This document shows, piece by piece, positions 1-64,000 of a stretch of 64,000 nucleotides of DNA. Position 1 is the stretch's first letter, and every line of letters starts with the position of its first letter. Location of the stretch: the NCBI GenBank assembly GCA_001662655.1, contig KV460249.1. One strand, given 5' to 3'. Source of the DNA: Pseudogymnoascus verrucosus. Taxonomy: Eukaryota. Below the pieces are notes generated by a model that saw nothing but the letters and a program-made list of their open reading frames with translations, was not told the DNA's origin and did not search any database. A program made the translations under genes and the position numbers.

Positions 1-140
1 TAGGCTAGGAGGATTAAGCTTTATAGCCACTATTACAAAAGTTATTAAGGTTTTAAATTAGGTCACATGACTTAGATTTTAGTGTGGTTAATGCAGTCGC
101 CGCTCTGGCCATGGCGCCGCTCTGGCCACGACCTACGTTA
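1..140. mobile_element. Terminus (TIR plus TA target site) of a Fot1/pogo-type Tc1-mariner DNA transposon, truncated by the window edge
   Basis: Ends ...CCTACGT|TA, with ACGT at 135-138 and TA at 139-140. The TIR holds a 14-bp direct repeat, CGCCGCTCTGGCCA, at 98-111 and 115-128 (17-bp period). This is the architecture of fungal Fot1/Pot2/Tan1 TIRs. The interior (1-90) is AT/TpA-rich, as expected after RIP. Confidence 0.75.
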
Positions 141-785
141 ACGCCAACTGACGTATAGCTAGTGTTCAAGATGTAAATTTAGTAATGGTAGAACATGTCA
201 AATAAAGCAAGCCTCTCATCGCGAAATCATATAATATAACCAAACAACGAGTGAAACTCGAGTAGTGACGAAGGATGAAGGTACTATAGTATGAGGGAAA
301 CTCTAACGTTCAACGTTGAGCCGAAATCTGACGCATGGTGGCTAGTCACGATCTAAAACAAGATCCAACCAAGAACAACGAGGGGTCCCCACATGCGACT
401 ACATCCTTCCTACCTAGACAACTCCATCGTCGTCGATGTAACCCGGGAGGAGTAACTCGATGTAGGATTTGAGCGTCTGTACGAACTTGGTAGTAATAAT
501 GAGAGTGATAGGGTGATGGTAATGGGGAAGGAGCGCCGTTGTGTAATCACCAGGTGCTATGTAAGACAAGTGATAAACAAGGATAGAGCAGAAGGATCAT
601 GGCGTGCATATGAGGTGGAACAAGACCATTTAAACAGTTGATCTTCCTCTCCTCTCCTTTCTCCTTTACTTCCTTCTCCGCTACCTACTTCCATCCTCTT
701 TTCTTTCCCTCTCTTTTTCTCCCTACTTGATCTAAACCTCCTACCTGTCTCCGTCCGACACGTTGATTAAGAGAAAAGCAGAGCC

Positions 786-2879
786 ATGGTCCCTCCGGAA
801 GCGAAGGGGCACGACAATTCCGTGCGAGAGCGTGACGATGCGCATCTTCAGCGAATGGGGAAGAAGCCCGTCCTTAAGGTACTTTTGATACCACTATCAC
901 CATCATTACCATAGTTTTGGGGCGAGAGGAAAACATAGGGGAGGATGAATCTATTCACTATATTTGCTGATCAGTGCCTCTCTATAGCGAAACTTTGGCA
1001 TTCTTTCCATACTCGGCTTTAGCTGCACCATCCTTGGTACCTGGGAAAGCTTGCTTGGGTAAGTCCAGACGATCGTATGCTCGAGTGTCTGATAGATTTA
1101 TATTGCTAATCGTTTCCCCCCTCATTTTTCAGTACCTTTACCGGCCCTCTTAGAAAGTTTGTATACTCCTTAGGCACCTCGCCGTTCCGTTATTATCACT
1201 ACACCTACTGATATATATTATTAGTGGTGGCTCGGGTGGCGCGATTTATGCATTCATCTTCGGCTGGGTAGGCACCTTTGCCAGTTTCATGGTTTTGGCC
1301 GAATTGGCCTCGATGTATGCTGCTCGCCCCTTAGTTGGTACAGTGCCAGAGCTGCAACTAACAGGTAAAATAGGGCACCTACTTCCGGAGGCCAGTATCA
1401 CTGGGCAGCTATGCTTGCCACGCCCAAACACATGAAGTTCATTAGTTTCATCACAGGTTGGTCTCTAGTTCGCGCCCAGAACGATGATTGTTTGAGATTA
1501 CTAAGGCTTGGGGTCCACAGGGTGGTTTACCGTCCTTGGTTGGCAGTGTGCTTTCGCCGCGGTCGCCTTTCTAACAGGGAGCATGATCCAGGGCGCGATA
1601 ATACTAGGGAACGACCTATATCATGCCATGCCATGGCATTCAATGCTGATTTGTTGGGCTTCGTTAAGTTTTGCACTGATTATCAACTTAGTCGGCGGCA
1701 AAATCCTACCCCGTGCTGGGGTGGTCCTCCTAGTCGTGCATATTGTTGGCTTCTTCGGGGTCCTCATCCCACTTGTCTACATGGCCGAACACAACACAAA
1801 GGAGCAAGTGTTCTTGTCTTTCCATAATGGAGGAGGCTTTGAGACACAGGGACTATCCTGGTTCGTCGGTATGACGACCTGTGCATTTGCCTTTGGTGGA
1901 GGTGATGCTGCCGTGCATGTAGGTAGCCAGTTGCTATTTAATCTGAGCCCCTGTCCCTCCTGTCTCTAGATGCTCTTTCCTAACGAGATTCCGAATAGAT
2001 GGCTGAAGAGATCGCGAATGCTTCCAAGGTCATCCCGCAAACCCTCATGCTCAGCATCGGGATTAATGGTTGCCTCGGATTCGGCATCTTAATCGCCACA
2101 ATGTTCTGCACTGGTCCGGATCTTGGCGGAAAGTTGGGGGGGATTACTGGTTATCCCTATATGGGCATCTTCTTAGAAGCGACCAACTCTGTATCGGGTT
2201 CGTTAGCCATGTCTGCCATCATCCTCGTTGTCTACATCGGCGCGCTCATGGGCTTGCTTGCTGCCGCCTCTCGCCAGCTCTGGTCCTTCTCTCGGGATAG
2301 GGGGGTCCCGGGATGGCGATTGTGGAGTCGAGTAAGGAATCACTCGATCACCTTGAAGTCTTCATTTATCATAAAGCTGACGCCTTGCCGCAAACAGATC
2401 TCCACCTCTAGACAGTTGCCGGTACCCGCCCTTATAGTCTCAGTGACTATAGCTTGGCTGCTGGCCATATTAGAATCGGGTCTAATGTCGCCATGGAGAA
2501 CATCGTGTCTATGGCAGTATCGGCCATCTACCTATCGTACCTCATGGTATCGGTCCTCCTCTTCGTCCGCCGCGTCCGCCGCGACATATCCCTGTACAAT
2601 GACAGCGAGGACGAAATTATCAACGTGCCAGGCGCTAAGCTTGTCTGGGGCCCATTTCGCTACCCTGGTATCCTGGGCACCATCATTAACGGCTATGCCA
2701 TAATCTACATCACTATAATCATCTTCTTCAGTTTCTGGCCGTCCACCATGGACCCGACGATCGCGACCATGAACTGGAGCATCCTGGCTATCGGGAGTGC
2801 CATATTCTTCGCCATCCTATACTACATTTTCCATGCCCGCCATGTCTACACTGGGCCTATTGTGGAAGTTTCGCTGTAG
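786..2879 (+). pseudogene. APC-family amino acid/choline/GABA permease (Hnm1/Uga4-like), multi-exon, with an apparent 1-bp frameshift near 2464 (pseudogene or sequencing error)
   Basis: The spliced reading gives MVPPEAKG..LQRMGKKPVLK/RNFGILSILGFSCTILGTWE../NGGSGGAIY..LAELASM/APTSGGQYHW..G/WFTVLGWQ..GGDAAVH/MAEEI..SRQLWSFSRDRGVP. It includes a 24-nt microexon at 1133-1156. The reading frame switches between the ORFs at 1999 and 2454 with no intron available. Confidence 0.85.
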
Positions 2880-3139
2880 AGAGGTCACCGCATGGCACGG
2901 TGGGAAGGGAAGAGTTGATGTTGTATTTTATATCACAATAGTATCTTTTCCCCTATATTCCAAGTCATGCTCATCCGACCAGCGTCATGCTAGTTAGTCG
3001 CCGCCATTGCTCGTACACATTACCCTTAACATGATCAAGTTCCCATTCTTCCTTGCGTATGATTTATTTGGTATTGTTACATTTTCTTCAATTTTTCTCA
3101 TTCTCATTCTCGATTGTTATCTGCTCCCTCTAGATATAC

Positions 3140-4060
3140 TGTAAATGTAGGCTCATTTATTTAAACACATATTTTAATATTGTCGTTGTTTATTATACAG
3201 TCAGTAAAATATAACCGAAGGCACATTCCTGTTAAAACTATTAAGAGTGTCAAACCATTAAACCATGTAAGTAAAGTATCCCCCTTTACAGTATTTTTAA
3301 CCTTTCGCTTTCTTATTTACTTACTACTTTAGCAAGTTATTCTCGCTTCATTATAACTCTATCATCCTTCGTTGCGACCTATAATTTGCTGTAACAAAGT
3401 TAGAAAACCTTAAGAGTGATCTCTACCACTCTATTATTGGTTTTAACACATCATAGCAGCGTCCACTGCTGCGGTATGGCCTTAGAAGGCCTTCTTTATA
3501 ACTATTAAGAAACATATACTTTAATTTTGCAGCAGAGGTTAAGTTGCCATTTTGCTAAAGGTAGGGAATGGTAAATTTAACGGTAACTAACAAATTGGTG
3601 GTGATCGACAAGTCGACAGTTATTAACAAATTAATAGTGGTTAACAAATTATCAGAACTATTAAACTAAGAGAAAAGTATAATGCTTAAATTGCATACTT
3701 TTTTAGGTTAGCATGAGTTAGTATATAAATTATAGCGCAAGTTGAGGGCGAATAGTAAATTATGCTAAAGAGGTATATAGTACGATCTTTAATCTTTAAG
3801 ACAAGGTAAAATAATCTGTAATAAATGTTAATAAATGTTGAACATAGTAAGTAGAACTACAAATTATAAATTGGCTTGCTCTCAACTTATGCAACAAATT
3901 AGCGTACTATCATTGAAATATAAAACTCAACCATGCAAAAGGTAGAACGACTACATTATAGTAGCTCTTAGGTTGTTGGTATAGGCTAGCATATATATAA
4001 CTTTTAACAATTGTGAAGCAACCCTTAGTTATAAAGCAACAATTATCAGGGTCCCTTAAC
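3140..4060. mobile_element. AT-rich, RIP-like degenerate repeat or transposon relic
   Basis: GC drops sharply, TA/TAA/TAG are abundant and no ORF of 60 aa or more is present. A possible Tc1-type end, TA|CAGTCAG, lies at 3196-3204, but I found no partner TIR. Confidence 0.45.
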
Positions 4061-4165
4061 AGGAAGCGGAGACAAAAGAGTGGGACGGACTGTTAAGCTA
4101 AGAACCCTTAGTGGAGTCAAAACTACGGCGCATCAACTGGAAAAAATATAGATTGGCAAAAAGAA

Positions 4166-4256
4166 GGGCCTAATCCGGGATTGAACCGGAGACCTCTTAC
4201 AATTTGAATGCTGATGAGCTCCCAAAGCAAGAATTCTACCACTGAACTATCAGGCC
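4166..4256 (-). tRNA. tRNA-Pro(TGG) with a 19-nt intron (4202-4220)
   Basis: The minus strand reads GGCCTGA TA GTTCAGTGGTAGAAT T CTTGC TT TGG G [intron] T GTAAG AGGTC TCCGG TTCAATC CCGGA TTAGGCC C. The mature length is 72 nt. A T-run Pol III terminator follows. Confidence 0.95.
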
Positions 4257-4637
4257 TTTGATATGTTGGTGCAGGGATTAGTTTAGTACAAGATAGTACT
4301 AGTTATTGCTAGGTGCAACCCTAGTCTTCTTTATAATGGCCGTTAAATTATACAGCCAGATAAACTCGACTGCTGTAATAATACCTAGCTAGCTAAGTTG
4401 ACATAAAAGATAGACGGATACTGTTGGAACCTGTGTAATTAAATTCGTCAAGCTAATCTAACTTGCAACCCAGTTGGCTAATAATACCTTCTCCATATAT
4501 TTAGCTCCTAATGATATTATTCCAACTATCGAGGTTCAATGGACACCCATCCCAAAATGTATATCACAATCCCAACTTATATTATGTTCAAGCCCTGTTC
4601 GCTTCAAATTTTATAATACACTCCTAAGTTAATTAAC

Positions 4638-7145
4638 CTAGACATTGTCATCATCTACTGGAAGCCTTTCATAGCTCCCAGCCGTATCCCCATTTCTCCC
4701 CCGTGGCCTTGTTGCCATCATCCGCCTGGGAGCCTCGTACATTGTCGTATAATTAACGACCTCACCATCTAGCATCGCCGAGCCATTCTCCCGGCTCCCA
4801 AATATCGGTGCTGGGTCGCACCAGAAATCCTTGCAGTTCTTTAGGCAACCCCTAGAGAACGGATTGCGGTTTGCCCTAGACCTATCCTTGTCCGCATTTA
4901 GAGCAGTCTCAACAAATGTATCAACACCCAGGATTTTCTTCCATTGGGCAAAGCAGCCTCCATGATCGTGGCGGTGACGATGGCCGTGCGATGATGCGGC
5001 CACTGCAGGATCAGGACCTCTGCCTTCGCTACCTAGCTGTGCTCCTCCCATTGATAAAGTCCCAGCAGCTAACGCTGTTGTAATCGCCTCAGAGGCGCCG
5101 TGCCCATGTCCATGATGAGAACCGCGCATGTTCTCATACGTCGTCATAGCTCGTGAGATTTGAATAAGTTGCACGAAGAGTAGCATTGTAACCCAGGTGA
5201 GTTGCAACGCCGCCCATACAGCAAGGACAAGGGTGTAAGGGTCGCTGTTAACGTAGCGGCATATTGATTCTGGGAGGATATTACACTCGGGGGACCCCTT
5301 CTCCGTCATGGAATCATAGTCTAAAGATGGTATTAGTCATTGTGAGGTGTCGGAATAGTCATGTGGGCCACTTACAGCCAACCGTGATAGCAATAAGAAG
5401 GCCTACACCGAGTTCCAAAAAGACAAGATAAAGGAAGAAGTGGCGATGGTTATTGACACCAACACAGTTATAAACCCAAGGGCAATGGCTTCCGCAGTTA
5501 GTAACGATTATATTTCAATGGCACCGAATCGACTCACTGATCGTGTTTTCCTACGCATCTGTTGCACCTCTTGCAATGTTTACTTCTGAGAGGCATCCGA
5601 ACCATACATTGCACACAGAAATTTTGGTCATCAAATTTCCATAAGCTCAGCAGTTCGTTGATAGTAGCCTTCTGTTCCGTAAGACCCGCCAACTTCGGCA
5701 CATATCCTGGCTCATAGAACATGGTGCAAAAATAGAAATAACCGCACAGAGAATATGCGATGGCGAAGAGGGTATTTACAACAGGATACGAGGCGTAGGT
5801 TGCTGCGACTGTTAGCACCCAGATTTTTAGACTTGAGTAAGCACGAACCAGGAAAAAGAGTTGTGACCCAGCTGATACCAACAAAAAACAGAGTACCAGC
5901 AAATATCCCCGAAAGCCACGGCTACACTGGGTTAGCTAAAGACCAGCCAAATTTCTCCTTGATATAGACTTACTGTTTTATGGATTTGTCTCATATCTGA
6001 AGGTGCATATGCCATAGCTTTTTGGGCCAATAACTGCAAACAATATCCAACAAGTAGGGCAATTGGAATTCCCGCATAAACAACCATATGGCTCATGATC
6101 ATCAGCATGGACCAGATGATCAGAAAAGGCCAGAAAAAGAAAAATTTCGCCATGGCTGATCGTTTGTTTTGGATGAAGTACGGCGGGGTCGGGAAGTCAA
6201 AGGCAGCGAGGCTACCATCTTCCTTATAACCACATTCCTTGAGTGCTTTATGCCATGCAAATGTTGTTTTCATCTCCTCTGCCATTACTGATGGAGTTTT
6301 CCCGCTGGCGGCTGCAACGAACCTATCTGAGCCATATTCAATGAGCTTTTGGATGCAGCCCACTGACCCTTTAACAAGTCCCCAATGTAATGGTGTGAAC
6401 CCCGTTTCGTCCGTGGCATGCACATCGGCGCCCCACCGAAGAAACAAGTCGACGCAAGCTGGATATCCTTTATACGCAGCCCACATCAGACATGTGTGTT
6501 GTTGTGAATCACGCACATCCACAGGGATGTTTTGGTGGAGTAGTAGAACCAGAAGGAAGATGTTTCCTTCAAAGGTTGCAAGGTGCAAGATATTATAACC
6601 TTGGACGTCAGTGAGCAATGGGTCGGCCCCATACTCCAGAAGGAGATGCACAGTATAATAATGGCACCTTTGGGCCGCCCACATGGCGGGTGTAGCGACC
6701 GACTCTCCGCCCTTCTTATTTACATCTGCTCCGGCCTCCAGGAGAAATTTACACATCGCATATTGATTGTTGATTGCCGCCCACTAGGAAATAGTTAGCC
6801 ATCAAATCGTCAAAGGGCTAACAGTTTCCGGGAAGGGTTTCCGGGAAGGCATACATGGAGCGGAGTGATACCCTCATCATCACAGTGTAATGGTGTGAAA
6901 ACGCCTGCATCATAGAGCTTCTGTACTGAGGGAATGTCTCCAAGTCTGGCCAGCTGCATTATATCTTGGCTCGCATCGAGGGCTGGCTCCGCGGCTGCGA
7001 TATTCTTCATTTCTAGATTGCCATCGTCCACACTGAGCTGCGGAGCCACCGACGACCCCTTTCCGTTCAACATCAGGGGCGACAAATTCGAAGTATTCTT
7101 CGCCCGGTCTTCGACAGTTTGTAATGGTGCGTCAGGATGAGGCAT
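4638..7145 (-). CDS. AKR1: Ankyrin-repeat DHHC palmitoyltransferase (multi-exon)
   Basis: N-terminal ankyrin repeats ([26 protein letters not shown]), transmembrane segments and the Cys-rich domain [28 protein letters not shown], with DHHC split by an intron. Confidence 0.95.
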
Positions 7146-7675
7146 TATGGTCCCTGTGGTGACATTTTAGCTTTTGGTTTCGAACAGAGGCAGGAGCAAT
7201 GGAATCACGGATAGACAGGTTGGTACTGACATCGTATATATTATAATATTCCCCGACAGGCAGATGTTTGTTGAAAAAGAAGAAATGCGACAATCCGAAG
7301 CTGAGGCAGTGCCAAGTACGAGGCTGAGCTGTATGATGGCGGAACACTGGGACGCGTCCTTTCCACACCCAATGATAGCGGCTGGGCGAAGTAAGGTTAG
7401 GGGTTCCGGCTGCATTTTGGGGCGCTGGCTCGCCGGCGAAATGATGCACCGTTCCCACAAACAGTGGGTCATCTTACTTTCGACTTGAACTGAGCCTCGT
7501 TGTCGATCAAAGGAGAGGACAGGGAGTACTCAACTGAACACGAACATTCGAACAGTGCATGGGCGCCTGAGAAATACTTTGCTCACAACCAGAATAACTT
7601 CACAAGAGACAACGAACGAAGCGTCTTCAACTTCGGCCATTGCGTCGTCTATAAGCTGGCCTTTCCCCAGTGGCC

Positions 7676-8606
7676 ATGTCCAAAATAACCCAATTAGCTG
7701 AGGCCTTGCTCAGTCCCTCCCCTCTTGGGTTTCTTTTCGCCCTTATCGTCGTTATATCTGTCCCTATACTTTTACATGCCTTCCTGAGCCGCGGCAGTAG
7801 TGTGGCTGCTCCGCCATCAATCTTACTTATTGGACCAAGCGGGTCTGGCAAGACATCACTTCAGACTCTGGTATGCTCAATACACCTGTCTCCAACTTTC
7901 CCACCACCGGCTTACAAGATAATAGTTCGAGCGAGGCAAGAGCGCCCCTACCCATACGTCGCAAACCCCACTTGTGGCGGAATGTGCCCTTCCTGTCGGA
8001 ATTACTGCTGCCTCAGCAAAGTACCGTTCTGCCAACGATCCCTCACACCGAGTACGTGAGAAGTTTCTACTCATCGACACACCAGGGCACGGGAAGCTTC
8101 ACCATTATGCATTTAGCGCCGTAGCGAATACGCAGAACCTGAAGGGCGTTATTTTCGTTGTCGATGCTGCCAATCTTCCAGCGGGTGATGAAGGCCTCAG
8201 ACAAGCCGCCGAATATCTTCACGACACGCTATTACTGTTGCAAAAGCGCTTGACAAACATCAAGTCTTCCAAAGCCCCCAAAGGAATAGAGGTCTTGATT
8301 GCTGCAAACAAGATGGATCTGTTTACTGCGCAACCTTCTGCGATTGTTAGGAGCTTATTAGAGAAAGAGATCGGAAAAGTGAGAACCTCAAAATCCAAAG
8401 GTCTTCTGGAATCCGGTATCGAAACTGCAGGCGACCTGGATGATGTGGATAGTGACGACTGGCTGGGCGAAACCGGGAGCACCCAATTTAAATTTGAGCA
8501 ACTGGAGGAGTTCAACATTTCTACCGAAGTTGCCGGTGGCTGTGCTATGGGAGAGAATGAAGCAGACGTCCAAAAATGGTGGAAGTGGGTAGGAGATCGT
8601 CTGTGA
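7676..8606 (+). CDS. SRP102: Signal recognition particle receptor beta subunit (GTPase); intron 7871-7925
   Basis: N-terminal TM helix, G1 GPSGSGKT, G2 region THTSQ, G3 DTPGH and G4 ANKMDLF. Confidence 0.93.
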
Positions 8607-9231
8607 GCACGTGTACGAGCACGACAGCGAACAAGAACAGGAAGGAATCCCCGCTACATCATATGTTTTTGAGGTTGTCCACCAATTGGATTCAGTGGGG
8701 TTGTGGCCGAGGCGGATAAGTTAGATCCAACTGCAATGCCCACTCACTTCGGCCACAGGGTCGAGCATGAACTGCCATCTCCTTGAGTGAGAGATATCGG
8801 AGGGTGCCGCACGACGTCATGGCAGCCAAATAAGGTTATGGGACATGAATATATCGTGGATTATTAAATCGATAATGCTACAATGAACGATACCATACAT
8901 ATCTGGGAATATTTATAATATAATTACATTTAATACGTGAATTCAATGATCTAGAATAAGTGATAATAACATAAGCGTCCCGTTGAAGAATATCCCACCA
9001 CGCTAAACCGTAACATTTTGTTCAGCCTTGTCATGCAATTGGTTTCCACAGCCTCGTAAGTTGGTAACCCCATCATCGCCGCCGCCTTGAAGTATTCATA
9101 TACCGCCAGCTCTTAAAGACGGGTTAACATAGAAGGCGCTTAGATGAAGAATGCCCGTCGGAAGTGAATCTCGAAGTAACTAAAACATGTGGCAACTCTA
9201 CACGAGATAGATTGGAATACGATATGCCACC

Positions 9232-12200
9232 ATGGACGTCCGGACACTGAAGAACGAGCTGTTTCAACAAGTACCACCCCATCTCTCCTCAAGCATTATA
9301 GATATGGAAGCTGACCGTCGAAGCTCAAACCGTGTTGTATTAAACTAAGTCAGCGCGCACTTAACGGTGACGGCAGTGCAGCTAGCCTGAAAGAGCTTCT
9401 GGAAACAACCTTGGAGCTCTATGGCTTGCTTGAAGCAAAATGCCGCCGCAAGGATGCCGCCTTCGATGAGAAACTCGCAGACTACATATTCTTTCCCCTT
9501 TCGCATGTTCTGCGAGCGTGCCAGAAGCGACCAGGTCGTTTGGCGGAAGCGGCTACAAAATGCGTACAGGTATTGCTCCAATATGGCTGGACAAACAATA
9601 TCGGTATCGAACTTGGGCAACAGCTCCTAATTCTGTTCACACTCTTTGCTGGCGGTGGCGCATCGTCGGATCCTATGCCAGAGGAGCTCAAGCTTGAGGC
9701 GTTTAAGGCACTTGCGCTATTATTCGACGACCTTCGTCGAACACCTAAAGGTGCAACTTCAATAGTTGAAGTATCTGTTATTCCCGCCCTTGGCCAATGT
9801 TTGTCAACGATACTGGACGGGATTACAGAAGGGCCATCTCCGGACATTCAAATCGAGGCACTTGAGGCATTAAAAGCCCTATGGATGTGCATAAAGGACC
9901 GAGATGCCCTTTCAACCTTCTTGCCAGGGACGGTCTCGGCATTAACAAAGTGCTTGATGCCAAACAATCAAAATCCGCGTTCTGTCAAGGTCCTCGTCAG
10001 CTCTTTACGCGTCCTTCAGAGCGTTCTCACCACTTCAATAGGAGATATTCACGTTAGGAGGCTACCTGATGACACCGACGTTGCTTCAGGTTCAAAGCCA
10101 ACGACAACACTGGGTAAATCATGGCTGACTGCGACTTCCGCGCAGGTAAAGCTTGCTCTTACCAATATAGTCAAGCTACGCAGTCACAAGAGTGAAGGAG
10201 TACGTCATGAGCTTGAGCGAACATGTTTAATCCTGCTGGATGAATGCAACACGTCGTTAAAAGACGCCGCAGCTTTGCTTGTGGAAACATCTATGATTGT
10301 TGCAACTCCACAAGACGAAGGCGGTAAACCGTCACAGATTACCGGCTTGAAAGATCTCTCTATTATGTACCCATCGATCGGCGAACTAATCAATGCAACA
10401 GTATATAACTGGGAAACTAGCCTTCCGCGCATTGTTCAGTCGTCCGATGATGCAGTCAAAGCATCTGCCATCCACCAGCTTTCCCAAGCCAGGACTCTTC
10501 TCGGTGCTGTTGACGCTGAGTCTAAAGTTTTGGACAACTCTATAACAGAGTCTCTTAGAGATAGTGTTATAAACATGCTTGATTCTTCGACACCTGAGGT
10601 CGCTATCGAGGTGCTTCCTGTTAGCAATGACAGGGGTGCCACTTTGCCTTTGACGGTCCAAAACACATATACTGAGAACTACCCGCCTCTTATCCTGGAA
10701 CATGAAAGCCAGGTGGAAACCCGAAATCAGCTCAATAAGCTGATTGACAATGTTGGGGCCCGGGAAGTCCAGCTTAAAATGACGAGCAAGTTACTCGAAC
10801 AAATGTTCAACGCGTCCGGAAACCCTCTCCTGGCCTCATTTTGGCTATCCTTTCAGCTGGTAAAGTCGGTGGTCTTGAAAACTGAGGATTTCGACGATTT
10901 TCTCACTTCTGATGTCACTTCGTCAGACGAGCAAGAAGTTGCAAGGGAGGAGCTCTACAATTTTGCTGTTTCTATTCTCTCGGATTCAGAGAACAGCGGC
11001 AATGACTGGAGGCTTCTTGCGGTTGGCCTTGAAGTTGTTGCATATTCCTCACAGCAAGCAGGAGAGGGGTTTAGGGCAAATCTCGTCGATACCTTATATT
11101 CCGTTGTCCAGCTACTGGGTTCTGATAACCACCACCTCAGATCCCATGCTATTACTTCGCTCAATATAATCGCCAAATCCTGCGGTTACAATCAAACGAG
11201 CGAACTCATCGTTGACAACGTCGATTATCTTGTCAACGCCGTGTCCCTGAAACTCAACACTTTTAACATATCTCCACAAGTTCCACAAGTCTTAGTTATG
11301 ATGATTCGACTAACTGGACCAACGTTATTGCCATACTTGGATGACGTGGTTGGCTCGATATTTGCAGCCTTAGACAACTTTCACGGCTATTCGAAACTGG
11401 TTGATAGCCTCTTTTCTGTACTTGGTGAAATCGTACAGGAGGGGGCAGGGTCGGGGCAGTTGCAGCTTACATCAGGGACGACAATAGACCATCAGAAACG
11501 GAAACCGGCGCCGCCGGATTTCAGCGATGTCCTCGAAATCCTTCGAAATATGAAATCCAAATCGTCTGCAATAGAAATGGAGCATGAACACTTTCCAAAG
11601 GGTCCCTGGAAGACTGCCAAAATGCTGTTAGATGAAGCAGAAGCTACAGGCGAGGAGGAAGAGGGCGAAGAACCCAAAGGGAACCAGGAGGTTAAAAAGG
11701 CCCCACCAACGAAAGTTTACACGATGGTTGAAAGCATCGCCCGCCTCTCCCAGCACTACCTTACAAGTGGCTCTCCCTACCTCCGTCTTCGACTACTCGA
11801 TCTTATCAGCACTGCAACTGGTGCGCTTCACAATGACGAAGATGCCTTTTTACCCCTGGTAAACGACATTTGGCCTGTGGTTATCAAACGCCTTTACGAC
11901 CCGGAACCATTCGTGGTAATCGGCGCTGCCAACGCCGTCAGCAAGATCTTCGAGGCATCTGGGGATTTTATGAGCACGCGGGTCCAGACCGAATGGCCTG
12001 ACCTTATTAAACTAGTCCGGCAGTGGATGAAGAAGGCAGAGGGGGAAAGGAAAGGGAAGCATGGCAGAGGCACGCATGCTTTGAGTTGGCAAGTTTGGGA
12101 TGCTATGGTGGGACTGGTCGTTGCTATTTTGAAATATGTCCGCATTAATGATGGTATGTTTGATGAGGCTTTGGGCGTTCTGTCTGGCCGTCTGGAGAGA

Positions 12201-12335
12201 GAAGATGTCAGAGAAGCCCTGGAGACTATCAATGCGGAAGCAGTGTGGCTAGTTGATCTTGCACAAGACCGTATTACAAGGAGAGAAGTTCCTGTAATGG
12301 AGGGGTACGAATTTGCCAGCTGGGAAACATTATAG
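9232..12335 (+). CDS. TTI1: TEL2-interacting protein 1 (TTT complex HEAT-repeat subunit); intron 9271-9323
   Basis: MDVRTLKNELFQQ/LKPCC splices in frame into the 974-aa ORF. Family-typical motifs include LADYIFFPLSH, FLPGTVSAL, LIVDNVDYLVN and LPYLDDVV. Confidence 0.9.
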
Positions 12336-12714
12336 ACTGTATGGCTTCAGAATAAGACGGCCTTAGCCGGCTGCTAAGAATATAACGAATTAAATCACTC
12401 TGCCTGCACAGTCACATTGATTATATATTCATAGATAGAGAATAGCTTCATTGAGGTAATCAAAAATATTAATTCGTAATCATCGGCGCAAAGGTAATGC
12501 ACCCCTAGAGCTGCTAACTTTTACAAGCGGAAAAAGAGTATTGAGTAGAGAGCAGATAATTAGACAACGGTGAAAACAAAACCCGAAGCACAAAACGGTC
12601 CAACCAAGCAAATATGTGCGACCATTTGATACGAGACAAATCCACACAGCCATCCCATTAACAAGTTAACGGTTGAGCGTGGTGGTCCTCGCCATTTGGC
12701 TTTGTAGCGATTGT

Positions 12715-14048
12715 TTATTCCGAGTCGTCATCATCATCCTCTGACTCAGCCTCAGCAAGCCAAGTCAAGAACGTCTCTGCGGACTTGCGGACCTTCTTGC
12801 TGGTCGGAAGGTCGATGTACTTCTTGCTGGCCCTGGTGCCCCATTTGGTGACAACCTCCTCGCTGACAAGATCGTCATTGTAGTAAAGCATGAGAACCTT
12901 CGAGACTAGGTTGTAGACTTCTGGGTTCTCCTTGCCGCGCATGCCGATGAAGCGCTCGGTGCCTCCGAGGAGGGCCTTCTCGTGGCGTTCAGAGGTGATC
13001 AACTACGCCAGTTAGTGGATATTCATATAATTGCAATCAGGAGTATAGTCCATACCTTTTTCAGCAGTCCAGCCCTCTTGGGGATCTGGGCAACAATGTT
13101 GTCATCGAACAAGGTCTGAGCAAGTACAAGTAGCGTACGGTGCTTTGTCTCAATGCCCAGCTCTTTAGCCTTGACATAAATATCAACATCATCAACCTTT
13201 GCAACGCTGCCCTTCTCCTCGACCTCAGCCAAGATCCAGCTACCGAGCTGATCATAGGCCGAGTTGCCGCCGCCCTCACCATCCTCGTCCTCGTCGTTAT
13301 CAAGGACAAGCTTCTGCTTCAGATCCTCTGGCAGCTGTTGCTGACGAGCTCTAACAGCCTCCGCAGACATGTCAACTGTCCACGTATCGTCTCTGATTTC
13401 CTCTGGCTCTTCGATATCCAAAGCGCCGTTCTTGATGCGATTGGTAAGCTCGTCGTCGCTTCCTGCCTCAGGGGCGCCGTCATCATTGACTCCATTCTCA
13501 GAGTTACTGTCGTTGGGGCTGCTGTTTTTCTCGCCATCGGCGGCGACCCCGTTGCCGTTCTCCTTGGCCCTGCGGGCAGCCTTGCGCTCGGCCTTGTCCT
13601 TCTTGCCCTTCTTGGGCGCATTCTTCAAGATGAAGCCGCTCAATTTCAGGCGGAGATCGACATCTGAACGCTGACCACAAGCCTTGCAGTCAAGAACGAT
13701 ATTTCCATCCTTCAAGACGACTTCGGTCTCGGGATTCTTGCACTTCTTGCAAAGCACAAACTTTGAAATAAACCCATCAAGGTAATCCTGTAGCTTTCCA
13801 GCTTCGTGGGCGCCGTTGATAATCCAGCGGTCGTCGGCAGGGTTGCTGTTTGTCTGGGCTCCAAGTTCGAAACCAAAGTATTTGATGACATAGGCACCGG
13901 GGCGAGCGAGAGACTGGGCAACGCTGCTCAGGTTGACAATGACAGTCTTGATGCCATTTCCTTTTCCTTCGATCTTAGACTGGATCTTCTCCATCTTGTA
14001 TCGGTAGAAGGGGTCGCTGACATCGCGACGAATGTTGACGGTAGCCAT
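12715..14048 (-). CDS. TIF5: Eukaryotic translation initiation factor 5; intron 13003-13055
   Basis: [28 protein letters not shown], the Zn ribbon [14 protein letters not shown], and a C-terminal W2 domain ending in [15 protein letters not shown]. Confidence 0.98.
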
Positions 14049-14066
14049 GATTGCGGTTGAAGTTTT

Positions 14067-14370
14067 CTAATGCAAGCTTTCGGGGGCGGTTTTTCTATTG
14101 GTAGCGGCGACTGAAGACGTTGACTGGCGATACATATAGAGGCAGGCCGGCTCGTTTTGGAAGGTTCAAAGCAACAGCTAGATTGATGGTTTAAAGATGA
14201 TTCGTCTCACGGTAACATGTGTTGTGTCGATATTGTGAGATGCCGAAGAAGATGTCGGTTTATCCGTTAGAGCAGAAGTAAGGGCTACAAGGTTTCCGAG
14301 GTATACGGAATGGTTGCAGCTCGAGGGGCGGCTGATGTCTGAGGTCGTTGGCGTGTTGTGTGAGATACAT
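14067..14370 (-). promoter_or_regulatory. Three poor-context uORFs in the eIF5 5' leader
   Basis: uATGs at 14370 (TAT-ATG-T, 36 codons, stop at 14260), 14218 (CAC-ATG-T, MLP*) and 14135 (TAT-ATG-T, 22 codons, stop at 14067). The main ATG is in good context (ATC-ATG-G). Confidence 0.75.
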
Positions 14371-15527
14371 ATAACGCAGTTGTGCCACTAGACGTGCTGT
14401 CTTATGGTTTGGGTGATTCGGTGGTAGAGGATGCCCTCTTTTATGACAGGTCCCGGCCTTGGGGGAGAGTCGTAGAAGCGTTCGATAATATCAGACGGAA
14501 GAAGCTGGATGAAGGGCTTCAGCGGGTTTCCGGGGGGTCGCGGATGGACGGAGAGGCCAGATAGACTCGTGTCTGTCTGTTTTTTTTTGGGGGGGTTGAA
14601 TGGCAGATGGGTCGAGAAGAGACTCCTTGATGGTAGGACTGTCGTGAGATTTGATGAAGCCTGAAGAAGGATTCTGGTGTGGTGGGTGGGGGAAAGGAGA
14701 AATTCTTTGTGTGTTGATGTTTAGTTTGAAGGGGTGGGTCAGGGAATTGGAAAGAATTATTCAGTGGAGAAGGGAATTGTATTTTGTATGTAGAGAGTAG
14801 TTTTTTTGCCTGAGGTGGCACTAAGGCGCTAGATTTCTGTAGTGTTTGTTAGTAGAAGTAGTGGTGGTTACGAGTTTGCAGGACCGAGTAAGAGGATAGA
14901 AGTATACTGCAACTAAGAGTACAAAATAAGAGTATGGCAGATTGGTGTAGTTTGCTTGTATCTTTAGCAGATGAGAACTTAAGAGCGGAGAGTTTTGGAG
15001 TTGGGACCGCGGTAAAAAATTAGGGTGTGGGTGAGTTAGGTGGCGTGGTTGGATGGTTGGTGGTTATGGCTGTGCGGTGGTACTTTACTTGTGGCGCAGT
15101 TTACAGTGTGGGAGTTTGTACTCTGGACATAGTTGCTTGATTGCTGCATGAACTGTACTTTGTAGGTACTTTACACTAGATTTTTGCTGGGCACGTGTTA
15201 CCAGTATAACGCGTAGGATCTATTTTGTAGAGTATTACACTATAACACTATAGAGAATATCTATGATAAATTATATAATTACTATACGCGTCCGTACATG
15301 ACCAGAAGCTTATTAACGCGCTCCAATCGAAGCCGGACATATTTCTGTAGATTTCCATGTTGCGATGGTTACAAATTGAGACAATACTATATATATCACG
15401 TGACTATAACTGCCCCGCGACCCTTCATCCCCGATATATCCCCGAAATCCCCCACCATCCAAAACGCTACGAGTGCCCGATTGGTCTTCAACAGCTGCAA
15501 AGTCCGAGTCCATACCAAAAAAAAGTC

Positions 15528-17205
15528 ATGATGGCCAAATCAGTAGACTACTCTCTGTACCTGGTCACTGACTCCACCCCCGCCATCCTTGGGGGTGCTA
15601 GTCTCGTCGATGTCGTGGAAGCTGCTCTGGAGGGCGGCGTGACTATCGTCCAATATCGGGACAAGTCCACTGAGACTGGTGTTATGGTCGACACTGCCAG
15701 GCGACTCCATGCTGTAACGAAGAAATACAACGTCCCTCTTCTCATTAACGACCGTGTTGATGTGGCACTCGCAGTGGGCTGCGAAGGCGTCCACATCGGC
15801 CAAGACGACATAGGTAAGGCCATTCTTTATATAAAACCCGGTCTCTAGCTAAATACCACGTAGATATCAAAACTGCCAGGCGCCTCCTTGGAGAATCGGC
15901 CATCATTGGCCTCACAGTAGCATCGGTTGAGCAAGCACTGCAGGGCTGCGATGATGGGGCTGACTATCTCGGTATTGGCACGATATTTGCTACCCCAACG
16001 TAATATTCTACCATTCTCATTTTGTATTCACTTTTGTCTGACAATCCCCAAGGAAGACAAACACTAAGGACATAATTGGGACTGCTGGCTGTCAAGCAAT
16101 CCTGAAGGCAATGGCCCCAAAGTATAGCAACGTGGGGACGGTGTGCATTGGCGGCATCAATGCCACCAACCTCCAACGCGTCTTATATCAGTCAAGTGAC
16201 AATAGCAAGAGGCTCGATGGCATTGCCCTTGTCAGTGCAATAATAGGCGCGAAGGACCCCAAAGAGGCAGCAAAGAATCTAAAGCACCTTGTCAACACCC
16301 CACCTGCATTTGCAGCTGTCTCTCCATCAGGCTATTCTGGTGTTGAGGACGTTGCCGGAATGCTGGAGGCAGTCCCTTCTGTTATAACATCCGTCAACGA
16401 GACCAACCCTCTATGTCACAACATGACAAATCTTGTGGTGCAGAATTTCGCTGCCAGTGTTGCGTTGGCAATTGGGGGATCCCCAATTATGTCAAACCAC
16501 GGCGATGAGGCGGCAGACCTCGCCAAATTAGGAGGCGCTTTGGTTATAAACATGGGCACGGTAACACAGGAAGGCCTGAGGAACCACTTGCTTGCCTTAC
16601 GGGCATATAACTCGCAAGGAGGCCCTGTTGTTCTGGACCCGGTGGGAGCGGCAGCAACAACTGTCCGGAAATCTGCCTTGAAAACTCTCATGGCCGGTGG
16701 TTATTTTGATCTAATCAAGGGTAATGAAGGTGAAATACGACAGGCATATGGAAAAGGCGACGTCCAGCAGCGAGGTGTGGACAGTGGAGCAAGCATGCTC
16801 GACGGCCAGAGCAGGGCAGCTCTAGTCCGAGACCTCGCTGAGCGAGAGCGGAATATCGTTCTGATGACTGGCTCTACAGACTATGTGAGCGATGGGCGGA
16901 GAACGATTGCGATTAAGAACGGGCACGAGTATCTTGGTCGGATAACTGGTAGTGGATGTGTCCTTGGAACTACCATATCTGCAATGCTCGCTGTCCACCG
17001 GCATGATAAGCTTATCGCAGCCGTAGCTGGGCTGCTGCTTTTTGAGATTGCCGCCGAGTATGCTGCGCAACGCCCGGATGTCAAGGGCCCTGGGACATTC
17101 GTGCCAGCATTGATTGACGAGCTGGATAGAATTCGGCAGAGCAATGCCGATGGAGACTTCAGCTGGTTGAGCCGTGCAGACATCAGCCTGGTTAGTTTTG
17201 AGTAA
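15528..17205 (+). CDS. THI6: Bifunctional thiamine-phosphate synthase / hydroxyethylthiazole kinase; introns at ~15814-15863 and ~16000-16052
   Basis: ThiE domain (YSLYLVTD, VQYRDK, LLINDRVDVA, GVHIGQDD) fused to a ThiM domain (HNMTNLVVQN, VLDPVG, IKGNEGE, ITGSGC). Confidence 0.96.
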
Positions 17206-17555
17206 ATACAAAATACTAGAAAATATTAAGCAAAGCAACTATATATTTATAGCAAAAAACAAAAAATACCATGTTTTATTTGCACCCGAAAGTGATTCCG
17301 GAATGATGGCATGTGGAGTGGTTCGCTAAGAACCGGATGCGGGGTAACGTAATGTCCCCCGCATCGGCTGTCTGGATGCTCGGCTTTGGCCCCTCCATTA
17401 ATCGGGGATCTGGACCCGCAGGCAACGTTCCGCTGTGCACATATAAGGCACGCCTGAGCCTGGAATTCCCCCAATAGAACTCACCGAATAAGCACAAATA
17501 GAATACCGATCTGCCACCAACACCCAAGTTGTCGGGAATCCATATATCCAAAGCC

Positions 17556-18415
17556 ATGGCACAAACTCTTACGCGACGCCTTGGTAAGTCACCCTCCACC
17601 GTCCCGCGAAAGCAATTGAGTTTCCTAACAACCCGATAGCCAGGCCAGCAATCTTGTGAGCCATTCCTCCTATAGCACCGGAATTGCCCTCACTGGGCTT
17701 CAATGCCGTCGCCGTCAGCAGACCCCGTCGTTTCGCCGATCTAACAGGCCATAGCATCTGCGACATCCAAGAGAAGTTCCGCCCAGCAGTATGGGAATAC
17801 GACAAGATGTAACCCTCCCCCATCCCACACCACCCAACCGCCACATATTAACTTCCCCCCCAGAATCCTCACCACCCAAAAGCTCCTCCGCGCCGCCTCC
17901 ATCCTCTCCATCCCCGTCTACGCCACCACCCAAAACGCCGCGCGCCTCGGCCCAACCTGCCCCGAACTCAACCTCTCCACCGCCGTCGCAGAAGTCGACA
18001 AGACCGCCTTCAGTATGTGGCCCGCCCTAGGCCACCACTTCTCCTCCAGTACCCCCTCCGAGATCGTCATCGTCGGCATCGAGAGCCACATCTGTGTCAC
18101 GCAGACGACGATAGATGCGCTTGCGGCAGGACATAAGGTGTATATCATCGCGGATGGAGTGAGTAGCTGTAATCCACAGGAGATTCCGATTGCGTTGGCG
18201 AGATTGAGACAGGCGGGTGCGGTGGTAACGACTAGTGAGAGCTGGTTGTATGAGTGTATGGGAGACGCCGGGATTGCTGAGTGAGTTTCCCGTGATGTGT
18301 TGTTGGAGGGGGTGAAACTGACGTTTTTGGTAGATTTAAGCAGATTGCTGGTGTAGTGAAGGATACTAGCAAGGATACGAAGAGAGTGATGGAGGCATTG
18401 TTGAGCAAGATTTAA
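17556..18415 (+). CDS. Isochorismatase-family hydrolase (ISOC1/ISOC2-like), 5 exons
   Basis: The spliced reading gives MAQTLTRRL/ARPAIF/ICDIQEKFRPAVWEYDKI/ILTTQK..TTQNAARLGPT..KTAFSM..GIESHICVTQT..ADGVSS..ESWLYE/..LLSKI. It includes a 16-nt microexon at 17640-17655. Confidence 0.9.
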
Positions 18416-18793
18416 ATGGGCAGGACTATGGTCTGTAACATTACGAGGGGTTTCTATGCGCATGGTCTAGAACTTGAGTTTTGAGGGGTGTTGGAGCTGA
18501 TAGATGGCGGACCAATCCGAACTAGACGGTAGTTTACTATGACAGTTGATAGTTTAGAAGCAAGAAATGTGCAACACATTCTGACTATGAGGTGATTGCG
18601 TGCGAATTAAAACATTTATTATTAGGTTGGCAGTGTAGACAAAAGGCTCACGACTCTCAAGGAAGTTCAGTAGTAAGATGTCATGGCATTAATAGTATTC
18701 TGATTCATCTACTAGGGCATCGTAAGATTATCCCCTTACATCCAGCCCTCCGGGTATTGCTAGATATATCGGTATCAAATCACCCAGATCTAC

Positions 18794-20749
18794 CTACTCA
18801 GTCGTCGTAAGATCTGCCTTCGTATTTGAAGCCTTCATCCAGCCAAACGCTGAAGCACCACCGATCGGGTTTGAGGGCCGACGAGCACCGGTAACAGGCC
18901 ACGCCTCCTTGTGGGCCTTTTCCTCAGCTGCCGTTTTTTTAGATTCCCAGCGCGAGGACGCATTGCTATCGGTAAGACTAGCCTGGCTCTTGCGTCTGGA
19001 CGGATCGTCTTCCAACGGACTGCTCGGCGGGGGCTCATAGACATGACGTGCTCCAGAAGTAGAACGGCCGTTCTGAAGCCCCTTTGATGGCTTCAGCACC
19101 TTCATGCTTCTGTTGCCGCGGCCGGGTTTGTTGTAGCCACTTGCGGATACAGTCTCTTTTTGCAGCTCGCCATCACTCTTTGGTAGCCCACCATTTCGCC
19201 AGGAGCCCCATTTAGCCCCAACGTCTTCTCGGGTTTCACTTTCCTTGTTCGTTGCTAACTTGGCATCTTGCTTGCTGTTAGTTAGGCCTTCGGCATGGGT
19301 GCCACCTGCAGTCGGCTTAGATTCGGCCGTCTCAGGGTTATTGTCAGCGGACGCAGGTTCTAGGCTTGGATGAAACCCATTTCGCAGATCCGATACGTGT
19401 TTTCCGTCCTCATACTCATGGCGCGGGGGTCTCGGGGACAATGGTATCACATTTGGATCACCAGACTGCAAAGTCTCGCTCGGTGCTTCATTCCCTCCTT
19501 CGTTCTCATCGCGCCCAGATGAGAGTGCAGGTTTGCTTGGTTTACCAGCAGGGGTGAACGGAAGAGCGGCTCCCTTAAGCTCGACGGCCTCGGGCGGATT
19601 GTTCATAGTGCAGATGTTTTTGAAGACATTGTCATCCTCTGGTCGTACAAATGGTACTGAGAGTTTCTCACGGCTATCTCCGTAGAGTGTCATGGTATTC
19701 TGGGAGAGGAGAAGGTCAGCACTATGTGCCCTCAAGGTATCACTCCCAATGAAAATGTGTATGGCTTTTGGTCGCCGTGATGTGGAACGCTGGTGAATGC
19801 CGGTAACCTCAAAGTTGACTGTCAACGCAGGCAGTTGTGGAGCAGGGCTATTGGCTCGAGATGAAGACTGTGTTATAACAGCCTCGGGAAGGTAAACGGG
19901 TAGGGTGATGATAGGGAGTCCTTTGGAGTTTTGTTGGATGCGGTCCACATAACCAAGCTTTTTAACGAGGGTATACTCCAATGTTGATTTATGAGAACCG
20001 GTGCATACATCGGCATAGAGTAAGGTGTCATGAGAGAAAGTTTCGTTCAGCCAGCATCGTATAATGCAAGGGACGTTGCCCAGTATGAAGAGACCTGGAG
20101 GCGGCTCTGGGATCTCTAAAGGCGATGGGTCATCTTGGCCTCCAATCACAAAGTTAGTATCAAGACCGAGGCTGCTAGTACGGCCTGATGGCGCCGAGTA
20201 CATGGAACGAACGGAATGGCCTGCGGAGCTATGTCTTCCATCCGACTTATGCGAGAGTGTCCTCTCCATAGGATGACTACCAAAGCCACTATTTGGGCGA
20301 GTAGGGCCGAAGTCGCCTGATGTGCGAGATGATTGAGCCCAGCTTGATCCTTGGGTGGCACTGACATCAAAACGTACGCTGTTCGCCCGTGATGCGCCGC
20401 GCCGCACTGGCTCTTCTTCCGCATCCAGACGCAGGCTTCCCAGCAATGATTGCCCATGTTCGTCATCGAAGTCATCAAAAACCTGAGACTGAGATGAATG
20501 TACCGGACCTGATAGTTTCGGATCAGTATGGAAGTGGGATATAGGGCTGTGATATCTACCTTGCTGGGGAGTGCCTAGTACACCTGGAAATGGAGGGTTC
20601 CAGACAGACTTGAGCGCCGCATCATCTGCCTGTCTTCTCTCGAGTCGGAGTATGCGATCTGCGTGGTTGATCTGAACCGCATGAACATGCTTTACATCCA
20701 TTTCCAAATGGTATAGGCTTTCCTTTGTCGGCGAGAAATGCCCGTCCAT
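18794..20749 (-). CDS. Conserved fungal protein with an N-terminal coiled coil, a central retropepsin-like domain and a disordered C-terminus; 51-nt intron at 20509-20559
   Basis: Long ORF starting MDGHFSPTKESLYHLEMDV. The central motifs LLYADVCTGSHKSTLEYTLVKKLG and IFIGSDTLRAHSADLLLSQNTMTL resemble the retropepsin D-T-G and ILGxDxL motifs. Confidence 0.8.
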   Translation of the reverse strand: MDGHFSPTKESLYHLEMDVKHVHAVQINHADRILRLERRQADDAALKSVWNPPFPGVLGTPQQGRYHSPISHFHTDPKLSGPVHSSQSQVFDDFDDEHGQSLLGSLRLDAEEEPVRRGASRANSVRFDVSATQGSSWAQSSRTSGDFGPTRPNSGFGSHPMERTLSHKSDGRHSSAGHSVRSMYSAPSGRTSSLGLDTNFVIGGQDDPSPLEIPEPPPGLFILGNVPCIIRCWLNETFSHDTLLYADVCTGSHKSTLEYTLVKKLGYVDRIQQNSKGLPIITLPVYLPEAVITQSSSRANSPAPQLPALTVNFEVTGIHQRSTSRRPKAIHIFIGSDTLRAHSADLLLSQNTMTLYGDSREKLSVPFVRPEDDNVFKNICTMNNPPEAVELKGAALPFTPAGKPSKPALSSGRDENEGGNEAPSETLQSGDPNVIPLSPRPPRHEYEDGKHVSDLRNGFHPSLEPASADNNPETAESKPTAGGTHAEGLTNSKQDAKLATNKESETREDVGAKWGSWRNGGLPKSDGELQKETVSASGYNKPGRGNRSMKVLKPSKGLQNGRSTSGARHVYEPPPSSPLEDDPSRRKSQASLTDSNASSRWESKKTAAEEKAHKEAWPVTGARRPSNPIGGASAFGWMKASNTKADLTTTE

Positions 20750-22027
20750 TCCTATAGCGTAATATTTAACGCAAGAGCAGTGTATTTCGTACAACTTCCA
20801 GTTCTAAGCATGAATGGTCTACCATGGACCTTAAAGACCCAGTCACTCTGACCCAGGCCCGGCGGTCTCTTGTGCTCCCTTTCTTTCGCCCCAGCTCATG
20901 GGTAGGATATAACCGATCGCCACCGGCGGCCTGCAGGTTCGGTGATATTAAATTATTCGTCGATCAGCAAGGCAAGTGTGTCCAGTGGCGCCAGTTCGCG
21001 CGCAAGTCACAATATGAACGATGAAGGTTGGTCGATGTGGTCTGTAGTTGTTCGATGGTCACTCTCTACTTCGATACTTCGAGTGTATAACAGGCGGCCA
21101 ACGCCAGAAGTTCGTGCACGCGGAGGTGGAAAGGAAGGTTGATCTAGAGCTCAAGCTGTACCAGGCAGTGGAGAGTTTGTCTGAAGTCGTCGGGATTGGA
21201 TTGGGGTAGGAAACAGAGTCGCGGAAATGTAGAGGTCGTGGTGGCTGGTATATATTGCGATAGGGTGAGTGAATGAAGTTGTATTCGAGGTTCTACTGAA
21301 CTGAGACTTGGAGTGTGTTGATCTGGAAGAAGGAAGATGAAATATAGGATTCGTACGACTAGAGTCTATGGGGTGTGAAACTCTAAAGGTGTAGATGTGC
21401 GAGTGGGAGTTTGAGTCTCTTGTTCTCCAAAACAGTCTTGTATGGGGGTAGATGCTGTGGATGTGGTTGTATGTAGTACCATCAATGGTCTCTCCCCTTA
21501 TCTTGTCTAATGTCAAATGTTATCGGTAAATAACGGTCAGCCACAGTGGTAGCACTATAAACGGTCTCAGAGCCAGATGCACATGGGTACGACCAAGGTA
21601 AGACAGCTTACTTTCCATGGTTATCTCACACAACAGGTGCTTTCCTCCTTCATAGCTCTATCACTATTATATACCCCGATATTATAGCCACGAAGCTTTA
21701 TTGTAGCTACAGAACTCTCCATACTCGTGGTCAAGGACACACGCGGAACATATTTGACATCGACTCCGCAAGCCGTCAGCAACGCCCCGTCCCGCACAGG
21801 CGTATGGCTAGCTCATTTGTATAGCTCCATCACAAGGCTACCGATCACTTTCCAGGAGACTTTCTTCCCCGCTGGACTGGCTGGCATGCAGTGAAGTGTT
21901 CGCCATACCGCCATTTACCAGAACTATCGATGAAAGCACCTCCTGATCATGCTTGAGCTTCTTCCACGACTTCTATCTCGCGTTTACTAGGCCGTCTCTC
22001 CTCGAGGGAGCCTTGATTTCCCGAAAC

Positions 22028-25010
22028 ATGAAGGGCGACGATCCAAGCCCGGTCGACACATCGACGCCTCCGTCACCGACAAGTGTGAGGCACTTTCCGA
22101 CTACAAAACGCTATAGGTCTCTACTATTGCCTTCTAGCAGTGATCTTGCCGCTGCTAGAAGCGACGCAGAACAGAGAGATGACGAACACACACCGCTCCT
22201 CAGAGGGGCAATGAGCACGAGTCACATGCGTATAGCAGATGGGGGTTCTACTCCAAAGCCGCGCCTTTCGAGACACCACAGTGGAACAGGTACGTTAACG
22301 TCCCATCTGCCCCTTTATTTCTTCGAGTGATCCGAGCACTCTTCGTGGTTCAGCGCAGCTAACGGGGTTTCACAGGCAGCCTCCGTCACCATAGTCGAAG
22401 CAACTCTTGGGGCCAACGCCTTTCCCAGGCACTCAATACCGACCGAAGTACCTCCAAAGCCTTTGACAACGATCTCAGAAGCTCAGTAACCCTAGATGAC
22501 CGAGTCTGGTACGATCAGTTTACATCTACCGATTGGGTCCACGACAATATCGCAGACGCATACCGGGTCAAGGCACTCCGTGCAAGGAGAGATTTTGCAG
22601 GACGGGTATGGGCATTCCTTGACGGCTCGCAGGGCTGGATTCTGAGCGCCTTGGTCGGGTGTACAACTGCTCTAGTAGCATATATTGTTGATATTTCCGA
22701 GGCCCCTACCTTTGACTTCAAGGAGGGATACTGTTCGGACGGATGGTACCTAAGTGAGAAGGTAAGTTCGGGGAGGAGTAATTGCTGTCATATCGGTACT
22801 AACACTCTTCAAGAAATGCTGCCCTGATGGGGACCGATGTGCTGCCTGGCGAACTTGGTCCGAAGTCATAGAAGTACCCGGGGTCAATGGGGAATTGACC
22901 GAGTTCGTCATTTATGTTCTTCTGATGATCGTCTTAGCGTCCTTATCATGTCTCGTTACTCTTTCAACGAAGACAGTTGTGCCTTCAACCTACCGAATCT
23001 CAACATTTGACGAAAATCTGGCTGCAGTTCCTCAAAGAGAAAATGAGGAGGGTGGAAGCCCAAAACAAACCAAGGCTGCTGAATACAACTCGTCTTCTAT
23101 GATCTATTATCCAGCCGCTGGAAGTGGTGTTGCAGAGGTCAAGGTGATTCTCAGCGGCTTCGTTCTGCATGGTTTCCTTGGTCTTAAAACTCTCATAACC
23201 AAGACATGCGCTCTTATTCTCAGTGTGGCATCCGGGCTGAGCCTGGGAAAAGAGGGGCCATTCGTTCATATAGCTGCATGCATAGGGAACATTTCTTGCC
23301 GCTTGTTTAACAAGTATGATTACAACGATGGGAAAAGGCGAGAGATCCTGTCTGCGGCTGCGGCTTCTGGTGTTGCCGTTGCATTCGGAGCGCCAATTGG
23401 TGGCGTGCTGTTCAGTCTAGAGGAAGCTTCGTATTTCTTCCCGGCGAAAACGTTGTTCAGGACTTTCTTCTGCTGTATTACGGCGGCGTTGTCTCTGAAG
23501 TTTTTGAATCCCTATGGAACTGGCAAGATTGTCATATTCGAGGTGAGATATCTGACAGATTGGGAGTTGTTCGAAATGATACCCTTTCTAGCAGTTGCGG
23601 TGGTTGGTGGCGCCGCAGGTGCTCTGTTCATCAAAGCGTCATATATCTGGGCGCGCTCCTTCCGCAAGATAACTCTGGTCAAAGACTATCCGCTGCTAGA
23701 GGTGGTCCTCGTGGCTCTTGTAACCGGAATGATAAGCTATTGGAATATTTTTACAAAGACTCCTGTGGCGAAGTTATTGTTTAACCTTGCCAGTCCATGC
23801 AGCCCAGACGACTTGGATTCAATGGGTCTGTGCCCGGAAAGCATAGGAGATATCGACTCCATTTTGAAGCAACTATCAATAGCCTTCGTCATCAAGAGCT
23901 TTCTAACGATTATTACATTCGGCATTGTACGGCCTCCGCCTCCCAGACGAGTTTGAGGGGTACGCTAACAAGTTAAACAGAAAGTTCCCGCTGGTATCTA
24001 TGTTCCTAGCATGGTTGTAGGCGGCCTCCTTGGAAGGATAGCTGGGCACTTTGTGCAGCGACTAGTGCTTCAGTTTCCGCATGCTGCGATTTTCGAACAG
24101 TGCGCATCTCATCCAAACGGCACCTCGTGTATCACACCAGGTGTATACGCGTTGATAGGGGCCGGTGCCACTATGTGTGGCGTTACTCGCCTTTCCGTTA
24201 CGCTTGCCGTCATTCTTTTCGAGCTCACTGGCAGCCTTGATTATGTTCTACCATTCTCACTGTCGATTCTTGTTGCCAAGTGGACCGCCGATGCGATCGA
24301 GCGCCTGAGCATCTATGTAAGCTTTAACCCCAGTCTTTTGAAGATACATCTGCTCATAACATCAGGACCTCCTCACAAATATGAATTCATATCCGTTTCT
24401 TAATAACAAGACAAAGCCTGTCTTCACATCTGATCTCGCTGACATCACCCCTCGTGTGCGAAGGGAGAGGGTTATTGACATCTCCTCATCGCCTCTTGTG
24501 TCCGCCAAGTCCTTACGAGATAAAATACGGATACTTCATGAGGCTGGAGAGCTTGATGGAGGGCTTCCGATTCTTAGGCAAGACGTTCTAGTTGGGCTGA
24601 TCCCAGCGCCGGATCTCGAATTCGCCCTGGACAGCCTACCAGACGAAGAGAATGACTTATGTCTGATGGTAGCTGTGAAATCTTTCGATGACGACGACGA
24701 TGAAACAGCTGATCCGACAGATTTCACTTCATATATTGATCCGGTAGGCACCCCGAATATTAGCGGCCCTTGTTCCAATGCTGACTTTAAAAGGCTCCTG
24801 TGGCACTCGACATTCGTTCCGAGATGGATTTGGTATATGAGTGTTTTGTCAAGCTTGGACTTCGATATATTTGCGTTTTACGTGATGGTCGTTACGCAGG
24901 AATGGTAAGCCACCTTGTTTGCTTGGTATCCACCAGTTAGCTAACTATCTCAGCTACACCGCAAGGTGTTTGTAAAGTACGTCAGAGAATTAGAAGAGAG
25001 TGGCCACTGA
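22028..25010 (+). CDS. CLC-family chloride/proton antiporter with CBS domains (Gef1-like family), multi-exon
   Basis: YDQFTSTDW, GSGVAE, GKEGP (gating Glu), FGAPIGGVLFSLEE (proton Glu), KVPAGIYVPSM and GVTRLSVTLAVILFELTG. Confidence 0.95.
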
Positions 25011-25416
25011 ACATGTGCCATGCTGCTCTCGGTTTATTGTTGCATCGCATTGGGCCTGCTTCATCCGCATATCATAGGGCGTAATTGGGGTATATAATAT
25101 TATAAATTGCGCATTGGTGCGCCACGAGATGTCAGCTGGTATTTTTGCTTCTGCTTATGTGCATGTTGAAATAATATTCTTCAAGATATAATAGATGCCT
25201 CAATAACCCGCTGTTTGGGTATTATTTTGTTCCTCTAAATATTATATATTTTTCATATTTCAAATTAATGACACAAACGTATAGTCAAACACTGTTATTA
25301 TACATGTCCCCAAACCACACGCCTTTCAAAAGTACACAGCCACATGGCGCTCGTCCACGAAGCTATTCCCATCGATCCACCACTCCAGACCAGGTTAGGG
25401 GCTGGCCGCGAATACA

Positions 25417-26840
25417 TCATGTCCTGTACCCCTCCCTAGCAAACACCAAAGTTGCATTCGTGCCGCCAAACCCAAACGAGTTCGAGATCGCAACATCAAC
25501 CGACCTATCCTGCGCATGGAGCGGAACATAATTAAACCCCCTATCCGGATCTGGCCGATGCAAATTCAGCGTCGGCGGCACAACTCCCTCCTTAATAGCC
25601 AGCACCGCAAATATCGCCTCCACCGCCCCCGCAGCACCCAAAAGATGCCCTATAGCCCCCTTCGTACTACTCACCGTCACATCCCCCTCCTTCTCCACAC
25701 CCTCCTCCCCAAGCATCAACGTCCCAATCGCCGCCGCCTCCGCAGCATCCCCAATCACCGTCGACGTCGCATGCGCATTCACATACCCCACCTCCCTCGG
25801 CCTCACCCCCGCCGCCCTCAGCGCGCGCCTCATCGCCAGCAGAGCTCCCGCCCCATCCTCCCTCGGCGCAGTCATATGGTACGCATCAGCACTCGACCCA
25901 TATCCCAAGACCTCAGCATATATCTGCGCGCCCCTCGCCCTCGCATGTTCGAGTTCCTCCAACACCATCACGCCCGCGCCCTCACCCATCACGAAGCCGT
26001 CGCGTCCGCTGTCGAAGGGTCGGCTTGCGGTGGAGGGAGTGGAGTTGTAGGTGCTGGAGAGGGAGCGGGAGCGCGCGAAGCCCGCGAGGGCGAGGGGGTG
26101 GATGCAGGATTCGGAACCGCCGGCTACCATGACGGTGGCGTCGCCGAAGGCGATGAAGCGCGCGGCGTCGCCGATGGAGTGCGCGCCTGTGGTGCAGGCG
26201 GTGGAGACGGAGTGGTTGGGGCCGAGGAAGGAGTGGCGCATGGAGATGTGGCCGGCGGCGAGGTTGATGAGGAGTTTGGGGACGAAGAGGGGAGATACTT
26301 TTTTGTAGCCCTGGGGAGTGTGGGTTAGTTTTGATGCTGCTGTATGAATATGAAGAGGGTAAGAGGAGGAGAGGTTGAACTGACCCCTTTGTGGTAGGTG
26401 ATGGAAGTGTCGTATATCTCTTCGAAGTTACCAATCCCACTCCCTAGACAGACACCCGTATCCTGAGCTCCAATACTCCCAGGCTTAGGATTCCACCCTG
26501 CATCAGCGAGGGCCATATCCGAAGCCGCGATGGCGTACTGAGTGTACTTCGCCATCCGCCGCTGGTCCGCTCCAGAGACCCATTCGTCCGCGTTCCAGAG
26601 CAGGTCTTTCAAAGGCGCTTTACCCTCGGAGGTCTCATCTTTCGGCACAGGCTCTGTGAAACTCTGTCTGGACTCCGTGGGCACAAGCCCCGCGACCCTG
26701 CTCGGGATAGCCTTGTATTCCTCAGAGTCGGGCGTGGCAACAAGTCCGCTCTTCCCAGCAATTATTCCTCGCCATGTCCGCGATATGGAAGCGCCGAGTG
26801 GCGTTACGGCGCCAAGGCCGGTGATTACAACGCGGCGCAT
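25417..26840 (-). CDS. CEM1: Mitochondrial type II 3-oxoacyl-ACP synthase; one intron at ~26312-26384
   Basis: [10 protein letters not shown], catalytic Cys in TACTTG, His in NAHATST and GHLLGAAG, and C-terminal [11 protein letters not shown]. Confidence 0.95.
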
Positions 26841-27175
26841 CGGATGATCATCGAATTCTTGCACTGAGGCTCACTCGTTCTGCGAGCGGAAGCCTACACA
26901 GCGCGGTGGTTGATATCACTTTGGGGTTTTCGTGGATGACATAAATTGGAGGCGAGGCTGAGATGCAAGGCTCGGCACTAGCCGCCACCGGCAATGGGTG
27001 GAAACCGTCACAATAATCAGGGTATGGTAAATGAAAGATATAATTCATGAGCATACCGCTCTACTATCATAGTTATGCTCAAAGATATACCCAGTCGTGA
27101 ATCGTGACTACGAAATTTCCACCCCATTTTCGTTAAAAACTCCGTCGCCATGTGCGTGAGCAAACGCCCCGCGTT

Positions 27176-28165
27176 CTATCTATCGCCGCTGCTTTTCATT
27201 TCATTCCACATCCTGTCCACGATCTGAAAGACCTGCGTGACTCCCTGCATCTTTGCCTCATCGACGCCATGTCCACCCAGTTTTTGCTGAATCTTATCCG
27301 GATGCCATCTAACTCTCTCCAACTTTAGCGTCTTCACTAAATCCGCCTGGTCCGGTTTCCCCGCCGTGGGCCCATTCAAGAAAAACGATTCCACCTCATC
27401 CTTCCCCAAATCCTCCACCTTCCCACTCCAAACCGGCCACGGAATCTCCGAATCGCCGCTGGTACTCGCCCGAAACGCCTCCCATAACTCCTGATACGCA
27501 GTCCATTTCTGACTCCACTTCTGCGTCCACCCAGCCTTATCCTTCCTCTCCTTCCCCCTCGCCAAACTCTCCTCGACCTGCCTCTGGAACGCCTCCTCCG
27601 CCGCCCTAGCCTGGTCCCTCTTCGCCTGCTCCTTCTTAGCCTTATCCCTCCTCTCCTTCTCCTCAATCAAATGCTGATGCGTCTTCTTGTACATCTCCGC
27701 ACGTATATGAGCCGCATACTCATCATCCGTCATCGCCTCCAGCTTCCCCGTCTCAACATCCATCTTCACCGGATCGATCTTCGGAATCGGCTGTCCATAC
27801 ACCCCCTCCCAGAACTGCGCCCCCTCATCATCGGCCATGGCATCGAAAAGACTCTCGCGGAACAGCGCATCGGGATCAAGGTATTCCCCAGACGAGGTAT
27901 TGGGGAGTTGCGACTCATCGCGCAGGCTCGGCTCGTCCGGAGGCTCGGATCGCTGACGCTTTGAGCGATGGGTACTCTGGAGATGTCTGTGTCTATCTCT
28001 ATCATGGCCGCGATGATCCGGTTTCCTCTTCGCGGATTTGAATCTAAATCTCGACCGCTGCGTCTTGCCCAGCTCGTCTTCATTCTCCTTGCCCTTCTCC
28101 TCGGCACCATCGCGAGTCTCAGACCTACCCCGCCTGTCGCCGTCGTCGACATCCATAGGCTCCAT
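27176..28165 (-). CDS. NF-kappa-B inhibitor-like protein 1 (NFKBIL1)-like fungal protein with a C-terminal HPD-containing J-like segment
   Basis: FRESLFDAMADDEGAQFWEGVYGQP, a coiled coil, IPWPV and ERVRWHPDK. Confidence 0.7.
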   Translation of the reverse strand: MEPMDVDDGDRRGRSETRDGAEEKGKENEDELGKTQRSRFRFKSAKRKPDHRGHDRDRHRHLQSTHRSKRQRSEPPDEPSLRDESQLPNTSSGEYLDPDALFRESLFDAMADDEGAQFWEGVYGQPIPKIDPVKMDVETGKLEAMTDDEYAAHIRAEMYKKTHQHLIEEKERRDKAKKEQAKRDQARAAEEAFQRQVEESLARGKERKDKAGWTQKWSQKWTAYQELWEAFRASTSGDSEIPWPVWSGKVEDLGKDEVESFFLNGPTAGKPDQADLVKTLKLERVRWHPDKIQQKLGGHGVDEAKMQGVTQVFQIVDRMWNEMKSSGDR

Positions 28166-28493
28166 GCTTGTGTCGCGGCTGGCTTGCAGCTCGCCCGTGA
28201 TTGTTTAGTTGGTGCTCGTACTGCACATCATCGCAAGGACTGCCGATAATGATTCAGTAGGGCTGCTGAATTGCGAGTGAAGCTGTGACTTGGGTAGCTG
28301 TTGTGGAGTCAACGCAAGGGAGGGGTTGTCGGTGTTTCGCCATCCTAGATCCCCGTTTCTTATCGATAACACTAGCGTAATCGCCAACTTAATGTCCAGC
28401 CATCCCAGAGGACTGAATGCGACAAGACATTATCCACCTACAATTCTACCACCGAGGGACCTGTAACAACAGTGCCTTCAATTTACTTTCACA

Positions 28494-29729
28494 ATGAGTG
28501 GCAATGGCCTTTCCTACGGCCTAAACATCACAAAGAAGGCGAAGCCGATAGGTTTCCGCCCCCCACCCGGGAAGAGGAAACCCATCTTCGACTCTGATGG
28601 CGACTCCGGCGACGACGACACCAGCAAAGGCGGCGCCGCCGAAGAAATCGGCGAATTCGGCGGCCTCGACCTCCCCTCCAGCAAACCCTCCACAAGCAAG
28701 CCCTCCAAACCCTTATCTAAACCCTCCAGCAAACCGAATCCCTTCTCCAAACCCCCCACCGGCGCCAAACCAAAGTCCAACACTCCCCAATCCCTCTACG
28801 GCGACCTCTCCACCTCCTTCAGCTCCTCCAAACACGCCGCTACCGCCGAATCCATAGACTCAAGCATCTATGACTACGATGCCGTCTACGACTCTCTCAA
28901 GCCCGTCAAGCAGGTGACGGAAGCCGACAAGGAGCGAAAGCCCAAATACATGACCTCCCTCCTCGCCGCCGCCGCGGTGCGCAAGCGCGATGCTACGATA
29001 GCGGAGGAGCGAAAGCTGGCGAAGGAGAGAGAGGCGGAGGGGGAGGAGTACGCGGATAAGGAGAAGTTCGTGACGGAGGCGTATAAGAAGCAGCAGGCTG
29101 CTAATCGGATCGCTGAAGCCGAGGAGAAAGAACGGGAAGAGAGGGAAGCTAAGGAAAACAAAAACACTGGGTTTACGGGGTTTTATAAGGATCTGCTGGA
29201 GAAAGATGAGAAGAGACATGCCGAGATTGTGAAGGCTGCCGAGGAGCGCGGGAAGGCTGGCCCGGAAGCGAAGGTGGAAGAGGAAGAAGGGGGGGAGAAA
29301 TCGGAGGCACAGATTGCGAAGGAGATAAACGAGAAGAAATCCGGCGCCATCGCCGTCAACGACGAAGGCCAAGTCGTGGATAAACGCCAACTCCTCAAAG
29401 GCGGCCTCAACATAATCCCCAAAGCCAAGCCCGCCGCTCCCGCGCCCCGGCACAACCGCGACGCGATGGCTGATAGGCGCGGCGCGGCGTTTGTGGGCAC
29501 GGGAGGAGGGAAGCAGGCTATGAGGGAGAGGCAGACGAGGATGATGGAGGCGCAGTTGGAGGAGGCGACGAAGAGGGCGAGGGAGGAGGAGGAGGAGGAG
29601 AGGGAGAAGGTGGAGAGGGCTAGTAAGAGTCGGAAGACGGAGGGGGAGATTATGGGTGCTAAGGAGAGGTATTTGTTGAGGAAGAAGGAGGCGGAGGAGG
29701 CGAAGAGGAGGGAGGCTGAGGGGAAGTGA
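28494..29729 (+). CDS. Nuclear speckle splicing regulator NSRP1/CCDC55 (DUF2040)-like protein
   Basis: SIYDYDAVYD, RKPKYM, EREAEGEEYADKEKFVTEAYK and C-terminal AKERYL; single exon. Confidence 0.85.
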   Translation: MSGNGLSYGLNITKKAKPIGFRPPPGKRKPIFDSDGDSGDDDTSKGGAAEEIGEFGGLDLPSSKPSTSKPSKPLSKPSSKPNPFSKPPTGAKPKSNTPQSLYGDLSTSFSSSKHAATAESIDSSIYDYDAVYDSLKPVKQVTEADKERKPKYMTSLLAAAAVRKRDATIAEERKLAKEREAEGEEYADKEKFVTEAYKKQQAANRIAEAEEKEREEREAKENKNTGFTGFYKDLLEKDEKRHAEIVKAAEERGKAGPEAKVEEEEGGEKSEAQIAKEINEKKSGAIAVNDEGQVVDKRQLLKGGLNIIPKAKPAAPAPRHNRDAMADRRGAAFVGTGGGKQAMRERQTRMMEAQLEEATKRAREEEEEEREKVERASKSRKTEGEIMGAKERYLLRKKEAEEAKRREAEGK

Positions 29730-30131
29730 GGGGAATATGTAAATTATTTGGTTATAAGAATAAGCATGCAATATATCAGACCGCTACAAAACATAACACT
29801 ACCATTTGGCCCATATGGATTACTCTCTCAAGCACTGAAAACTTACAAGTTGACCAAAAAAACATGCATCTCCTATCCTCGGTGTCACCACATTCCAGCA
29901 AAGTTACACACAACAAGCGGCTCATGTCGTTAAAACTATTCGCTATGGTAATACTACCTACCGCTGAAACATCCGCAAAACAAACGTTATCCTGTACGCC
30001 CACGCCATCATCCGACTTTTCGTAACACATGCATGCAATGCTTCATTCTTCTCCCCCTCTCCCTCCAATCCCCTTATCCCCAACTCCTTTAACCACCTTA
30101 ACCATCCCCGACTCCTTCGCCCCCTCGCGCC

Positions 30132-31760
30132 CTACTGCGCCGTCAAAGCATTACTCATCGCCAAAACACTCATCCCCAAAAACGCACACCCAATACACAA
30201 CTCCTTCCTATGACACATCCCCAACCCCTCCACAAAAAGCTGCAACGCCACACTCGTCATAATCCCCGCCGTAACCGCAAACATGCATCCATACACCGCG
30301 AACCCCGGACCCCCCACCCCACCCTCATGACCGCGATCCTCGTGCTTGGCGAGTTTAAACCACAATGCTGCGATCCCGGCGCCTAGGGGTTGACTCACGC
30401 CGCCGAGGATGGAACTCCAGCACATTGCTTTTGTGCGGGAGCCGAGGGCGAGGTAGAGGGGTAGGGCCATGGCGAAGCCTTCGGTGATGTTGTGGGTGAA
30501 GAGGGCCATGAAGACTGAGAATCCCAGGGCGGGGGATGCGTGGTTCGTGGCGTAGGTGATGAAGCCTTCGGGAAGCTTGTGGAGGGCGATCGCGATACTG
30601 GTTTGGAGACCGATATTCAGGAATGCGTTTTCGGGAACGTGGTGGTGGTGCGCGGCTTCTTGTTCCGCTTCGTCGTCGGAACAGGTGGAGTCGGTGAGGC
30701 ACGCGCCGTCGAGGTCATGGTCGTGATCGTGCACGGAACCGCAGCTGCTGGAGACGTGGTGGAGTTCGGTGGTTTGAGACTCGATGTCCTCTCCCTCGTG
30801 TCGGCGGAGGGAGCGCACGCGTCGCAGGGTTGGGGGGCGAGAGTGCGAATGACTCCTCATAGCTAGGAATTGCTTGAAGCATTCCTGACCGCATGGTTCG
30901 GAGTACCCGAAGCATGGCCCCAGTTCATCGCAGTTCGCCTTGTTATCGCGCACGAAAGACATGACGCGGTTCTGGACCTGTACCATAGACGGGCGCCGCG
31001 AGGACTCAGTGAGAGTATGTTGGTCGGATGGGGGTTGGGAGGGCGTGAGAGAGGGGCCGCCGTCCGTCGGGAAAGGGTGGCCGGGTCTCGCGCGGACGGA
31101 ATCCCCGTTTAGGAGGGGGGTTGATTCGGTGTCCTTGGCCACGCCGAGGGTCGGGGATCGTGGCGGGCCGTGGGAGTGCCGACGACTGCGGGGATGGGGG
31201 ACGTGGGGTTGGGGGTGCGCGTGCGTATGCTTTCGAGCATGCTGGTGGCCACGATGTTTTATGGTTTCGTCGTGGCGGTGATCGCAGTCGACGACTTGGG
31301 AAGGGATGTAGTGGTGGAGGAACCGCGAGATGATTTGGATGCCGATGAATCCGAGGATGAAGAAAACGAGGAGCAACCAGGACGCCTTTGCTGGGGACAT
31401 CTCGGCTTTTTCTAGGTACTTTTTTGAGGATGGCAGCATGCTGTATAGCGCGGAGAAGATCTAATGTCGTTAGCACGGTCTAGAGCGTCGAAGCGGGGAG
31501 TTATTACCATGACGCCAAAGCTCAGACTCATTGAGCATGCGAGAAAGAGACTGCTGTCCTGTATGCTGAAGTCCTTCCATCTGGGTACGCGGCGCAGAAG
31601 AAGGTCAATGCAGATGATACTTGAGCCGACAACGCAGGCTGGGTGGATTGTTAGCTATCTATACTATGTTTGCCGGAAGAAAGGACGAGCTTTACATACC
31701 TATGCCGCTGGCAATGGTCATAATCCATCCCCGGACATCGTTGTCCAGTGGGGTCCGCAT
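30132..31760 (-). CDS. ZIP-family zinc transporter (Zrt3-like), multi-exon
   Basis: Starts MRTPLDNDVRGWIMTIASG. Contains SLSFG, a His-rich loop, TM4 IALHKLPEG, TM5 HNITEG and SQPLGA. Confidence 0.9.
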
Positions 31761-32590
31761 CTTGCCGCCTCCACTCCCCAGAAGCGCAATGCTTCAACTG
31801 CGAACTCGAAACGCGTATCAAGCCGTGTTGAGCGTATTTTCCACGATTTCAACGGATGCTGAGGGTAGTTCTGAGAGATGGTGGATGTCTGCGCCCGTAT
31901 ATACTTTCTGACGGTGGCGGGTTCTGATATCTCGTCTTCGAAGCGTAATAGAAGAATTTATATACTTCTCTATCGGTGTCGCAAAACAACAAAGCCGCCG
32001 AGACGCAGACTCCCTTCGGTGGGTGTGACGATGGAAGACTGAAAGGCCGCCTTACAAATAGACAAATATGCCGTTCCCCCCCACGCTACCCCTCAAGGTG
32101 TCAGGGTGTGTGTCTTTGTCTTATGATTACTCGTACAGCACAGGGCCGACCTGGGGCATATGAGCATATATTCGGGCCTGCAGCCAAGTGATGAGAGTGA
32201 GACAGGGAGCACAGGATGAGGGTAGGCACATACACTGGATACAGAATGTATACAATGAAAACAATGACAATGAAAAAACACAGACACAAAGATGCTGTGT
32301 AAGCAAGAATTGGGTGAGCAAGTAAGTTTTCTAGATTGGTCTCTGCCCGCCTGTCCGCCTTGGTAGGCTCTACTCAGGGTAACTAGTGTGAACGAATGCC
32401 AATCTTGTTGAACGTCATCACGTTACTTGGATAGTTTTTTAGTGGTTTTTTAGTGGTTGGTTAGAGATGAGTTAGTGGTCGTCAAAGAAGGTTAGAGGAG
32501 GTTAGTGGGATGTGGAATGTAGCTAGCCTAAAAGAGGAAGGCGTTGATCCCTCAAGGTAGCGGTTTACTACCAACTTCGCGTACTTGAGG

Positions 32591-32622
32591 TAGCATTTAC
32601 TAGCATTTACTAGCATTTACTA
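32591..32622. repeat. Tandem repeat (TAGCATTTAC)x3
   Basis: Three perfect 10-bp copies read directly from the sequence. Confidence 0.9.
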
Positions 32623-33165
32623 TAGTAACACACACAAAAGACCCCGGTCTACCCCGACCGACTAGCCGACACCTGGATGGGTTGGGGATCACGTGAGTTA
32701 GAGACCTACTCGACCACGCGGGATCGCCCGACCGTCTCCTTACCATTTCCCTAACCGTACGGTCACCAGCACGGCCTTTCCCCCTCTAGCCTCACCATAA
32801 CACGCCTACAACACGTTCCACCCCACGCTACACGCTACCCGGTTCCTCCCCTCGCGCTCTCCACCAAAAAAAAAAGTTCACGCGCGTCTACCTCCCCTGC
32901 ACTAAACCCCTAAGCCTGACCCTGCATTTGATCACCCGCGACACCAGCCTGCTCCTCAACGACCAACACATAAGAGTAGCCAGCCAGAAGATCAGCGCGT
33001 GCCTGTGTGCGCCAACAACCCTCGAACGGCACCAACACGATACGACGACAAATCTGTCTACCTGACTGACTATCCGGGGCTCCGTGACTGCCTCTGCCTC
33101 TTCACTCTTGACTCCCATATATATATCCAGCACCTCCCAGACCCGGCGCCTCGCCCTCTTTCAAG

Positions 33166-34197
33166 ATGTCAAAAACTACATTCGCAATCATAGCTGCCGT
33201 CAGCGCTGCCACCGGAGCCGCCGTCACAGCAGCGAGCATGTCCCTCGCAAGCCCCACCACCAAGAAAACCAAACCAACCCCACCAACACTCTCAACACCT
33301 CCCTCTCCCACCGCATCCGCGACCCTCCCAGCACCCGTCCCCTTCCCCGGCGCCCTCGCCATCACCGCCCCAGTCGACCCAGCCGGGCTCTTCCAATACG
33401 GTTTCCCCGGCCCCGTCGCCGACCTCGCAACCCGCAACTCCCTGATCTCCTCCTTCGACCGCCGCACCAAGAATCCATTCTGGGTAGCTGAGCACATCAC
33501 CCCCGCCTCGCTCGCGAGCCGCGAAGGCGACCGCAAAGGCTCCGTCTTCCTGGAGGATCCCGACGTGCCCGAGAAGTTCCGCGGGAAGCTGAAGGATTAC
33601 TTCCGCTCCGGCTATGATCGGGGTCACCAGGTGCCGGCAGCGGATGCGAAGTGGTCGCAGGAGGCGATGAATGATACTTTCTACCTGACGAACATGTGTC
33701 CGCAGGTCGGCGAGGGATTTAATAGAGATTACTGGGCGCATTTTGAGGATTTCTGCCGCCGTCTGACTACCCGCTACCCGTCTGTCCGTGTCGTTACGGG
33801 GCCGCTTTACCTCCCGAAACGCGATGCGGATGGGAAATGGCGCGTCTCGTATGAGGTCATCGGGAATCCACCTAACATCGCTGTTCCCACGCATTTCTAC
33901 AAAGTCATCTTCGCTGAAGACGGAAAAGTCGGCGGACAAGTAGCCGTGGGTGCCTTCGTTCTCCCGAACGCGAGGATCCCTAACGATAAGCCCCTATCTG
34001 AATTCGAAGTCCCCGTGGAAGCGGTGGAGAGAGCGAGTGGACTGGAATTTGCGACCAAGTTGCCGGTGCAGAGGAGGAAGAGACTTTGTGTTGATACGGC
34101 GTGCTCGTTGGTTATTAAGGAGTATGCGCAGAGGCAGCAGGCGTTTGTGAAGGAGGAGAGGAAACAGGTTTCTGCGCCTGGGTCGCCGAGGATTTAA
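33166..34197 (+). CDS. NUC1: Mitochondrial DNA/RNA non-specific endonuclease (EndoG)
   Basis: YGFPGP, SGYDRGHQVPAAD (DRGH active site), TFYLTNMCPQVGEGFNRDYW and VPTHFYK. Confidence 0.97.
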   Translation: MSKTTFAIIAAVSAATGAAVTAASMSLASPTTKKTKPTPPTLSTPPSPTASATLPAPVPFPGALAITAPVDPAGLFQYGFPGPVADLATRNSLISSFDRRTKNPFWVAEHITPASLASREGDRKGSVFLEDPDVPEKFRGKLKDYFRSGYDRGHQVPAADAKWSQEAMNDTFYLTNMCPQVGEGFNRDYWAHFEDFCRRLTTRYPSVRVVTGPLYLPKRDADGKWRVSYEVIGNPPNIAVPTHFYKVIFAEDGKVGGQVAVGAFVLPNARIPNDKPLSEFEVPVEAVERASGLEFATKLPVQRRKRLCVDTACSLVIKEYAQRQQAFVKEERKQVSAPGSPRI

Positions 34198-34816
34198 TTG
34201 GATGATATTATGGATACAAGAGCCGTCGAGAGGATGGTTTGCATGGCGCGGCGTTGTTCAGACAGGAAGACAGACAGCTGGGTGATTTCCCAGTTTGTTG
34301 GTGGGGAGGTCTTTTGCGCATAGTACACAGGGAAGGGCGTCGTTTGCATTATACACACTTGCTAGAACCTACGCTTTCAGAAGCATATTTTCTTAGTCTC
34401 TTATTATCATGTACACTCTAGATTAGAAATAACCCTTATATACCAATACAGCGCTTTCAAAGTTAAAATTTACAGGTATCTCTTTTCCGAACACTTTTGT
34501 TCCTTCTTTTCTCTCACTTTCCTCTTCTCTTTCAGATCTCTTTCTCTTCCCCCTTCTCTTTCAGGTGGCGAAACTTTCAAGCAGAGCCGCATGACAAGCA
34601 CGTTGCGTTCCTGCATGACTCAACGCGTCACGATCTGCCATCTCACCAGGTCAGGGGGCAGACCCTGCGCCCACCACCCAGGCTTCCAAACCCGTGACCT
34701 CCCACCACTCACCACCCTTCTCATCCCGTGACCATCTATAAATACCCTCTCCCACCCCTCCCATTCCAGAATACTTCCTCATCCCATCCCACAGTACTCC
34801 CCATCCCATCCCAAAC

Positions 34817-36880
34817 TTACAACCTCCCCTCCCTCCCCTGCAACGCACCGCTCATCATCACCTCCTCCCTCCTCCCCCTCCCTCCCATAACCATCTCCCG
34901 TCCCCCCCTCGTACACCACCACTCCACACAAACACCCCCCCTCTCAACATCCATCTCCCCCCCCTCCAGCGCCTCCCAAAACCGTTCCTGACACACCCTC
35001 CTCATCCCCCCCTCCTCTGCCACCTGTCTCACTGCACCAGCAGCAAGGGGTAACCACTCCCTCAGCGCATGAGGGGCGAGGGAACTCAACGCATCTAGTA
35101 GCGCGAGCGTGAGGGCTGCTTGCTCCGTCAACGGCACCTCCGGGGCTGCCATACCATCTGGCCCTGCCTCTGCGGGGGGGGCTTGCGGTAATAACGCTGT
35201 CGAGGCGTGTAGAGCGCGGAAACGGAGGAGTTCGAGTAGCGTATCTGGTAAATCCGGATGCGACGCCGCCAGCGGGTTCGGGGGCGTAGTAACCTCCAGC
35301 AGACTCTTAAACGCGAGTCTGAATTGTCTAGCGGACAGATTCGAGGGGAATGAAGCGAGGAGCGCGGTTGCGTAGGGGGGGATTGCTGACGCGGCGAGTA
35401 GGGCGTTGGAGGGTGCGGTGAGGACGGAGAGGGTGAGGGAGTGTGCTGCTTCGAAGAGGGGGAGGAGGGGGGGAGAGGGGGTGCTGGCGAGGTAGGGTGT
35501 GCATGCTTGTAGCAGCGCGGCGTTGGAGGCGGGGGAGAGGATGAGGGGGAAGTGCTCGGCGGTGTTGAGGTAGTAGAGGTCTAGATTCCTATCCAGTGGG
35601 TGCGCGGGGATAGCCCCAGGATGTGAGGGCCGGATGGATTCGAGGAAGATTGTGGCGTGGCGCGGGTAGCGCGCTAGGATGTCGATGGAAGTTAAAGAGA
35701 CGAAGGTGTATGCGGTGAAAGAGGCGGTGCCGAGACGCGAACTGATGAAGTAGAGGGAGCGGAGGGTGTGGAGGGAGGAGGAGGAGAGGGAGGCGGCGTG
35801 GGCGTCGGTTGCGAGGAGGGGGTCGATGAGGATGCGGCCGAGGACGGAGCGGAGGATCACGACTGTGGCGAACATGGCGGATTTGAGGAGCTGGAAGAGG
35901 GCTGGGAAGGTTGTTTGGGAGGTTGCGGGGGTGAGGTGGGTGGAGAGGTCGCTGGGGTCGATGGTGGAGAGTTTGTTGTGGCGCCATTGGAGGAGGAGTT
36001 CTTGGGAGAACTTTTGGAGTTGCTCGACTAGGTGGAGGATGCTGGGTTTGGGGGCTTGGAGGTGCTCGACTGTGTATGCGACGAGTCGAGAGAAGGGGCC
36101 CATGGATGAGACGAGGGGTCTGGAGGAGACGTCCTTTAGATATAGGAATCCGCGCGAGGACGGCGACCAGTCCAGTTTATTGTCTGGCGTAACCTGCACA
36201 TCGGCATCGATAGCACCCACAAACTGCCCCATCTCATACCCCGACGGTCCCACCATCGCTCCCACAGCAATGGGTAAGAGAAGGTCAAACCTAATCTCCC
36301 TCTTCGCCTGCTCAGACAGCAAATCAAACGTATGATTCAGCGCCAACAGCGTCGCTTCCCCCCCAACAAAGAACCCCTCCTTCGGATCCTCCATCGCCAG
36401 ATTCGCAGCCATTATCAACGCCCCCTCCAGCGACATCCTCAATCCCCTCGACAACCCTCGCCTCCCCTGGCCCCCCATCCCCAGTAACACTCCAGCAATC
36501 GCAAGAACATGTCTCCACCGCGGCGACTTATCATCCGCCCCCTTCACCACCGCCGTCGCCCACTCATCTGGCCCCAGCCCGCCGCCGCGCCTCGGATAGC
36601 CAAGTAGATTCGAGTCATTGGACTGCGCTTGCTTCAGCACTGTGATCGCGGCGGTGTTATAGATGCTTATAATGCGCAGACACGTCTGCAGGTCCAGCGC
36701 ATGCGTCGCCCATATCGCTGGCGCGGCGAGCAGTTGCGAGGTCAGGAGCGTGATATTAAGCGGGTTCGTGAGTGTCGTGAGGAGGGAGGTTGTGGAGCCG
36801 AGAATCTTGCTGGTGAGTGCTGGGTCGGGGAGTTTTTGGTACGCTCCGAGGACGGTGGTGAGCATGCGATCTGAAGACAT
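34817..36880 (-). CDS. PEX8: Peroxin Pex8 (Yarrowia Pex17-like)
   Basis: MSSDRMLTTVL..LTNPLNITLLTSQLLAAPAIW, ADDKSPRWRH, LFEAAHS, SARQFRLAF and EWW near the C-terminus. It ends in the PTS1-like tripeptide GRL. Confidence 0.85.
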   Translation of the reverse strand: MSSDRMLTTVLGAYQKLPDPALTSKILGSTTSLLTTLTNPLNITLLTSQLLAAPAIWATHALDLQTCLRIISIYNTAAITVLKQAQSNDSNLLGYPRRGGGLGPDEWATAVVKGADDKSPRWRHVLAIAGVLLGMGGQGRRGLSRGLRMSLEGALIMAANLAMEDPKEGFFVGGEATLLALNHTFDLLSEQAKREIRFDLLLPIAVGAMVGPSGYEMGQFVGAIDADVQVTPDNKLDWSPSSRGFLYLKDVSSRPLVSSMGPFSRLVAYTVEHLQAPKPSILHLVEQLQKFSQELLLQWRHNKLSTIDPSDLSTHLTPATSQTTFPALFQLLKSAMFATVVILRSVLGRILIDPLLATDAHAASLSSSSLHTLRSLYFISSRLGTASFTAYTFVSLTSIDILARYPRHATIFLESIRPSHPGAIPAHPLDRNLDLYYLNTAEHFPLILSPASNAALLQACTPYLASTPSPPLLPLFEAAHSLTLSVLTAPSNALLAASAIPPYATALLASFPSNLSARQFRLAFKSLLEVTTPPNPLAASHPDLPDTLLELLRFRALHASTALLPQAPPAEAGPDGMAAPEVPLTEQAALTLALLDALSSLAPHALREWLPLAAGAVRQVAEEGGMRRVCQERFWEALEGGEMDVERGGVCVEWWCTRGGREMVMGGRGRREEVMMSGALQGREGRL

Positions 36881-37160
36881 CGTGGCGCATCGATTGTTGT
36901 TGTGTTTGGTGAAGACCGGTTGCGATGGATGGGGGAGTTGAGGTGGACGGTTGACGGATCTAATCAGCCGAGGCTCAGCAGCCTTCCCTGTCAACCCATG
37001 CAGGTGTGCCCGGCCCTAGAACATGACGCGCCGATCAGAGCTTGGGCTTCTGACAGCTCCTCGAAATAAATCGCAACAATTAAATTCAACGACTTTTTAC
37101 CACAACGCGAAGGTGCAGATTACGCTGCTTTCTCAACTGGGACACGTAATGTAGGGGACG

Positions 37161-37715
37161 ATGTCGGGAATAAAGTTAGCAAGCCATATCCATCCATCCA
37201 AAGCTTGGGATAACCGCTAACAATTCACTCTCCCAGAACTCGCATCTCAGACCCTGCGCCCCTCGACTATGAAACTCCTCCCTTTCCATCGCTCTACTGG
37301 CCGTTGGATGCGAGGCCCGGAGTCGCCAGCTATCTCTACTACGTCAAAGACATCTGGCGCTTCACCCTCCTCTGGACGCTCATCTTCTACGCCGCGTTCC
37401 ACATCGCAACCGCTGCACTCGCGGTGTGTATGCAAGTAGGGAAGGGCAGGAATGCCTTTAGATGGGTCTGGAGTATACCGATCGCATATGCTGCGATTGC
37501 GGGGATTGAGGCGGTGCTTGCTGGGAGCATTGTTGGTTTGATGTATGTCTCCCCCGGCTCTGTCTGGTATTTGCTCTGGCTAACAAAGAACCAGATTGGG
37601 CGCGGTTTACGATGCTGGTTACTTCCGCATGTCGACGTGGATACCCCTCGTATGGTCTCTGATCAATGTCTTGGTCTTGATTCTATCGGCCTTCTCTTTT
37701 CAAGGCGCCCTATGA
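37161..37715 (+). CDS. Small integral membrane protein (TMEM170 family), 3 exons
   Basis: The spliced reading gives MSGIK/TRISDPAPLDYETPPFPSLYW..YLYYVKDIWRFTLLWTL..GSIVGLI/LGAVYDAGYFRMSTWIPLVW..FQGAL. Confidence 0.85.
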
Positions 37716-37746
37716 TCTATCTATACTCCTCAAACTCGACTACATC

Positions 37747-38582
37747 TCAGCTACTCGCCGCTTCCGCCTCCTCGGTGTTTGCCAACCTTGGATCCGGAGC
37801 CTTGACTTCGATCTTCTTAAGAACCCTCGCCGGATTCCCCGCAACGACAACGAAGTCAGGAACATCTTTAGTGACCACGCTCCCAGCGCCGATGGTGACC
37901 CCCCTACCAATAGTGATACCGCCAAGCACCGTCACATTACCTCCGAACCAGCAGTCTTCCCCAACAGTAATCGGCGCCCCCAACTCCGGGCCTTGCGTTC
38001 CATTCCGCAGAAACGGATCTAACGGATGGGACGCAGCGAAGAAGGAGCAGTTTGGTCCAATGAGAGTGCGTGCTCCGATGGTGATAGTGCACGTGTCCAG
38101 GAAGGTGCAGTTGAAGTTAATGTAGACGCCCTTTCCAATCCTGGGCAAATATATGTGTTAGTGGGTGGCTCTGAAGGGGAGGAAAGGGGAGACAACGCAC
38201 TTCGTATTGGTGCCATAGTCGACTTTGATGGGACCGTCTACCCATGCATCGTCGTTGAAGAGCTTATCATCCTCCTCTTGCGTGGGTGCTTTGGCGGGGA
38301 GGGGGGTTTTGTCGCCAAGGATACTAGAATATGTTGTTAATACAGACACGTCACCACCCCATGCGAACTGAACTTTTTGATCTGGAATAATATGAATAAA
38401 ACGAAAACCTACTCTCTCCACAGCTCTACCAAGCGGCGTCGGTCAACCTCCCCAGCACTGTTGAAGCGGTCGCAGGCGTGGTGGCAGCGCATCCGTGATG
38501 CCGTGAGACGAGGGGTAAATGCGTAGTAGAGGTCCCCGCGTAACATGTTGGCCAGATTCTCATCTTCATTAATATTCTCCAT
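37747..38582 (-). CDS. Maltose/galactoside O-acetyltransferase (hexapeptide-repeat family), 3 exons
   Basis: NMLRGDLYYAF (Mac domain), VDYGTN, INFNCTFLD, IGPNC..HPLD, ITVGEDCWFGGNVTVL and GAGSVVTKDVP..GNPAR. Confidence 0.93.
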
Positions 38583-39119
38583 TGTCGCTGAAGAGTAAAA
38601 AAAGACGGCCGGTAGAGAGGGACGATGCTGGTTCTGGAATGTAAAGAGATCTATCAGAGGTATAAGTAATATTGGAAGTATTCACAATCTACAATTTATG
38701 ATTTATGATATAATGGTAGGAGGTGGTTCGATGGGATAGTTATAGTCATTGAGGAGTTACACGCGGAGGTACTTACTCGGATTGGTTCCGAGGTGTACGA
38801 GCCACGATTGTTCGACAACTTCAGCCGTACTCGCGTGGTATCTCGTACCTTAATATTGTCTCATCCTTGGCTCAGCCTTGCCATTGTCCTACAACCCCTC
38901 GATCCCAAACCTCAACAACACCCAGCTCGCTCGGACGAGTTGAGCTGCTCCTCACCACTATATAACACAGCTCGTCCAACGGGACAAAGAAGCATGTCCA
39001 CCTGAAATCCCCCAAGACTGCCCCAATTCAATCCTCTCACCACCCACAACCTCACCACTCCTCACCCCACAGCCTCGCAACAAAAAATATCCACCACCAC
39101 GCCACAAACACCCTCAAAA

Positions 39120-40176
39120 ATGGCAACCAGAGTCAACGGCGCCATCAACGGCTCCTCCGCCGTCCCCAACGGCGCTCCCCAGCGCGAACCCACAATCCCC
39201 ATCCTCCCCTCCTCCCCCGCCACCAACCCACTCGCCCAAATCTCCCACGGCGGCCTAGGCCACCCCCCCTCCTTCCCCTCCCTCACCCCCACCCCCCCAG
39301 CCCTAAACGCATACGAGAAGCAATACTACCCCTCCCAGCCCATCTCCCTCTCCGGCATCGCCTCGCGCGCCTTCCTGCTAGGCGCACTCCTCTCCTTCTC
39401 CGCCGCCCTCTCCGCCGTCCTCGCCCTGCAGGGGTCGCCGTTCTGGCGTCCCCCGTTTTTTGCAGCGACGTTGGCGGTGTTTCATTTCCTGGAGTTTTGG
39501 ACGACGGCGAGGTATAATACGAAGGCGGCGCAGGTGAGCAGTTTTTTGCTGAATCAGAATGGGAGTGCGTATACGATTGCGCATGCGGCGGCGATGGCGG
39601 AGTCGACGATCTCGTGTTTGTTGATTACTTTCCCGCCGTCGACTTTCCTCCCGGATTTTATAACAGCTTGGGCACTTCCTGCGCTTCCGGAATGGGTAGG
39701 CACGTTCACCTTAGCAGCTGGGCTCATCCTCGTTCCTGTCGGCCAGCTTGTGCGCAGCCTTGCTATGGTGCAGGCGGGTGGGAATTTCAACCACATCGTG
39801 CAGGCGCGCAAGGCCTCCTCTCATCAACTTGTCACATCGGGGATATACAGTGTTTCTCGGCACCCGAGCTACTTCGGCTTCTTCTGGTGGGGATTGGGCA
39901 CGCAGCTTGTGCTGGGGAATGTTGTTTGTTTTGTGGGGTATGCGGTGGTGTTGTGGGTGTTTTTTAAGAGGAGAATTGCTGGTGAGTTGCTTTTATTCCC
40001 TTCTTTCTGCATTCCCCCTCCCCCGCTACAGTTATGGATAGTTGTGTGGTGAAGATGAGAGGCGGAGGGATGCTAATGCCGTATCAGGAGAGGAAGAATA
40101 CCTAGTCCGCTTCTTCGGCCAGGAGTATCTTGACTACCGCACCCGCACCGCCGTCTGGATCCCCTTCATACGATGA
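39120..40176 (+). CDS. STE14: Protein-S-isoprenylcysteine O-methyltransferase; intron 39982-40087
   Basis: FHFLEF, NFNHIVQ, HQLVTSGIYSVSRHPSYFGFFWW and RRIAG/EEEYLVRFFGQEYLDYR..IPFI. Confidence 0.96.
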
Positions 40177-40677
40177 CAAATTAGCCCATCAGCAGCAGCA
40201 GCAGTCGCCACCACGGCTTGTCAGACAGAGGGCATTCCGGGACTTGGGATTCTGATGCAGAAGTGGGAGGGTGCGTAGTTTCCGGTTTTAAAGGGGGGAA
40301 AGGGGAGGGTGCCCATATGGCGTTTTGGGTATGGGGATCTTATTTCTGGAGGAGTGGAGGGATAGGGGAAGGGGACGATGTCTCGATAGGAGAATGTAAT
40401 ACTCGCATGTAAGAGCCCATTAATATAAATAATTTTTCATTCACAGCCGCTCTCGTATGTATGATCAACGAATACTGGCCTAGTCTGCATACAGCTTTCA
40501 TCACAATGATAGGGACATTACTGTGAACGTATATGCTTTTCTGTCCATTTTGATTCAGTTCATCATGCATAATTGCGCCCGCCTGGTATACAAAGCCAGC
40601 TCCCGCCTCCAATAACAACAAAAAAAAATGATAGCAGCAAAAAAGACCGTGTAGACTGTGTTTTCCTCCTCCTCTCC

Positions 40678-40723
40678 CACCAGCACCACCAGCACCACCA
40701 CCACAACCACCACAACCACCACA
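40678..40723. repeat. Imperfect (CCA)n microsatellite in the lectin 3' region
   Basis: ccaccagcaccaccagcaccaccaccacaaccaccacaaccaccaca. Confidence 0.8.
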
Positions 40724-40776
40724 CATCACCCCCCTCCCCCTCCCCTTTGTGCAAACCCCACCCTATCACGCACCCC

Positions 40777-42066
40777 CTAGAAGCGGTGACTCCTCTTATT
40801 CTGCGTCCTCCACGCCGTATACCCCACATACGCCCCCCCCACCACCGCAAAGAAAGCAACCACCTTAAACAAGAACCACCCCCACCCGCCACCCCCACTC
40901 TTCTTCGCCGCACTCCCAAACTTCCCCTTATCCTTCTTCCCCAACTGCTCCTTCTGCGGCACCGACGACGATGCGCCGACTGTATACAGATTCTTCGTCG
41001 TCACGCTGACAATATCATGGTTATCGCTCAACTCCCCCGTCTCCGCGCTGAACCCCAGATACGCGACAGAAGGCAGCATCGGTGGCTCCGTCTTCTCGAA
41101 ACAGAGGATCCATTCATCCTCCGCCTTGTACTGGAGATCCAACCTCAGGAACTTATCCTGGAAGTACTTCAATCGCGCCTTAGTGGGGACAGAGGCGCCG
41201 CGGATGCCCCGAGCAGAGCAGCCGGCGTATTCGTTCGCCTTGCCGTCGTGCGCTTTGTCGTAGGGCGTGGTGCCGTCGCCGATCATGGCCATGACGTAGG
41301 GGAAGACGGTGCCGGGACGGTTGTTCTTGTAGGTGTCGATGAAGATCCCCAGGCCTTCGAAGTTGTCGGTTGAGCCGAAGACGGGGCCGGGGGTGTTGCG
41401 TTGGCGGGTGAGCCACATGGCCATGCCGTCGCCGTGGAGGTTGCCGGCGCCGTCGATGGTGAATTCGAATTCGATCTGGGGTGGGGTGTTAGAGGGGGGG
41501 TGTGTGTGTGACGGGGTGGTGAGGGAGGGTAGGGGGGTAGGAGGGGGAAAGTGCGCATACCTCCCAGTTCGTGGCGGTTAATGGGACGCGCGACCAGATC
41601 CAGCCTTCCCTCGAGGGACGATCCGAGGTCAATCGCACATATCTACTTCCGTATCAGCATACTGCCACATCCACAAGCCACCAGAATTCCCATCATCCCA
41701 TCCCCAGCGCAGAGAAGTAAGTAAGGCCACGTACTTATCAGTCCTAATAATCGTATCCCCCCCAAAATCCCACCACCGACTCTGCATATCGGTATCCAGG
41801 TACGGCTATCCTGCGTTAGCTTCCCTCCCGTAAAACCCATCCCTCCAATCCCTCATCTCTCCAAAAGACGTACCGCGGTCAGTGAATGCGTGCGCAGCTA
41901 TCGTAAGGTGTCAGTTACAGCTGTCTGTCTCAAGCTAGTTTCTAGCTATCTAGATGGATGGCATGCCACGAACCGGAATCGACCGCACCTCCTCAACAGG
42001 CGGCGTCTTCTCGCCCATCACGCTGACAGCAAGCCATGCGGCCGCGAGCTTCGTCGAGAACCTCAT
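40777..42066 (-). CDS. L-type lectin cargo receptor (VIP36/LMAN2/Emp47-like), many short exons
   Basis: Signal peptide MRFSTKLAAAW, then LRTHSL, WWDFGGDTII, GDGMAMW, GLGIFIDTYKN and YLGFSAETGELSDNHDI, with a C-terminal TM helix and KRSHRF tail. Confidence 0.93.
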
Positions 42067-42549
42067 GACGCTTGTCGCTGTCTCAGCAGCAGCCTAGCTT
42101 CCCTCGTGTCACAAAAGAAAGGACGATATAAAAAATGAAACAAGCTCTGAGCGCAACAGAGAATGTCAATCGGTCGCAGACCGACTCAATGAATTGTTAC
42201 GGGCGTGGCGGGTGGAAAACTGATTTCTGATAGTCGGGTGCGAGCTCAACTGACAGCTATATGCGCTTTCTCTCCCACGCGATACCTGGCCTCTCTGGTC
42301 GTTTGGGTCTGGGGTCGGCGGTTGGCGTGGGTTGCGGGCGCACTGACCGCGGCTAGGGCGAAGTGGGTGGGCGCATCATTGGTTGTGGAAACAATTTTTG
42401 GCTCCGTGGGTGTACCTGTTTAGATATATCTACGACACTGCAAACACAAACACAAACTGTTACTTCTACAACGAAACGATTATCACGAGCTTTTTCGACC
42501 CTCAATTAAGGTTCTAATATTGTAATACGCACACACATATCTTTTCATC

Positions 42550-42980
42550 ATGTCGATCGATAATGTCGGAGCCTCGTTCGGTATCTCGGGCAGCGACCCG
42601 AAGACGGCGTTGATGAACCAAGTTCGTCAAGAAGCCGCATTGAACAACGCCAGGCAGCTGATCGAGGTATGTCTATACCCCCCTCCTCCGTCCCTCATTC
42701 CCTCCTCCTCCTTCCCTTCCCCCAATCCCCTTCCCCCTTCTTCCAATCCCCCCAATCCCTCACCCCCCATACACCACAGCTAACCCCCAACCAGAAACTC
42801 AACGAACACTGCTTCGCCAAGTGCATCCCAAAGCCCGGCTCCTCCTTCAGCAGCGGCGAGCAGCAATGCTTCACACAGTGCATGGAGAAATACATGTCAG
42901 CCTGGAACACGGTTAGCCAGCAGTATATCGCGCGGGTCCAGCAGGAGGGCGCGAAGAATGCGGGTGGGGGGATGTTTTAG
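42550..42980 (+). CDS. TIM13: Mitochondrial small Tim chaperone; intron 42667-42794
   Basis: QVRQEAALNNARQLIE/KLNEHCFAKC..CFTQCMEKYMSAWNTVS, a twin CX3C motif. Confidence 0.95.
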
Positions 42981-43352
42981 ATGATGGGGGTTTTTGGGCC
43001 ATTCGTCGGGGGATTGAAGAGAAGGGGGGGTGTATTATTACCAAAAGATTGATGGATGGGTGTATGATTGCGGGGGTGGGAAGGGGGTTGTGTGTACTTT
43101 TACAATATTATGAGGGAGGAGAAACGGATACACTAGAAGGGTGTGAATATCTCCAGATACAAGAAAGGGTGGGATCAATAGATTGATTGTAACGCCATGG
43201 TATCTAACGCCGCAGATGTGATGTACATAACAACACTACCATCGTTGTCTGTATCTCCTTTTGCCAGCCCACCGCCACCCACTATCCTCCCTTCAAAAAC
43301 ACTTTCCAACTAGCAACCTATATTAATACACCGCCCCCCCCCCCCAAACTAA

Positions 43353-45585
43353 CTACCTAGCACGCGTATACTTCCCCTTCCTCTGCTCCATCTGCAAACT
43401 CTCCTGCTGACTTGGCAACGGCCCACGCTTCCTTATCCCCGCAGCACCCGCCTCCTCAGCACTCTGCGGCGCAAACCCAGGTATTGGCGGCGGCACGCCT
43501 CCAAGCCCAGGAGGAAGTCCCGGCATACCCGCCATCCCCGGTGGAGGCGGTGGGAATCCAGGTGGGAGCGTGAATCCCGGCGGTAACAAGCCAGGCGGCA
43601 AGATGCCCGGTGGAGGGGGAGGGAATTGCCCGCCCTGCCCTGGGGGAGGTGGAGGCGGGATACCAGCTTTCTTCATCATAGCTGTGAGTGTAGCTAGATC
43701 GGGGGGGTTATTCGGGTCCATTGGTGGAGGCGGTGGGAGGTTGCCGCTCAGTCCCGGTAGACCAGAGAGGTTAAATGGTAGTTGCGGGGGAGGCGCGACA
43801 GCGCCCATACCAGGGATCATTGATTGGGATCCAGGGAGTGGTAGGCCGGGGATACCTGGGAATCCAGGTATCTTAGCAGGCATTTTCTGGTCCTCCAGAC
43901 CATCCATTTCATCTTCCATCTCCTGCTCCTCATCCTCCTGGCGCTTCTGCCTCCAGTTTCTGCGATCCCACGTCCCCTCCGCCTCCGCGGCCGCCTCGCC
44001 GATATGGTAACGGTCTTTAAAGACTGTCGAATCGCCTGGGCGCGCGCGCGTCCAGAAACGTGTGAGCCTATCGTTGGAGCCCGAGGCGAGGATGTGGCCG
44101 AGCGGGTGCCAGTCCAGGGACCAGATGGCGAAGTCGTGGGCGAAGGGGATTTTGTGGGCGGGGTGGATGGTTTGCGACGGCGCCGTGGCCGGGTCAGGAC
44201 TATCACATACGGCGGTTGAGGGCATGGTGCCTGCGGGTGTGTGGGGTTCGTCGAGGAGGTAGTGGAAAAGGGACCCGTCGGAGCCGCCGGTGCTGAGGAG
44301 ATTGGAGTGGATGGGATGCCAGGTTATGGTTGAGATGTCTTTTTCGTGGCCTTTGAGGAGGCAGATGTCGCGCATCATTCGTAAATCGAAGACGCGGGCT
44401 GTTTGGTCTCGTGCGGAGGTAGCGAGACATAATCCACGTACGCGTTCGAAGAGGGTCTTGGTGATGGTGTTTTTGTGGCCGTGGAGGGTGGTTAGGCAGC
44501 GGCTTGTTCGGGGATCCCATAGCTTTACTAAATGATCTTTGGACCCGGAAACGATCAGGCCCTTGGTTGGATGCCAGTCGACGCTCTTGGCGTCCCATCC
44601 GTGGCCAGTAATGGTCGACTCTTCAACTCCCCCTGCAAAATCAAAGATCTTAAGAGTTGAGTCGTCTGAAGCTGTGACAAACTTGGAATCGTTCGGGCTG
44701 AAGGCCATATCTCTGATGGGGTCGCCGTGGCCCTGAATAACCTTGACGTTGTTGAAGTTGGGCTGCCAGTATTTGATAATACCATCATGATCAGCCGAGA
44801 TCAGCCAGTCGCCGTTATGTGAGTATGACAGCGCCCTGATGGCAACGTCGTGAGCCTGCTGGATGGTCTCGAAGTTGAACCCCGTGCCGTTCCATAACGT
44901 GAATTCACCGCTGCTGGATGCAGTCAACAACCTGCGGCCTTCTGGCGTCCAGCGCACAACGTTCACTGGATGCTTGATCTTGTTTAAGGAGGAATGTAGA
45001 TGATGAGCGGGTATAGTATCAGCAGCCTTGTCTATCCTGGCAAGGGGAGGAAGCATCTGAGATTGTCAGTACGCGTCACGTGTCATCGACAATGACCTGT
45101 TGATGCAACGGGTACTCACATCGACGATGTAGCTGGGACTCGGCCTCTCCATCTCTCCTTGGAGGCGTGCCTTGTAGCGTGGCTGGCGGTTTTGCATCCA
45201 ATGGACCATCGTCGCGCCGTAGTCTGTGACGGGACCTGGGTTGTATTGTCAGTTGTATGTTCATCGTAGTGCAAGACTGTGAAATAGAGAGTAGACAAGG
45301 ATGTGAAGTAAAACTCGGTGCCTTCGAGGAAGATATGCGCATAGCCAAGAACAACGGATGGCAGCATGCAAGTGCGGCCGATGGATGAGAACTGAAAAGG
45401 AACGTATATTGAGTTGAGAATCATAGCAACTCACGTCGTCCACGTCCTCTCCCAAAGCCACCACCTTCATAGCCACCACCTCCTCCACCCTCATCTCCCC
45501 CTCCACCGCCTCCCCCTCTGCCTCCTCCTCCTCTACCACCACCACCACCTCCATAGTCACGCTCCCCACGCTGTTCGTACGCCAT
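43353..45585 (-). CDS. PFS2: Polyadenylation factor subunit 2 (WDR33 orthologue); 2 introns
   Basis: Gly/RGG-rich N-terminus, [38 protein letters not shown]40 repeats, [22 protein letters not shown] and a Pro-rich tail. Confidence 0.96.
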
Positions 45586-46587
45586 GGTGATCTAGGTCGT
45601 TCGTCGAGGTTATTACCGCATGGCTGGCCAGAACGGAGCTTCTCTCTTCTTCTCTGATTCACCGTCCTCGAGTGAAGCTAGCCTGTCTGAAGTAGTCGAT
45701 TCCCTTTGATGCAAAATATATATATATATAGTTTAGATAGGTCACGAGATCTCAGTCGTAGGTTTTCTGGGGTTCCATTGGGGGAATTTCCGCTCTGGGA
45801 TTGATTGCTATGTATGGCAGTCGATGGGGTCGCGACAAGGCCGGAACGGAACAATGTATTGACCGAGACGACAAGGTATAGCGGAAGTATCTCTGTCGGG
45901 AGTTACTAAATTTACAATTTTCACACATTGGAGAAGTAGTCTGAACCCACTGTCTCATGCAAATGCCAAGGTACCGCGGTACAAAAATACCTCCAACGTA
46001 CATGGATATCACTCGGTGCTGCCATGGCATGCCATGTTCTCCAACTTGGCGTAGTATTGGCCCATTTAGCTCATTCGGCCTTCTCAAGACAATTGATAAT
46101 TGATATTGAAACAATCTTACCATGTGCAGCATGGTTAGCTATTGCAATAGTATGGTTCTATATGGGTTTATATTATAAATACTGTATCTATCTAGCTACC
46201 TGCATACGCCATCTATCTCACTTATTTCGACTGTTTCGGTTTCTTGCATACACGTTTTCTATACATGATGCAGGAAACGGCAGGAACCCAAGCAGGGAAT
46301 AGATAACGAAATACTTACGAGGGGCGAAAAAGCCCAGCCCTTGTCCATGTTTACATATCCCCACCTTCGTCTTCCCCCTCCTCCTCCACTTCTTCCCCAA
46401 TTCGATATCCTTCCTATCTCTCCCGATCCTTGATCCTTCCCCCTCGAGTCTAGATTTTCTATTTTCTATTTTCTACATAATAAGTCTCACAAGCTTGTCG
46501 ATGATCTCTTGCCCATCGTATATATACTCCATATACATGGCCCGTCAAACACAGTCCTGATATGAAAACCCCCCCCACGAGCCGACA

Positions 46588-48256
46588 ATGGCCACAGCTG
46601 TGAATACCAGGACGACGACCGTCAACTCGACCCTCACCCAGCGATCAGCTCGTTCCAATGGCCGCGCTCAGAGTGCGCAGACCCCACTCAACTCGGCCAG
46701 TGTCCCAGCCATCGACGTGCCAGAGGTCAGTCGGCGTCTGCGCATAAAGAAGAAATACAGACATGTGGCAGCTGTCCACTCGCGCCCCCAGAACACCGTC
46801 CTCAGCCATGACGCAGCCGAGGTCCCCAGTTTCCTCGGATTCAGAAATCTGATGGTCATCGTGCTTGGTGAGTGATTCTGCTGCCAGAGAATCTAGAGAA
46901 GAAGACCTATCTAACAGCTTGTGTTCACCAGTCGTCGGAAACCTGCGCTTGATGATTGAAAACTTCAACAAGGTATGTTCTGCCACTCTCCAACAACCAA
47001 AATGATAATCGCGCTGACCACCACCCCCCCAGTACGGAGTTCTCATCTGCCTCCGATGCCACAACTACAAACGCCACGACGTCTTTATCGGCGCCACCCT
47101 CCTCCTCATAATCCCCTGCCACCTCTTCGCCGCCTACATCATCGAGCTCGCCGCCGCCAAGCACGCCAAACGCCAGCTCGCAGCCAGTAACCCCCGCTCC
47201 GGCGCCGAAACACCCACCCCCACCGAAGCCGAGCGCAAGAAGTTCAACACAGCCTGGGAGCTGATCGCCTGGCTGCACGGTCTCAACGCGACCCTCTGCC
47301 TCCTCATCACCTCCGTCGTCGTATACAACTACATCCACCACCCCCTCATCGGCACTCTCTCCGAAGTCCACGCCATCATCGTCTGGCTCAAGACCGCCTC
47401 CTACGCCTTCACCAACCGCGACCTGCGCCATGCGTACCTCCACCCCTCTAAGCGCATCGAAGATGCCCTGCCAGACATCTACCTGCAGTGCCCCTACCCG
47501 CAGAACATCTCCCTCTCCAATCTAACCTACTTCTGGTGGGCACCCACCCTCGTCTACCAACCCGTCTACCCCCGCTCCCCCCGCATCCGATGGTCCTTCG
47601 TCGCCAAGCGTCTCGCCGAAGTCTTCGGTCTCTCTGTCTTCATCTGGGTAGCAAGCGCGCAATACGCCGCGCCCCTCCTGCGGAACTCGCTCGACAAAAT
47701 GGCTTCCCTGGAACTAATCTCCATCCTCGAGCGGCTCATGAAACTCTCCACCATCTCCCTCGTCGTCTGGCTCGCCGGCTTCTTCGCGCTCTTCCAATCC
47801 TTCCTCAATGCCCTCGCCGAAGTCACCCGCTTCGGTGACCGCGACTTCTACAGCGATTGGTGGAACTCCGATAGCGTCGGCGCGTACTGGCGCACGTGGA
47901 ATAAACCCGTCTACCAATTCATGAAGCGCCACGTCTTCTCTCCCCTCATCGGACGCGGATGGTCCCCCTGGGCTGCCTCAGTCGCCGTCTTCGCGCTGTC
48001 AGCAGTGCTGCATGAACTCCTCGTGGGCGTGCCGACGCATAACATCATTGGTGTTGCGGCGCTGGGGATGCTGGCTCAACTGCCGCTTATTAAGCTCACG
48101 GCGCCGTTTGAGAGGGCTGGGGGGCATTATGGGAAGTTGGTGGGGAATACGGTGTTTTGGGTTAGTTTTGTGTTGATTGGGCAGCCGCTGGCGGCGTTGT
48201 TGTATTTTTTTGCGTGGGAGGCGAAGTATGGGAGTCATTTGAAGGGGAGGGTGTGA
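46588..48256 (+). CDS. MBOAT acyltransferase, DGAT1-type (diacylglycerol/sterol O-acyltransferase); 2 introns
   Basis: SFLGFRNL, NLRLMIEN, WLKTASYA, YPQNI, APTLVYQ, FGDRDFYSDWWN, WNKPV and catalytic His in SAVLHELLVG. Confidence 0.93.
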
Positions 48257-48697
48257 AGGGCTGGGGACTCGGATGTTGATGGGTGGAGGTATATAGATGT
48301 AGTGATAGGAGTTGAAAACTGGGTCTGGGTTCTTCTTTTAGGATATAGCGTTATTGGGCTGTTAATATGGGAGGCTGGTTTTGATTTGATAGCAATGCAT
48401 GGAATTGCCCATCGTGAAGATGATTGCAGATATATCAAATGGCAAACATGTGGGTTTTTACAGATGAGTGGAGTGTGCACCGTATGGTATAAACCTCTAT
48501 TTCCAAGACCAAAACTATCCATCAGTTCAGCCAATAGCCAATGTAAATGCAACTGCTATGCAAGAAAGTAACGCCTCATCATCCCAAAACACCCTATCCC
48601 CCTCCCCTCCCAAAACCAAGAACCAAGCACTCCCTCCATATCAAATCCGTTCCATTCATATCAAGTCCATACCCAAAATAACTCCATCCCCACCCGC

Positions 48698-50116
48698 TCA
48701 CACAGCAGCAAAACTCAACAAACTCCCCGCCGTCAACCCCGCCACAAGATTAAACCCCATAAACGCCCCCGCCGCCTCCCTCTCCTCCTCTTCCACCGCC
48801 CCGGTAGCCCCCATCATAGCACTACTCGCCAACCACCCATTCGTGAGCCCGAAACCGAGCTGCACGATTAGGAGATAGAATAAATCGCTCTGCACCCACG
48901 CGCCGCGGCCGGAGACGTTGCTTAGTGCGTAGAGCGGGAGGAAGGCTGCGCGAGCGAGGGAGACTGCGAAGAGAGAGCGTGGTCGGTGGGGGAGGGAGGA
49001 AGTGAACAGCGTAGACAACCGACCCAGCAAATCCCCCGTATTCCAGATCAAGAAAGCGAGAGGGATGAAAATCGGTGCATGCAAGTACCTTGGCGTAGGA
49101 GCGGGATGCACGCTAATGATCTGCGCTGTGTAGACGGGGAAGAACATCGTGAGTGTGAAGCAGAGGAAGATGGAAGCGGAGTAGAAGGGCAGTTGCCGGT
49201 AGAGGGCTGGCATGGACATTACTTTCCTCGCCGGTGCCGCGGGGGTGGGCGAGGTAGGTGTTGGGGTGTGTCGGCGCGCGAGGGGGGTGAAGGCGAGGAG
49301 GGTGATGACGGCGACAAAGGTGGCGGTGAGGAAGTAGAGGAATGCTGATGTTGAGCTTGTTTGCGGTGGTGGGACCGCGGGAGGTGTGTTGTCGGTGGAT
49401 GAGGGTTCTTCGGGGACGGCGAGGACGGAGACGATTTGTGCGATGCTGGGGAGTACGCCGGCGACTGCTTGGCCCGTCATGATGGCTTGCATGTAACTCG
49501 GATGCGCGAAGGTGGCTACGAACGCCAACGCCCCGTTTTGGAGCAGCCCTGTTGCTGTACTAGTCGCTAACACGGTGGCGAGGACGAAAGCGAAGTACAC
49601 CCCTGGAGACACGGTGACGAAGAAGATAGTTGATAGAGCGAGGATTGTGAAGACGACTATGTCGATTATGAGAGCCAAAATGATGCGGCGCGGGTAGGAA
49701 GCTCCGGCTTGCAGGTTCGTGAGGAGGAACATGGATGCCAAGTTGGCGGTGGTGGCGACGGTTAGGATGGAGGATTGGTAGTTGACGAGGATCCAGGGAC
49801 TGCCTTGAAAGCGGGTTGCGAAGTAGGTTGCGGCAGCTAGGAACATGTTCCTATACACAGATGTCAGTTGGTGATCGCGGACGCCCGGTAGGTCGGATGA
49901 AGCTTACCATGCCCACAGCATCGCGACTCCGAGAATCAGGAATACAGTGTATTCCACCCACGAGAACGGCTTCTCTTCAAGTGCCAGTGCCTCTTGTAGT
50001 GTAATATCATCGGCGCCACCCTCCTCATCCTCCCTCCCAACAAGCTGTTCATACTCATCCCCCCGCACCTTCTGACTCCGCAGAGTCGCCCGAAGGCGTT
50101 CAATGACAGCGTTCAT
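48698..50116 (-). CDS. Equilibrative nucleoside transporter (Fun26-like); intron ~49851-49907
   Basis: FLILGVAMLWAW/NMFLAA, MTGQAVAG, WNTGDLLGR and FGLTNGW; multiple TM helices. Confidence 0.93.
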
Positions 50117-50530
50117 AACGAACAAGGTAGACCGATTCGGCCTCTCGAAGCTTCACCAATGTATCATAGACTCCAAAAAACCACTGATCCAAAAGGTGGC
50201 GGTGGTAGATGTAGGGTTGATGGGTGGATTGTTGTGTTGCTGTTTGTCGGTGTTGGTGTCACAGGGTGAACCCCAATTCACCTGGCTGGATGGCTAAAGG
50301 CACGCCCTCGCCTATCCCTACCCTTATCTCCAGCCGCCCCACCGCGCGCCACCACGCCGGGCCATCCCGCATAAGCGCGTCAACCGCTATCCCCTGTTGA
50401 TATCAAAATAGGCACGTGACCTGTAAATTACTAGTATCATAATGGGCTTCCGATTATTATATTTCTCCGGATCTTCAAAGCCTACTGCTATCTCTGAACT
50501 AGTCTAGGCCCTCCGGAGAAAGCAGCTCTG

Positions 50531-51464
50531 ACCAAACCAGACTGAACTAAACGCAGACGGACGAACCTTTGTCCGTCCACGCAAAATCCAGTCAAAGGCA
50601 TCAAATCTGTGCAGAAAACGTAGATGGACACTGATCTAGCCATTAATCCGGCTTAGATCAGCATAGACAGGACGGAGGTCGGATAAACGTCCGACCGGTT
50701 TTGCGCAAACCGTCACCAAAATCGACGGTTTGCGCGAAACCGCAGAATGTGGGGTAACAGCATTCTCCTTGGTCCTCTGTATTAGGAGACTCATCTAGCA
50801 CAAATGAGACTGGGCAGAACCAGCCGGAACATTAACGGAACCCGGACAAACCTTCGTCCAATTTTGCGCACATATGTCCCCTAACCTCTCACTCTGCGCG
50901 AAACTACAGGATGTGGGGTAAATCTGCATTCTCTGCAGTCCCCTTTCTACATCAGGACTGCAGAGCATGCGTGACTTGGTCTCCCATATAAGACCAAGCC
51001 AAACCAGCTCCGACAAGACGGAGCGCGGATAAACCTCCGTCCGGTTTTGCGCAAACCAGTCGGTGCAACTGTGTGTTTGCGCGGAACCATAGAGTGTGGG
51101 GTAATACCGTGTGAGAACTTCCACCAGCACGTACTCTACCCATCCCTTGGATTAGGAGAGACTATATGAGACGGACCTAAACTAGACTAGACGGACAGAA
51201 CGGAGCCTAGGCAGGCGTTTGTCTGATTTCGCGCTTACCTACTCGCAAACCCGTTACTCTGTGCGAAAACGTAGACCGTGGAGGTTACCCATGGGGGTAA
51301 TTTCTCACATACTCTACGATCCTATGCATCAGGGGACACTTCCAACCCAACCCAAACCAGACGAACGCAAACGAGCTCCGAATAAACAGAACGCAGACGG
51401 ATGAACCTTCGTCCGCTTTGCGCAAATCCGTCTCTGAGATTGCAGGTTTGCGCCAAAATGCAGC
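50531..51464. repeat. Array of six degenerate hairpin-rich units (120-190 bp spacing), non-coding
   Basis: Approximate consensus ACGGA-N4-CGGAYAAACCTTCGTCCG-GTTTTGCGC-N26-GCGCGAAAC-N-AGA-N-TGTGGGGTAA. Cores lie at ~50551, 50671, 50834, 51017, 51199 and 51390. Confidence 0.9.
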
Positions 51465-52222
51465 TATCCCATCCTACCCCTTACATCCCCCTCCCCCTCC
51501 TAACTCGTCCCTACCCGCCCCTCCTTACTGCCTCACGCACCACCCACCGCAGCTACTACCTCAGTCCCCTCCCTAGAAAAAAGCATGTATAAATTTAAAT
51601 CCTAACCCCCACCCAGAGATATCAATTCCAAAAAAAAAAACGCACAACACACCTACATACATACCCCTCCAATCACAGGACCTGGGCCGCATGGTATGCA
51701 ACCCTGTCTTGGCCAGACTGGTCAGGGGTCAGCGTGTCAGGGGGGAATCACAGATCACAGTATCACAATCAAAGAGCAAAGTTTTGCAAGAGGGAATCTT
51801 CTTCTATTCCCGCCATCCCCCGGTTCACTCTTTTATCTAATCGAATATCATGCCAACATCATCTCCCCCTATCCCCATGCCCAGGCTACACCATCCAGCC
51901 GGCAGCACATCGTTCATATACCCGGCCGACATCTATTAAACACCCCTCACCCCATCCTACCACCACCCCATCCCTCCTTACATTCCCCAGTCCCCCAAAT
52001 CAAAACACAAAACACCCCCAATGCGCCAGCCTACCCCACAAATATACAAGTAACAAAAAAGGAATCCCTGAAAAGGTCGTCGTATCGGGAGGGCATCCAT
52101 CCATCAGCCGTCCCTCGCTGCACGCTCAAAAAACCGCGTCTTTGCTCCCCCCCCCCAAAAGTCCCAAAAAAATACATCAAAGAAAAAGGTTGCAAAGTGT
52201 TCAATCGTCACCCCCCACCTCA

Positions 52223-55200
52223 CTACTCCATCCCCTTCCCCTTCCCAGGCGTATCAGTCTTAGCAGGCGTCCCCGGCACCTCCGGCGTATAAAAAGCAGC
52301 CTGCTTGAACCCCCCCATCCCCTCATCCTCATCCACATCCTCCACCACCGGCAACGGGGTCCTCACCCCCTCTTCTTCGGAGAGCATGCTCACAGCCGCA
52401 TCGCTATCGCTCGCCATACCGCCCTCTCCCAATTCAAGCGTCGCCGCGTGGGCAGAGAGGCGATTATGCAACTCCCTAAAGCTTCTTGCGGCGAGGGTAT
52501 TCGTACTCGCCTCCGAACCACGATGATCCACACCACCGCGGTCACCACCACGCACCTCCCCCTCCCTCTCCACACTCGATCCCCTCTCCTGCGCCTGCGC
52601 CGCCTTCTTCAACCTCATCCTCTCCTCGGCAGACATATTCGCCAACGCATCCCCAAACGTAATAACACTAGCCTTCTTCCCATGAATGACAAAGCTGCCC
52701 GTCCCCCTCGCCAAATGATCATCCCTCACCACCTCCTCCCCCTCCTTCGCCGCCGAGGACGAAGAGTCCTTGCCCTTCCGACTACGGTGCTGGGTAGGGA
52801 CGTGCGCGTCGCGGAGGGTGCGGTGGATGCTGCGACGGATTTTGCCGCGTTCGAGTTTCTCTTTCTCTTTCTCTTTCTCGGTGGAGTCGGAGGGGCGGGA
52901 TGAGGCGTCGTCGGTGGTGGCGGTGGTGGGGGGTTCTTCGGCGATGGAGTCGGATGCTAGGGTTGTGTCGATGAGGCCCGCTTGTTCCAAGGCGATGTTC
53001 TCGCCGGCGTCTTCATGGGGGGAGGAGACGGAACGTTGTGGGTCTGCGGAGGTGGTGGGGGTCATGCGGGGGTATGAGGATGTGTGGGATAGTACTGGGC
53101 TCCTTGGTTGTGCGCCAACACCGGGGGAGGGCTGTTTCCTTGGCCCGTCGAATTTCAGAGGTGGGAGTTCCCATGATGCTTGTGCTTTGTGGAAAGTTGA
53201 AGCACTCTGTGCGGCTGAGGGACTGGTGAAGAAATTGTCGATGTCGAAATCACTCGGTGATGCCTGTGGTATCGGAGTTGGGTGCTGAGATTGCAAGCTC
53301 TGTTGAGGAGAGAGAGCAGCGCTGTTCCTGGAACTCACTGCGGCGAGACTGTCGCGGTCGTTTTGTTTGGCCAAGGATTCCCCCGAGGGGTTGGAAGTAG
53401 GGAGTAGCGGCTCGGGCTTTTCACCTTCCCCGGTCTTCACTTCTTCATCCAAGTCCATGGACAGGATATCCCTGTGACATCTCAACCTCCAGATCTCCAT
53501 ACGGACCCATCTCAGCTTTGCCGACATGCGGCCAGCTGCCAATACTACTTGTTCCCTCGTCTTTGGCTGGATAGGTGCGAGGATTTGCAAGTGACGAGCA
53601 TTCCGAAGCTGAGCGTCTAATTGCTTAGTAGCAATAGCTAGCTTCTCCTCTGCCTCTGTAATCTTCTGCATCATGATCTCTCTCCTTGCGGCCAGGATAT
53701 CTTGGGCCATCTGGAGATCGATCTTTCCGCTGATAATCTGAACTTCACCAGTAGGAGTCTGCACAGAGCGTCCGGAGTTCGCGCTGCCCAGCCTCCTAAT
53801 CCCACGAGTGCGCTGCCCCTCGTAATTCCCACCAACCACGCCACGCATTCTCACGCCGGCTGTGCGGAATGCTGCAGCGTAGTTGAGCTTCGCGAGCCAG
53901 TCATTCATTTCATCTTCGTTGTCAGCCAGGAATGTTTCCTCGAAGCCTCCATGGCGAACGAAGAGGAACGCGTTCTTGTGCTTCTTATACGTAGAATCGA
54001 GCAGGGCGACAGCATCATCCGTTGACATCAATGCATCCGGTTTGAAAGATTCAATCGGGGGCTTGAAGGTGACTGGAATGCCATCATTACCCTGCTTGAC
54101 GTGGTGGTCGTGTTGATGTATCAAGCTCTTGATCCAGGCGGTATTGCGGAAGAAGTATAACTGCGCTCCTGTGAGAATTGCGCCCCATTCCTGCCAAGGG
54201 GACCTCGTCTTCTTCTTCTTCGGGTCCTTGCGCCATAGTAAGCCGACCTTGGTGATCTTGATATCGACGATTCCAGGGTGTGCTTCCTCGGGGTTCATGA
54301 CCGTCTTGTCAGACATGAAGGCATCGGGGCGTGACCTTGCAGATATAATCTGCAAAACACCTGTTCTGAAGAATGTTCGCTGCAAGTCGTCCAGATTGAG
54401 GGACAGCGCAGTACCAATGTAGCTGTAGTGCTCCTCCAAGTTCATTGCGTCCTTCAGATTGGGCCGTAACGAGTCAAGCTTGCTGTCGATAATGAGAGTA
54501 TACGGATCAACAGGCTCTTTCGAAGGGCGCTTCATCGGATCCATACTCGACCGAGGGAATAAACTCTTCTTCTTCGACTTGTGCTGGACAATTCGCTCGC
54601 CATTGATATCAAGATCATCCTCCACATGGATGAAGGGCGTGTACGAAATATTGTCATAGAAACACTCCAAGATCTCGTCAAAGATTCCCTCTCCCTGGGT
54701 GTTCCTGCAATAATCCTGCTTCTGCATCTTATTCTTGTTATTCTTGTTGAAGACATCGGTATGCAGGATCAGCAACGAAAATGCAATGAAATATGCCTGC
54801 TCGGGCGAAGCGTAGATGCCTGGGTTGCACTCGTGGTACCGGTGTGCAAACGATTGCAGACACCTGTCGATATGCTGCGTCTCCTTGGGCAGTTCGACTT
54901 CCATAAGAAGCTTGCGGAGGGCCATATCCATAGGATCGCCGAAGAACCCAAACCCACGCATGTAGCTCCGGAGAACCTGCTGTGAGAACGTATCGCTGCC
55001 TTTCGACAAGACACTTGCAACGGCGCCTCGACTTACAGCCTCTTCCAGCCGCAGGAGGTACTTTGCCGGGCTATCATCCTGATGTCTCTCGGGTATGATA
55101 ATTGGCTCTCTTGTGATTTGGATCGAGTTGTTTTTCGAGGTAGCAGAGAGTGGACTTGCTTGTCCGGAAGCGTGAGGCATTGGGTCAGGGCGAAGGCGAT

Positions 55201-56498
55201 GGGTCAAGTTGAATATATCCCCGAAGCTCTTCCTGCCCGTCGACGTCGACGTGCGGCTGGACGGAAGAGGCGGAGTATCTAATGGCTCATCGGCCTGCCC
55301 GTTTCTCAAAGATGTCAGGGTAGAAGACCTGCCCCTGAGGCCACGTCGAGTAGGGGAAGATTTGTTGGAGGCCGTCGAGTCGCGGCGGATCAATGGTGAC
55401 CCAGGGGCTGCAAACAGCATAGACGCCTTAGCGATGGCAGAATGGGTGTGAACGGCACCCTCGTTATCATCGGCGCCTTGCGGTAGGCGTAGAGTTTGTG
55501 CGGCGCCGGAATCCGTGCTCGCTCTACTAGTGTTGTTGCCAGACTTATCCGGTACGGAAAGCGAGTTAGGCTGGTCATTATGAACTACCTTTGGCGGTAA
55601 GGGAAAGAGCGGCTGAGGCTTCTTTCGCCGCGGTAGTCTAAAGAACGTAGTTGTAGTATGTGTTGTCTGTATCGTAGTAGTCGTTTGCGCATACACATGG
55701 TTGTCCGCAGAGCTCCCATCAGACCTCGAGGATTCGGACAGCCGATTGACTGGCAATGCAAGCGTCGATCCGGCATCATCTCCATAAGGCGGAGGCATCG
55801 CACCTGGGACCTGAGAGCTGTGACGTACAGGTTCATCGAATGTAACACGGGATGACGAGTTCCCTTCGGATAGCGTCTTCCTCCTCTCCTTCTTCGACGC
55901 ATTTATCAGTTCGTCAAACGCGGATGGCTTAGGGTCCGATGGTTTTATGCCAGGTAGCTTGAGCTTCGACTTTTTCTTCTGTGTGGTGTTTACGTCGAGA
56001 GTCGGTGCTGTTGTGATGATCTCGGGAGCTGCCGAGGGAACGTCAGTAACTTCTCTACATGCTTGGAGCCCAATCGGGATCAATGTCAATCAATTGAAGG
56101 AGGTGGAACCTACGTCTCGGCATAGGAGGGGCAGCATCAGCCTCAGCCTGCTGCCTCGCCCTCGTCGACAGCTGCGAATCCGACGCATGCCTAAACTTCA
56201 TCATCGAGAACCGTCGCGACTGCTTGGGCGTCGCATCCTGCACCGGCGGTGACACCGGCCTATCCTCCGGGACCGTCTTCTCCGTCGAGGAAAACGCAAT
56301 GGCCGGCGCGGACGACTGCGGCGTCAGCTCGAGCGAATCTGACGCGCCAGCGTCCCTGCGCGGCAACTGCTCGCTGAGTCTCCCCGCCCTGGTATCCGCA
56401 GCTCCTGTCGGGCTGGGGAAAAGCAGCGAGTGGCGGCGATTGAGATCGGTCTCGCTGGCCTGGCCGCGTCGACGCAGCAGGCCTTGGATGATGGGCAT
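52223..56498 (-). CDS. Sec7-domain ARF-GEF with PH domain (Syt1/Sec73-like); intron 56055-56113
   Basis: Sec7 motifs MDMALRKLLMEVELPKETQHIDR and AFSLLILHTDVFNKNNK. PH motifs KVGLLWRK..WQEWGAILTGAQLYFF and EMNDWLAKLNYAA. Confidence 0.92.
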
Positions 56499-57395
56499 CT
56501 CGAGGGGGGTGGTGGGAGCGCGGGAGCGAAAGGGGATTATCGGATCATGACAGGCCACTTATTTTCGTGTCTTCTTCTTCCGTTTTCAGGTCGAGGCAGG
56601 TTCTTGGGGATTCGGGATAGAGGTTGCGGGGAAGGATTGGGAGAGTAAAATAGGAGTTTATCCGTTCGTGTGTGGTTCGAGAGGCTGGGTTCAAGGAGGG
56701 AATTTGGTTGGTGTAGTGTACAGGGTCGTCGTCGCACAGACGTCAGGGTAGCTCAGTGAGAGTTATTGTCCAAGCTGTGTGTGGTGTGTGATACAAGGGG
56801 TTTTTTGGAAAGTGATCAATAATACAAAAGACAAGAGGAAGCTGTTTCAAACGATTGATTGACACCGAGGTCGTAAGAAAGAGAGTAGAGAGTGTTTTCG
56901 CAGAAGTAAATACAGGAGATACAGCGAGAGATAGTTAGTTAGAGTGTACAGAAATAGAGGATCGTATAGGAAGCTGCTAAAGGCAATAGCGCGTGTCTCT
57001 TCTGTGTTGATCAGGGTGTCGTTGCGTGGGATTTAATGTGGAGGGTACTTGTAAACAGACCAATGCTACTGCGGGGGATGAAGTACTCCTTTGCTTATTC
57101 CCACTCTCAGCTCCGCTCAGCTCCGCTCAGCTATCCCCTCAGTGGCTTCTCCTTTCCTCCTTTCCTCCTATCATCGCAAGCGGACAACAAGCGGAGAACG
57201 TGGTGTTCTGATGTGAGGTCAGAGACAGGAGACGGCGTCTTCTAATCAGCTAATAATAAATTCATACCTACATACAGTACAGTCAGTGCAGTAGAAGTGC
57301 AGTAGAAGCGCAGTAAGAGAAGAGTGGCTGTAAGAATAGCTACGAATAAGAACTTATCTCTCTAAATATCAAAAATTAAAAATACCAATAAGGAT

Positions 57396-57433
57396 CAAAA
57401 TACACCAAAATACATCAAAATACATCAAAATAC
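57396..57433. repeat. Tandem repeat (CAAAATACAY)x~4
   Basis: caaaatacac caaaatacat caaaatacat caaaatac. Confidence 0.8.
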
Positions 57434-57867
57434 CCTTCTATCTTCTATTTCTAGAAAAATCCCAGCTGTCGCAAATGCCCCAATGTATCCTGCACCCAAT
57501 TAATCTTCGCGTCTCTGCCTGGGCCCCGTCTCCCCGGTTGCAGTTGATTTGTGAATTCCTCAGGCAATGAGGCAGTGTAGTACATACCCTATACTTACAA
57601 ACACACCTCCATCGCTCTTCCCACACAAGTACCCCCAAGTTACCCCGCCAGTAGCGTACCCAATCGGAAGCATCGTCATCGTCCAATTCAACCACCACCA
57701 CAACCTCAACTACAGAGAGCAAAGAAGTCGCTGCCTTAGACCCCCAAAAACAATCCCAACAATCATCCTCTCACCACAACACCCTGATCCAACCCTCAAC
57801 CCGCATCCAGAAAGGGTCACCCATCCCCATTGCGTCTCCACCGCTTGGAGACAACCACCACGCAGCA

Positions 57868-59866
57868 ATGCGACTCCTCCAGGAGCCCACCTCCCTCCTC
57901 CCCCTCCTCCTCCTCTCCACCCTTGCCCCCGTCCCCACCATAGCCGTCCCATGGGCTACAGGCGACAGCACACAATCCCTCAGCGGGCGCGACGCCAAAG
58001 CAGCAGCAGCGCCGTACCACCGCTCCCACAGCGTGTTCCCGCAGCTGACATGGCTGCGCGACACGGCGATCGAGAAGATCTTTGGTGGTGGCGGGAACGC
58101 GAAGACTGATACGACGACGACGAAGCAGGAGAATGGACAGACCGCGGCGACGAGCCAGCGGAGGCCGTTGAGCGCGCAGCTGCCGGCGACGTTGTTAGCG
58201 AAGTATGGGGGGGATGTGGTGCTGAGGTTTAATATCACGACGGAGGAGGAGGAGGCGGCGTTGGCGGAGGCGGCGGATACGCTGTTTCTTGATGTGTGGG
58301 AGTTTACGAATAACTGGGCGGATATAAGGTTGGCAGAGGACGATGTGAGTATATCGAGATAGTCCCCTTCTCAAAGAACATACATACTAACCACCACCCC
58401 CCCAGGTCCCGTCCCTCCTCGGTCTCCTCCCCAAATCCCTCCACAACGCCTACTCCAACCTCATGCCCGACCTCGCGCAATCAATCTACCAATCCTACCC
58501 CTCCCTCGCCTTCTCCTCCCCCCCCTTTCCCCCCTCCGCCGGACACTCCTCCTTCACCCCCTCCGTCCACAAAACCGACGGCGCAACCGACAACATCTTC
58601 TTCCGCGACTACCAGCCCCTCTCCGTCATCATCCCCTGGATGCGCCTCATGGCATCCATGTTCACCACCCACGTCACTATGACCTCCATCGGGCTCTCCT
58701 ACGAAGGGCGTTCCATCCCCGCCCTCCGCGTCGGCGTGCACCCCACCCCCGCCTCCCCGTCCTCAAAACGGAAAACCATCATCATCGCCGGCGGCCTGCA
58801 CGCTCGCGAATGGATCTCCACATCCTCCGTAACCTACATCGCCTGGTCCCTCATCACAGCCTACGGAAAGTCCCCCGCGATCACGAAATTGATCCACGAG
58901 TTCGACTGGGTCTTCATCCCAACGCTGAATCCGGACGGGTACGTGTACACCTGGGAAACCGACCGATTATGGCGCAAGAACCGCCAGCAGACCCACCTTC
59001 GCTTCTGCCGCGGCCTCGATCTCGACCGCTCATTCGGATACCGCTGGGCCGGGTCGGCATTCCAAGCTAACCCCTGCTCGGAGAGTTATCCGGGGTCTGC
59101 GCCGTTTCAGGCGGTGGAATCGCATCGTTTGGCGGAGTGGGCGAAGACGCAGGTGGAGGAGAATAATGCCAAGTTTGTGGGATTGTTGGATTTGCACTCG
59201 TATAGCCAGCAGGTCTTGTATCCGTATAGTTATTCGTGCGAGGCGGAGCCGCCGACGATTGAGAATCTGGAGGAGCTGGGGATGGGGTTGGCGAAGGCGA
59301 TTAGGATCTCGAGTGGGGAGTTTTATCAGGTTACGTCGGCGTGTGAGGGGAGTGTTGTTACGAGGAAGGGGAAGGGGAAGGGCAAGAGCGCAAAGACCAC
59401 CGCGAAGTCCGCGAAGTCGAAGAAGAAGGATGAAGAGAAGGAGGGCCCGATGCAGCAGATCCGCATGGAGAGCGGAGGGGGGTCGGCGATCGATTGGTTC
59501 TATCATGAGATGAAGGTGCGGTATACGTATCAGCTTAAGCTGAGGGATACGGGGAGTTATGGGTTTTTACTCCCGGGAGAACATATTGTGCCGACGGGCG
59601 AGGAGTCGTTTAATGCGGTGAAGTATTTTGGGGATTTCTTGATGGGGAATAAGGGGATTGAGAGTGTGGATGGGGTGGAGGTGGAGGGAGAGGTAGAGGT
59701 GGGAGGTGAGGGGAGTGAGGAGGAGGGAGTTGAGAATGTGGCAGTGGAAGAGGGTGAGGGTGAAGATGTGGATAAGGATGATGATGAGGAGTGGGTGGTG
59801 GTTGAGAACGAGGACACTGAGAGAGCAGCGATTGATATGTCCGAGCTACGGCGGAGGAGGAGATGA
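57868..59866 (+). CDS. ECM14: Inactive M14 metallocarboxypeptidase Ecm14; intron 58345-58406
   Basis: Signal peptide and prodomain (DVVLRFN, LFLDVW), zinc ligands HARE and DLHSY, and NPDGY..RLWRKNR. The catalytic Glu270 position is Lys (QLKLRD) and DLDR replaces DLNR, the Ecm14 signature. Confidence 0.95.
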
Positions 59867-60408
59867 GGTAGAATGTGTAAAATTGAACCTTTTGGACAGA
59901 CATGTGATGGATTACTAGGAGTTTGGCAGGGTTTGGCAGGATTTGGCGTCTGGGAGAGTATTGGGACGCGAGGAGGGAAATTTGCCATACGATACTGATA
60001 CGATACGGTGCGGATAGTTCGGGATTGGATAGCTGGGGTTGGCTGTTTTCGGGAAGGAGTGTATGATGTTTTGAGGGTATGTGGTGGCTATATGAAGTAA
60101 TCTATGTATGTGTGTGGAGGAGATAGTGGTGGTGAAGATAGCACTGGAGATAGGGAAGAACAAATCATACTGTACTTACTTTTTTCTCTGATAAGCCCAA
60201 TGGCAATGCGACGGGCCTTCTCACTATAATCTTACCCGTATAGCCGTATACTATACGGGCATCCAGTCTACCAACTCCGAACAAACAACCAATTACATAA
60301 GACCTTATGTAACACACCCTCGTACCTCCCACTACCATCCCACATTGCTAGAGGTGCTTTTAGAGGGAGCTAGTATAAAAACAGCATACAAGCAAGTATA
60401 CTCCTCCA

Positions 60409-60762
60409 CACGTGACCACAATAAGTGGCTCTGGGCACGTGATATGTGTCATGTATTGCATGGATGGCAGGCCAGGGGTGGATCGATGGATCGCGAGGGG
60501 AGGGGACTAGTACGAATAGGGGATGGTGTACTGCGGAATTGAGAGGGGACTCACCCGCAGCTACGGTATTTTGTGTGGGTTGGTGGGTAGGGGAGGGTAG
60601 GGGAGGAGTAGGGAGGGCCAATAGTGACCACTACCGCAGTGCAGAGGTTGCGTGCTTTGGAGGTGTACCCATACTATAACGGATATTAACTGAGTCTACC
60701 ATACAAAAGTCTACTTTCTACTAATTATATTCTCCATATATACAGAACCTTCAACTGTGGCG
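60409..60762 (+). promoter_or_regulatory. Putative sulfur-regulon-type motifs upstream of MET30: two CACGTGA E-boxes and one AACTGTGGC
   Basis: CACGTGAC at 60409-60416, CACGTGAT at 60436-60443 and AACTGTGGCG at 60753-60762. These match the yeast Cbf1 and Met31/32 consensus sites. Confidence 0.35.
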
Positions 60763-61467
60763 ATTTTTGAAGGTCTAATTCTTCTTCTGTCTGCTACTTA
60801 CTATTGTATTATCACGAATACAATAGTCTGCTTACTACTTACTATACTTACTTACTACACCATCACCTCATCCATCACCGCCACCCCCAGTACCCAGCAC
60901 CCAGCACAGCACGACTCATCTGCGCCAAGAGATACAAGGGATACGACCCATCGAAACTTTCCCATAGCCTGCAATCTGCTAGATTACTACTATAACCACC
61001 AAAACCGTCCCATACCGTCCATACTATACCTGCATGTCGACATCGCACGCCATCCCGCACCCTCTTCACACCAACCCCAACCGCCACTCCTCTCATACCA
61101 ACACCACACTCACTCACTATACAAAATAATACACCGACATTACCGCATAACACACGGACAAGCAACAAAACACCGCAACCAAGCACAGATCATCAAACCC
61201 GTGGCGACATCGGGGCGCGCCATTTCCCCATCTGAGTACGCCAGAACGCCATCCAAGCCCACCAGCCCGCTATATCCCCCCCCCCCTTCGTCCGCTTCCT
61301 TCTCTCCATGTCCGATCTGCCACGTCCTGCACGTGAGAACAAACTTCGCCGCGGAGACCGAGACCACGAGGGACCAGCTGAGTCTGAACTGTCCTGTGCG
61401 ACTTAACTACTTGGCCATTCTCTCTCCTCCTCACCTCTCCTCTCTCTCGACAAACACAACACACACA

Positions 61468-63667
61468 ATGCCAACCACCACCATGGCCACCGCGCCGGCC
61501 TCGCCTCCCCCCTCCACCTCAACAAACAACGGAACCCCCTTCCCCTCGCCGCCCACCCACGACAGCTGCAACGACAGCTACGAGAAGCACTCGCACGACG
61601 ACGACGACGACACCCTCACGCGCATGCGCATGGCGAGCTCGAACAAGATCGCCGGGCGCGCCATTGCGCCTTTCCTCGCAAGGCATATCCCCGCGGCCTA
61701 TGCGCCTACGGGGACGGCGAGGGAGGGCGTGGAGAGGGAGAAGGATCCGAGTACCAAGTTTTGCTATAGGCATCGGCCGGATTTGAAGTGTAGGCGGACG
61801 GCGGATGAGCCGTCGATGGATCATTTGCAGAGGGTGAGTTTTTCTTGCGGTTATCCTCGGGGGAATTGGGGGGGAGAGAATTTTAGATACGAATGGAATG
61901 GCTGACTTGTGACGATAACAGGAACTCGAGAGCTTGTCGCAGGCCGACCAGCAAGGCATATCACACGTCTGGTCGCTCTTCTCCGCGGCCCCCGCAAAAC
62001 ACCGAAACCTCATGCTCCAAGGCATCCTCACCCAATGCTGCTTCCCGCAGCTCTCCTACCTCTCCACCGCCGTCCGCGACCTCATCCGCATCGACTTCAT
62101 CACCGCGCTCCCCTCCGAAATCTCCTTCAAAATCCTGTGCTACCTCGACACCACCTCCCTCTGCAAAGCAGCACAGGTCAACCAGCGCTGGCGCAGCCTA
62201 GCGGATGACGATGTCGTCTGGCATAAGATGTGTGAGCAGCATATCGATCGCAAGTGCGTGAAGTGCGGGTGGGGACTCCCCTTGCTCGAGAGGAAGAGGT
62301 TGAGGGATTGGAAGAGGCAGCAGCAGCTGCGCGCGACGGGGAGGGGACTGAATGAGTGGTCCCCGCAACTCACGCCGCAGCCTGAGGCGGGGGATGGGGC
62401 GGCGATACCGAGGCTGGAGTTGGTCGCCGCGGTGGATCAGAATGGGAGGAAGCGCTCGGCTTCTTCGTCGCTGTCGGAAGATGGAAATGCCTCGCCTACT
62501 CAGATTAAGAAACTCCGCACGCTCGAACCCGTAGCTAATGGCGCGGTTGTATCGCGTACTAGCACACCCCGCTTCAGGCCGTGGAAGGAGGTATACAAAG
62601 ACCGCTTTAAGGTCGGGACAAATTGGAAGTACGGGCGGTGTACAACCAAGGTGTTTAGGGGGCACACGAACGGCGTTATGTGTCTCCAGTTCGACGACTC
62701 TATCCTCGCGACAGGGTCATACGATACTACCATCAAGATCTGGGATATCGATACCGGCAAGGAACTCCGCACCCTCCGCGGCCACACCTCAGGGATCAGG
62801 TCTCTGCAATTCGACGACACGAAACTTATTAGTGGCTCCCTAGATCGCACGCTCAAGGTATGGAATTGGCGCACGGGAGAGTGCATGTCCACCTACCAGG
62901 GCCACACGGGTGGCATAATGTCCCTCCACTTCGACGGCAACCTCCTCGCCAGCGGCTCCGTCGATAAATCAGTCAAGATCTGGAATTTCTCAGATAAATC
63001 CACATTCTCCCTCAAGGGCCACCGCGACTGGGTCAACGCAGTGAAAGTCGATTCCGCATCCCGCACCGTCTTTTCCGCTTCAGACGACTGCAGTATCAAA
63101 CTATGGGACCTCGATTCCAAAGTCTGCATCAAGACTTTTGAAGGGCATGTTGGACAGGTCCAGCAGGTTTTACCGCTGCCGGCGGATTATGAACCGGAGC
63201 TTGATGATACCACCCCCCCGACGGCAGATGACGCATCTTCCAACGCCTCATCAGCTGAACTTCCCAACCCCTCCGACCTCCGCTCCACCTTCGGCCCCGC
63301 CTTCACCGCCGGCTGCGCCACGAACCGCCCCCTGCCACCACGGTACATGTTAACCGGCGCGCTGGACTCCACCGTCCGCCTCTGGGACGTCTACACGGGC
63401 CGCTGTCTTAAAACATTCTTCGGCCACGTCGAGGGGGTTTGGGCGCTGGCGGGGGATACACTTAGAGTTGTGTCAGGGGCGGAGGATCGCATGGTGAAAG
63501 TGTGGGATGCGAGGACGGGGAGGTGCGAGAGGACGTTTATGGGACATGCGGGGCCGGTTACGTGTATTGGCTTGAGTGATAGTAGGATTTGTACGGGGAG
63601 TGAGGATTGTGAGGTTAGGTTGCAGAGTTTTAAGGGGGATTTGGGGGAGGGGGAGGGGGGGGTGTAG
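61468..63667 (+). CDS. MET30: F-box/WD40 sulfur controller (Met30/SCON-2/SconB); intron 61834-61921
   Basis: [40 protein letters not shown]-box [37 protein letters not shown] and WD40 repeats. Confidence 0.96.
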
Positions 63668-64000
63668 GTGGAGCGTTTGGGGGGGGGGGGAAGGGTGGTT
63701 GATGTTTTGTTTTGAGCGGGATGCTTTGTTCTGGGGGAGGATGGAAGGATACCACGGCATTGAATCGGATGATTTGGATTGGAATCGAGGCTCAACGACA
63801 GCCCCACGGCTGGATAATCAAATGGCGTTATTTAGGGTTTACGTATGGGCGGCGGCGGCGGCGGGATGGCTTTGCGATTTGCTCATCTTAGCGGCTTCTT
63901 TATATTTTTGTTATATGGGGCCAGTAGGGGAAAACGGCGGATACCCTGGAAAATGGGAGTAAAAAGGGGGGAGGGCGGGGGAGATTAGATTCAGTCATGT

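Follow-up and report, generated by a model that had tools for sequence, protein, structure and literature searches.

What kind of element is an array of six inverted repeats, each enclosing a central segment of nearly constant length and free sequence, in the genome of a filamentous ascomycete? A preliminary description of the 64-kb stretch of DNA analysed here (the window) had put forward three options: dyad protein-binding sites, a small or guide RNA precursor, or the ends or recombination sites of a mobile element. We find that the array is an old repeat, present at one locus in this fungus and its close relatives and built of ~180-bp units in three two-unit blocks. It is most likely either a bank of binding sites or a functionless repeat, rather than a CRISPR-like or guide-RNA system. 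The best reading, which we put forward tentatively from the sequence, is an array of protein-binding dyads whose spacing would be constrained.

Six diverged units form a single head-to-tail family

Reading the sequence bore out the six-unit inverted-repeat array and the position of each of its features. Six diverged units lie head-to-tail in + orientation (50531-51470; Table 1), each consisting of a small hairpin, CGGAY-8 nt-GTCCG (hairpin 1), followed by an inverted pair, TTTYGCGC / GYGCGAAA. The arms start at 50579/50609, 50703/50732, 50866/50896, 51049/51079, 51231/51261 and 51420/51450, that is, with an offset of 30 bp in five units and 29 bp in unit 2, as previously described; the unit-to-unit distances (124, 163, 183, 182 and 189 bp) and the six cores quoted at the time, letter for letter, agree as well. 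A tail ending in GGGGTAA is present in units 2-5.

Pairwise identity between units is 65-74%, and the direct-repeat families D1-D7 support a single family of units. Trained on the six units and run over the 64 kb, a covariance model recovered all six, at 53.5-93.4 bits, and gave no other + strand match above 9.1 bits. Tandem Repeats Finder did not call the array. Along the array, successive units switch without exception between two types, which differ in hairpin 1 (CGGAC or CGGAT) and in the bases ahead of the right arm (YTCT or GTTT). The array thus represents a two-unit (B-A) higher-order repeat in three copies; repeat families within it are spaced 346-371 bp apart. Related units arranged head-to-tail at a single locus are what defines a minisatellite or higher-order tandem repeat.

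The arms are the best-conserved columns, their GCGC being invariant or nearly so, and the outer 8-mer pair is common to units 2-6. Exact GCGCGAAA occurs only three times in the 64 kb, at 50732 (+), 50896 (+) and 51227 (-), always in an arm of unit 2, 3 or 5; the other arms are one-mismatch variants of it or degenerate (3 of 12 arm positions are exact). Units 1, 5 and 6 are degenerate, with an arm GTGC in units 1 and 5 and GCGCCAAA in unit 6, and TTTT is missing from unit 1. The left arm of unit 1 reads ACGC in the window, and three relatives (X2, X3 and X5) have a G at 50579 that restores GCGC. The bZIP-type palindrome TTGCGCAA of the preliminary description exists in the even-numbered units and is missing from the odd-numbered ones. 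Moreover, the array was correctly said to lack the C/G skew of its neighbours (GC skew -0.06 to -0.08, against -0.33 to -0.52 on the right side).

Table 1. Positions of the array units, their parts and the surrounding features in the window
Feature	Position	Strand	Details
Unit 1, degenerate edge unit	50531..50628	+	hairpin 1 at 50558-50575; covariance model 53.5 bits
Unit 1 arms	left ACGC at 50579, right GTGC at 50609	+	sequence reading
Unit 2 module	50668..50760	+	hairpin 1 at 50680-50697, alternative 7-bp stem 50677-50696; 91.4 bits
Unit 2 dyad	TTTTGCGC 50699-50706 / GCGCGAAA 50732-50739	+	inside 19-bp-arm palindrome 50696-50742
Unit 2 tail	ends GGGGTAA at 50757	+	sequence reading
Unit 3 module	50833..50924	+	hairpin 1 at 50843-50860; tail to 50921; 88.1 bits
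Unit 3 dyad	TTTTGCGC 50862-50869 / GCGCGAAA 50896-50903	+	core pyrimidine-rich, unpaired
Unit 4 module	51016..51107	+	hairpin 1 at 51026-51043; tail to 51104; 93.4 bits
Unit 4 alternative stem	GACGGAG/CTCCGTC 51017-51041	+	palindrome scan
Unit 4 dyad	TTTTGCGC 51045-51052 / GCGCGGAA 51079-51086	+	
Unit 5 module	51198..51303	+	hairpin 1 diverged, 51208-51225, five of five pairs kept; 69.2 bits
Unit 5 dyad	TTTCGCGC 51227-51234 / GTGCGAAA 51261-51268	+	
Unit 5 tail	51285-51300	+	inverted duplication TTACCC-ATGG-GGGTAA
Unit 6, edge unit without GGGGTAA tail	51388..51470	+	hairpin 1 at 51398-51415; 67.3 bits
Unit 6 dyad	CTTTGCGC 51416-51423 / GCGCCAAA 51450-51457	+	
Spacer palindrome, unit-specific	50631..50661	.	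CTGATCTA-15 nt-TAGATCAG
Spacer palindrome, unit-specific, 16-nt arms	50926-50941 / 50955-50970	.	one mismatch
Spacer palindrome, unit-specific	50975-50998	.	CTTGGTCT-8 nt-AGACCAAG
CACGTG box and AT-rich TATA-like stretch, between array and transporter gene	50413..50470	.	sequence reading
FUN26/ENT-type nucleoside transporter gene, downstream neighbour	48701..50116	-	Pfam PF01733, E 1.9e-38
Sec7-PH guanine-nucleotide exchange factor gene, upstream neighbour	52226..56089	-	Pfam PF01369, E 3.3e-33

The core is scrambled in sequence and fixed in length

That spacing is constrained and sequence free, as first proposed, is supported by a core that is near saturation at fixed length. The core measures 26 nt in five units and 25 nt in one, and the inter-unit spacers vary by tens of bases. 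Its mean pairwise difference of 0.66-0.67 is the level of unrelated sequence, compared with 0.40 overall and ~0.33 in the flanks, and its Ti/Tv ratio is 0.47-0.83 versus 1.75-1.88 in the flanks. Divergent columns cluster at the core (p 0.0001-0.0015 in a scanning permutation test with windows of 13-17 columns). The central part of ~17 nt said to differ in every unit does contain an unrelated stretch, of ~13-17 nt, but its edges, a GTC right after the left arm and a YTCT or GTTT leading into the right arm, are common between units.

These features bear on the possibility, which we regard as somewhat unlikely, that the array is a functionless, decaying tandem duplication of minisatellite type whose pattern comes from mutation and not from selection. 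Unequal exchange would then add or remove whole units, and template switching between arms, a mechanism taken from the literature on quasi-palindrome mutation, would perfect or rewrite quasi-palindromes, altering several bases at once without a change in length and thereby producing scrambled cores and unit-specific palindromes. Indeed, in units 2 and 4 the core prolongs the palindrome with unrelated sequence (GTC/GAC versus CAGT/ACTG). However, template switching cannot account for the cores of the odd-numbered units (1, 3 and 5), which are non-palindromic. Uniform neutral decay, moreover, would not leave a 17-nt core at 0.67 (Ti/Tv 0.5) next to blocks at ~0.33 (Ti/Tv 1.8), and spacer lengths changed freely whereas core lengths did not. 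As for repeat-induced mutation, the description of the region as not RIP-eroded is roughly right: the GC content of 0.51 agrees with it, whereas TpA/ApT (0.91) and (CpA+TpG)/(ApC+GpT) (0.96) lie just inside the RIP-positive range by the index thresholds in common use. Such borderline indices are consistent with functionless decay.

If the array has decayed without function, it illustrates clearly how palindromes can drive multi-base mutation within a tandem repeat, and it cautions against equating a eukaryotic "repeat plus unique fixed-length core" with a guide-RNA system.

Unit turnover at the same locus in relatives

The array is found at the same locus in four related organisms (X2, X3, X4 and X5), with units gained and lost. 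The syntenic contig alone carries it in each of them, besides three pieces of 34-44 nt elsewhere in X5, one of which is a 44-nt look-alike of the unit 6 dyad on another contig. Unit gain and loss, the comparison that the preliminary description had called for, is apparent: X3 differs by ~+181 bp between units 1 and 2 and by ~-191 bp across units 4-5, while X4 has two unit-2-like copies and seemingly no units 3-5. Unit number and order therefore vary between related genomes (X3 and X4 contigs), as they do in minisatellites. This turnover between close relatives, like the degenerate edge units 1 and 6, is what functionless decay would predict; the seeming absence of units 3-5 from X4 also counts against a binding function, and the loss of units in one relative against a functional RNA.

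Only module pieces of the array align at a level of at least 80% in the more distant X3 and X4, a point in favour of binding sites, and X3 keeps the unit 3 core and right arm (50875-50903) with 3 differences. Relative to X2, among the 40 of 171 differences listed, the first half of the array has 24/435 (5.5%) and the left flank 16/527 (3.0%). Among these listed differences, the modules have 15/258 and the spacers 9/169, both above the flanks, and the unit 2 module has 9/88, with one change in an arm (50733). Modules that, among the differences listed, diverge no less than spacers and more than flanks are consistent with the absence of function and speak against binding sites protected over short times. 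The differences from relatives, among those listed, moreover cluster in palindrome arms (50694 and 50740-50741 in unit 2), again in line with decay by template switching; four further listed differences, in X2 and X5, lie in the arms of the first spacer-3 palindrome (50926-50970).

The arms are conserved in sequence rather than in pairing

Perfect short palindromes are about fivefold in excess in the array (15 versus 3.0 in shuffles), including non-homologous ones in the spacers, an excess that would also fit functionless decay. The array as a whole folds far better than shuffles on both strands (z -10.6 on the + strand, z -9.4 on the - strand), and strands that fold alike are the behaviour expected of DNA palindromes.

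We consider it unlikely, though not negligibly so, that the + strand encodes a non-coding RNA, either one long hairpin-rich transcript or a precursor cut into ~90-110-nt RNAs. Hairpin 1, an 8-bp closing stem and the tail would form a scaffold presenting a unit-specific loop of 13-17 nt able to pair with nucleic acids. The layout of scaffold and variable loop of fixed length agrees with this, as does the z of -10.6. So do the conserved blocks, which total ~100 nt per unit (hairpin 1, upstream block and tail) and exceed the length of a protein site. A TATA-like, AT-rich stretch that precedes unit 1 by 60-80 bp points the same way. The consensus fold is slightly better on the + strand (-12.9 versus -9.0 kcal/mol), and four substitutions, with both partners changed in one pair, have left all five pairs of hairpin 1 in unit 5 intact. 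Stem mismatches on the + strand comprise 12 G-U cells versus 6 A-C cells; this excess, however, traces to about two ancestral C-to-T changes.

The - strand, moreover, folds as well as the + strand, and only the unit 2 module stands out on the + strand (z -6.9), the other five being not clearly more stable than mononucleotide shuffles (z -0.1 to -2.0). Pairing is not above control, since 85.7% of cells pair versus 83.5% in shuffles, with 38 of 500 shuffles as high. Covariation is not above control either (score 0.196 versus 0.179 in shuffles, 133 of 500 as high; RNAalifold covariation term -0.08 kcal/mol), and neither of two alternative hairpin-1 models exceeds controls in the covariation tests. 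What is conserved in the arms is their sequence and not their complementarity.

A narrower proposal, that each unit is a + strand RNA gene or processing module and that the units together encode a hitherto undescribed type of eukaryotic scaffolded "address" or guide RNA, strikes us as highly improbable. Such a tandem family would grow by duplication of units whose loops then diverge rapidly. A comparison of the cores with the 64-kb window revealed no targets (2 shared 11-mers versus ~2.9 expected), a result that argues against an RNA that pairs with other sequences.

The searches gave no RNA-family, coding or transposon signature

Searching positions 49500-52500 against Rfam 15 at E up to 10 gave chance-level matches only (best 18 bits versus a threshold of 51), and over the whole window one tRNA and nothing else passes the gathering thresholds. 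A scan for box C/D snoRNAs at 50450-51550 (C box RUGAUGA with one mismatch allowed, D box CUGA, stem of at least 4 bp) yielded 0 candidates on both strands. Box H/ACA snoRNAs have a hairpin-hinge-hairpin fold with internal pseudouridylation pockets, an H box and an ACA 3 nt from the 3' end. By eye, units 2-6 have an ACANNA motif ahead of hairpin 1; the inter-arm 26 nt, however, seem too short for both a pocket and an upper stem, and the hairpins in the spacers pair perfectly, leaving no pockets. The absence of Rfam families and C/D box pairs from these searches, and by eye of H/ACA pocket geometry, weighs against a non-coding RNA.

As previously noted, the region has no credible ORF: in a six-frame reading, no frame is open across all units. 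A 118-aa - strand frame over units 3-4 had 22 candidates of near length, none at E 0.01 or better, and "FAQ"-type peptide repeats simply arise from the TTTGCGCAAA palindrome. A splice-site reading (GGG/GTAA...YAG) was rejected by eye because position +5 has no G and the exon frames are inconsistent.

The least probable explanation, in our judgement, is a relic of a mobile element, be it subterminal repeats, iterated ends, recombination sites or a small replicon integrated as a multimer. An inverted repeat interrupted by a spacer is indeed reminiscent of the sites of recombinases or transposases, hairpin 1 has derived features common to units 1 and 6 (family D4, 83% over 36 nt), and the unit 6 dyad has its look-alike on another X5 contig. 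However, the array is old and syntenic, and the many dispersed copies expected of a transposable element are found neither in the 64 kb nor in the four relatives, the 34-44 nt X5 pieces apart. The five long reading frames around the array (43356-56089) carry Sec7, nucleoside-transporter, MBOAT and WD40 domains, one being without a match; none is a cas-like or recombinase gene, as had been stated, nor a transposase. Pattern scans retrieved 50 viral loci and 14 metagenome loci, the latter with a single match each, unrelated flanks and no second unit, and the covariance model scored all 64 at chance, at most 15.7 bits versus 53-93 for the real units. The suggestion of mobile-element ends thus found no support, given a window without other copies and four relatives in which, short X5 pieces aside, the array is syntenic.

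The array sits in front of a nucleoside transporter gene

The array is located at -415 to -1355 bp, upstream of the start codon (50116) of the transporter gene, the position expected of a promoter tandem-repeat enhancer. This gene has one intron, after the first exon, and its nearest protein clusters are from Ascomycota. The CACGTG box and AT-rich stretch between the array and the gene form a possible core promoter. On the other side, the stop codon of the Sec7-PH gene lies ~760 bp past unit 6.

Among the three options first raised, the array of protein-binding dyads fits best, the arms being conserved in sequence and not in pairing, the strands folding alike and the position being upstream of a gene; several observations nevertheless tell against it. 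We infer from the sequence both that a protein binds and what type of protein it may be, as well as an effect on the transporter gene. The array would be a DNA-level element in the upstream control region of this gene, and its inverted 8-mers (TTTYGCGC and GCGCGAAA-type, at a 30-bp offset) would serve as half-sites recognised by a sequence-specific DNA-binding protein or complex. The core would be filler, free in sequence, with its length held by its role in spacing the two sites. The array changes through gain and loss of whole units, in a region that also makes or keeps many short palindromes.

PMC4862756 describes GCGCGAAA as an E2F consensus, also bound by yeast Swi4 (SBF) and driving Swi4-dependent cell-cycle expression; Swi4 and E2F1 bind it in vitro, and it works in place of SCBs (PMC4862756). 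The array contains the GCGCGAAA/CRCGAAA 8-mer that marks SCB/E2F-type clusters, as the motif is given in that source (PMC4862756). Against protein binding, the motif match goes back to one ancestral site multiplied by duplication, and at least three GCGCGAAA copies occur in 27 of 100 shuffles of the 64 kb, so the count is not unusual. The ~100 nt conserved per unit are far above the need of two 8-mers, the 8-mers lie 34 bp apart centre-to-centre, which is not a whole number of helical turns, and the G-U excess leans slightly towards a + strand RNA.

If the dyads do bind protein, the locus would be a natural experiment in building a fungal control region by duplicating a composite site, with half-site spacing under selection and the DNA between free, and would provide a testable link from an E2F/SBF-type motif to a nucleoside transporter gene.

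Comparison with known repeat systems and motifs

The decision not to call the array CRISPR was sound, and a CRISPR-like reading can be set aside whichever explanation holds. CRISPR arrays have near-identical direct repeats of 21-48 bp, unique spacers and a constant period, next to cas genes in a prokaryotic or viral genome; here the units are 65-74% identical, the period is 124-189 bp and the neighbouring genes are eukaryotic (Sec7, ENT, MBOAT and WD40, from the five long frames scanned). The likeness is superficial and lies in the alternation of a repeated, palindromic part with unique stretches that hardly vary in length. The unique 17 nt lie inside an inverted repeat and not between direct repeats, and one relative has gained units by duplication, core included.

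The Xist A-repeat consists of repeated hairpin modules in a long non-coding RNA. The array resembles it in its short, hairpin-forming conserved cores in tandem with variable spacers, but its units are much longer, are conserved in sequence rather than pairing and are known from DNA alone. Eukaryotic minisatellites and higher-order repeats share with it the single locus, head-to-tail arrangement, degenerate edges, two-unit pattern and unit turnover; they differ in that divergence here is strongly uneven along the unit, core length is fixed and palindromes are in about fivefold excess.

Clusters of binding sites are also known from yeast, the HO promoter having ten sites in URS2. The CLN2 promoter has three SCBs (PMC4862756). 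Like the SCB/MCB (SBF/MBF) or E2F clusters of G1/S promoters, the array places several GCGCGAAA/CRCGAAA-type 8-mers upstream of a gene. Known clusters, however, are neither 180-bp tandem units nor inverted pairs at a fixed 30-bp offset, and here only 3 of 12 arm positions carry exact GCGCGAAA, the sites being predicted.

In Penicillium digitatum, five copies of a 126-bp enhancer lie upstream of PdCYP51A (PMC8471628). Such promoter enhancers, as described there, are likewise head-to-tail repeats of 100-200 bp upstream of a gene in a filamentous ascomycete, with variable copy number. They are young and near-identical in that description, with demonstrated enhancer activity, whereas the array units are old (65-74% identical), have conserved dyads and scrambled cores of fixed length, and are known from sequence.

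Other motif identities were considered for the tail and arms. Mutation of the TTACCCG core of a Reb1 site abolishes binding (PMC5052057). A site for this general regulatory factor was rejected, as units 2-5 have TTACCCC on the - strand of the tail and the essential G at position 7 is missing. The Rsc3/30 motif is given as CGCGCG in PMC7822557. Only its 5-mer GCGCG occurs in the array, which we regard as a lead only. We further take GTGGGG in the tail to resemble the CreA/Mig1 motif SYGGRG, hairpin 1 to resemble a zinc-cluster CGG-N12-CCG site, and TTGCGCAA to resemble a C/EBP-type site. Literature matches that combine TTGCGCAA with fungi are mostly primer sequences.

Array anatomy

The array is real and unusual in form, and it is probably either a DNA-level regulatory element or a neutral repeat. 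When the sequence of 50300-51700 was read, the arms of the six units were found to start 30 bp apart in five units and 29 bp apart in one, with unit-to-unit distances of 124, 163, 183, 182 and 189 bp (Table). The arm positions, offsets, distances and six cores of the preliminary description agree with this reading almost letter for letter. Its core length of ~17 nt needs narrowing, however: the cores are as quoted, but the truly unrelated stretch is ~13-17 nt, because GTC on the left and YTCT or GTTT on the right are common to the units. Three units (1, 5 and 6) are degenerate. In unit 1 the left arm reads ACGC in the window, whereas three relatives have G instead of A at 50579, giving GCGC.

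The repeat finder returned the array as direct-repeat families D1-D7, and the unit 2 palindrome, with 19-nt arms, as inverted family I1. Tandem Repeats Finder did not call the array because its units are too diverged. A covariance model of the kind proposed earlier, built from the six-module alignment, matched exactly the six units on the + strand when the 64 kb were searched with filters off (53.5-93.4 bits), and nothing else scored above 9.1 bits.

In that alignment, two characters alternate without exception along units 1-6, namely CGGAC versus CGGAT in hairpin 1 and YTCT versus GTTT before the right arm, and repeat families also recur at a spacing of 346-371 bp. The array is therefore a two-unit block present three times. 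In even units the arms are prolonged inward (AAACC/GGTTT) into 13-19-bp palindromes; in odd units pairing is limited to ~8-9 bp round a pyrimidine-rich loop.

Features of the array and its surroundings
Feature	Position	Strand	Remarks
Upstream block, unit part 1			ATGAGAC ... AAACCAGC ... ACANNA
Hairpin 1, unit part 2			CGGAY, 8 nt, GTCCG
Left arm, unit part 3			TTTYGCGC
Between-arm interval, unit part 4			26 nt; 25 nt in unit 2
Right arm, unit part 5			GYGCGAAA
Tail, unit part 6			YAGR ... TGTGGGGTAA; clear in units 2-5
Spacer, unit part 7			length and sequence both variable
GCGC-type arm starts, units 1-6	50579/50609, 50703/50732, 50866/50896, 51049/51079, 51231/51261, 51420/51450		left/right arm
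Unit-specific spacer palindromes	50631-50661, 50926-50970, 50975-50998
CACGTG box and AT-rich TATA-like stretch	50413-50470		between array and transporter gene
FUN26/ENT-type nucleoside transporter gene	first exon starts 50116	-	eukaryotic neighbour
Sec7-PH exchange-factor gene	ends 52226	-	eukaryotic neighbour
Spurious open frame	51599-52903	+	434 aa
WD40 beta-propeller gene	43356-45065	-	left of transporter gene
MBOAT acyltransferase gene	47018-48253	+	left of transporter gene
tRNA gene	4166-4256	-	91 nt; 48.4 bits; the window's only hit to reach an Rfam gathering threshold

Related organisms and turnover of units

Between 27 and 37% of the sampled words of the stretch were found in four other organisms. 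In two of these (X2 and X5) a single piece covers 50004-52198; X2 differs by 82 substitutions and X5 by 79. In the other two (X3 and X4) the array has the same flanks on either side, but alignment at 80% or more is confined to pieces of modules, for example 50675-50757 in X3 (8 differences), 50690-50756 in X4 (1 difference), and the unit 3 core plus arm, 50875-50903, in X3 (3 differences). The joints in X3, where ~181 bp are added between unit 1 and unit 2 and ~191 bp are missing across units 4-5, together with two unit-2-like copies and no recognisable units 3-5 in X4, imply changes of about one unit. Unit gain or loss between strains, raised as a check in the preliminary description, was thereby seen between these relatives, copy number outside the window being judged from the relatives' contigs only. 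The unit 2 core is identical in all four relatives, save CA>TT at 50717-50718. Given this shared core, the synteny and the unit changes, the array is older than these species; its cores are inherited like ordinary sequence, and duplication makes new units with the core carried along.

Among the differences listed against X2 (40 of 171, with 12 of 32 indels, up to 50965), 16 of 527 bp differ in the left flank, which takes in coding and promoter sequence (3.0%), and 24 of 435 bp in the first half of the array (5.5%); modules (15/258) and spacers (9/169) show no difference in rate.

At 50689/50694, X3 matches the window while X2 and X5 carry the unit 4 sequence, a pattern that may reflect conversion between units. 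Next to the array, ~51460-51630 or 51790 does not align at 80% in X3 and X4, and 51632-52200 has diverged by 2-3%. In the 5' region of the transporter gene (50036-50227), 11 substitutions and one 1-nt deletion are common to all four relatives, so the window's lineage is the odd one out at those sites. Another X5 contig (1741 nt) holds a 44-nt look-alike of the unit 6 dyad (51417-51460) with 7 differences, 2 gaps and unrelated flanks, which may be a chance match (rough E estimate ~0.1) or a second, solitary dyad.

Core divergence and palindromes

Among the six units, the only ones compared, the mean pairwise difference is 0.40 over 87 alignment columns and 0.66-0.67 in the 13-17 core columns. 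A scanning permutation test identified the core as the module's most divergent stretch (p = 0.0015 for windows of 13 columns, 0.0002 for 15 and 0.0001 for 17). Transitions outnumber transversions by 1.75-1.88 to 1 in the flanks, and the ratio falls in the core to 0.83 (all six units) or 0.47 (units 2-4), near the value for unrelated sequences. Core length is nevertheless constant, whereas spacers differ by tens of bases. Under saturated substitution, we roughly estimate ~0.5-1 indel per core lineage, and the constancy is therefore suggestive, although not decisive (p of the order of 0.02-0.1, again a rough estimate). The earlier view that spacing is fixed while sequence is free holds on this near-saturated divergence, low ratio and constant length.

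The array as a whole abounds in palindromes. Perfect hairpins with stems of 6 bp or longer number 15; dinucleotide shuffling (100 replicates) gave 3.0 +/- 1.6, and none of 63 other same-size windows exceeded 9. Nine have stems of at least 7 bp, against 0.7-0.8 in controls. In the tail of unit 5 (51285-51300), the unit's own GGGTAA motif is present inverted (TTACCC-ATGG-GGGTAA); strand switching is expected to give small, locally templated duplications like this one.

A neutral minisatellite with palindrome-driven mutation would account for this palindrome excess, for the turnover and degenerate edge units and for the lack of short-term protection. Differences from relatives also cluster in palindrome arms (four in 50926-50970; in unit 2, 50694 and 50740-50741), as template switching between arms would produce. 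However, it leaves unexplained the non-palindromic cores of odd units and a randomised 17-nt island within blocks that stay similar, and we regard it as rather unlikely.

DNA element or RNA

A + strand non-coding RNA, or an array of scaffolded small RNAs, would fit the layout and length of the conserved blocks. Mismatched stem cells are G-U rather than A-C by 12 to 6, and hairpin 1 of unit 5, although it carries four substitutions, has lost none of its five pairs. The G-U excess, however, traces to about two ancestral C-to-T changes, and context-dependent mutation on both palindrome arms can mimic compensation. Stems are paired in 85.7% of cells, against 83.5 +/- 1.2 with partners shuffled among units (38 of 500 shuffles as high), and covariation among the six units does not exceed the control (score equalled in 133 of 500 shuffles); an alternative hairpin-1 register was worse still. 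The RNAalifold energies were -12.9 kcal/mol for the + strand, of which covariation contributed -0.08, and -9.0 kcal/mol for the - strand. Unit 2 alone folds much more stably than shuffles (z -6.9); z is between -0.1 and -2.0 for the remaining + strand modules. The whole array folds almost equally on both strands (z -10.6, +; -9.4, -), which is what DNA palindromes give. Overall, we consider an RNA product improbable.

No Rfam family matched at E up to 10, no C/D box pairs were found on either strand, and H/ACA geometry, judged by eye, does not seem to fit; the array lacks what defines box C/D snoRNAs and CRISPR, a name the preliminary description had rightly withheld. It had also seen no credible ORF, and indeed no frame is open across the units; a search of 'near'-length proteins gave no relatives of a 118-aa frame on the - strand. 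Its suggested search for core targets gave, within the window, 2 shared 11-mers against ~2.9 expected, i.e., chance level, and a guide-RNA function is a long shot. Pattern scans of metagenome (14 loci) and viral (50 loci) contigs returned chance matches only (at most 15.7 bits with the covariance model). A transposon relic is highly unlikely, as no dispersed copies were seen in the 64 kb or, apart from short pieces of 34-44 nt in X5, in the relatives' contigs.

Candidate protein-binding dyads

Conservation lies in the sequence of the arms themselves and so suggests sequence-specific recognition. We tentatively favour, as a possibility short of probable, the view that the transporter gene has a bank of putative protein-binding dyads upstream, in which the distance between the two 8-mers would have to be kept and the DNA between them would be free to change. 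CreA (SYGGRG), C/EBP (TTGCGCAA) and zinc-cluster CGG spacing are motif likenesses that are weaker in the array or fail. The Reb1 site, as described (TTACCCG), fails because the tail reads TTACCCC, without the essential G; of the Rsc3/30 site, described as CGCGCG, the array has GCGCG only.

GCGCGAAA forms the right arm of units 2 and 3 and, on the other strand, the left arm of unit 5, and these are its three exact copies in the 64 kb; a unit 6 arm is GCGCCAAA, and the remaining arms are one-mismatch variants. GCGCGAAA is described as an E2F consensus, which yeast Swi4 also binds in vitro and which can substitute for the SCB sites of the CLN2 promoter, giving Swi4-dependent cell-cycle expression (PMC4862756). 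The apparent match to an E2F/Swi4 site is a lead and not a test, because a single ancestral site gave rise to the copies and at least three matches occur in 27 of 100 window shuffles.

The closest known kinds are tandem-repeat enhancers of fungal promoters, such as that of PdCYP51A with five copies of 126 bp (PMC8471628), clustered SCB/E2F-type sites, and ordinary minisatellites and higher-order repeats. Unlike these, the array combines old units and conserved inverted 8-mers at a fixed offset with saturated fixed-length cores and a fivefold palindrome excess.

Genomic surroundings

The array lies 415-1355 bp upstream of the start codon of the transporter, whose nearest protein clusters are ascomycete, and ~760 bp beyond the Sec7 stop. 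The CACGTG box and TATA-like stretch read identically on either strand and could therefore act in divergent transcription. The array was described as not RIP-eroded; against commonly used index thresholds, its values are borderline rather than clean (GC 0.51, TpA/ApT 0.91, (CpA+TpG)/(ApC+GpT) 0.96).

Across the Sec7 3' region, the + strand is strongly C-rich over 51470-52400 (GC skew down to -0.52). This produces the 434-aa frame, which is taken as spurious given its low complexity, lack of a Pfam match and overlap with the real Sec7 frame. The WD40 and MBOAT genes look like ordinary housekeeping neighbours, and the tRNA gene is long enough to contain an intron.
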